A model generated the notes under the pieces. That model did no database searches. It was not told the origin of the DNA and was given only the letters and a program-made list of their open reading frames with translations. A program made the translations under genes and the position numbers. This document shows positions 1 to 64,000 of a stretch of 64,000 nucleotides of DNA, piece by piece (position 1 is the first letter of the stretch; each line of letters opens with the position of its first letter). The stretch is from the human T2T-CHM13v2.0 reference genome, Homo sapiens: the NCBI GenBank assembly GCA_009914755.4, contig CP086569.2, forward strand, positions 2,400,001 through 2,464,000, in the 5' to 3' direction.

Positions 1-39
1 TAATTTAAGGAATGTGAATATTAAAGCCCTGAGAATAGT

Positions 40-210
40 GATAATGCCTGGGAGTATGCGTTCTCAGAGTACCCCTAGAGTGTAACAGGCAGCACCTCAG
101 CTCTGTAGCTGTGTAACATGCACCCTTAGAGTGTAATAGGCAGGACCCCAGCTCTGTAGCTGGGTAACATGTACCCCCGTAGAGTGTAAGAAGCAGGACC
201 CCAGCCTCTT
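40..210. repeat. Minisatellite of about 52-bp period, about 3 copies visible (tagagtgtaa[c/t]aggcag[c/g]acc[t/c]cagctctgtagctg[t/g]gtaacatg[c/t]accc); the array may continue upstream of the window
   Basis: Unit starts at 76, 127 and 180 with more than 85% identity between copies. It lies in the CD99 intron just upstream of the exon at 281. Confidence 0.7.
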
Positions 211-280
211 CACGGTCCTGGCTGTGAATTTTTCCTTGACCCCAAACCTTCCCATTGCAGACGTTGTTTTTGTCTTGCAG

Positions 281-331
281 GAAAAGGAGGCAGTGATGGT
301 GGAGGCAGCCACAGGAAAGAAGGGGAAGAGG
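281..331 (+). CDS. CD99: CD99 (MIC2) internal coding exon encoding (G)KGGSDGGGSHRKEGEE; probably exon 7
   Basis: Acceptor ...ttgtcttgcag|ga and donor g|gtaggtg. The translation in the correct phase matches the CD99 extracellular juxtamembrane sequence GEGKGGSDGGGSHRKEGEE, and the split codon g|cc joins to the next exon as Ala. Confidence 0.9.
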
Positions 332-885
332 GTAGGTGCACCTGGCTTCTGTCTTCTTGTCTCTCCCACGTGGTGTTGAGAAGGGGAAGCAGAATGTCTG
401 AGAGCTGGCGGACTGCACTGGCATTGGCCTCCTAAAGCTACTGGCAGGAGGCACGGGTGTTCTGTGCCAAGTGCTCCCAAGTGATGTAGCTGCAGAGGTC
501 CCCCAGCAAACCAGCCCTGCTCCGGGTGCCCACGTGACGCGGATTTTATGTTTGGTCACCTGCCCACGATGCCCTGGCTGGCGACCCGACCCCTACATCA
601 CGCTTCGCCTTGTCCTTGTGTTTACAAAAGCTCCTACACTCACCCTAACGATCAGAGGCTTGTGACGCAGTATCCTCGGTTGCGCTTGGCCCTTGAGAAC
701 GTCAGTAACCAGGTGGGAGGTGGGAATGTGGATCGCTTCCACCCTGGCTGTAACAGGCATTGTGTTCTCCATGGAAGTGCCGGTGATGTATCTCCTGTCT
801 CCTTTTTCATAACCTTTTCCCTTAGATGGGACAAGAAAATAATGACAGACAGAATTCCTTTTAAAACTGTAAAGAAAACAAAATG

Positions 886-1015
886 AGGTAAGAAAGAGAA
901 ACAGAGAAGTAGGGAGGAAGAAAAAAGGGAAGGAGGGAAGGAAAGAAGGAAGGAGGGATGGAGAGAAGGAAGGAAGGAGGGAAGAAGGGAAGGAAGGAAG
1001 GGAGGAAAAGTGGGT
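886..1015. repeat. (GGAA)n/(GA)-rich purine microsatellite
   Basis: Run of ggaagg/agggaagg repeats. Confidence 0.85.
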
Positions 1016-1420
1016 AGTCTACCCTTGTTTTAGGTATTTATTATTTTTATGGGTACAGTTCTTGAATTCTAGGCTTTCTTTGAAGAGGTAGTAATCTGTA
1101 GCCCTCACCTAGGACTACAAGGTCATTTTTTAAAAAATAGCTAAGAAAACACATGTCTGGCATGTTTATCTCAGGCCATCGTTCTTGGCCTTCTAGAGAG
1201 TTAATGTCTACTATGTCACTTCATCAGGGAGGGGTAGTTAAGCTTGAAAAATCTTTCTATGACATGACTGTGTCCTGCACATATTAAAAACTGGCCGAGT
1301 GAACACACCACCGACAGGCCATGTTTGGAGCCAGTGTTTTTGCTGAAAGTCAGACAATTCTCCTTCCCCGTCGTGGAGGGCGGAGAAGATTCTATCTGGA
1401 GAAGGGTCCTCTGAAGCTCA

Positions 1421-2400
<980 letters not shown>

Positions 2401-2571
2401 GATAGATTTAAAATGTCTGCATTGAAACCCAAAGCTATCTTCAAGGGGTGAAAAAGGAGCATTCTAACGATACAAAACGCATTGGCAAATGCCCCAAGCA
2501 TTGCAGGTCTTTGCTTCTTTATCTTCTGCCCCTGCCTGGGCTCCTTCCTCCAGGTTTGATGTCCAGCTCTC

Positions 2572-2879
<308 letters not shown>

Positions 2880-3226
2880 CCAGCTCTCTTTCCATCTGTC
2901 TTTGTCTTTTTTTGTCTCTGCCTTGGTTCTGCTGAGCTTCTGCCCGTACCTCGCTGGCCTCTCTTCATGTCTCTTTTCTCCTGCTCCACTCCCTCCATGG
3001 TCTGACCAGGTCTGCCCAGCACGTGCGATGGGAGATTGTGCCTTGCTTTGCCTTCCTGTGTATCATTCTCGGCATGCTTCCTTTGCAAATCGGTCAGCTC
3101 AGGCGTCTGAGATGTTCTGAGGATCTTGGTGCTCTCAGACTGACTGTCTCTGCCAGCCACTGCCCCCTGGGATCTTCTCTGCACCGTGCGTGTCTCAATC
3201 ACGATGCTGTGTGCTTCCTCCTGCAG

Positions 3227-3340
3227 CCGACGCCCCAGGCGTGATCCCCGGGATTGTGGGGGCTGTCGTGGTCGCCGTGGCTGGAGCCATCTCTAGCTTC
3301 ATTGCTTACCAGAAAAAGAAGCTATGCTTCAAAGAAAATG
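3227..3340 (+). CDS. CD99: CD99 transmembrane exon encoding (A)DAPGVIPGIVGAVVVAVAGAISSFIAYQKKKLCFKEN; probably exon 8
   Basis: Acceptor cttcctcctgcag|cc and donor aatg|gtaagt. The translation matches the CD99 TM segment and KKKLCFKEN exactly. Confidence 0.95.
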
Positions 3341-3819
3341 GTAAGTCTCAGTCCGCCGGTGCCTCTCCTTCATGCCTTGCTGATTGGAAAACTGTGCTTT
3401 CTTTAAAAGGCAGAAACCAAACTCGGGCTGGCACGAAACAGGTGCACGATGGCTGATGGTTCGTGAAACTGCTAAAATTCTGGAATCGAACCTTCTGGCT
3501 TTGATTTCAGGGCTGTTCTGCCTTGTGTTTTGTTGTGTGAAAGTTTACAAGTTCCCCACTGCTGCAGTGCTTGGGTTGTTTACGTCTACCAAGTGGGAAA
3601 TGGTTGGTACATATGCCGCGGAATTGTTGCTGGGGTTAGAGACAGTCCTGCAGGAAAGCCGCTACAAGTTACCCTGCAGAGAGCAAAGGTGGAAGACACT
3701 TAGCTCTGATCATTCCTGCCCTGTTATTTACAACCGATGTCATCATCAGGAGGAGAGCCGTGACCAGGGGGCCGCCACGGTCCTTTCTCCACTGAGAGTT
3801 AAGTTAAAAGCCGGCACAA

Positions 3820-4238
<419 letters not shown>

Positions 4239-4318
4239 TCACCATTGCAATCCTCCTAGGTCAGCTGGCAGGCTCTTTGGGACCTTGTATTGGGATCCGC
4301 CGTGAAGCTGGGAAGTAA

Positions 4319-4743
<425 letters not shown>

Positions 4744-5052
4744 AACAGCTACTGTTTTATGGAGGAGCCCCTGGGGTCCCTCACGCCTCTGGGTGTCTGA
4801 ACTTCTCACCCTACTTAGATCTTAAGTCCTTATTCATTCTTGGTCACTGATGTCATTCACTCAAAGCACTGCCTCCTGAAGATTTTAGAGGGATTCCTAG
4901 AACATTTGAATAGATGCTGGTGTGGACAAAGTTAGACTGTAGGGGTGGAGTTTCCCCGTAATCTCCCATCATTCCAGCATTTGACATCCACAAACATTAT
5001 TTAGAGCGTGAAATGGAGAGTCCTAAACAGCTTTCGGATCTCAAGACTTTAA

Positions 5053-5472
<420 letters not shown>

Positions 5473-5801
5473 TGATTGAATGGCAGTTTTGAGCGGGACC
5501 CAAATGGACAGATGACCACATTCAAGGAGATGCCTGTAAGAGACGTACGATTAGAATCACGTTGGAAAAAAGCAAACAGCATAACATTCTTCTCCCCTCT
5601 TGCTTCTTCTAGAAGTAGCGGAGGGGTTAAAACAGTAGGGACTCAATGGAAGGGAATTTTTGTTTGCTTTTCAATGACATTTCTTTTTCTTTTCTGAAAC
5701 TGTTCAACTCACAGCATAATATTCAACCAGGAGGTAAGGAAGGCTTGTTTGCCAGGACAGGATGCGTAATATTCTAGATGTTGTATTTCAAACTCTCTGG
5801 C

Positions 5802-6092
5802 TTTTTTTTTGAGACGGAGTCTCGCTCTATCGCCCAGAATGGAGGGCAGTGGTGCAATCTTGGCTCACTGCAACCTCGCGGGTTCAAGCAATTCTCCTGC
5901 CTCAGCCTCCGAAGTAACTGGAATTACAGGTGTGCATCACCACACCCGGCTAATTTTTGTATTTTTAGTAGAGATGGGGGTTCACCATGTTGGACACACT
6001 GGTCTCGAACTCGTGACCTCAGGTGGTTCCCCCCCCGCAATCTTGGCCTCCCAAAGTGTTGGGATTATAGGCGTGAGTCAAAGCACCCGGCC
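5802..6092 (-). mobile_element. Alu (reverse)
   Basis: ttttttttgagacggagtctcgctctatcgcccag ... ataggcgtgagtcaaagcacccggcc. Confidence 0.85.
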
Positions 6093-6282
6093 TCTTTTTT
6101 AGAATCCCAGACAATTGTTGAACACTTTTGCATTAAACTACAAAGTCTCTGATTGATGATTCTCTGAAAATCTTTAGGTCAACCCAAATTGGATTCATGA
6201 GTTGCAAAGGATGTTTATTACCTTGTGCGTGCAGACGTAGGAACTTTTGGGATCTTGTAAGCCTATTTCATATTCACATCCT

Positions 6283-6572
6283 GTATTAGTCCGTTTTCAC
6301 ACTGCTATGAAGAACTGCCTAAGACTGGATAATTCATGAAGGAAAGAGGATTCATTGATTCACAGTTCAGCATGGCTGGGGAGGCCTCAGGAAACTTAAC
6401 AATCATGGCAGAAGGGGACGCAAGGCACCATCCCATTATCACGAGAACAGCATGGGGGAACCTTCGCTATGGTTCAGTGACCCCAACCTGGTCTCTCCCT
6501 GGACACATGGGGATTATGGGAATTACAATTTAAGATGAGATTTGGGTGGGGACACAGAGGCTCATCATATCA
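6283..6572 (-). mobile_element. Solo THE1/MST-type MaLR LTR, reverse complement of the consensus, with an internal deletion
   Basis: Begins tgtattagtccgttttcacactgctatgaag and ends ...ggggattatgggaattacaatttaagatgagatttgggtggggacacag...catatca. This is the reverse complement of the THE1 terminus TGATATGG...CAGTGTGAGAACGGACTAATACA. Confidence 0.7.
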
Positions 6573-6832
6573 CATCTGAAGACACTCAAACTTGGGAAAG
6601 CACCCAGGAGGCTTAATAGACTTGATTTTGTCAAAAATTTTGAAATAGAATTGGGAAAAGGAAAAACAACTTTTCCTCTACCTTATCCGCCCCGCCACCC
6701 CTGGGTCTTGGTCTTGGGTGGAAGCATTATCTTTTTTTATTGCAGGAGGTGGGGCAGGCATGAACAATGAAAGCTCTCACTGGGTAGAAACAATTTTCCT
6801 AGATTCTTCAAGAACAAAAGCAAATATGTCCT

Positions 6833-7428
<596 letters not shown>

Positions 7429-7699
7429 CCCAAAATAATTTTTTTTAAAAAAGCATCCTTTCTGAAGAATTGGCTCAGGGGAGTCCAAGATTCACTTTAT
7501 ACTAATGAGATGCTAGGCTAATTTTCTTCTAATATTTTCTATAAGTCTCTTATTCTGATGCCAAATTAACAGAAGGTCCAACTTTCAATTCCTGGTTTGC
7601 TTTCTAGTTATCCTGGGATTGATTTTCTTGGCCTTTTGTAAATGCACAAAGCAAAGGGCCAAAAAGAAAATAAAATAAAGTATAACAAAGAGAAGCAAG

Positions 7700-7905
7700 A
7701 GATGGTGAAACCCCGTCTCTACTAAAAATACAAGAATTAGCTGTGCGTGATGGTGGGCACCTGTAATATCCCAGCTACTTGGGAGGCTGAGGCAGGGAAT
7801 TGCTTGAACCCGGGAGGCAGAGGTTGCAGTGAGCCAAGATTGTGCCACCACACTCCAGCCTGGACAACAGAGTGAGACTCTGTCTCAAAAAAAAAAAAAA
7901 AAAAA
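7700..7905 (+). mobile_element. 5'-truncated Alu (middle and right arm) with a poly-A tail
   Basis: gagatggtgaaaccccgtctctactaaaaatacaagaattagctgtgcgtgatggtgggcacctgtaat ... gactctgtctc + A19. Confidence 0.85.
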
Positions 7906-8254
7906 GAGAAAGAAAACAAAAACAAGGCACTCTTCTATAAATACCAAGACCCTACCTCAAAAGAGGACCTTTCCAACTGCATCCACTCACAGCTTGGTTT
8001 TTATACCTGAATTATAAAATGAGTTTAATATTTATCTCAGTGACATGATTTTGTTAGTAGACATGGAATTGTGATGTTGGATCGAGTTATCCGGAAGACG
8101 AAAGATGTCAGAGCCCTCAGCCTCTGGGGCAGGATTTTGCTTTATGGGTTCGATTTCCGGGATGGTGATTTTGAGATCTGGCAACCCCATAGGTTCATGG
8201 GGAGCTTGGAGATTTCATAAGAAGGATGTGAGTATAGCATGCCCTGGTCCTTCA

Positions 8255-8593
<339 letters not shown>

Positions 8594-8848
8594 TTATTCT
8601 ACCAGACAGGCTCATTTTCCGGGACTGTGTCATTGCATTGAAATCTGTGGTGTTTGTTAAATTTGTATTAAAATGAGTCCCAGGCGAGTGAGTAGACATA
8701 GGTGAGTCTTCGGCATCTTTCCAACAAGGAGATGCCTTTATCAAATCCTGTGACTTGATATAGATTTACTGAGAAGCTTTGCAGTGTTATATTTTGGGGT
8801 TCACGGATTAGAAACTCCTTGTGGAATCAGATGGCTCTGTCTGTTATA

Positions 8849-9055
8849 GGTTGGTGCAAAAATAACTGCGGTTTATGCCATTAAAAGTAATAGCAACATA
8901 GCAAGACCTCGTGTCTACAAAAAACGTAAAAAAAAAAAAATTAGCTGAGTGTGGTGGCTCCCAGCTAATTTTTTACCTTTTTTTGTAGAGACAGAGTCTT
9001 GCTATGTTGCCATTACTTTTAATGGCAAAAACCACAATTACTTTTGCACCAGCCT
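8849..9055. mobile_element. MADE1 (Hsmar1-derived 80-bp palindromic MITE) split at its centre by a ~120-bp Alu-derived insert (8893-9012)
   Basis: Left half ggttggtgcaaaaataactgcggtttatgccattaaaagtaat, right half cattacttttaatggcaaaaaccacaattacttttgcaccagcc. The intervening sequence holds Alu pieces (...attagctgagtgtggtggctc / ttgtagagacagagtcttgctatgttgcc). Confidence 0.75.
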
Positions 9056-9389
9056 CCGTTCCTCCCTTCCTACAGATTTGAGTTTGTGGTGCTTGGGCTT
9101 CTCCTGGTTTTTGTCCATGTGATACGAAGGGGCCTGTTGAAGCTGCTTCTCTCATGCACTCGGGGTCTGTGACTTCGCATCTGGGTGTGTTGGCTTCGCG
9201 GGGGACCTGGCTCAGACCACTAACCGCACGGAGCCTGACCACTTCCCACAGAGCCCAGCTTCCGTGGCTGGCAAGGGGTGTTCAGGATGCTGTCCTTTGG
9301 CTGTGGTGGCTGGTCCTACTGCTCTGTTTGCCAGGGTCCTGGGCTCACAGTGGGTTTCTTGAGGCTTTGGCAAGATGGGCGATTGGCTC

Positions 9390-10140
9390 TCCCTGTCTCC
9401 TTCTTTCTCTTTCTTCTTCTCTGCCTTTCTTCCTTCCCTCCTCCTTTCTTTCCCCCTCCCTCCTTCTTTTCTCTCTTCCTTCCCTGCTTTTCTCTTTCTT
9501 CCTTTGCCCTCAGTTCTCCCTCTCTCTCTCTCTTTTCATTCTTTCTTGAACTCTCCCTCTTTCTTCCTCCCTCCCTCCCTTCTTCTTTTCCTCCTTTTCC
9601 TTTTTCTCTCTTCCTTTTCTCTATCTCTTCCTTTCTTCCTTCTCTTTTCTTCTTATGTACCTCTTTCTTTTTTCTCTCTTCTTTCCTTCCTTCCTTTCTT
9701 TCCATCCCTCCCTCCTTCTTTCCTTTTCCCCTCTCCATCCCTTCCTCCTTTCCTTCCTTCCTTTCTTTTTTTCCTCTCTATTCTTTGTCTCTCTTCATCC
9801 ATCTCTCCTGTTCTTACATGCCTCTTTTCTTCCTTCCTTCTTTCTTCTCTCCCTCCTTCCCTTCTTTCCTTCCTTCCTTCCCTTCCTCCTTCCCTCTCTC
9901 CTTCCCTTCCTCCCTCCCTCCCTCATTTCCTTCCTCCCTGCTTCACTTCTTCCTCCCTCCCTTCCTCCATACCTCCCTGCTTCCTTTTTTCCAACCTCCT
10001 TCCCTCCTCGTTCCTTCCCTCTCTTTCTGCCTTCCTCCCTTCCTTCCTCCCATCCCTTCTTCCTGCTTCCCTCCTGCTCTCCCTGTTCCCTGCCTCCCTC
10101 CCTGCCTTCCTCTGTCTCTCCCTTCCTCCACTCCTTAATT
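9390..10140. repeat. Long polypyrimidine (TTCC)n/(TCCC)n/(CT)n tract of about 750 bp on the + strand
   Basis: Near-uninterrupted C/T composition, with ctccctcc, ttccttcc and tctctc motifs. It accounts for the spurious 279-286-aa + strand ORFs of S/L/F/P-rich protein. Confidence 0.9.
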
Positions 10141-10317
10141 TTGGTTTCCACTTCCCACTCTCACACTTTGAGCCTCTATCCCATTACTTCCTTGCTCAGA
10201 GCAGCTCTTTCTAACACCTCCCTGCTGCTGGGAGCCCCAGCGCACAGCAAAAGCAGACCCAGCACCAGTTTACTTTTTGTATTATTATTTTTTATCGTTT
10301 TCAACCTTCCATTTCAG

Positions 10318-10335
10318 ATGGCTGAAGACCTAGGG
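10318..10335 (+). CDS. CD99: Candidate 18-nt alternative micro-exon of CD99 (atggctgaagacctaggg) that would give the truncated CD99 type II isoform (…KEN-D-G-stop, 160 aa)
   Basis: Strong acceptor ttttcaaccttccatttcag| and donor |gtgagc. Spliced after the exon ending at 3340 (phase g|), it reads gat ggc tga = Asp-Gly-stop. Published descriptions give type II as an 18-bp insertion creating an in-frame stop and a 160-aa product. This is inference; no transcript evidence is visible in the sequence. Confidence 0.45.
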
Positions 10336-10938
10336 GTGAGCAGAGAACCCAGCCCAGGCCTGCGGAGCGTCCTGACCGTAATCGTTTTATCTGCTAAGAC
10401 ATAGCCTTAAAGCAAACCCTTCCATCTGCCGCTCCCCTCGCCCTGCTGGCAAATTCCCACCACGATGGGATTCTCAATCACATGGCGGATTCTCTGCCTT
10501 CAGTTCCATATGCTTTTGCCTTTCTGGATGCACAGAAGCTCATTATAGCAAATCATATTTCTGCATAAGAGCTTCAGAAAATGAAGAGAAATGCAGATAT
10601 TTTCTTTTAAACATGAATCTAACAGAAACAGGGCAGTGACTTCCATGTTTTAATGAGTTTTGTCCCTAAGTCCATCCCTGCCAAGGGAACAAACTGGGGC
10701 CCAGGGTGGCCACCCTCTTCCCTGCAGTGTCCTAGGTTAAGCTCACTCACGTCCTAAGGATTTGACCTTCCAGGTCATGCATGGATTTTTAAATCTTCAA
10801 CGTTTTTGGCCGTTGACTTGCATTTCTCACTGCACTTCCTATGAAGCAGTTCTTAACTCTTTCTGTGATCAGTGTTCCAAACAGGTACACACCTTGGTTC
10901 CTAGAAAAACAAAATTCATACGTTGAGGAATCACCTAA

Positions 10939-11800
<862 letters not shown>

Positions 11801-12881
11801 TTTCTTATTTGCCCTCTTGTGGAAATGAGGCACAGCCTCCCTTATGGTTGAGCCGTAGTTCTAGCTGAGCACGGATGGTTTGATCCTCCTGTGTTGGGGC
11901 ACTGTATGGTGTGAGGGCACAAAACCTTGACCCACATGGGTCTGGTCACCTTCTCACAGAGGTCACCTTTACAGCCCCCCAACTCTTTGAAGGATGTGTC
12001 CCAAGGTGTCTCAAGTCTGATGCAATGAAAGCTGCCCCCCATTGACCACAGGACTGAGTCCAGAATGTCCTGCGTGTTTCCCAGAGTGTCTGTCCTAACA
12101 CCGCTTAAAGATTAGCCACTGCTAGACAGTGATCCTCAGGTATATGGTCTCAGGATTGGCCCCAAGCACACGGTGTGTGTGTGTGTATAAATATATCTTC
12201 ACAAAGCATAGGTACCCATTAAAGCCATATTGCTTTGCTGAATGGTTCTAATAGCTACAGATGATTTCTAGCCTGAAAGAAAAGCACCACGAATTGTTTG
12301 AAGTTGACTTGTCAGATGTGGCATGCTTGGTCTAAGTTTTGACAGGAAGGGTATGTGGGTAGGGGTGTACGGAGCATCTCATGAGACCAGTTCTCCTCCT
12401 GAGAGGTCCGTGATGTTGGAACTGTTGCCCCAGATGGACTTTGCCCTTGTGAGACTTTATACTTTTCAATGCAGTTTTTCCCTCTTTAAAACTCGCCAGC
12501 TTTTATGTAGTGTTTTATAAAATTACAGGAATAAAAAGAATATCTTTTATGCTTTTTAACCAATGAGGGGAGAGGGAGAAATTATTTGTCCTCTGAAATG
12601 AATGCAGGTTTTCAATTTCTAGCCAGGACAGTTTGCTGCAAAATGCACCCGTGTTGACAACTTGTGACTGGCAGAACAAATGACATTTGTGGTGAACATT
12701 TTCGGATCATTTCGAATGTTCTTCTCTTCAGGGGGTTTTCCTCTCTTTTTCTTAAATCAAAGAATTTGGCCCTTTATGTGGGAGTCATTTAGTGGTTAGG
12801 GAGAACAGTTGAAACTGTGGAGTTCACGTAGCGTAAACTGGCGAGGCTGTCTCTGCTGCTGTCATTAAAAGTTACGCTGCT

Positions 12882-13222
<341 letters not shown>

Positions 13223-13531
13223 TTATGAAGGCATTTGAACCACAGATGGGGCCGTTTTACAAATAGCACGGTCTTTGTGAGGGGGAAACGCATGGCCACA
13301 GATTCGATGAGCTTCTGCTGCTTCCCTTTGTGTTGAAAACGTGGGTGTTCCTTCACACCAACACTGGAAATAAATAAATACCTATTGATCTGTGCATCTC
13401 TTACGCGTTTCCAATTCTGTTGGCTTATGCTGTGGGTCAGAAAAGAAGCGACACCGACAACATTTGGGGACTTGACCCTGTTTGCATTGCGGCATGTTTG
13501 AAACATTTTTTAATGGAAATTTGGGAATAGA

Positions 13532-13978
<447 letters not shown>

Positions 13979-14123
13979 TCACCTCTCTGCATTCTGAGGG
14001 AGGTAGAAGGGGGGACAGGAGAGCCAATTCAACCTGAGAAGGATGATCGGTGGAGGTGGGTAAAGGAAGAAAGTCCCCTTTCCCTAGGTACTGAAAAGAT
14101 GCTAATCTGCTGAGATTCTCTGT

Positions 14124-14432
<309 letters not shown>

Positions 14433-14435
14433 TCT

Positions 14436-14766
<331 letters not shown>

Positions 14767-15157
14767 TGATGAGTTTGGGGGCAGTTATAAATAAGAATCT
14801 TATTTTCACAGATGCACGTACTTTTTTTTTTTTTATAGAAAGAGCTTCCATGTGCGTGTTCCTCAGTGTTTAGGGAGAAGAAAGCAACCCTTAAAATAGA
14901 GGAAAATGAAGCTGCTTGGATTACCCTGTTGAAGTTCATCTCTGCCTGTGCCATGCATGAAAAAATACTGGCAAAGTCTTCACTTACATGAGTGTTAGAC
15001 TCCATGTTCCCAGTGGGTCTCGGGGTTCAGAACTGAGTGCTCTCATCCAAGCAATAGGAGCGTCGACCTCAGGAAAGCCCAAGTGTTTTGTGTGTATTTT
15101 GAGGAGTGGGTTATCTGTTGCACTGAGCCTCTCTGTGTATTTTCTTCTTCTTTTCAG

Positions 15158-15214
15158 CAGAACAAGGGGAGGTGGACATGGAGAGCCACCGGAATGCCAA
15201 CGCAGAGCCAGCTG
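15158..15214 (+). CDS. CD99: CD99 cytoplasmic-domain exon encoding (A)EQGEVDMESHRNANAEPA; probably exon 9
   Basis: Acceptor ttcttcttttcag|ca and donor gctg|gtaaga. Exact match to the CD99 sequence AEQGEVDMESHRNANAEPA in phase with the flanking exons. The tandem cag|cag acceptor (15155-15160) is a NAGNAG site. Confidence 0.95.
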
Positions 15215-15460
15215 GTAAGAAGGACGGGGAACGATGGCTTGCACACGTGGCCAGTGTTCCCATTTTATCTTCTCCATCCTCTCCCATCTTGCTGTCCTGC
15301 TCACATTCTCAAATTTGGTTGCATGGCTTTGAATGTCTTCCTTTATGTCTCGTTGCTTTGGAGGGATACTTTCAAAAGACAATGAATGTGTAAACTTCCT
15401 AGGGCCTGGGCCTTCAGAGAAGACCTATATGTGCCTAAGTCTCTGTTTAACAAAATATTA

Positions 15461-15759
<299 letters not shown>

Positions 15760-15793
15760 TTAAAAGCCCATCTCCTGAAATATAACTCGTTAA

Positions 15794-16127
<334 letters not shown>

Positions 16128-16408
16128 GCTATCACCTTCTAAAAATCCTCTCAACCAGGTGGAAAATGTGGTTAAGAAGAGACTTTAATTCGTGAGAAAC
16201 TTCTCAGGGTAAAAGGCAGGCATTTTGCCATCAGAACCACTTTTGAAAATGGCAAGAAAAAAATGTGTGTGTGTATATGTGCGTGTATTTTTTTATTTTG
16301 TTTGTGCATACATTGGAACCTTCTCATTTGCCTGAGAGATGCAGTGCTTATTTTTAATAGCAGCTGTCAAATTGAGAGGGATTTTTAATGAAATGATTTA
16401 AAATATTT

Positions 16409-16710
16409 TAATTTTTTTTCTTTTTGAGATGGAGTGTCTCTCTGTCACCCAGGCTGGAGTGCAGTGGTGCGACCTCTGCTCACTGCAACCCCTGCCTCCC
16501 AGTGTCAAGTGATTCTCCTTCCTCAGCCTTCTGAGTAGCTGAGACCACAGGCACCCGCCATCATGCCCCACTAATTTTCTTTCTGTTTTTACTAGAGACG
16601 GGGCTTTCGCCATGTTGGCCAGAGTGGTCTCGAACTCCTGACCTCAAGTGATCTGCCCACCTTGGCCTCCCAAAGTGCTAGGATTACAGGCATGAGCCAC
16701 CGTGCCTGGC
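16409..16710 (-). mobile_element. Alu (reverse)
   Basis: ttttttttctttttgagatggagtgtctctctgtcacccaggctggagtgcagtggtgcgacc ... attacaggcatgagccaccgtgcctggc. Confidence 0.9.
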
Positions 16711-16750
16711 ATTCCATTTTAAAGATAGAGACTTCTACAAAGTTAGTGTC

Positions 16751-17081
<331 letters not shown>

Positions 17082-17737
17082 TTAGTGTCTTGTTGACTGC
17101 TCTTTCGAGTCAGGGAAAGATGTTTAGAACAAGCTATATCTTAAAGAGAAAAGGAAGATTCCTTCTGCCCACTGCAATGAAGTTGTCTGGCTTCATTAGC
17201 CAGTACATTGGTATATGTGTGTGGAGCCCTCGTGACTTGAAGGGCGTGGCATTCCAGTGTTTTCTGCCACCATTGTTCTTAATTCCTTCTTCCAAATCCC
17301 AGCTTCTCCCTCCAAAATAGTTTTAAGACTGACATGCAGAATAAAGTTTCCAAAACTTAAATGAATGGACCAGAAAATCTCAGCCCAGCATCATTGCAAA
17401 TCAATAAAAACTGCACACTCTCATTTAGAAGATTTATTCTTCCATTTGGTAAGTTATAGGCATTTGTTAGTGTCTCTGTGACGTCGTTAGTGGAAATTGC
17501 CTTCTGCTGTTTTCCTTCTGCTTTTTCTGCAGCATCCATTTTTTTTAATGAATGGCATCATTCAATGAAATTGATTGAATTGATTGAGATTTAGGGTTTT
17601 GCTTTCTCGTGATGAGTTTTGGGCCCATTTTTCTTATGCAGAAATAAAACCACTGGCTCCTGAAAGTTGTAGGAACTGTGTCCACGTGAGTGCTCAGGGA
17701 CCTGGGAATGACTTTCTTTTGTCTCTGTCTCCCACAG

Positions 17738-17763
17738 TTCAGCGTACTCTTTTAGAGAAATAG
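17738..17763 (+). CDS. CD99: CD99 terminal coding segment (V)QRTLLEK-stop; coding part of the last exon
   Basis: Acceptor gtctctgtctcccacag|tt. g|tt cag cgt act ctt tta gag aaa tag gives VQRTLLEK*, the CD99 C-terminus. Confidence 0.95.
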
Positions 17764-18272
17764 AAGATTGTCGGCAGAAACAGCCCAGGCGTTGGCAGCA
17801 GGGTTAGAACAGCTGCCTGAGGCTCCTCCCTGAAGGACACCTGCCTGAGAGCAGAGATGGAGGCCTTCTGTTCACGGCGGATTCTTTGTTTTAATCTTGC
17901 GATGTGCTTTGCTTGTTGCTGGGCGGATGATGTTTACTAACGATGAATTTTACATCCAAAGGGGGATAGGCACTTGGACCCCCATTCTCCAAGGCCCGGG
18001 GGGGCGGTTTCCCATGGGATGTGAAAGGCTGGCCATTATTAAGTCCCTGTAACTCAAATGTCAACCCCACCGAGGCACCCCCCCGTCCCCCAGAATCTTG
18101 GCTGTTTACAAATCACGTGTCCATCGAGCACGTCTGAAACCCCTGGTAGCCCCGACTTCTTTTTAATTAAAATAAGGTAAGCCCTTCAATTTGTTTCTTC
18201 AATATTTCTTTCATTTGTAGGGATATTTGTTTTTCATATCAGACTAATAAAAAGAAATTAGAAACCAAGTAC
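17764..18272 (+). other. CD99: CD99 3' UTR (end approximate)
   Basis: Unique non-repetitive sequence following the stop codon. The aataaa signal at 18246-18251 is followed by a T-rich stretch, and the implied length of about 500 nt fits a ~1.2-kb CD99 mRNA. Confidence 0.6.
18246..18251 (+). terminator. CD99: Probable CD99 polyadenylation signal AATAAA
   Basis: aataaa about 485 nt after the stop codon. An alternative attaaa lies at 18166-18171. Confidence 0.5.
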
Positions 18273-18473
18273 TTTTTTTTTTTTACTTAAATATTTTGCC
18301 GTGGGTGGATGTTAAAGAAGGCCGTGGTAATTTACAGGATGGGTTCCAAGTTCTCTTCTTCTGGGGCTTTAAGGCAGATTTCCAGCCTAAATGCTAGCTC
18401 TTTATTTCCAAAATGTCCTTGTTGGGCTCTTTTCCTTTCCCGTGTCCTGCCACATCGGGATGGGTACTCTTCT

Positions 18474-18650
18474 GCACCCAGATACTCCCAGCCAGATACT
18501 CTCCTCCATCCAGATACTCTGTTTCCAGATACTCTCCCTGCAGCTAGTTATCCCCTTGAGTCCAGATGCTGCCTGCTTCCAGATACTCCTCTGTATCCAG
18601 ATACTCCTCTAAATCCAGGTACTCCCTACATCCAGATACTGTACTTCCTA
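18474..18650. repeat. Degenerate minisatellite of 12-14-bp period, (ccagatactcyyy)n, about 13 copies
   Basis: cccagatactcccagccagatactctcctccatccagatactctgtttccagatactctccc ... atccagatactgtacttcc. Lies 200 bp 3' of the CD99 poly-A site. Confidence 0.8.
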
Positions 18651-18973
18651 AGATGTACAAGATGTACCGCATTTTCCCAACACTGAAGACTTGACCACAG
18701 CTTAAGTGGGTTGGTTAAATACATTATGGCCCAGATTGCAATGGATCTTCTGCCTTGTTAAAAAGAATGAATGAGTCAAGGGTCTTTTTGTTTACTGACA
18801 CTGCCTAGCATGTATTGAAGCTCAGTAAACACTTGCAGAATAAATCACAGAAAAGCCTCTCTCCTTAAGAAGTTAAGAGATTGGCTCTGATACCAACAAC
18901 TACCATACTATTCCAAATACTATTATTTCAAAAATTTATAAAGTATTTTATTCTATGTTCTATTAGCCATTAA

Positions 18974-19285
<312 letters not shown>

Positions 19286-19597
19286 TAAGTAACTTTTTAA
19301 TCATCATTCCCAAAATCATAGGACTTTCTTTACATAGAAGTTCCAAAATAATGAAACAAAAGACTTGTTTTACCCAGGTATTTAATGATCCAACAAGCCG
19401 TATAATTTAAACTCTATTTTTCAAGTAACCCACTTTCAATAAAATCATGTTTATTTTTATGTCCATGAGAAATTAAAATCAGTCATCTACAAAGATGGAC
19501 ATCCACCCTCCACAAAAAAATAAGTCTTGTTGACACATTTCTTGGAAGTATAGATTTATTTATAAGTAAGCCCTAATTTGACATATCTAAAAAAATA

Positions 19598-19634
<37 letters not shown>

Positions 19635-19635
19635 A
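19598..19635. repeat. Poly-T homopolymer of about 36 nt
   Basis: Visible T run. Confidence 0.9.
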
Positions 19636-21126
19636 TTCTTCTTTTTACTCTTCTGCTTCTTGTTTAATGAGCCATTTCTGTGGATAGTATGATTACAATG
19701 AGCCATTTGTGTGGATGGTATGATTATAATACTTACAAAAATGTCAGTGTTATTCATAGAATGACAACAGATTTAATGCATTTTTTCTTTTTTTTATTCT
19801 AAAGTTAGTCAATGTGAAGAATCTGACCTCAAAGACAATTCTTGATAATTCATTGGGGAGGACTAGAAACACCACCCTCTAACTTTATAACGTGTCATTG
19901 GTCACTCAGCAAAGCGGCCAGGCATGCTGGTTTATCCAGCTTTCAGCCCTTGAAGATTCACCAGACTAAGGATTAAGTGAAAAAGAATATCTGCCACCTA
20001 CTTCACTGAGGCGTAAACAGTCCCTATAGATCAATGAGAAAAGGACCCAACACCCGTATAAAAACAAAGGGCAATTCACATGTTTTCCAGAAATGGAACG
20101 CAGATGATTTTATGAAGATAGCCCATTTGATGTCGTTTTTCAACTAAGAGATTGGCAATAATCAGAAAGTTTGTAGGGCTCTTAGGAAACAGATCTGAGA
20201 CATCATGTAAGTCCTGGGCATTTGCGAAACTTCTATGGGGAATGGACTGACAGTGTCCTTAAACAATTAAACATGCACATCCGTGGTCGGCCCCCTCAAG
20301 GGTGGAGAGGATGAGGCATTTGTGATGTCTCAATACATCCTGGAGAATCTAGAAGGTCACCTCCACACACCTGCACCACAGGTGGCATCCTATAGGTATT
20401 TGCTAAAGGAAGCAATGAAAGGGTAAGATAAATAACCAAGAGGTGCCCGCCACTGTGTTCACCCAATTTTACATACTCCAAGTTATCACTAGTGTCAAAA
20501 TCAGAAGAAATAACTCCAATGCCAGAAAAAGCCAGCTGGCTGTGCCCTTCAATATCCTGAGAATGATGGGATGTGAAAAGGTGTCGAATCCTCAACAGCA
20601 GGGAGACTGCTTGGATGACTCCCACCCAGAACTGAAATTGAAGGCGGAGTTTCTGAGCTTAGAAAGGGGAAAGACCCAGCATTTATGACTGACTCCTTCA
20701 TCCAACCTCTTTCCCCAAATCAGACGATTTTTGACATGGGTATGGTAACACCATACGTTTGCATAGAGAGATTCATGGGAAGCCTAGCTGCTGTGACGTG
20801 CAGCAGTCAGTTTTTAACACCATCATCAGTGGCGAAATGAAACATTCCCTTGAAATCGCCTTTCTCTGGATGACTATTTAAACAGCTTCACGTTAGCCTG
20901 CCTGTGCGACTGAGGACGTACTGATGATATCCTCATTTTCCGGTGGAGGAAAGTTTATGACGTCAATCCCATTCCGAATATCAGGACTTTAAATCTCTAT
21001 GATGTTAGCACAAAATGCAAGTGGAGCCCTCTCCAAGCTTTCATAGAGCCATGTATTTTGGAAGCCTTAATGGGGAGACAGTTCTCAATGTGGAAAAGTT
21101 GTCATGTATCGCAGAGAAGAGAACAG

Positions 21127-21275
21127 ACCACCATGCCCAGCTAATATTTGTATTTTTAGTAGAGACGGGGTTTCAACATGTTGGCCAGGATGGTCTCGAT
21201 CTGTTGACCTCGTGATCTGCTCACCTCGACCTACCAAAATGCTGGGATTTCAGGCGTGAGCCACCGCGCTGGGCC
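21127..21275 (-). mobile_element. Alu left-arm fragment (reverse)
   Basis: accaccatgcccagctaatatttgtatttttagtagagacggggtttcaacatgttggccaggatggtctcgatctgttgacctcgtgatc ... ggcgtgagccaccgcgctgggcc. Confidence 0.8.
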
Positions 21276-21447
21276 CAATACATCTCTTTTCTTAGTTGAC
21301 TTCTTTTGTATCTCTTCATAGCCTTTTCATATTTTTATATTGATTTGTATCTTTCATTTTTTATATATTTAAACTACCTACTTATGTTAATTCTGTGCCA
21401 TGGTAACTTCCTTAATTCATGATTCATATGGGCATACATACAGTCAT

Positions 21448-22075
<628 letters not shown>

Positions 22076-22392
22076 TGGGTATTAAATTCAATCAAGTGTT
22101 TTCTTGGGATGCATCATGCTGACTATGGTTTTCTACTTTGACCTGTTAATATGGTGAATTAAATATAATGACATATCATCGATCATCCTTCAATCCAATC
22201 TTATTTGGTGTTACACTTTAGTTTTGTTATTTTCTTTAGGATTATTGTGTCAATATTCAAAAGTCAAATTCATGTGTGTTATATGTTTGCATGTAATATA
22301 TTTCAATATTGTGCTTTCTTCATACATACATTTTGGTAGATTTTCTTCTTTCTCTTGTGGAAAATCTGATTGGCTAAAGTTTTCTGGGCATG

Positions 22393-22394
22393 GG

Positions 22395-22447
<53 letters not shown>
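22393..22447. repeat. (GT)n microsatellite of about 27 units
   Basis: tgtgtgtg... run. Confidence 0.95.
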
Positions 22448-22449
<2 letters not shown>

Positions 22450-22489
22450 AGAGGGGGCAAAGGGTTTTTGTTTCTTTCTGATGGAGAGA

Positions 22490-22783
<294 letters not shown>

Positions 22784-23415
22784 TGGGAAATGAATTTTTA
22801 AAAAAAAAACTTTATGTATTTCTACTTCTTCATTGGAAAGTCATTCGTATTTACTTAAGTTTTCAAATATCACAGTGCAGATTAGAACAAAGTAGTTGTT
22901 TATAATTCTTCCACATCCTCCAAGTGTATGGAGAAGCTCGCATTCTTCTTGTTTTGTGCTGTCATTATTTTAGTTTGTTATCTTCGTCTACTTTAGTTTT
23001 CTCAGATAATGTTTAAATTATTTGGCAAATCATTTCTCAATTTTCAATGCATTAATTTCCTCCACCTGCTTTTCTGGAGTTTCATGTGATACCCACTCTC
23101 CCCACACAGGATGACTTCTCGAGTTGAATGTTCATTCCATTTATTTTCATTCTTTCTTGCTTAATGTTGTAAACAGGCGAGGTTCTAACTTTTCATCTGT
23201 GTACTACAAGCTCTCAAGTTCTTTCATGGGGAGTTTGTATCATGGTCATTTTCTAGTATTTAGCATTTTCAGCTTTTGTTTCCTGTCAACTCAACATTAA
23301 AAGTTTTTTAAAACGTCCGGGTGATATTGTTGCTTTGTTTGCTTTCCTGGTTTCATTATCCATTTTCAATTTTGCTGCTGTGAATTTGCACCGTCTCCTT
23401 GGGGAGTGATTTGGC

Positions 23416-23869
23416 TGTATATTAGTCAGCGTTCTCTAGAGGGACATAACTAATGGAATATATATATACACACAAAGGGGAGTTTATTAAATATTAACTC
23501 ACACGATCACAAGGTCCCACAATAGGCCATCTGCAGGCTGAGGAGCAAGGAGAGCCAGTCCCAGTCCCAAAACTGAAGAACTTGGAGTCCAGTGTTTGAG
23601 GGCAGGAAGCATCCAGCACGGGACAGAGATGTAGGCTGGGAGGGTAGGCCAGTCTCTCTTTTTGCATTTTTTTGCCTGCTTTATATTCTAGCCTTGATGG
23701 CAGCTGATTAGATTATGCCCACCCAGATTAAGGGCGGGGGGCCTGCCTTTCCCAGCCCACTGACTCACATGGTAATCTCCTTCGGCAACACCCTCACAGA
23801 CACACCCAGGATCAATACTTTGTGTCAATCAATCCAATCAGGTTAACAGTCAGTATGAACCATCACAGG
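23416..23869 (+). mobile_element. LTR-like interspersed repeat with TGT...ACA termini, copy 1; family not assigned with certainty (possibly a MaLR MLT1-type LTR)
   Basis: tgtatattagtcagcgttctctagagggacataactaat ... gattagattatgcccacccagattaagggcgggg ... cacagacacacccaggatcaatactttgtgtcaatcaatccaatcaggttaacagtcagtatgaaccatcaca. About 80% identical to the copy at 31519-31957. Confidence 0.6.
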
Positions 23870-24077
23870 CAGTGTCTACAAGCAATGAAACATGCACACA
23901 CCTTTCTACCTAATTCCTGCCCATTCCTGACCAACGCTCCTAAGAAAGGAATAGATTTGATTTTTTTCTTGATTTTATATCTTAAAAACCTGTTGTATCC
24001 ATGTCTGTATGTGTGCCAGGGTGAATCACAAAGTCAGGAAGTTAGTGTGACGCAGAATAAGAATATCTTTATTCTTT

Positions 24078-24388
24078 TATTTTTTATTACTTTTTATTTT
24101 GTTTTTGAGACAGAGTCTTACTCTGTCCCCCAGGCTGGAGTGCGGTGGCCTGATCTAAGCTCACTACAACCTCCACCTCTCCGGTTCAAGTGATTCTCCT
24201 GCCTCAGCCTCCCAAGTAGCTGGGATTACAGGCACATGCCACCACACCCGGCTAATTTTTGTATTTGTAGTAGAAATGTGGTTTCACCATGTTGGCCAGG
24301 CTGGTCTCAAACTCCTGACCTCAGGTGATCCATCCGCCTCGGCCTCCTAAAGTGCTGGGATCGCAGGTGTGAGCCATCATGCGTGGCC
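24078..24388 (-). mobile_element. Alu (reverse) with a TSD
   Basis: T-rich followed by gagacagagtcttactctgtcccccaggctggagtgcggtggcctgatc ... gcaggtgtgagccatcatgcgtggcc. TSD agaatat(c)tt(t)att. Confidence 0.9.
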
Positions 24389-24853
24389 TAGAATATTCTT
24401 ATTTCCAATTTTACAGCAACAGAATGTCTTCTGTCTTGTTTCTACTTTAAAAAAACAGTTTGCTAAAGCTTTCTTTGTAGTGCAGTTGTGAATTTTCAGG
24501 AGCATCCCATGAACATTGAAAAGGAGATGCATTCACGCTTTTTAAGGTTATCGAGGATGTGAAAATTAAAGTCGGCTTTGTAAATTCTGCCATGTCTGTG
24601 AGCTCCCAGCATTTGATCAGCTGAGGCTTCGAGCGGTGAAGTAGAGTGCTTTTCCCCTAACGTGCTCTGATCTGGAGCCTGCGTGTATTACCGCTGGGCA
24701 CACGGCCTGCCCTGACCATACTTTAGTGAAGCAGAGGTGATAAAACTGGGTTTCCCAGGACTCCTGCAACACACAGCTTTGATGTCGGCAAACTAGAACC
24801 CGGGAGCCAAATCTGCCCACGGTGTGTTTTTGTACAGCTTTCGAGGTAAGAAT

Positions 24854-25165
24854 TTTTTTGTATTATTGTCGTTATCGTTGTTTTGAGATGGCGTCTTACT
24901 CCGTCGCCCAGGCTGGAGTCCAGTGGCATGATCTCGGCTCACTGCAACCTCCGCCCCTGGGTTCAAGCGATTCTCCTGCCTCAGCCACCTGAGCAGCTGG
25001 GACTACAGGCATGCACCACTATGCCCGGCTACTTTTTGTATTTTCAGTAGAGACAGGGTTTCACCATGTTGGCCAGGTTGGTCTCGAACTCCTGGCCTCA
25101 AGTGATCTGCCTGCCTCTGGCTCTCAAAGTCCTGGGATTACAGACATGAGCCACGGTGCCCAGCC
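24854..25165 (-). mobile_element. Alu (reverse)
   Basis: tttttttgtattattgtcgttatcgttgttttgagatggcgtcttactccgtcgcccaggctggagtccag ... cagacatgagccacggtgcccagcc. Confidence 0.9.
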
Positions 25166-25566
25166 AAGAATGGTTTTTACATGTCTGAATAATTTTCAAA
25201 ACTCCAAAGAACAATAATATTTTGTGATGCATGAAAATTATGTGACACTCAAGTTTTTATGTTCATAAAGTCCACTTGGCGCACAGACATTGGTTACATA
25301 TTGCAGCAGAATCCATATGGTTTGCAAACATAAATGCCTTTACTATCTGACCTTCTGCAGAAAAGCTTGTCTACTCTTGCCTCAAGAAGCATGTAAAATA
25401 CTTACAACACTGGCACGTTAGGCATGCTGGAAATCGTAGCAATTATTTTGCACCTTCACTACATCTGAGAGGATTTCCTGAACTTAACCATTTAACCTAA
25501 CTCCTCACTACCTTTTGGGAAACATTTTTTTTATTAAGGTGAAATTCACAAATCATAGAATTAACC

Positions 25567-25826
25567 TTTTTTTTTTTTTTGACCCGGAGTCTCTGTCACC
25601 CAGGCTGGCGTGATCTCATCTCACTGCAACCTCTGTTTACCGGGTTCAGGCAATTCTCGTGCCTCAGCCTGCGAAGTAGTTGGGATTACAGGCAGTCACC
25701 ACCACATCTGGCTAATTTTTGTATTTTTAGTAGAGATGGGTTGCATCATGTTGGCCAGGCTGGTCTTGAACTCCTGACCTTAGGTGATCCACCCGCCTCA
25801 GCCTCCCAAAGTGCTGGGATGACAGG
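25567..25826 (-). mobile_element. Alu (reverse, 5' partly deleted)
   Basis: T14 followed by gacccggagtctctgtcacccaggctggcgtgatctcatctcactgcaacctc ... cccaaagtgctgggatgacagg. Confidence 0.85.
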
Positions 25827-26052
25827 AGAATTCACCATTTTAAAGTGAACAATTCAGGTTGCTTGCTGCTTTCACAGTGTTTTGTGGCCACCACTTCTAC
25901 CTAGTTCCAAGATATTTTCACTGCCCCCAAAAGAAATCCCATTAGCAGCTGTTTTTTATATTGGCTTCCTGGGGCTGCCATAAAAACATGCTTCAAACTA
26001 GGTAGGGGGCTTAAAAAACAGACAGTTAAGCTGTCACAGTTCTGGAGCATAG

Positions 26053-26656
<604 letters not shown>

Positions 26657-26850
26657 TAGAATGGATTCCATGCCCCTCCCATTGCGTCCAGTGGTTTGCT
26701 GCCAATATCCCTTGGCTTGTAGGTGCATCACCCCAATCTCCCACTTCATGTTCCCAAGGCCTTCTCCCTGTGTGCATGTCAGTGTCCAGATTTCTCTCTT
26801 CTTTTAAAATACCAATCATATTGCAGTATGACCTCATCTTAACTAATGAT

Positions 26851-27232
26851 TAGGTTGGTGCAAAAGTAATTGCAGTTTTCACCTTCAAAAGTAATGGCGA
26901 GGAGCTGGGCACGCTACCTCACGCCTGTAATCTCAGCACTTCGAGAGGCCGAGGTGGGCGGATCACAAGGTCAGGAGTTCGAGACCAGCCTGGCCAACAT
27001 GGTGAAACCCCGTCTCTACTAAAAATGCAAAAATTAACCAGGTGTGGTGGTGCACGCCTGTAATTCCAGCTACTCAGGAGGCTGAGGCAGAAGAATCACT
27101 TGAACTCAGGAGGCAGAAGTTGCAGTGAGCTGACATCACGCCACTGCATTCCAGCCTGGGTGACAGAGCAAGCCTGTGTCTCAAAAAAAAAAAAAAATTA
27201 ATGGTGAAAACTGCAATTACTTTTGCACCAAA
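26851..27232. mobile_element. Second MADE1 MITE, split near its centre by a full Alu (26897-27197, + orientation)
   Basis: Left half taggttggtgcaaaagtaattgcagttttcaccttcaaaagtaatggc, right half attaatggtgaaaactgcaattacttttgcaccaa. The insert is gaggagctgggcacgctacctcacgcctgtaatctcagcacttcgagaggccgag ... + A15. Confidence 0.8.
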
Positions 27233-27654
27233 GTAATACATCTGCAAAGATCTTATCTCCAAAGAAAGTCACATTCTGAAGTACTGAAGGGTTGGGCTTC
27301 AATATATGAAGTTTGCGGGAGAAAAAATGCAACTCATAATATATCCATTCCCACGTCTTTCCAGCCCCTGGCAACCGGCAATGTGCTTTCTGTCTCTGCA
27401 GATTTGCCTGTTCTGGACATTTCAGAGAAATGGAATCCTACACAATGCGTTCTTCTGTGTCTGTTTTCTCTAACTCAGCATCCAGTTTTTGACGTCCATC
27501 CACTTTGTAGCAGATGTCACGGTGTCAGTCCTCTTTAGGGTCAGGGGACTTTGAAGGAAATATCTTTCTAAATGCATCAACTGCTTCCTGGACTCTGCCA
27601 CTCAGAGCTTAGGACTGCACAAGCTAACTGCCTTAGAGCATTTCCCCCATATGC

Positions 27655-27772
27655 ACACACACACACACATGAACACACATGCACACGCACACATGCACAC
27701 GCACACATGCACACGCACACACGCACACACGCACGCACACACAGACAGACACGTGCACACACACACACACCT
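27655..27772. repeat. Compound (CA)n/(CACG)n/(CAGA)n microsatellite
   Basis: cacacacacacatgaacacacatgcacacgcacacatgcacacgcacacacgcacacacgcacgcacacacagacagacacgtgcacacacacacacac. Confidence 0.9.
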
Positions 27773-27828
27773 GTGTGCACAGGAACTTAATCCATCCAAG
27801 TAACTTACCTTTATAAAGATGTTGCAGT

Positions 27829-28119
27829 CCAGGCGCGATGGCTCACACCTGTAATCCCAGCACTTTGGGAAGCCGAGGCAGGTGGATCACTTGAGGTCAA
27901 GAGTTCAAGACCAGCCTGGCCAATGCAGTGAAACCCTGTATCTACTAAAAATACAGAAATTAGCCGGGTGTGGTGTCGGGTGCCTGTAATCCTAGCTACT
28001 CGGGTGGCTGAGGCAGGAGAATCACTTGAACCTGAGAGGCGGAGGTTGTAGTGAGTTGAGATCACACCACTGCACTCCAGCCTGGGCAACAGAGTGAGAC
28101 TCTGTCTCAAAAAAAAAAA
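27829..28119 (+). mobile_element. Alu
   Basis: ccaggcgcgatggctcacacctgtaatcccagcactttgggaagccgaggcaggtggatcacttgaggtcaag ... gagactctgtctc + A11. Confidence 0.9.
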
Positions 28120-29099
28120 GGAAGATATTTCATAGAAGACAACTCCCAAACACCAGGTCAACAACATGAACAGACTTAACACTCCAGATGCTCAAATTTG
28201 CAGAGAGAAAAGTCCAAGGTTTATTTCTCCTTTTGGGTCTGTTTGCCATGAATCCTGCTTCTCTGGGAATTTAGAAGCTGCCCTCATAACTAAGACTGAT
28301 TTTCCCCTTTCTCCTGCAGTTAATCTATTTACCAGAGGACTTCAAAGCTGTTTGCAAATGGTAACTTTTTAAGTGCTTGCCTACTGCTTCATGGTAGGTA
28401 GAGTGTAAGGGTTAACCCACGAGTTGTATATGGATAAATTAGACACACTCACAGATCTGCAGGGAAGAATATAATTAAAACCATTGTGAAAGCAGGAGTC
28501 ATCATCGAACTCAGCTATCCAGTCATGTTTCTTCTCCAAGGAGATTTCAAACAGAAGATGTAAATTTTGGTAGTTACATAAAATGTCTCAGATTTAAATG
28601 AAAGACACAAAAAGCCACATGTCATCTCCTTTTCCTGAACAACCGTCTCTGCTGAAATATTAGTTCTGCCACCTACAAAGACAACTGAAGGCTGAGGATA
28701 AAAAATGCCTCTTGGAAGTCACTGAGTTTGTTAGGTATAAAAGCCAAGACTTCAACTGAGGTCTTTGCACTGATGTGTACATTAACCCCACACTGGGTAT
28801 CACTGTACAATCATGTCCTGCAGGAGGAAGATTACAGGCGGCCAGTGTCTTCTCTGGTTTCTGGGTTGGTGACTTTGAACTTGCTACAGCTCCCACACCC
28901 GCAGCGAGCAGAGTTGCCAAGCAAGTGTGCCGGCTTCCAGAAGCCTGAGATGCCCATTGGTGCTTGGGAACCACCCCAGTTTCCCCATCGTCTGTGCTGC
29001 TGCAGATTGGTTGGGGCAGCCCGGGGAGGCTGGCTCCGACACACGACTGAGTGTGCCTACACTGGTCCCACAGGTTTTCAGCTGTGGAGTTTGGGATCT

Positions 29100-29275
29100 G
29101 AGCTTGGAGCCCATTTGTTTCTGGCAGTTCCGCTCATATTTTCCACTTGAAGACATCGCCTCCCTTCCTTCCAAGCTGGGAGACCAGAAGTCAACAACAG
29201 GAGGGTGGAGAGGCCGGGTCTCACAATCCGCTTGGCTGGGGAGTCCACTGAGGTTCTTGCATCCTGAAGCAAACC
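29100..29275 (+). promoter_or_regulatory. XG: Presumed XG 5' UTR / core promoter region (limits uncertain)
   Basis: Unique sequence immediately upstream of the XG initiator ATG. No TATA box or CpG island is obvious, and the placement is by position only. Confidence 0.25.
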
Positions 29276-29336
29276 ATGGAGAGCTGGTGGGGACTTCCCT
29301 GTCTTGCGTTCCTGTGTTTTCTAATGCACGCCCGAG
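29276..29336 (+). CDS. XG: XG (Xg blood group / PBDX) exon 1 coding part, signal peptide MESWWGLPCLAFLCFLMHAR(G). On the Y this is the first exon of the truncated XGY2/XGPY locus.
   Basis: ATG at 29276 in a reasonable Kozak context (aaaccATGg) and donor cga g|gtaagagg. The translation matches the XG N-terminus MESWWGLPCLAFLCFLMHARG. Confidence 0.9.
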
Positions 29337-30582
29337 GTAAGAGGCATTTTGCTTTGAGGGAGATCTGCCTGGGCATGGATTTTTCTATTCTTGCTTTAAG
29401 AAACTCTTTCCAAAGGAGTTGCTATGAAGTGAATGGGGATAATTTGCCCAATGGGATTAGAAAGGAGACTAAGAGCGATGGGTGGCTGAGAGGGGAGGGA
29501 GAAGACGGGCTGCTCCCATTTGGAATCTGGGAATTAGATCCAGAAGGGCAGTATGTTAGCTGATACCATCTAGATATTCGCCATATTTTCCTGTTTTGAT
29601 CCATGTGTCCCAAGCGTTTAAAAAATGACCTATTTAACTCCATGATTCAAGCATGACTGGGTGTGTGTGGAATGTCAGTCATTTCTTTCTGATTTTAAAA
29701 ATTAGTTCTGACCATTTCCATACAGTAAAAGTAGAGTTGAAACTACTTCATCCCGTGGGGCAGATTACCAGAGATTCGTTTGCCGGAAGGGTTGCATTTA
29801 TTCAGATTTTTAAATCTTTTCCTAAACACTGTCATTCATTCTTGCAAATTAAAACCACCTGAATTGTTCACATCAAAAACTTCGATATAAACTTGCAGGC
29901 TGGCTGTCCCAGATCCAAGATTAGATTTTTCAGTTCCGTACGAGGACCTCTTTAAGAAACTCCAATGAACTCATAAAGTACAGGATTTGAACAACGGTTG
30001 AGTAAGTTTCTTTGGTCATTTTCATGTGGCGATTTCAGAGAAGGGAACACCTGGGCGCATCTTAAGAGAGAGAAGTATTTCTGTTAGGAGTTAAAACACA
30101 TCATTCAGATGTCCCTGTGGCAGCATTTCCTGTTTATCCTATTTAAAGACATGGACGTCATTAAGATTGGAGTTGGTTGTTTATGGGCGGAGGCGGTGTC
30201 GGGATGGATAGATCCTGGTGGACATAGTCTAGGATCTGCAGTGAGAATTTTTTATTATTCTGTGCTGTCTTCAGATCTCACCTAGTAAGTGGACAATGTG
30301 GCCATGCATTCATTAGCTTCTGTTTACAGGGAGATGTTCAACAGTAAACCCACCTCCCCAGAAAAGTACTTCCAGGAGTTTGTATCATTCACAGTAAGAG
30401 CCAAAGGTTAACCATATCCCCTTGGGCAAATCAACTTCTACAAAGTGCGGATACAGACAGTTCCCAACTTACCATGGTTTGACATGATGGTTCAATTTAA
30501 GATTTTTCAACTTTACAACGGTGTAAAATTGGTATGCATTCAGTACAAACGAAAACTGTACTTTGAGTACCCATACAACTTT

Positions 30583-30886
30583 TCTTTTTTTTTTTTGAGA
30601 TGTCGTGTCGTTTCATTCTGTTGCCCACGCTGGAGTGCAGTGACACAATCTGAGCTCACTGCAACCTCCACCTCCTACGTTCAAGCAATTCTCCTGCCTC
30701 AGCATCTCAAGTAGCTGGGATTATAGGCGCCCACCACCACACCCAGCTAATTTTTCTATTTTTAGTAGAGACTGGGTTTCACCATGTTGGCCAGGCTGGT
30801 CTTGAATCTTGACCTCTGGTGATCCACCGGCCTCCCAAAGTGCTGGGATTATAAATGTGAGCCACCATGCCCGGCCCCATACAGCC
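30583..30886 (-). mobile_element. Alu (reverse)
   Basis: T-run followed by gagatgtcgtgtcgtttcattctgttgcccacgctggagtgcagtgacacaatctgagctcactgcaacctcc ... aaatgtgagccaccatgcccggcc. Confidence 0.9.
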
Positions 30887-31109
30887 ATTCTGTTTTTCAC
30901 TTTCAGTACAATATTCAATAAATTATGTGAGGTATGCAACACCTCATTATAAAGTTGACTGTGTGCTAGATGATTTGTCCATCCGTTGGCTGATGAAAAG
31001 TGTTCTGAGCACTCTGAAGGCAGGTAAGGCTAAGCTATGGCGTTTGGTAGGGTAGTTGTATTAAATGCACTTACAACATAAAATATTTTCTTTTTTTTAA
31101 TGTGTTTTA

Positions 31110-31419
<310 letters not shown>

Positions 31420-31518
31420 TGACGGCAGCACTTCCTATGCACTAGGCATGGATTAACTTAGTTGATTGTCCCTCAGCCCTATGACGGGAGTGTCGTGCCT
31501 GATGTCATTTTACAGATG

Positions 31519-31957
31519 GTGTATTAGTCAGGGTTCTCTAGAGGGACAGAACTAATGCAATAGAAATATATATAGAGAGAGGAGTTTATTAAGTATTAAC
31601 TCATATGATCACAAGGTCCCACAACAGGCCGTCTGCAGGCTGAGGAGCAAGAAGAGCCAGTCCAGGTTCCAAAACTGAAGAACTTGGAGTCTGATGTTCC
31701 AGCATCCACCATGGGAGAAAGATGTAGGCCAGAAGACTAGGCCAGTGTCTCTTTTCACATTTTTCTGCCTGCTTATATTCTAGCCACAGCGGCAGCTGAT
31801 TAGATGGTGCCCACCCAAATTGAGGGTGGGTCCGCCCCTTCCAGTCCACTGACTCAAATGTTAATCTCCTTTGGCAACACCCTCACAGACACACCCAGGA
31901 TCAATACTTTGTATCCTTCAATCCAATCAAGTTGACATTCAGTATTAACCGTCACAG
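31519..31957 (+). mobile_element. LTR-like interspersed repeat with TGT...ACA termini, copy 2 (same family and orientation as 23416-23869)
   Basis: tgtattagtcagggttctctagagggacagaactaatg ... gattagatggtgcccacccaaattgagggtgggtcc ... cacagacacacccaggatcaatactttgtatccttcaatccaatcaagttgacattcagtattaaccgtcaca. Confidence 0.6.
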
Positions 31958-32934
31958 ATATGGGTAAACTGAGGCACTGAGGATTTGGACGGGGGCAGCC
32001 GGCAGCGGAATCTGAGCTGTCCTGTAGCTCTGTCTGGGAAGACTCCAGTGAGCATCCCGCTCTATCCCAAGCCTTGTCTTCTGAAAATCAGAATCATCCC
32101 TCCTCCAAGTGTTACAGGAAAGGGGTCCGGATCCAGACGCCAAGACGGGGTTCTTGGATCTCGCTCCATAAAGAATTCAGGGCTAGTCTGTAAACTGAAA
32201 ACAAGTTTATTAGGAAAGTAAAGGAATAAAAGAATGGCTATTCCGCAGAGCAGCTCTTAGAGCTACTGCTTGCCCATTTTTATGGTTATTTCTTAGTGAT
32301 ATGCTAAGCAAGGCTTGGATTATTCATGCCTCCCCTTTTTAGACCATGCAGAGTTCCTGACATTGCCGTGGTATTTGTAATTGTCATGGTGCTGGTGGGA
32401 GGGTAACACTGAGGACAACCAGAGGCCACTCTCATCACCATCTGGGTTTTGGTGGGTTCTGGCCGGCTTCTTTACTACCACCTGTTTTATCAGCTAGGTC
32501 TTTATGACCTGTATCTTGTGCAGACCTTCAGTCTCATCCTGTGACTCAGAATGCCTTAATCATCTGGGAATGCAGCCCAGTAGGTTTCAGCCTTCTATTG
32601 CCCAGCCCCTATTCAAGATGGAGTCGCTCTGGTTCCAGTGCCTCTGACACAAGTAGCGCCCCTTAGGGAGGTTACAGGAGGGACTGGAAGGAAAGTGAGG
32701 TCTGGATCAGGGCCCTTCTGTGTAAATAAGATGATGTACATGCAGCAGCTGGGTATGTCCTGGGTAAAAATTAGTTAAATGCACAGACGACCCTGTTTCA
32801 TCCCCAGCCATCACCAGCTGGAAATGGGGCACATTCCCAAGATCCCAAAAACATTCTGCAAGGCTGGTGCGATGATTGCTACGAAGTACTTAAGAAAACA
32901 GATTATTGTTCAGGATCAATAGCTAATGCATGTG

Positions 32935-33055
32935 GGGCTTAATGCCTCTGTGACGGGTTGATGGGTGCAGCAAACCACCATGGCACATGTTTACCTATGT
33001 AACAAACCTGCACGTCCTGCACACGTATCCCGGAACTTAAAATAAAATAAAGAAG
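32935..33055 (+). mobile_element. L1 3'-terminal fragment
   Basis: ggttgatgggtgcagcaaaccaccatggcacatgtttacctatgtaacaaacctgcacgtcctgcacacgtatcccggaacttaaaataaaataaa matches the L1 3' UTR terminus. Confidence 0.8.
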
Positions 33056-34690
33056 ACAGAATATTGTTAATGGTTAATATGCTGTAAATCATTATGATGA
33101 TTACTAAATTATCAATACAAAAGAAGATAATAGCAAGACGGCCATATTCCTAATAGAGGTTGACATTTTAGCAGCCCTACATTTCCACTGTATTTAATTA
33201 GTATTTGCCGTCCAATCCAGAGGGGCATGAAGGAGTACGAGACAAAATCAGGTCTTCTAACAGCTGAGAAGAAGCTGAGAACCAGAAGTGGAAACCCCAA
33301 AGGGCAGTGTATGAAATGTCATTTATTGAGGGGAAAAAAAAGAAAATGACAGAGTTCGATAGAAGAAATAAGCACTAGTGTTTACATAATCAGTAGGGTG
33401 ACTTTAGTTTACAATAATCTATTGTAGACTTCAAAATAGAAGAGTCGGAATGGTTCTAATATGAAGGAAAGACAAATATTTAAGGTGGATGGATATCCCA
33501 AGTAGGCTGATTTGATCTTTACAAATTATATAAATGTATTAAATTATTACATGTACCCTGAAGCTATGTACATCTGTTATGCATCAATTAAAAATAAATT
33601 AAAAGAAAAGGATATATGTCCAGGATATACACCAGCTAAGACAGTCTCTTCCAAGTCTATTGTACATTATTCCCTTATCAGATTTGAAACCTGAGAGTTC
33701 CCTGACCCCCCCTCACAGGATGTGCAACAGGGGTGTGTTTGATCTGTTTGACCGCCACACACTGAAACCTCTTATGGGAGGCAGAACTTGCAGACGGGCA
33801 GGTGCAGCAGCTAGTGTGAGTGTTTTTGAGCTCTGGGCCCCACGGTAGCATCTAGGGATGGGTGCCTGCGACCCCCGAAGCCCTAGTGGGCGTTTTACGG
33901 TGCTCTTTTAGCTCTGCCATCCGCACGTGGCTTAAGTGTTAGCCAGCTCAGTGCCGTCTTGGTACCCGGGTTCTTGTCCAGCATCCAGGAAGAATCAGGT
34001 CACACGAACCAGCTGAAGGATGGTAAATGCAGAAGAGTTTGTTGCCAGATGGAGATGACTCTTAGCGGGATGGTTGGGGAGTTGGAAAGGGGATGGAGTG
34101 GGCAGATGATCTTCCCCTGGAGTTTGGTTGTCCTGCGGCTAATCTCTTCTCCAACCATCCCCAGCTGAACACCTCTCAGTGTTCAGATGTTCCTTCTCTT
34201 CTCTCCTTCTCTGCTGTGCTGCTCTTTGGTTCCTCACCTTTTCTGCTCATCTGTCTGTCTGCACATGGGGTCTGGGGTTTGGGGTTATATGGGTACAGGA
34301 CAGGCAGGCATGGTGGGTCAAAAGGCAACATTTGGGCACAAAAATAGGAATGCCTGTTTCCATTTAGGACTACAGGTTTCCAGGCTTGAGGGCGGGGCCT
34401 TTGCTGGGGAACTGCCCTCTTCTATCTAGTATCTTCAGGCCTCCTGTCCGTATCAACATGACTTAAAATGTGTGTGCATTTGTATAGAGCTGTGTTTCTA
34501 TGTAAAGACTAAAAAAGACTTATGAAAAAGATCACTCAGAGCTCTGAACAGTAGCAAATCATATTTCTGAGTACTTCCTGTTGAGTAAAGGTAAGTGAGG
34601 ATTGTGCCAAGTATTTTTCATTACTTGCTGCATTAGGTTGTCACAGGCTGTTTAGTTTACTTCTAAAAATTGGGATATGGGGAAGTTGTG

Positions 34691-35008
34691 GGCCGGGCAC
34701 AGTGGCTCATGTTTGTAATCCCAGCAGTTTGGGAGGCCGAGTTGGGCAGATCACTTGAGGTCAGGAGTTTGAGACCAGCCTGGCCAACATGGCAGAACGC
34801 TGTTTCTACTAAAAATACAAAAATTAGCCAGGCATGGTGGGGGGTGTCTGTAATCCCAGCTATTCAGGAGGCTGAGACAGGAGAATCGCTTGAACCCAGG
34901 AGGCGGAGGTTGCAATCAGCTGAGATCATACCACTGCACTCCAGCCTGGGTGACAGAGTAAGACTCCATCTCAAAAAAAAAAAAAAAAAAGGAAAAAAAA
35001 GTTATGAT
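34691..35008 (+). mobile_element. Alu
   Basis: ggccgggcacagtggctcatgtttgtaatcccagcagtttgggaggccgagttgggcagatcacttgaggtcaggagtttgagaccagcctggcc ... + A20. Confidence 0.9.
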
Positions 35009-35811
35009 GATCGCCTAAGGTGAGAAGCCATACCACGCCAGCGTACAGAACCCCAAACCACGCCAGCCTCATCCTACGTCTCAGTTATATTTTTCTTGAC
35101 TTGCTTCCATTCCGGTGCCCCCTCTCTCCCTGCCCCCTCCTTCCCTGCAAAGGATCTAGCAAATTTGTAGGTGTGGAAAGGGAACCACAAATGGGTCATT
35201 TCCCTGCCATTGTCACCTGGAGCGTGTAGCCATTTCGTGCAGTGATTCTCTGTCTTTGATGTGCAGGTCATCACCTTGAAGGGAGGAGGTATTAAAAGCG
35301 CCACCCAGTCCCCACCCACTGAGGTCTTTATTCAGCAGGTGTGGGTCAGGCATTTGGGAGCTGGGAGACCTGCATTTTAAGAAGCACCCCAGGTGATGCC
35401 CAAGCGGAGCTATGTGCTTCTTTTAAGAGATGATGACTCCGTGTGCAACCGTGTGGTTACCTTTGCGTGGAGTCTCATGGATCACTGCCACAGTGGGGAG
35501 GCAGCTCTGTGCTCTCCAATTCGGTGATGTGTCATTCACTCTATGCAGGCCCAAGGTGACACCCCCAGATACAGGTGCTGCCATCCAGCCATTCTCAACC
35601 AGGGATCATGTTTATCCACAGGGACACTTGTCGATATCTTGAGGCTTTGCGTTGCCACACTGATAGCAGGGATGCTGCTGGCATCTAGTGGGTGGAGCCC
35701 AGGGATGCTGGTCAACACCCTGCAGTGCACAGGACGCCCCACAGAAAAGAATGATCCAACCTCATATGTCAGTAGGACTGAGGCTGAGGAATCTTGCCTT
35801 AGCATGAGAGA

Positions 35812-36090
35812 TCCTGTCTGTCTGTCTGCCTATCTCTAGATCTATCTATCGTCTACCATTATCCATCGACCTATCTGTCTCTATTATATACACCTATCAT
35901 CTACCTAATCTATCTGTCAATGATTTTCTGTCATCTATTATCTATCTATTTATCTATCTATCTTTCTACCTACTTCTCTATCCAACTCTCATCTCTATTA
36001 CCTATCTATGTATCTATGTATCTATCTATGTATCTATCCATCCATCTATCAATCTATCTATTTATCTAGCAGTCCATCATCTATCTATGA
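35812..36090. repeat. Degenerate compound tetranucleotide STR (TATC/TCTA/TCTG)n of about 280 bp
   Basis: tctgtctgtctgcctatctctagatctatctatcgtcta ... tctatctatttatctatctatctttcta ... tatctatgtatctatctatgtatctatccatccatctatcaatctatctatttatcta. Confidence 0.85.
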
Positions 36091-36365
36091 CATTCTTCTG
36101 CTACCCTGGGATAACTGTGTTCCTCAAGTAACACTTGGCAATGTCTGGAAACAATTTTGGTAGTTGCACTGGGATGGGTGTTCTCGCATTCGGTGGGTGG
36201 AGACAAGGCATGTTGTTCAACACCTTACAGTGCACAGGACAGCACCCATGACAGAGAGTTACGCAGCCCCAAGTGTCATTAGTGCTGTAGTGGAGAACCT
36301 GCTGTTAGTTATAACTTCTAACCCTGCGAAAGGGGACAGGTTGGAAATGTCATGCTCCTGTACGC

Positions 36366-36450
36366 TGTAGGAGGTATAGTTGTCTGGAGGTATAGTTGTC
36401 TGGAGGTATAGTTGTCCTGTACAGTATAGGAGGTACGGTATAGTTGTCTG
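36366..36450. repeat. Tandem repeat of about 20 bp (ggaggtatagttgtctg)n, about 4 copies
   Basis: gtaggaggtatagttgtctggaggtatagttgtctggaggtatagttgtcctgtacagtataggaggtacggtatagttgtctgg. Confidence 0.8.
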
Positions 36451-36859
36451 GGCATTTCTAAATGGATCTTACTGTCAGAATGCACTTGTAGGATCTTTTC
36501 CCCATAGGGCATAGAGCCATGGCACATATAACCCAGAAGCTGAGCATTCCATAGTTTCCTTCTTGGAGTAGGAAGGGGCTGTGCAGAAAAAGTCTATGGC
36601 TGTTTGGCACCTGAGTGTGAAGACATCTGGCAAATATTGGAGCCAATTAGCAGACAAGCACGGAGTCCAAGAAATGTCTCCCCTTTCTTGGATAACAACT
36701 GACCCTTCCTGTGAGGGCCCCCCTCATTCCAGCCATTTTCCTCTTTCTCATTGGCACACAGGGGGTAGAAAAGTGGGGTTCTGCCTGCAGGTGGGGCTCT
36801 GCCAGACACGGCAAAGCTCCTGGGGATTCCCCCGATGGATCAGGGGCCAGAGGCACCTA

Positions 36860-37186
<327 letters not shown>

Positions 37187-37394
37187 TAAGGAAGAGTATT
37201 ATTGAGAGCGTAGGCCAGGCGCGTGATGTTGCTGAGATGAAACTGTCTCTCTAGATTCCCAAACCCTGGTTATCTCCACTGAACCAGGCTGTCCAATGGC
37301 ATCCCCATTGTAATTGACCATGTTCCATGGTTTAAATCTGTTGTGAGCCAAATTGTACCCTCCTCAATTTTACAAATGGAAGTCCTAACCTGCA

Positions 37395-38935
<1,541 letters not shown>

Positions 38936-40013
38936 TCTGTCCTGCAAAGTGAGATCCATGGATCTGCAGCCTTGACATCCCCTGGGAGCTGATGAGAAAC
39001 ACTGTGTCTTGGGCCCAGACAGACCTGCTGAAGCATAGTCTGTGTGTCACCCATGTCCTGAGGGATCCGTGTGCATGCCACTCTGGGAAGACGGGTTTAT
39101 AACACACCGTCAACCAGTGCCTCATTGCATGGTCTGCGGTATTTTCCTCGAGTTTTCCTTGCACCAAAGATGTCTTGCTTTTTGTGATGAATGATCATTC
39201 CTTCCTCTTCGACGACAAAATACTTCGATCTCTGCAGACACCGTCTGTTGGGTTACAGACAGACACTGAGGCCTGAATTCTCATTACCAATGTCTGCTCT
39301 AATAGAGCTTCAATCTGCAACTGCATAATATGGTCACTGGGAAGTCAAGAACGGGGCCAGTTGGTTGACCTTCTGGGGAGAGGCTGGGCTGCTTGGATGC
39401 TGAGACCGTGGAGGGTTCATGGGTTCCGAGGAGCAGATCATGCACCAGGGCGGCCTGCTCAGCTCTGGTGTCTGCAGCCCCGGTGAGCTTGAGCATTAGG
39501 GAGTCCCTGGATATTCATGTTGAGGTGTGGAGGAGGAGACTCCAGCTGTGTTTGATTTCCTGTCCTGCTGGAAATATAAACTTCTTAACCAATTAGAGAA
39601 CAGAATGGATTTCATCTTATCCATGGGGCTAAAGTAGAATTCAGCCCTTGGCAAACAAGCCCCCCGGGAATAAGATTCCCCATTGGGGCAGCAGCCTTCC
39701 TTGTCACTTTCTGTTGCAACCTGCGGTCCTAACCTAGTCATATGATTTAATTTTTTTTACTCTGTGAATCATGCCGTCCTGGGAGAGAGTGAGATGGAGC
39801 AAGGACAACCCTCTTAGGGGCCTGCCAGGCACTCTCCCTAGCATGGAAATAAAGGAAAACCTTGAGTTCCTTCAAGGGAAATTCCAGGCACCTCGCTGGC
39901 CTTGAGAAGTACATGGAGCAGCTTGATAAGCAAGAAGGTGATTGTAGTGTAGAACAATAGCCAAGGAAGTTAGAGCCTCAATATGTTTAGTTTCCTGTAA
40001 AGACTAAAGATAA

Positions 40014-40310
<297 letters not shown>

Positions 40311-40559
40311 TAACATCTTACTATATGGCCCTGAGTTGATTTTCAGGAACCCAGACCCCCACCAAATAAAAAATGCCATCTGCTGGCTCATAGACGTTGG
40401 GTAAGAGAAACTGAGGCCTGAATTCTCATTACAAATGTTTGTTCTAAATTCCTTCCCTGGGGCATGTGGCGGTGGGAGGGGGGTGGAAGGGGGGTGAGGG
40501 GAGGTGCTGGAGGAAGTCACACCAATGGCCACAACTAACATTGATTTCTGCTGACCCCA

Positions 40560-41440
40560 AATGCTCAGACAAACTTGGCCTCCTTAACCAATGACAAATC
40601 AGAGAAACTTTGAATCCACATTAAGCCCCTGCTTCCAGGTATCCCGCCTTTTTAGATCAAAGCAATGTATAGCCTGCATGTATTATGGCTTTGCCTGTAA
40701 CCTCTGCCTCCTTGCCATTGAAAACCCTCAGCTACTGGCCACCCAGGAGGTTGGGTCTTGAGGCATCAAGGAGGTTGCTTGATGCCCTCTAAATAGCTCG
40801 GAATAAACGCCTCACTTCCTCACGCTGCAATCCCAATGGCGGTGTTCGGCTTTACTGCACAGGGCCGGTGGACCTAAGTTGAGGTAGTGGGAGGTGTTCG
40901 AACCAGGGCAACTCCAGGTTGAGTAGGGGCTGTGTAAAATGAGGCCGAGAGCTGCCGGGCTGCATTCCCAGATGGTCAAGGCATTCTAAGGCACAGGATG
41001 AGATAGGAGGTTGACACAAGAAACAAGTCATAAAGACCTTGCTGATGAAACAGCTTGCCGTAAAGAAGTCGGCCAAATTTTACCAAATCCAAGATGGCGA
41101 CGAGAGTGACCTCGGGTGGTCCTCACTGGTGTCTTCCCACCAGCACCATGACAGTTTACAAATGCCACGGCAATGTCAGGAAGTTACCCTATATGGTCTA
41201 AAAAGAGGAGGCATGAATGGGCCACTCCTTGTTTAGCATATCCTCAAGAAAGAACCATACAAATGGGCAACCAGTGGCCCTCGGGGCTGCTCCGTCTATG
41301 GAGGAGCCATTCTTTATTCCTCTGCTTTTCTAATAAACTTGCTTTCATTTTATGGACTCGCCGCAAATTCTTTCTTGTGCAAGGTCCAAGAACCCTGTCC
41401 TGGGGTCTGATTCCAGACCTCTTTCCGGTCACAAGTTCAG
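40560..41440 (+). mobile_element. Possible solo retroviral LTR (ERV class I-like); low-confidence family call
   Basis: Non-Alu repeat-like sequence holding an LTR-style R/U5 signature: ...ctctgcttttctaataaacttgctttcattttatggactcgccgcaaattctttcttgtgcaaggtccaagaaccctgtcctggggtctga.... The call is by general resemblance only. Confidence 0.3.
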
Positions 41441-41751
41441 TCACAAGAACCATTATCATATGCTTTCTATATATACACATAGGTATTTTTTAATTGCTGA
41501 ACTGGAGTCAAAGAGAAACCTTAGGATTTGCCTGAAGGAAGTCAAGATTTGTCCTTCTCGGGGTCCCTGTGCCAGCTTTGTAAAACCTCGGAACTTTCCC
41601 CTCTGTGGGCTTCCTCAAGCTGAGGAGGGCTCTATGGGCTTAGTACCCACTAAGTGGCTTCATCTGCAGCAGCTGACCCAAGAAAGTTGATTTAAATGAA
41701 CCCACACTTCAGAGGAAACCAGTACAATCCGATGTAAAGAAATAAAAAATA

Positions 41752-42060
41752 GGCCGGGGGCGGTGGCTCATGCCTGTAATTACAGCACTTTGGGAGGCCG
41801 AGGCGGGTGAATCACTTCATGCCAGGAGTTCAAGACCATCCTGGCCAACATGGTGAAACCCCGTCATTACTAAAAACACAAAAATTACCTGGGCGTAGTG
41901 GCATGCACCTGTAGTCCCAGCTACTCAGGAGACTGAGGCACTAGAAGCGCTCGAACCAGGGAGGCAGGGGTTGTAGTGAGCCGAGAGTGCGCCATTGCAC
42001 TGCAGCCTGGGCAACATAGTGAGATTCTTTATCCAAAAAAAAAAAAAAAAAAAAAAAAAA
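41752..42060 (+). mobile_element. Alu with an A26 tail
   Basis: ggccgggggcggtggctcatgcctgtaattacagcactttgggaggccgaggcgggtgaatcacttcatgccaggagttcaagaccatcctggcc ... Confidence 0.9.
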
Positions 42061-42405
42061 GGCTAGGCACGGCGGCTCATGCCTGTAATCTCCGCACTTT
42101 GGGAGGCCAAGGTGGGTGGATCACGAGGTCAGGAGTTTGAGACCAGGCTGGCCAACATGGTGAAACCCCATCTCTACTAAAAATAAAAAAAATTGGTTGG
42201 GCATAGTAGGGGGCGCCTGTAATCCCAGCTACTCAGGAGGCTGAGGCAGGCAGGAGAATCAATTGAACCTGGGGGGCAGAGGTTGCAGTGAACAGAGATT
42301 GCGCCATTGCACTGCAGCCTGGGCAACATAGTGAGGTTCTGTATGAGAGAAAGAGAGAAAGAGGGAGGGAGGGAAGGAAGGAAGGAAGGAAGGAAGGAAG
42401 GAAAC
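42061..42405 (+). mobile_element. Alu directly abutting the previous one, with the tail expanded into a (GA)n(GGAA)n microsatellite (42346-42405)
   Basis: ggctaggcacggcggctcatgcctgtaatctccgcactttgggaggccaaggtgggtggatcacgaggtcaggagtttgagaccaggctggcc ... gagagaaagagagaaagagggagggagggaaggaaggaaggaaggaaggaaggaaggaaa. Confidence 0.9.
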
Positions 42406-43080
42406 AATTGCTTGAAAGGGCTTTGTTTCACCAGGGCACGCAGATCAAAGGACATTGGATTGAATAATGAAACAGAAGAGCCTGTCTGAATTTACTAATG
42501 TGGTTGCACGTCCCGTAATGATTGCAGTTGGCTCTAATTCAGTTCCGTGGTGTATAAATTCTGCTGGCAATAGCTGTAATTGGGGTCAGGGATTTAGATA
42601 GTCTCTGTGTGTTCCTTTTCATTTTCTGCTCAGAGCCTGCTGGGAGCTGATTTTCTTCTTTAAAGCGAGGTAAATAATTCAGTGGGGAGCAGAGGTTTTG
42701 CTGTGGGTCCATTGCTCTCCTGTGCTGCGTGGCAGCTGTGCTGGTGGCAGCTAATATTCAGTGGGCAGTGGCCTCGACATTGCATTATTATTCGAGCAAT
42801 GGTACTGTTCTTTGCTTTGCAAAATTGCTGTTTGTTATATTGACTTTCTGGGGTCGTGGCCCCTGAAGCATTACTGAAAATCATGGACATGAAGCAGATT
42901 TATTAACTGGAGAAAAGACATACAAATGTATTTAATGTGTATACACGGGAGCATTCAGAATGAAGACCCCAAGTTACAAGGGGAGATTGTCTATATTTAT
43001 GCTTTGGTTCATCCAAGTCTGGACAGCTGTGTAGAAATAGGGTTGGACAAAAAGGGCCTGATCCAATGCTAATGGCCTGA

Positions 43081-43851
<771 letters not shown>

Positions 43852-45472
43852 TGTGCCACTCTTTATACAGATAGGATAGAGGGAAAGTTAGATTCCTGTT
43901 TTTAGGTTTTATGGCTGGCTTCGGGGGGAAAGGCGTTCTTGTTTCTGGGACCCGTCTTGGGGAAGAGGGATTCTAGTTCCTTCGGTGCCTTAGGGGAGAA
44001 TGGGACTCAGAGACATGGGGGCTGGAGAAGTTCCGAGAGAAACTTCTGCTTCTGAGGCTGCTGCTGAGGCCTGCACTTGGCGGTATTGTTTCGTAAGCCT
44101 GAACCACGTGCAGGTCTGAATCAACATAAAGAATTTGGGTGGGAGGCAGGGGAACTCCAATAAGAAGCATCTTTGAATCCGGCAGGGGTGGAATTTGGGT
44201 CCCAGAGGGGTTTGGTGACTGCAGGCTACAGAAGAATGCTTCAAAGTGCTGTATCACATGGCTTTGCTCCGAAGGGTCCCGAGCACAGCTTTACCGGGGG
44301 CTCATGTGTAACGCTCGGCCCACCCATCCACCAACAGGAGCCACTTAATCGACATCTCCAGGATGCCAGCAACCGAGGACCGTTGTCATAGTCCCAGCAC
44401 AAAATGAGGCTGCTTTCTTCTTGGGGGTTTAGGGATCCCAGACCACAAGGATTTGATTAAAAGCCGCTCAGTTCACTAACTATAAGCAAAGCAAATCAGA
44501 AATAGATCTCCTGTTCCTGCCCCGTCTTATGTTCCCAGTGGAAAATAAACCCCGTGAAAGCAATGGCGTCATGTGCAACCCGACCTTGGAGACAGAGACC
44601 CCAGAGTTAGCGTTGTCTACCTGGGACATCTCCCAGCCCAGGGGTCTTACTCCAGACCCGTGAGGACCCCAGGCGTGGCTTTGCTGCAACTTCCCTGGAG
44701 AGGAGAGAGGACAGGGGGCCCTGCCTGGGAGATAGATTTGCTGCCTGGCATGCGGGACTGGAGACTGTCTCAGTGCCCAGGCCGTCTGATGCTGGCCGGA
44801 GTCCGCCTGGTTTATGTAACGAGGTCTGGATGTGACCAACAACGGCCTCGTGTGTGTGAGTCACGCGTGCAGCAACTTCTGGCTGTAGTGCAACCCCTGA
44901 AACCAAGCAAAGCCTAAAGCCCCCAGGCTCCACTTCCTCTGTGACCCTCCCCACCCCCAATTCCTGTCATCTCTCAGGGTCATCCGGAGCATCTCAAAGC
45001 TGAAGGAGCCTCCGCTGCAACCTGGCCTCCTGCTGCAGGATGAGACGAGCTGTCTGCAGCCCTCCCGTGCCACCTGCCTGTTTTATGCAACAGCATTTCA
45101 GAGAGGAGGGACTGGGAGGGGAGAGACAACACCGAGGCCTTTGGTTATTTAGGGCAACAGCAGGGAGTGGCCGGGTGCACAGATTGGAGGAGATTAAGTG
45201 GTTGCTGAGGGGATGCCTGGGATTGCTGGGATGGGCGGAGACATAACACAGTGAAAGATATTGGTCAACGGCGAACACAGATTGGAATGTAAATTCTCAG
45301 GGTGTGTGCATAGCCGGGACGCTTAACTTTGGCGTCCTGGACAGGTGTCTCGACTGGAACTGCTGGCAGCCTTGGAGGGGAGATGTTGCACAGATCCAAG
45401 AGGCTGACACGGTTCCTGTCCCCCAGCCCAGTCTGAGCAGCTTGGACCATGATGATCAAGAGCGCTGGAGGA

Positions 45473-45790
45473 GGCCAGGTGCGGTGGCTCACGCCTGTAA
45501 TCCCAGCACTTTGGGAGGCCAAGGCAGGTGGGTCACTTGAGGTCAGGAGTTCGAGACCAGCCTGGCCAACATGGTGAAACCCTGTCTCTACTGAAAATAC
45601 AAAAGTTAGCTGGGCGTGATGGCATGCACCTGTAATCCCAGTTACTCAGACGGCTGAGGCACAAGAATCGTTTGAACCCAGGAGGTGGGAGTTGCAGTGG
45701 GCTGAGATTGTGCCACTGCACTCCAGCCTAGGCGACAGAGAGAGACGCCATCTAAAAACAAAACAAACAAAAAGAAAACAACAATAAAGA
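45473..45790 (+). mobile_element. Alu
   Basis: ggccaggtgcggtggctcacgcctgtaatcccagcactttgggaggccaaggcaggtgggtcacttgaggtcaggagttcgagaccagcctggcc ... ccatctaaaaacaaaacaaacaaaaag. Confidence 0.9.
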
Positions 45791-47129
45791 AAAAATAAGA
45801 AGAGAGCTGGATGGAGCAAAGATTTGCTGGGTTGTTCTTAAAGGCGAGCCTGTAGTGATCGCTGGTAACAGAGAACGTCATCTGAGAGGGACGTGGGGGC
45901 TCCCAGAGTTTGAGAGAAACGGCCGTGTGGGATTTGACCTGTGATGGCACCGCCAGCTCCCAGCCTCCAGTCTGGGCCCAGGGGCAGCTGCTGTGTGCAC
46001 CCTGGGCTCAGAGTTCCCCTTCCCTCCAAGGTTTGTGACTTTGTCCTGACTTAGGGATTCCTGTCTGGGGATGCGTCTTCTGCTCCGGAGAGGCCCTAAT
46101 TGCCTCCACAAGGAGCGGCAAAGCCTGCCCGGGTGGCATCTGACTGGAGCCATGCCACAGCCTATACGAATCTATGTTGGAGCCCTTGAACCTTCCCCCA
46201 GAGCAAGCGTCACCGAGGCAGACCGATTTTTGGGAGGGAGACAGACATCAGAGCGGGGGAGACCCAGTACCTAGGGCTCACCTGGTTCCCCCAGGCTTAG
46301 CCTCCTCCAGGGCTTAGTGTTTGAGTGAGAGATTGTCCCCCCTGGACAATTCTGTAGATTCTGACTCTGCTCCTGCCTTGCCCTGAACTTCCCAGAACCT
46401 CAGTTTCTTCCTTTGGGAAATATGCATGCTGGTCATACCAACATCCTTGGGTGGGCAGATGAGACTCTTGGGTGCCTGGCATTACTGCAACAGAACTCAA
46501 TGCATAGTAAGTGCTGACTCAATGTGCTCCTGGCTGCATCCTCTACTTCCTGATAAATTCTCTGGTGGTGTTTTCTCTACAAGGCTAGTACTGGCAGGGG
46601 CAAGTGAGGAACAAGATCAAGGTGTGCATATATGTCAGCAAGAGGGACCCTTCACCCTCACAAATTCTGCAGTGTGTTTTTAATGATGTGTCCCAAAGAT
46701 GTGAATGTTCTCTTCTCTCTGCTGCAGACACATTCATTAGATTAACTGCTTTTGGATCAGGTAGGAACCTCAGCTTGTCCACACAGGTTGCTTCCTGACC
46801 CTGTATTTGTCAGTGTAGGCTAGCTGCTATAACAAACAGCCCCCAAAGAATTAAAAGTTTATCTCTTGTTTGTGTTGCAGCCAGGTGAGGTGGCAAAGGT
46901 GTCCTATGCTCCATATAGTCTCTCAGGCATCCAGGACCCTCACATTGTTGTGCTTCACCTTCTTCTAGGGCAGCCCCTCTCAACCTAGACTCTGTGCGTG
47001 TGTGGAGGGGTGGGGGGGGCGTTGGGGGGCGGGGATATGCCTGTCCTAAGCTGTGAGTGGGACAGTCCAGGAGAGAAGTCTATGTGCTTGGAGAGAGGCT
47101 TCCTTCAAAGTTTCCTGGCCATGAGCAGG

Positions 47130-47510
47130 AATGAAGCTCTGACACAGGTTGCAACGTGAACGCAACTCAAGAGCATCATGCTCAATGAAAGAAGCCAGGC
47201 ACAAAATACCACATATTGTAGAATTCTATTTATAAGAAATTTGCAGAACAGACAATTCATGGAGACAGAAAGTGGATAGTGGTTGTCAGGGGCTGGGGAG
47301 GCGGGAGGGGAACTAACTGCTGAATGGGGACAGGGGTCTTCTTTTGGGTGATGAGTATGCTCTGGGACTAGGTGGAGGTGGTGGTTGCATCTCCCATGTA
47401 GCTCATGGTCAGGTTAGTTTTAGTGCTCTGGGCGACCCTAGGCTTGCAGGAGGAGGGGAGCAGCATGAGGTGAGGAACAAGGGGGATTCTGGCCTTTCCA
47501 TCATGGGGTG
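47130..47510 (+). mobile_element. L1 3'-end fragment (older L1M/L1P-type 3' UTR)
   Basis: ...aagccaggcacaaaataccacatattgtagaattctatttataagaaatttgcagaacagacaattcatggagacagaaagtggatagtggttgtcaggggctggggaggcgggaggggaactaactgctgaatggggacaggg ... ggtggtggttgcatctcccatgtagc. This pattern is typical of L1 3' ends. Confidence 0.7.
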
Positions 47511-47536
47511 ACTTATGCCCTGTTTGCTCCCAATAG

Positions 47537-47578
47537 GTCAAAGAGACTTTGATTTGGCAGATGCCCTTGATGACCCTG
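47537..47578 (+). CDS. XG: XG exon 2 encoding (G)QRDFDLADALDDP
   Basis: Acceptor tgtttgctcccaatag|gt and donor cctg|gtaagtg. In phase with exon 1 (g|gt = Gly) and matches XG residues 21-34, GQRDFDLADALDDP. Confidence 0.9.
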
Positions 47579-47821
47579 GTAAGTGCCGATATTTCAAGGG
47601 GAGCCTTCCCTTTTCAGCTTGGATCTAACAGCATCAGCTGTATAGTTACTTTGGGGTTGGATTGGGCCAGTGTTGGGAATTTCTTGGTCTTGAGATCTCT
47701 GTTCTTTGCAGGAGATTGCAGACACCTTGAGACAAACCTTTACACACTCTCTAAAAGTCTCAGACTCATTTCTTGGTAGGTCTGTGCTTCTAAACCTGTG
47801 GTTTAGGAATATGCTAGTATT

Positions 47822-48390
<569 letters not shown>

Positions 48391-49129
48391 TGAGGACCTG
48401 GAATCTTCCCATTCTGTGTTTTCATCAGTCCAAGTTCAGCTAGAACCTTTCTGGCTGACCAGAATGCTGAAAATATGTGTCCTGGGCCCTGCAGAAAGTC
48501 CTGCTTGAGGCAGATAGTCTGATTGAGATTCAGGTGTATTCAGACCGCGGTGGGTGGGAGAAAGGGAAAGATTTGGTTTCTGATGCAGGCACAATGGAAC
48601 CAAACATTTATTTTGAAAGAAAAATAAACTTTTGTGTACACAGAGGAAGAATCCATTGGGCTTTAGCATTGGGAACAACTGGTTGACCAGTGCAGTTACA
48701 TAATGGTGTTTGTTGGAGGAAGAGAGAATGATAACCAGATCTGATCCTAAAAAGCCAACAACAAGATGATAGGAACTCATCTCTCTCCCAGTTTTCTGCA
48801 CACAGTGATGTTTTTGCTAATAATTATCCTAAAAGGCAGATACAAAATTGTTGTCAGTGCAACAGGAAAATGTAATGACTCACCCCAACATGGAGATGCC
48901 ATTTCTCCCATGAAGTTAGAAAAGGTGAAGGTTGAATCCTACCCTGTCAAGGCAGATTGAGGGGTGGGGGTTAGAGGCAGGTGTGTGGTTGCAACCACTT
49001 TGGAAGCATTGGGGGATTATCTCCAAAATTCAGACTGAGTGTGTTGCACCAGCGTTTGGTCTGGATAAAGAATGAGGCATATCTGCAAGAGAACCCTGTG
49101 CAATAGTGAAGGAGGGGCTGGCTGGTAGG

Positions 49130-49700
49130 CTCAGATACAGAACAAGACATGTTATTGATCTGAAAGATCACTGACATGTGACCCAGGAGTTCCACTTCTA
49201 GACAGATACCCAAGAGAATTGGGAGCAGGGACTCAAACAGTTATTTGTGTACCCATGTTTGCAGCAGCAATATTCACAATAAGCCAAAGGTGGAAACAAC
49301 CCAACTGTCCATCAGGGGATGAATGAATGAACAGAATGTGGTCCCTCCAGGCAACAGAATATGATTTGGCTGTAAAAAGGAAGGGGGTTCTGATGCGTGC
49401 TACATGAGCCTTGAAACTGTGCTCAGTGAAACAAGCCAGGCACAAAAGGCCACAGGGTGTAGGATCCCATTAATATGAAATGTCCAGAATAGGCAAATTC
49501 AGAGAGACAGAAAGTGGATTAGCGATTGTTGGGCTGGAAGAGGGGACAAAAGGGAGGGACTGCTCGTGGCTATGGGGTCTCCTTTTGGGGGGATGAAACT
49601 GTTCTGGAACTAGATACAGGTGGTGATTGTACAATATTGTGAATATATGAAACACCATTGAATTGCACACTTTAAAATGTCAAATTTTATATGTGAGTTT
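49130..49700 (+). mobile_element. L1 3'-end fragment or fragments (older L1M/L1P-type)
   Basis: ...ccaactgtccatcaggggatgaatgaatgaacagaatgtggtccctccaggcaacagaatatgatttggctgtaaaaaggaaggggg ... aagccaggcacaaaaggccacagggtgtaggatcccattaatatgaaatgtccagaataggcaaattcagagagacagaaagtggattagcgattgttgggctgg ... ggtggtgattgtacaatattgtgaatatatgaaacaccattgaattgcacactttaaaatgtc. Confidence 0.75.
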
Positions 49701-50029
49701 CACATTAATTTTTTAAAAATCACATAAATAAACTTATTTTCCACTCACCTGCTACTACCTTTTCATTGCTCACCTAGAAGGCTGCCAGTGCCTGCAAACA
49801 CATCTTTGAATGCATCGTTTTGCTACCAAGAGCCCCCCATGAATGGGCAGGCATGTGCCTGTTCATCCACAGCCCTTCCTCATGGGAAGGAAGCCCCAGT
49901 GCAGAGGAACCACAGTCACCTGCATGGCGACTGTGGGGAATTCACTTTTCACTGTCTATACTGCCTGGGCTTTAAGAAACTCTGTGAGTGTATCACTATT
50001 TTAAAAAATAGTTATAATTTTACATTTTA

Positions 50030-50760
50030 AAAAGGAGACAGAGAAAGGAAGGATGGGAGAGAGGGAGGGAGGGTGGGAGGAGGAAGGAAGGGAAAAGGAA
50101 GAGAAGAAAGAAAAGAAGGAAACAATGAAAGGACAGAGGAAAACAGGGAGGGAGGGAGGAAAAAGGATGGAAACAAGGAGGGAAGAAAAGGAAGAAGAGA
50201 GGGAACGATGGAGGGAAGGAAGGAAGAAGAAAGGAGAGGAGATAAGAAAAGACTGAGGGGAGGAAGGAAGAAGGAGAGGAATGAAGGAGGAAGGGAAGAA
50301 AGGAGGGGGGAAGGAAAGAAAGAAAAATGGGAGAAGAAAGGAAGAAAGAAAAAGAATAAGGGAAGGACGGAGGGAAGGAAGGAGAGAGGGAGAGGAGAAA
50401 GGTTGGAGGGGAGGAAGGAAGAAAGGAGGGTGGGGAGGAAGGAAAGAAGAAGGGGGAAAAGGAGAGAGGGAAGGAAGGAAGGAAGGAGAGAAGGAAGGAA
50501 GGAGAGAAGGAAGGAAGGAGAGAAGGAAGGAAGGAGAGAAGGAAGGAAGGAGAGAAGGAAGGAAGGAGAGAAGGAAGGAAGGAGAGAAGGAAGGAAGGAG
50601 AGAAGGAAGGAAGGAGAGAAGGAAGGAAGGAGCGAAGGAAGGAAGGAGAGAAGGAAGGAAGGAGAGAAGGAAGGAAGGAGAGAAGGAAGGAAGGAAGAAG
50701 GGAGGGCAGGAAGGGAGAGGGAGGTGGCAGGAAGGAGAAAAGGTGATGAGAAACCTTCTA
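50030..50760. repeat. Long polypurine (GGAA)n/(GA)n tract of about 730 bp. It includes a higher-order array of about 14 copies of the 16-mer ggaaggaaggagagaa (50470-50700).
   Basis: Near-pure A/G composition on the + strand. It accounts for the 361-aa (+) and 285-aa (-) spurious ORFs. Confidence 0.9.
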
Positions 50761-51558
50761 TTAAAATACAGGACATGCGAAACCATATGCCCCGTTTGGA
50801 GGTTCAAGCTCTCCTTCTTGCAGTCTCTGCATCCCCAGTGAATGTCCGCACCACACACAAACCCGTGTTCCAGCCGCCTCCTACCAAGGCAATGCTAGGC
50901 TGTTATGTAAACCATGCTTTCAAATACGGTGTTTCCTCTGTTTGGAAGAAGTCTGGCCATTGCACAGCCCTGAAGCTCCAATTTTCCCAGCCATGGCCGA
51001 CTCCACCTCCTTTGAGCCATCTTCCTCAAACCTCCTCCTGCCCTCGTCTGCCCATCCACACTGCACACCCAGGTTCACTAAGCAGGGCAGTCACAGGCTG
51101 CACCCTGAGCACTCCTGACCTGATATCCACATCCATGCAATACATATTTGCTGAATGAATAAATGAATGAATGAAAGAAAGTGAGATAAGCCATCATTCT
51201 GGAAGCTGCAAGTCTTTCTCCTTCTTTTCTTTTGCCTCCCCCTGCCTCACCCTCCACCGTCCAGCCCTGTGGTGGCTCTACGGGCAGGTGGCTCACTTAC
51301 TTGTCTTGGATGTTCTCAGCTACTTTGGCCATCCTGTGGGCATCCTCACAGCCTCAAGGGTGGATTGTTTTTGAATGGATTTTAAGGGTGTTTTCTTGTC
51401 TTTTTTCTCAATTCAACATGGAATTTGTGTCTATATCATTTACTTTGTATGGCTTTGTCACTCCCTTTTCACCTTTCATCAGGGCGTTCATGGCCTTTCT
51501 TCATGCTTCCAATGAATCTTCAATGCATATTGCATTTATTTTCTCTCTTTGTTCACAG

Positions 51559-51582
51559 AACCCACCAAGAAGCCAAACTCAG
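51559..51582 (+). CDS. XG: XG exon 3 encoding (E)PTKKPNS
   Basis: Acceptor ttctctctttgttcacag|aa and donor tcag|gtgagtg. In phase (g|aa = Glu) and matches XG residues ...DDPEPTKKPNSD. Confidence 0.85.
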
Positions 51583-51659
51583 GTGAGTGTCTCTTCAGCT
51601 GGGAAAAACTGAGGCAACGTCCTTGAACTGATGCTTACGGAGGGGATGGTTGAGGATGT

Positions 51660-53757
<2,098 letters not shown>

Positions 53758-54282
53758 TCAGGAAGTCAATGGACGGGTGTTTATAGGTTGTTCAGGAAAT
53801 GTTCACTATCAAGCAAGAATTGAAAATGCAGCTAAATTGCTGTTGGAGAGTGATGATAGCATAAAGATTTCCAACAAGAAGCTCTGCAAATTTTGCTGAA
53901 AAATCTTCCAAATGATGCTCTGCCATAAGAAGAAATTCACACCCTGAATAGCACAGCAGGATGCGAATAGCAATGCCAGCCAAAGACATTGCAAACAAGC
54001 CGGTAAAACTAAGTGATTGTTAGCTGTTTAAAAAAATAATAATAACTGGTGTTAACAACAAAGTGAAACTTAACTTCTGAAGATGAGGCTACCTTCACAG
54101 AGAGGATAAGAAAGGAAGAACTGAGTAAAAGTAGTTAGATATTGCTGGATTTTGACATTTTAAGGTTAAGTGTTCCTGCTAAAAATAAAAATTGAACATA
54201 TAACTCCTGAACTAGTGGATGAAAATGAAGAATGAAGAATAAAATTAAATACAAAAAAAATGAAGAGTAAAATTAAATACCA

Positions 54283-54547
<265 letters not shown>

Positions 54548-54620
54548 TTATGTTAGATGTTCAGTGATTTAATAAATCTGTAAAAAGACGGAGATGAGAT
54601 GATGCAATTTAAAATGTTTC

Positions 54621-54751
54621 GGCTGGGCGCAGTGGCTCACGCCTGTAATCCCAGCACTGTAGGAAGCCGAGGCGGGTGGATCACGAGGTCAGGAGATCGA
54701 GACCATCCTGGCTAACACGGTGAAACCCCATCTCTACTAAAAATACAAATA
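54621..54751 (+). mobile_element. Alu left-arm fragment (FLAM-like, 3'-truncated) with a TSD
   Basis: ggctgggcgcagtggctcacgcctgtaatcccagcactgtaggaagccgaggcgggtggatcacgaggtcaggagatcgagaccatcctggctaacacggtgaaaccccatctctactaaaaatacaaat. TSD aaaatgtttc at 54611 and 54752. Confidence 0.85.
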
Positions 54752-55100
54752 AAATGTTTCATGCTATTTACGAGAGAAGCATTTGCAACAAAATGCCAAA
54801 GAGAAGGTGAAAATAGCTGGAAAAAAAATGCGCAAAGCAAATAACCAATAGAAAGAAAGCCAAGTTGGGCTAGCAAAATCAGACAAAATAACCTTCGAGG
54901 TGCAAACAACTTTGAGGCCCAAATAGAGGTTCTTCCCACTAAAAGAATGATTCCCTGAATGATAATGGAATCTTGACCCAGCCTGCACCTCAGGTTAAGT
55001 TAAAAGTGGAAATTTAAAGATCTAAGTGTGAGATTTTAAAAAGCATTTCCCCAGAAATACCAGGATCTGTAGATGGAAATGTTATTAAGAATAAAGATGT

Positions 55101-55414
55101 GGAGCTGGGCGTGGTGGCTCACGCCTGTAATCCCAGAACTTTGGGAGGCTGAGACTGGCTGATTTCTTGAGCCCAGGAGTTTGAGACTAGCCTGGACAAC
55201 ATAGTGAGACCCCATCTTTACAAAAAAATTAAAAAAAATTAGTGGACATGGTGGCATGCACCTCTAGTCCCAGTTACTCAGGAGGCTGAGGTGGGAGGAT
55301 CACCTGTGCCCAGGCTGAGGCTGCAGTGAGCCATGATCACGCCACTGCACTCCAGCCTGCGTGACAGAGCAAGACCCTGTCTCAAAAGAAAAGAAAAAAA
55401 AAGAAGAAAGAAAT
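55101..55414 (+). mobile_element. Alu (diverged)
   Basis: ggagctgggcgtggtggctcacgcctgtaatcccagaactttgggaggctgagactggctgatttcttgagcccaggagtttgagactagcctgg ... gaccctgtctcaaaagaaaag. Confidence 0.85.
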
Positions 55415-55617
55415 GAAAACCGTAGCTCAGAGACAGAGAAACTGAGCAATGCATAGGTTCAGAAGGGTTTGAAACAGACTGAATTGTGTCTTGGCATATG
55501 AGAGAGGTCGCAGCTATAAAACAATGAGAGAAGAAACCAAATTCCACATAGGCAGGACTGAGACAATTGGCTGTTCTTGTGGATGATACGTGATCAAATC
55601 TCAACCTCATGCGATAC

Positions 55618-55906
55618 TTTTTTTTTTTTTTTTGAGATGGAGTCTCGCTCTGTCACCCAGGCTGCAGTGCAGTGGTGTGATCTCACCTCCCCGCAAACTT
55701 CTCCTCCCGGGTTCAAGTAATTCTCGTGCCTCAGCTGGGACTACAGGCATGTGCCACCACGCCTGGCTAATTTTTGCATTTTTTTAGTAGAGACGGGGTT
55801 TCACCAAGTTGGCCAGGCTGGTCTCGAACTCCTGACCTCAGGTGATCTGTCCACCTCGGTGTCCCAAAGTGCTGGGATTACAGGTGTGAACCACCACACC
55901 CAGCCT
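55618..55906 (-). mobile_element. Alu (reverse) with a TSD
   Basis: T15 followed by gagatggagtctcgctctgtcacccaggctgcagtgcagtggtgtgatctcacc ... caggtgtgaaccaccacacccagcc. TSD ctcatg(c/t)(g/a)atactt. Confidence 0.9.
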
Positions 55907-56048
55907 CATGTAATACTTAAAAATGAACTACAGGTGGATTACAAACCTGAATATAAAAGAAAACTTTTTTTTTTGAAAAATAGAGGGAAATGTCTTATAA
56001 CCTCAGAGTTAGGAGGTTTTTCTTAGATACAATACAAAAAGCATAACC

Positions 56049-56190
56049 ACGCCCATAGTCCCAGCTACTCAGGAGGCTGAGGCATAAGAATCACTTGAGC
56101 TCGAGAGGTGGAGGTTGCAGTGAGCCGAGATCCTGCCATTGCACTCCAGCTGAGGCTACAGAGTGAGAGTATAAAAAAAAAAAAAAAAAA
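56049..56190 (+). mobile_element. Alu right-arm fragment with a poly-A tail and a TSD
   Basis: cacgcccatagtcccagctactcaggaggctgaggcataagaatcacttgagctcgagaggtggaggttgcagtgagccgagatcctgccattgcactccagctgaggctacagagtgagag + A18. TSD aaagcataacc. Confidence 0.85.
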
Positions 56191-56444
56191 GCATAACCTT
56201 TAAAAATGGGTTAGCCTATGTCTACATTTAAATAATAATAATAATAATAATGTTCCAACTTCAGGCTCTGAAAAAAGTCAAAAGATGAGCTGTCAACTAG
56301 AAGAGGCTCCTTACTGCTCATACCACCAGGGAAAGTTTAATATGCAAAATGCAGTCATCCTTCAGAATTCATGGGGGATTAGTTTTAAGACGCCTTCTTA
56401 CCCGCAGACACCAAAATCCACAGCTGCTGAAGTCTCTGATATAA

Positions 56445-56822
<378 letters not shown>

Positions 56823-57290
56823 TAACTCCTGATACGCTGTAAATGCTATGCAAATAGTTGTTATACTATATTATTTTTTATTTGTATTACTTTTTATTGG
56901 ATTGCTATATTTTATTTTTTGAAATATTTTCAATACAAGACTGGTTGGATCTATAGATGCAGAAATTCTGGTTATAGAGCACAAACTGTGTATAGATAGC
57001 TCCTACCAAAACAGACGGATGGTGAAAAAAAGAAAAGAAAAGAAAAGAAAAAGAAAATGGAGGAGAGAGACTATGAGGCGACTAAAAGAAGAGGGATATG
57101 ATCATTCCATTCGCTGACAAGAAAAATTCAAAGAAGAGGGAATTATGCAATTGACCAGCTGATGTGTGTTAGAAATGCTCAGGGTCACACATATTCATTG
57201 AAAGCCAATTTAAGCCACTATTTAAATTTAAACCGATTTAAACAATTGGGCTTTTTTTTTTTTTTTCTAAAAAAAAAAAAAAGTCAATTA

Positions 57291-57573
57291 GGCCAGGCGA
57301 GGTGGCTCACACCTGTCATCCCGGCACTTTGGGAGGCCGAGGTGGGTGGATCACAAGGTCAGGAGTTTGAGACCAGCCTGGCCAACATGGTGAAACCCTG
57401 TTTCTACTAAAAATACAAAAGTTAGCTGGGCATGGTGGTGTGTGCCTGAGGCTGTGAGACTGAGGCAGGAGAATCACTTGAACCCAGGAGGCGGAGGTTG
57501 CAGGGAGCGGAGATCATGCCACTGCACTCCAGCTTGGGCGACAGACCAAGACTCTGTCTCAAAAAAAAAAAAA
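57291..57573 (+). mobile_element. Alu
   Basis: ggccaggcgaggtggctcacacctgtcatcccggcactttgggaggccgaggtgggtggatcacaaggtcaggagtttgagaccagcctggcc ... gactctgtctc + A13. Confidence 0.9.
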
Positions 57574-58310
57574 GAAGTATATTGGTTCCGTCTGGAAAGG
57601 TGGAGCACTTGAAGCAAAGGCAGGAAGACTGGAAGCAGGGAGAGGGTTTTCAGGTCACAAACAGGTGAGAGACAAAACAGTTGCCTTCTTTTGAGTTTCT
57701 GATTAGCCTTTCCAAAGGAGGCAATCAGATACGAATCTGCCTCAGGGAGCAGAAGGGGGACTTTGAATAGAATGGGAGGCAGGTTGGCCCTAAGCAGTTC
57801 CCAGCTGGACTTTTCCCTTTAGCTTAGTGACTTGGGGGTCCCGAGATTTATGTTCCCTTCACAGTGTATGAGTGAGAGCACTTGGAAACTGAGAGTGGAA
57901 GTGTCGCAGGCCAGGTCTCACTAACACAGGCCCCCACAACACCTGTTTCAGTATTGACTGAGTGGTTAAATATTAAAAGCCAGTGCTGTTATACAAAGGC
58001 TGGAATGTAACAAAAGCCCACCGAGAGTTTTTCCCAGGACTTTCCAGGGCCTTAAAGCATGACAAAATAATGAATGAATTCTTAACAGGACCCATTTAGG
58101 ATTAAACAAGTTTTACTGGGGGTCTGCAGAAACTCCCCAGGCCTCCACAAACAAGTTTATTGGGGCTTTGAAGGAACTCTGCAAACCTCCTGGATTTAGC
58201 AGGAGACAACATGAGGGTAATCACCCCGGCACCTGGACCCATTAGATTAAGTCAATTTACTGAGGCTCCTGAGGATGATGCTCAGGACTCAGACCTTAGT
58301 TATAGATTAA

Positions 58311-58634
<324 letters not shown>

Positions 58635-59820
58635 TTATGTCGTTACATAAATGGGCACTTACACATAGACGTATAGCTCAGAAGGTATATAAGCTCTATA
58701 AAACTTTATCATTTTGAGTGGGTCTGGTAATATTATCTACATGCCTTCTCCCTGTAACCACTTGTAGAAATAAAAACTCTCTTCCTTCTCAGTTCATCTG
58801 CATCTCATTATTGGGCCACAAAAAAATAGCAGCCTGACCCTCAATTTGCTCAGGAAAGACAAGGGGACTTGGGAACACTCCTTACACTTCAAAGAGAAGG
58901 CTCAAGGCCATTAAGAAAGACCTGTTGGGGTGCCATCCTTCCATCTGGCTTAGTTAGTTCTTAAAAAGATTTACATATACCTCAAAAAACAGAGGGGAAA
59001 ATACTAGTTTTCTAAAGGTAGTACTCTAATGAAAAGTAGGAGGAAGGATTACTTTCTTACCTGACAACAAGGAAAACTCAAATTACATAGATTTTAGACT
59101 TACAAAAATTTTCTGGACAGATATGAAGAACATTATTAAACTAACAAACAGCAATCCAGAACTTTTTTTGTTGTTGTTTTTGCTAAACGTATTTGTAGTT
59201 CTGTTAATTTCCTTACTGTAATCTACCAACTTTATGTGATCTCTGTCTAAAAAGCAGAACTTTCTGGTCATTTCTAAAGAGCATAGAGATTTTAAGGAAC
59301 ATCAGCAATATTCAAATTTAAGAAAACTGATTATAACTTAGAAATTCTGAGGAAGAAGAGTAATGAGGGGTAACTTGTTCTAGCAGAAAATCAAGTATAT
59401 TTTTATAACCACTTTAATTATTTTAACTACATACCTTCATTCTGTGGTTAAAATTTAAGACACTAACAGTTCCAAATTTTGGTGAGCATGTATAGCAACG
59501 GAAAGCTCAGACATTGCTGTGGCAGTGTGAAATAGCACAAAAACCCTGGAAAATTCTTGGAAAGGTACACACAAAATTAACTGAGCTGAAAATTTCACTC
59601 CTAGATGTTGGCCCAGGTACATTAAAAACAGATGTCCACTTAGAGACTTGAGCTCAACTGTTGATAGCAGCTTTATTAATAAAAGCCTCAAGCTCAAAAT
59701 AGCCCAGTGTTCACCACCAACAGTGTACATAAACTGTGGTAAATTCATGCAAATTTCAACCTGAATGAAAGAAGCCAGATGCCCTTCAGAATACAGCTCC
59801 GTTGATATAAAGCCTTGAAC

Positions 59821-60118
59821 TCAGCCGGGCGTGGTGGCTCACGCCTGTCATCCCAGCACTTTGAGAGGTCGAGGTGGGCAGATCACGAGGTCAGGAGATC
59901 GAGACCATCCTGGCTAACACGGTGAAACCCTGGCTGTACTAAAAATACAAAAAATTATCCAGGCGTGGTGGCGGGCGCCTGTAGTCCCAGCTACTAGGGA
60001 GGCTGAGGCAGGAGAATGGCGTGAACCGGGAGGCGGAGCTTGTGGTGAGCCTAGATTGGGCCACTGTACTCCATCCTGAGTGACAGAGCAAGACTCTGTC
60101 TCAAAAAAAAAAAAAAAA
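59821..60118 (+). mobile_element. Alu in Y-specific sequence
   Basis: agccgggcgtggtggctcacgcctgtcatcccagcactttgagaggtcgaggtgggcagatcacgaggtcaggagatcgagaccatcctggctaacacggtgaaaccctggctgtactaaaaatacaaaaaattatccaggcgtggtggcgggcgcctgtagtcccagctactagggaggctgagg ... + A16. Confidence 0.9.
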
Positions 60119-60660
60119 GATCTCTCAATTGCATGATAGAAATCATGCAATTGACAGAGGAATTGCAAAAGGGCACAGGAAATTTTAAGGGTTGAAGGAA
60201 TGATGTAAATAGCTTGTAACCTAGTTGGGGTGATAGTTACTCAGGCATATGCATTTGCCAAAGTTCATGCATCTATAAATAAAAGATCTGTGCACAATAT
60301 CTCATGAAGATTTTTACTCTTGACATTATTACATAGTCCAATATGAAATAAAATATTAATTAAATTTCTTGAAATACTAGAACTCTGATAACTACCTTTT
60401 GTTTCTACACCTTGTAGAAACAAATCTTTGTGGAACAGATTTGGAACAAATATGGAAAATTAATGTATTTCACATCAGTAAAATCGTGACATTGGGAAAA
60501 ACATTACCCACTTCAATGCCTAATGAAATAATGTCTAATCAATCATGAATATCTACATTACTCTTCACTAAGATATTTTTTAGATGGAGCAATTACTTTC
60601 AGGTTAATAATAGCAAATATTTAGTTAATTCTTCACTAATGCTGATGTCTGTTCTAAGTA

Positions 60661-60667
60661 TTTCTTT

Positions 60668-60699
<32 letters not shown>

Positions 60700-60983
60700 T
60701 TGTTGAGATGGAGTCTTGCTCTGTCGCCCAGGCTGGAGTGCAGTGGCGCCATCTTGGCTCACTGCAAGCTCCATCTACTGGATTCAAGCCCTCTCCTGCC
60801 TCAGCCTCCCAAGTAGCTGGGACTACAGGCGCCCGCCACCAAGCCTGGCTAATTTTTTGTATTTTTAGTAGAGACGGGGTTTCACCATGTTAGCTAGGAT
60901 GATCTCAATCTCCTGACCTCGTGATCCACCCACCTTGGCCTCCCAAAGTGCTGGGATTACAGGCGTGAGCCACTGCTCCCAGC
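60661..60983 (-). mobile_element. Alu (reverse) in Y-specific sequence, with a long T-rich tail
   Basis: tttctttttttcttttcttttc + T22 followed by gttgagatggagtcttgctctgtcgcccaggctggagtgcagtggcgccatcttggctcactgcaagctcc ... ggcgtgagccactgctcccagcc. Confidence 0.9.
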
Positions 60984-63710
60984 CTGTTCTAAGTATTTCT
61001 TATATACACTCACTTATTTAATGCTTGTGTACCTTAATTCATGTAGCCTTCACATCTCTTCATGGGTTGGTTTTATTAGTAAATAGCATTTCAACTAACA
61101 AAATTATTACAGAATTGAAAAAACTGAGACTCAGACAGCGAAGTAAATTGTTCAAGCTCAAGCCTGTAAGTGGCACTCAAGTGAGCCAAAGCTGAAGGGT
61201 TTACCTTCCAGAGCCTGTGTTCTTTATTCAGTACCAAGCTCCCTCTTAATGTATTTTAAGTGTTGGCATTTTAAAATATAGCAAACATCCATTGGCAGCC
61301 AAAGCACACTTGATACTTATAGTTAGAATTTGTTTGTTTATTGATGTTTGTTTAAACATCACAAAAATACAAAAATGCTTCATTTCAGTAATTCCTAAGT
61401 AAACCATACATAAAGTATCAATTCCTCTCCTGGGAGTGTGCTTCACAGAAATTCTTATAAATGTTCTCCATTGTACATGTATAAGAATGTATAAAAAAGC
61501 ACTGTTTGTAATAATTGAAACCAGTAAGTGTCCATTCATTTGTCCAACAAAAATAGAATGAAATACGCACAACAATTTTTTCTTAAAAATTCTAGTTTGG
61601 GCAGCATATACACTAAAATTAGAATGGTATGGAGAAGAATAACACTGTCCCTGGGCCAGGAGGGTATTCAAATGTGAAGTCTTTCATATTTTTGGGAGTA
61701 GAATTGTGGCTACCCTCTAGTAGGGTCAGGTGAAGAGATGAGTATTGTTATTCAAAAATTATAATATTTCATCTAGATAGAAGCAATTAGTTCAGATCTA
61801 TTGTAAAGCATGTTGAATATAGGTAATAAGAATGTATTGTATGCTTGAAAATTGCTAAGAGAATACAATTTAAATGTTCCCAGTGCAAAAGGAAAGGGAA
61901 GTATATGAGGTAGTAGATACATTAGCTTGATTTAGTCTTTCCAAAATGTATACATGCATGATGTCATAATTTTTAATAATCTGAAAACCACCAAAATGTA
62001 TTAAGCAAAAGAAGCTCCACATAATATTTTGTATTTATATTTATTCACATTGTTAAGGAAAAATGGTATTCAGTGATACTTGTTCAAACTTGATAAGGAA
62101 GACTATTCACGACCAACAGCACAGCAATGAGGTCTTGCACTGGGGGAGAGATTGGCCTTAGCTCCACATACACAGCTGGGTAGGTGGGGATTTATAGCCA
62201 AGGAGCAGGGAGTAGGGTCAATGGATGGACAATCACTAAGAGAAGACATCATAGATAAGGAGGATTCTTGCTGAAGACAGGCTAGGCTGATCAGACATCA
62301 CCTAGAGGGTGGTGGAGGATGAGAAACCTGATCAGATATTGAGGGTGATCGATCAAGTGTTGAGTGTGATCAGATATGCGGTGGGGGTACAGTCTGGCTA
62401 ACCTGGCTTAGGAGAGTTCTTTGCCAAAACTGAGTTTGGCAAGGAAGTGCACAGGCGAGTCTAGGAGAAGGTTCAGAAACCTGACTAAAGTTTGGTCAAA
62501 CAGAGAATCTGTGTCAGAGGTTCAAGAAAAGGAAAATTAATGTATGGTAATGAAGGTCAGAATGGGTGTTATTTTTGGGAGAGTGAAAAGAGTGGTTTTA
62601 AATATTACAAAGTAGTTTTGAGTCAGTGTTTAAAAGGTAATGGGCAATATACAGTTCTCATTTGGCATAAAGCTCAGATTAAGTAATATTGTCTCTGGAA
62701 TAAAGCTTTTTTTAAACCCTGAACTTTGAGAAACATGACATCCATCTCTAATATACACTCTTTTAGTGTTTGAGTTTTATTATTTAAGGTAATGTCTCTG
62801 AAAAGTTTTGAAATATTGGAAAGCTGACTTTGATACATACCATTAATTTTGACTTTTGATTTATTTTTATTGTAGAAAAATTTATTTGTAATTTATACTT
62901 TAAACTGTGGTTTACAGTTATTTGTAAACTTCTAGTTTCCTGCTTTAGCTTATGTGCAAATTTTATGAAGTCTTGGCATTACATTTTTATTTAAATCCCA
63001 TCAAATTAAACCAGTTGGGTCACCAGCCCCCGCCCTTCCATCTCCATAATCTGGGTAGTCGGCGTTCTCAACATTCCTGTTGAGAATGAAAATTCTGTAT
63101 TTTTCATTCCACAGGCTTAAAAGTTAATAGGCCATGGAAACAAGTAGATTGCCATTTTAAAAGATAGTTTTCAGAAGAAAGGCAAAATGATAAGTTTCAT
63201 AGAGATACAAAAATGACAAGGAATTAAATATTTTGTTTTACCAGAGGCATTTTATAACTAGTTGAAAGGAAATGTCAACCGTTTGGATTTATATGGAGTA
63301 AAGGAACTGAATTGCAAGTGGAGGTAAAACTGGTTTTTTCCACAGCGTGAAGGGGAGAGAAAGAAACAAGTTTGATCCTGCTTACATATCCATTCCTTAG
63401 TTACCTGCAATTTATAGACACGTACAAAGTAGCTGAAAGACCAATGAATACACGGTCTAGAGAGGACTGCTTAACACGCTGCATATAGAAGTGTGATTTT
63501 TTTTGGTACAATTTTCAAGTGTGTTTCTCATTAGAGCATTTAAAGTAAGCCACAGTGTCCGTTTGTATCAAGTTAGTACTCTGACGGCCACAAACATAGG
63601 CAGGCTCACTTCTGGATGTCTTATTTCTTTGCATGTTAATCGTGTTGACACAACTTGTCTTGAAATTAAGTTTAAAATGAAATACCAGTAAAACTGAAAT
63701 GAATAAGGCC

Positions 63711-63716
63711 TTTATT
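63711..63716 (-). terminator. SRY: Probable SRY polyadenylation signal (AATAAA on the - strand; tttatt on +)
   Basis: Lies 113-118 nt downstream (- strand sense) of the SRY stop codon, consistent with the short SRY 3' UTR. Confidence 0.55.
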
Positions 63717-63828
63717 AGCCAGAGAAAAGAAAACAATATTGAAACTAAACATAAGAAAGTGAGGGCTGTAAGTTATCGTAAAAAGGAGCATCTAGGTAGG
63801 TCTTTGTAGCCAATGTTACCCGATTGTC

Positions 63829-64000
63829 CTACAGCTTTGTCCAGTGGCTGTAGCGGTCCCGTTGCTGCGGTGAGCTGGCTGCGTTGATGGGCGGTAAGTG
63901 GCCTAGCTGGTGCTCCATTCTTGAGTGTGTGGCTTTCGTACAGTCATCCCTGTACAACCTGTTGTCCAGTTGCACTTCGCTGCAGAGTACCGAAGCGGGA
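63829..64000 (-). CDS. SRY: SRY (sex-determining region Y), 3' portion of the single-exon CDS: C-terminal 57 codons plus stop. The HMG box and N-terminus lie beyond the window end.
   Basis: The reverse complement of 63829-63999 translates to PASVLCSEVQLDNRLYRDDCTKATHSRMEHQLGHLPPINAASSPQQRDRYSHWTKL*, an exact match to the human SRY C-terminus. The stop codon tag is cta on the + strand at 63829-63831. Confidence 0.93.
   Translation of the reverse strand, partial: PASVLCSEVQLDNRLYRDDCTKATHSRMEHQLGHLPPINAASSPQQRDRYSHWTKL

What the first reader, a model, noticed from the sequence alone, without database searches (positions are those of the whole stretch)
9390..10140. Three very long mirror-type polypurine/polypyrimidine tracts in the window
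9390-10140 (about 750 bp, pyrimidine on +), 26085-26345 (about 260 bp, pyrimidine on +, grown from an Alu tail) and 50030-50760 (about 730 bp, purine on +) are near-perfect homopurine-homopyrimidine runs of (GGAA/TTCC)n type. Tracts of this length and purity can adopt H-DNA/triplex structures, stall polymerases and act as recombination or fragility hotspots. Their density is notable in PAR1, which sustains an obligatory crossover in every male meiosis. They also explain all of the longest ORFs in the six-frame track.
Basis: partly seen in the sequence, partly recalled or inferred. Interest (0 to 1): 0.5.

Follow-up and report, generated by a model that had tools for sequence, protein, structure and literature searches.

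The report
Long purine/pyrimidine tracts near PAR1 boundary
Three long stretches with only purines on one DNA strand are really present in the last 58 kb of the human sex-chromosome pairing region, but they are ordinary expanded and decayed GGAA-type simple repeats of a kind already known to be enriched there.

Summary
The three tracts are real and far beyond chance: 9387-10162 (776 bp, 94% pyrimidine), 26084-26343 (260 bp, 98.5%) and 50029-50753 (725 bp, 96% purine). The longest pure runs are 104, 153 and 201 bp, against at most 28 bp in shuffles. The window is human Yp. It holds the last three CD99 coding exons, XG exons 1-3, the PAR1 LTR6B, the boundary Alu at 58321-58625 and the SRY 3' end, so all three tracts lie in the last 49 kb of PAR1. 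"Mirror-type" is only partly true: published H-DNA criteria are met by 502 bp in nine blocks, chiefly tract 2 and a 13-copy 16-mer array in tract 3. Most of tract 1 and the left 440 bp of tract 3 show no mirror symmetry above chance. Tract 2 does sit on an Alu tail; tracts 1 and 3 do not. The long ORFs are stop-codon-free artefacts. No PRDM9 13-mer lies in any tract. Length polymorphism and hotspot activity could not be tested, and published maps of this interval disagree. Enrichment of long purine/pyrimidine tracts in the pseudoautosomal region was reported in 2006. Verdict: a real, ordinary, already known kind of feature.

The parts
9387..10162 (-). Tract 1. A 776-bp degenerate polypyrimidine tract on + (purine strand is -). 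It lies in the 11.8-kb CD99 intron between coding exons 3227-3340 and 15158-15214. It has 48 interruptions and its longest pure run is 9821-9924 (104 bp). Only three short perfect H-DNA-type blocks are present (9624-9645, 9679-9700, 9885-9913), plus one imperfect mirror at 9871-9939.
   Evidence: no adjacent Alu
26084..26343 (-). Tract 2. A 260-bp tract, 98.5% pyrimidine on +, in the CD99-XG intergenic region. On + it reads (CCCT)6 ... (CCTT)9 ... (CTTT)4 ... (CT)6. It becomes more A-rich on the purine strand toward the adjoining Alu. Four H-DNA-type blocks are present: 26100-26143, 26195-26258, 26271-26305 and 26314-26340.
26359..26625 (-). Old Alu (84% identical to an AluY consensus written from memory) whose 3' A-tail end abuts tract 2. 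A candidate degenerate target-site duplication is AGCAAACAGGGTGGATT (left of the tract) versus AGCAGGGCTGATTT (right of the Alu).
50029..50753 (+). Tract 3. A 725-bp tract, 96.3% purine on +, in XG intron 2, about 7.6 kb distal to the boundary Alu. The left 440 bp are degenerate with no mirror symmetry above chance.
50485..50692 (+). Core of tract 3: 13 head-to-tail copies of GGAGAGAAGGAAGGAA. Twelve are identical and one has a single A>C change, so this is a young minisatellite-like array. It forms the one large H-DNA-type block (50472-50698) and holds the 201-bp pure purine run.
871..1010 (+). No adjacent Alu.
42345..42404 (+). Additional 60-bp pure purine tract, (GA)n(GGGA)3(GGAA)8, directly on the tail of the plus-strand Alu at 42066-42335. 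It is a second Alu-tail microsatellite of the same kind as tract 2.

Best explanation
The tracts are non-coding low-complexity DNA: purine-rich microsatellites of the GAAA, GGAA, GGGA and GA series. They grew by replication slippage and unequal exchange and then decayed by point substitution.

Tract 2 (and the small tract at 42345-42404) was seeded by an Alu poly(A) tail. Tracts 1 and 3 arose independently from unidentified A/G-rich seeds.

The tracts are at three stages. Tract 1 is old and eroded. Tract 2 is intermediate. Tract 3 is an eroded tract within which a 16-bp higher-order unit has recently amplified to 13 copies.

They lie in a CD99 intron, in the CD99-XG spacer and in XG intron 2, within the last 49 kb of human PAR1. 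This region is already documented as unusually rich in such tracts.

Shown here: their existence, composition, internal structure, genomic position, the Alu-tail link for tract 2, and which blocks meet the H-DNA motif definition.

Inferred: that only those blocks (about 500 bp in total) can fold into intramolecular triplexes under negative supercoiling and pause polymerases; that the pure blocks (26195-26258, 42372-42403, 50485-50692) vary in length between haplotypes; and that the tracts are mutational by-products rather than selected elements.
For: - Composition and run lengths are far beyond chance.
- Tandem structure with periods 4, 8, 12 and 16. The 13 x 16-mer array has 12 identical copies.
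- Graded interruption density of 6.2, 3.7 and 1.5 per 100 bp in tracts 1, 3 and 2.
- Tract 2 and the 42345 tract abut Alu 3' ends in the correct orientation, and tract 2 becomes more A-rich toward the Alu.
- The flanks of tracts 1 and 3 share no homology, and the tracts share only 18-32-bp words, so their origins are independent.
- Clusters of H-palindromes in the pseudoautosomal region are reported (PMC4538819 citing Bacolla 2006).
- By the published criteria the window has 9 H-DNA loci in 64 kb, against about 1 per 25 kb genome-wide.
- The ORFs over the tracts are low-complexity, and those looked up (four of the ten queried ORFs overlie tracts 2 and 3) are absent from the protein collection.
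Against: - The seeds of tracts 1 and 3 were not identified, because no interspersed-repeat library was available.
- The target-site duplication for the tract 2 Alu is degenerate.
- Nothing here shows that a triplex forms in vivo or that lengths vary.
- A selected role (recombination, chromatin, splicing) cannot be excluded from sequence alone.
- The comparison with the genome-wide H-DNA density uses my merged-locus count, which may not be counted the same way as in the paper.
Confidence: 0.85

Rival explanations
1. The tracts are functional recombination or DSB hotspots. H-DNA or other non-B structures at the tracts would promote breaks that help secure the obligatory X-Y crossover in PAR1.
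For: - Sub-blocks meet the H-DNA motif criteria.
- H-DNA stalls polymerases and causes instability (PMC11667243 abstract).
- Polypurine/polypyrimidine tracts have been examined for association with recombination hot spots (PMC1543642).
- Sperm typing puts 0.77 cM in the last 19.6 kb of PAR1, which contains tract 3, and a hotspot is reported within XG (PMC11568759).
- The male rate rises somewhat near the boundary (PMC4102438).
Against: - No map read here resolves single tracts.
- Another map gives 0.0007 cM for the last 66 kb, and an LD study reports low recombination at the start of XG.
- Human PAR1 hotspots are positioned by PRDM9, and the tracts hold none of its 13-mers: 0 observed against 3.5 +/- 1.7 in within-tract shuffles.
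- About 70% of the tract bases lack mirror symmetry.
Confidence: 0.1
2. The GGAA runs act as ETS-type binding arrays. In Ewing sarcoma, EWSR1-FLI1 would convert them into neo-enhancers for the neighbouring CD99 and XG genes.
For: - Runs of at least 4 consecutive GGAA exist: 9 and 5 copies in tract 2, 8 at 42372-42403, and 4 in each of tracts 1 and 3.
- EWSR1-FLI1 is known to turn GGAA microsatellites into enhancers (PMC5788584).
- CD99 is highly expressed in Ewing sarcoma.
Against: - None of the papers read links CD99 or XG to a GGAA microsatellite.
- CD99 is broadly expressed in normal tissues and in other sarcomas.
- The runs are short compared with the 18-26 repeats I recall as optimal (from memory, not checked).
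- Tracts 1 and 3 are mostly not consecutive GGAA.
Confidence: 0.05
3. The tracts act at the RNA or transcription level. Tract 1 gives a 776-nt CU-rich stretch in CD99 pre-mRNA. Tract 3 gives a GA-rich stretch in XG pre-mRNA with the purine strand as non-template, the same orientation as the FXN (GAA)n repeat. This orientation would favour R-loops or triplexes that slow elongation, or the recruitment of splicing factors.
For: - Both genes are on the + strand, so the orientation follows directly from the sequence.
- H-DNA analogues block transcription in vitro (PMC4538819).
- Long intronic GAA-TTC repeats silence a reporter (PMC2577344 title).
Against: - The tracts are thousands of bases from the neighbouring exons: tract 1 about 5 kb and tract 3 about 0.8 kb from exon 3.
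- No expression data were available.
- The pure block is only about 200 bp, well below pathogenic GAA lengths (from memory).
Confidence: 0.05
4. The long ORFs over the tracts encode low-complexity proteins.
For: ORFs of 249-361 aa overlie tracts 1 and 3.
Against: - A pure purine or pure pyrimidine strand cannot contain TAA, TAG or TGA, so all six frames stay open by composition alone.
- ORFs occur on both strands and in several frames over the same bases.
- The translations are SFLPS/EGRKE-type repeats.
- The two tract-spanning ORFs looked up for tract 2 and the one for tract 3 are absent from the 15-billion-protein collection.
- The tracts lie in introns and a spacer between mapped CD99 and XG exons.
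Confidence: 0.01

Closest known systems
Long homopurine-homopyrimidine tracts of the human pseudoautosomal region (Bacolla et al. 2006, NAR 34:2663)
   Same: Same chromosome region (PAR1), same sequence class, and lengths of 250 bp or more. Clusters of H-palindromes are described there (as cited in PMC4538819).
   Different: The paper itself could not be read here, so its purity and length thresholds were not applied, and I do not know whether these three tracts are in its list.
H-DNA motifs as defined by non-B gfa / non-B DB (arm >=10, spacer <8, >=90% R or Y, AT <80%)
   Same: Nine blocks totalling 502 bp meet every sequence criterion. Like the largest genomic H-motifs, they overlap microsatellites (PMC11879447).
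   Different: The tracts as wholes are not mirror repeats. Tract 1 and the left 440 bp of tract 3 are eroded polypurine DNA without symmetry. The 16-mer unit is not itself mirror-symmetric, so perfect arms stay at 15 nt or less.
Alu poly(A)-tail-derived (GAAA)n/(GGAA)n microsatellites
   Same: Tract 2 and 42345-42404 sit on Alu 3' ends in the right orientation, and tract 2 is more A-rich next to the Alu.
   Different: Tracts 1, 3 and 871-1010 have no adjacent Alu. At 260 bp, tract 2 is much longer than a typical Alu tail repeat.
PKD1 intron 21 polypyrimidine tract and the FXN intron 1 (GAA)n repeat
   Same: These are intronic R.Y tracts that can form triplexes and impede polymerases. Tract 3 has the FXN-like orientation, with purines on the non-template strand.
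   Different: Those tracts are longer or purer, and their effects have been shown experimentally. Nothing comparable is known for the tracts here. The comparison rests on my own knowledge.

Membership tests
H-DNA (intramolecular triplex) motif | >=90% purine or pyrimidine on one strand | tested here: met
   93.8%, 98.5% and 96.3% for tracts 1-3
H-DNA (intramolecular triplex) motif | Mirror symmetry with arms >=10 nt, spacer <8 nt and AT <80% | tested here: inconclusive
   Met by 9 blocks (502 bp), mostly in tract 2 and at 50472-50698. Not met by about 70% of the tract bases. Tract 1 coverage is not above dinucleotide shuffles.
H-DNA (intramolecular triplex) motif | Triplex actually forms under supercoiling (S1 or chemical probing) | not testable with these tools
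   No tool here models triplexes or gives access to footprinting data.
Long R.Y tracts of the pseudoautosomal region (Bacolla 2006) | Located in the pseudoautosomal region | tested here: met
   CD99 exons; XG exons 1-3, with 'first three exons of XG fall within PAR1' from PMC6193736; exact PAR1 primer match at 53722-53741; 305-bp boundary Alu at 58321-58625 compared with the published 303-bp Alu.
Long R.Y tracts of the pseudoautosomal region (Bacolla 2006) | Length and purity thresholds used by that study | not tested
   The paper is not held. All three tracts are at least 260 bp.
Alu-tail-derived microsatellite | Directly abuts the 3' end of an Alu with the purine strand continuing the A-tail | tested here: met
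   Met for tract 2 (Alu - at 26359-26625) and for 42345-42404 (Alu + at 42066-42335). Not met for tracts 1, 3 and 871-1010.
Alu-tail-derived microsatellite | Target-site duplication enclosing the Alu plus the tract | tested here: inconclusive
   Only a degenerate candidate of about 14-17 bp was found for tract 2.
PRDM9-motif cluster hotspot (as in Hinch et al. 2014 PAR1 peaks) | One or more copies of CCNCCNTNNCCNC | tested here: not met
   There are 8 matches in the window and none lies in any tract; 7 are in Alus. Zero observed against 3.5 expected from within-tract shuffles.
EWSR1-FLI1-responsive GGAA microsatellite | At least 4 consecutive GGAA repeats | tested here: met
   9 and 5 copies (tract 2), 8 copies (42372-42403), and 4 copies each in tracts 1 and 3.
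EWSR1-FLI1-responsive GGAA microsatellite | Fusion-protein binding and enhancer activity | not testable with these tools
   No ChIP data were available, and no paper found links CD99 or XG to such a repeat.
Minisatellite / VNTR | Head-to-tail array of a unit of 10 bp or more | tested here: met
   13 x 16 bp at 50485-50692, with 12 identical copies.
Minisatellite / VNTR | Copy-number variation between haplotypes | not testable with these tools
   No second human haplotype could be retrieved.
Protein-coding gene | ORF with homologues or non-trivial composition | tested here: not met
   Overlapping ORFs occur in several frames and on both strands. They are low-complexity and absent from the collection.

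The most novel reading that the evidence does not exclude
The young, pure 13 x 16-mer purine array in XG intron 2 (50485-50692) would be an unstable, break-prone site. It lies 2.2 kb distal to the PAR1 LTR6B (52946-53504) and 7.6 kb distal to the pseudoautosomal boundary. Under this reading it contributes to the crossover activity reported within XG and to the recurrent LTR6B-mediated X-Y non-allelic exchange that creates the extended PAR. Its length would then be a haplotype-specific modifier of recombination at the very edge of PAR1.
Probability: 0.05. Interest if true: 0.55.

Novelty: already known. Interest (0 to 1): 0.15.

Why it matters
If the tracts did influence recombination, they would bear on how the obligatory X-Y crossover is secured and on rearrangements next to SRY. 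As it stands, the value is practical. These are the places in the CD99-XG interval where sequencing, PCR and short-read assembly are most likely to fail. They are also candidate length-polymorphic markers within 50 kb of the pseudoautosomal boundary, and the long ORFs over them must not be annotated as genes.

Tried and rejected
1. Other human haplotypes for a length comparison. Ten ORFs flanking or spanning tracts 2 and 3 were looked up by exact sequence and none is in the protein collection. Unique 26- and 27-mers flanking tracts 2 and 3 were scanned in metagenome and bacterial-genome contigs in case of human contamination, with 0 hits in all four scans.
2. Reading Bacolla et al. 2006 directly: not held by DOI or PMC id.
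It was replaced by tblastn with protein sequences recalled from memory. Those matches were then checked with Pfam and the protein database for CD99.
4. PRDM9 13-mer clusters as the link to recombination: none lies in the tracts.
5. Tracts 1 and 3 as arms of an inverted duplication: their flanks are unrelated.
6. SVA 5' hexamer origin for tract 1: rejected by inspection of the sequence, which shows no (CCCTCT)n and no Alu-like region following.
7. A literature link between CD99/XG and GGAA-microsatellite enhancers: none found.
8. Literature confirmation of the SRY C-terminal peptide by text search: no hit.
9. Rfam scan: only two Alu/7SL-like matches and a U6 pseudogene, nothing at the tracts.

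Full report
**Observation**

Reading the three stretches and scoring them confirms long homopurine-homopyrimidine tracts at essentially the stated coordinates.

| Tract | Coordinates | Length | Purity | Longest pure run |
|---|---|---|---|---|
| 1 | 9387-10162 | 776 bp | 93.8% pyrimidine on + | 104 bp |
| 2 | 26084-26343 | 260 bp | 98.5% pyrimidine on + | 153 bp |
| 3 | 50029-50753 | 725 bp | 96.3% purine on + | 201 bp |

In 30 dinucleotide-preserving shuffles of the window the longest pure run averaged 19.8 bp and never exceeded 28 bp, and no H-DNA-type motif appeared at all. The tracts are therefore real and far beyond chance.

Together the five tracts make up 3.1% of the window.

**Internal anatomy**

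Tandem Repeats Finder reports overlapping periods of 4, 8, 12, 16, 20 and 24 at low match percentages for tract 1. Tract 2 shows a cleaner period 4, and tract 3 a strong period 16.

Interruption density is 6.2 per 100 bp in tract 1, 3.7 in tract 3 and 1.5 in tract 2.

- Tract 1 never has more than four consecutive copies of any tetramer unit (its longest run of any tested unit is (GA)7). It is an eroded mixture.
- Tract 2 reads on the + strand as (CCCT)6, (CCTT)9, (CTTT)4, (CT)6.
- Tract 3 has a degenerate left 440 bp followed by 13 head-to-tail copies of GGAGAGAAGGAAGGAA at 50485-50692. Twelve copies are identical and one carries a single A>C change, which is the signature of a recent amplification.

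**'Mirror-type'**

Perfect mirror repeats (arms >=10, spacer <=8) cover 9% of tract 1. This is not above within-tract dinucleotide shuffles: 73 bp observed against a mean of 32, SD 26 and maximum 99. They cover 65% of tract 2 and 32% of tract 3, the latter entirely in the 230-bp array block.

Allowing mismatches adds only one modest imperfect mirror in tract 1 (9871-9939, 34-nt arms with 5 mismatches). It adds nothing above chance in the left 440 bp of tract 3.

I then applied the published H-DNA definition: arm >=10, spacer <8, >=90% AG or CT, AT <80% (PMC11879447). The window has nine merged loci totalling 502 bp: three small ones in tract 1, four in tract 2, one at 42372-42403 and one of 227 bp in tract 3. 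That is about one per 7 kb, against the published genome mean of about one per 25 kb, with the caveat that my merged count may not match the paper's counting.

So the triplex argument applies to roughly 30% of the tract bases, not to the tracts as wholes.

**ORFs**

The six longest ORFs in the window (361, 286, 285, 279, 249 and 249 aa) lie on tracts 1 and 3, in several frames and on both strands. The seventh (246 aa, 10984-11724) lies on a separate T-rich stretch, and tract 2 yields only 120 aa.

This follows from composition, because all three stop codons need both T and a purine. The translations are SFLPS- or EGRKE-type repeats, and the tract-spanning ORFs looked up for tracts 2 and 3 are absent from the protein collection.

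**Where the window is**

- *Repeats.* A BLAST against an Alu consensus written from memory finds about 55 Alus covering 22.6% of the window, so this is primate DNA.
- *CD99.* tblastn with a recalled human CD99 sequence hit three exons with canonical splice sites: 3227-3340, 15158-15214 and 17738-17763 including the stop. The assembled 64-aa C-terminus matches Pfam PF12301 (CD99L2) at E = 8e-14, and database homologues are named CD99 antigen.
- *XG.* A recalled XG sequence places XG exon 1 at about 29276, exon 2 at about 47539-47577 and exon 3 at 51558-51581. The first three XG exons are known to lie in PAR1 (PMC6193736).
- *LTR6B.* The published primer ePARjunc-R, which anneals beside the PAR1-specific LTR6B about 5 kb from the boundary, matches exactly at 53722-53741. 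A 558-bp TG...CA element at 52946-53504 splitting an Alu fits that LTR.
- *Boundary Alu.* An AluY-like element with its tail spans 58321-58625 (305 bp) with an AAGTTAA-type target duplication. This matches the 303-bp Y-specific Alu that marks the boundary (PMC11568759).
- *SRY.* The last 168 bases of the window encode, on the minus strand, 56 residues identical to the C-terminus of human SRY as I recall it (E = 1e-34).

The window is therefore human Yp: the last 58.3 kb of PAR1 plus 5.4 kb of Y-specific DNA. Tract 1 lies in an 11.8-kb CD99 intron, about 48 kb distal to the boundary. Tract 2 lies in the CD99-XG spacer, about 32 kb distal. Tract 3 lies in XG intron 2, about 7.6 kb distal.

**Origin**

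Tract 2 abuts the 3' end of a minus-strand Alu (26359-26625), with its purine strand continuing the A-tail and growing G-richer away from the Alu. A degenerate candidate target-site duplication encloses the Alu plus the tract. The 42345 tract sits in the same way on a plus-strand Alu.

Tracts 1, 3 and 871-1010 have no adjacent Alu. The flanks of tracts 1 and 3 are unrelated to each other, and the tracts share only 18-32-bp words, so they arose independently. Their seeds could not be identified without an interspersed-repeat library.

**Link to recombination**

Human PAR1 hotspots are positioned by PRDM9 through CCNCCNTNNCCNC, and many PAR1 PRDM9 peaks are low-complexity tandem repeats carrying multiple copies of the motif (PMC4102438). 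I tested whether the C/T-rich tracts are such clusters, and they are not. The window has eight matches, seven of them in Alus, and none lies in a tract. Within-tract shuffles give 3.5 +/- 1.7 matches, and only 1% of shuffles give zero. This is probably a consequence of the 4-bp periodicity.

Published maps for this interval disagree:
- Sperm typing puts 0.77 cM in the last 19.6 kb, and a hotspot is reported within XG (PMC11568759).
- The male rate rises somewhat near the boundary.
- Another map gives 0.0007 cM for the last 66 kb.
- An LD study reports low recombination at the start of XG (PMC8084340).

None of these resolves individual tracts, so the hotspot idea remains untested.

**Length variation**

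**Comparison with what is known**

Enrichment of long homopurine-homopyrimidine tracts in the pseudoautosomal region is the subject of Bacolla et al. 2006. [quoted passage not shown]

That H-DNA stalls polymerases and promotes instability is review-level knowledge (PMC11667243).

A separate reading, that the GGAA runs could serve as EWSR1-FLI1 neo-enhancers for CD99 or XG in Ewing sarcoma, is compatible with run lengths of 8-9 copies. It has no support in the literature I could search.

**Verdict**

This is a correct sighting of an ordinary, already described class of sequence.

Noticed in passing
window 58321-58625 and 63832-63999: The window crosses the PAR1 boundary on the Y chromosome. An AluY-like element of 305 bp including its tail, with an AAGTTAA-type target duplication, fits the published 303-bp Y-specific boundary Alu. 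The last 168 bases of the window encode, on the minus strand, 56 residues identical to the C-terminus of human SRY as recalled from memory (E = 1e-34).
   Followed up: partly
window 52946-53504 and 53722-53741: A 558-bp TG...CA element splits an Alu (halves at 52845-52945 and 53504-53688). It lies 218 bp from an exact match to the published ePARjunc-R primer. This is most likely the PAR1 LTR6B that mediates the X-Y non-allelic exchange creating the extended PAR. It is 2.2 kb proximal to tract 3.
   Followed up: partly
window 3227-3340, 15158-15214, 17738-17763; about 29276-29338, 47539-47577, 51558-51581: The last three coding exons of CD99 (with canonical splice sites and the stop codon) and the first three coding exons of XG, all on the + strand.
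   Followed up: yes
tracts 9387-10162, 26084-26343, 50029-50753: The PRDM9 13-mer CCNCCNTNNCCNC is absent from about 1.76 kb of C/T-only sequence, where within-tract shuffles give 3.5 +/- 1.7 copies (1% of shuffles give none). This is probably an effect of the 4-bp periodicity, but motif erosion was not excluded.
   Followed up: partly
window 38227-38896: A tandem repeat of a 238-bp unit, 2.9 copies at 85% match, in XG intron 1. It lies about 19.5-20 kb distal to the boundary Alu, close to where the marker DXYS77 is said to sit (19.6 kb from the boundary). Whether it is that marker was not checked.
   Followed up: no
window 11140-11285 and 11566-11818: Two T-rich (about 90% pyrimidine) minisatellite-like stretches with periods of 47-69 bp flank a minus-strand Alu (11291-11567). 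They look like one array split by the Alu insertion, and they carry the 246-aa ORF at 10984-11724.
   Followed up: no
window 35933-36088, 22396-22446, 21448-21669, 48139-48303, 18492-18640: Other tandem repeats in the window: (ATCT)39 at 71% match, a perfect (TG)25, a 60-bp unit x3.6, an 81-bp unit x2.0 at 98% match, and an 18-bp unit x8.5 just downstream of the CD99 stop codon.
   Followed up: no
window 61589-61693: A full-length match to U6 snRNA on the + strand (Rfam RF00026, 54 bits, E = 8e-11) in the Y-specific segment between the boundary and SRY. It is presumably a U6 pseudogene.
   Followed up: no
window 8848-9055: A stretch of about 210 bp just upstream of tract 1 matches its own reverse complement at 77.6% identity. 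It is an imperfect palindrome, possibly a small DNA-transposon relic.
   Followed up: no
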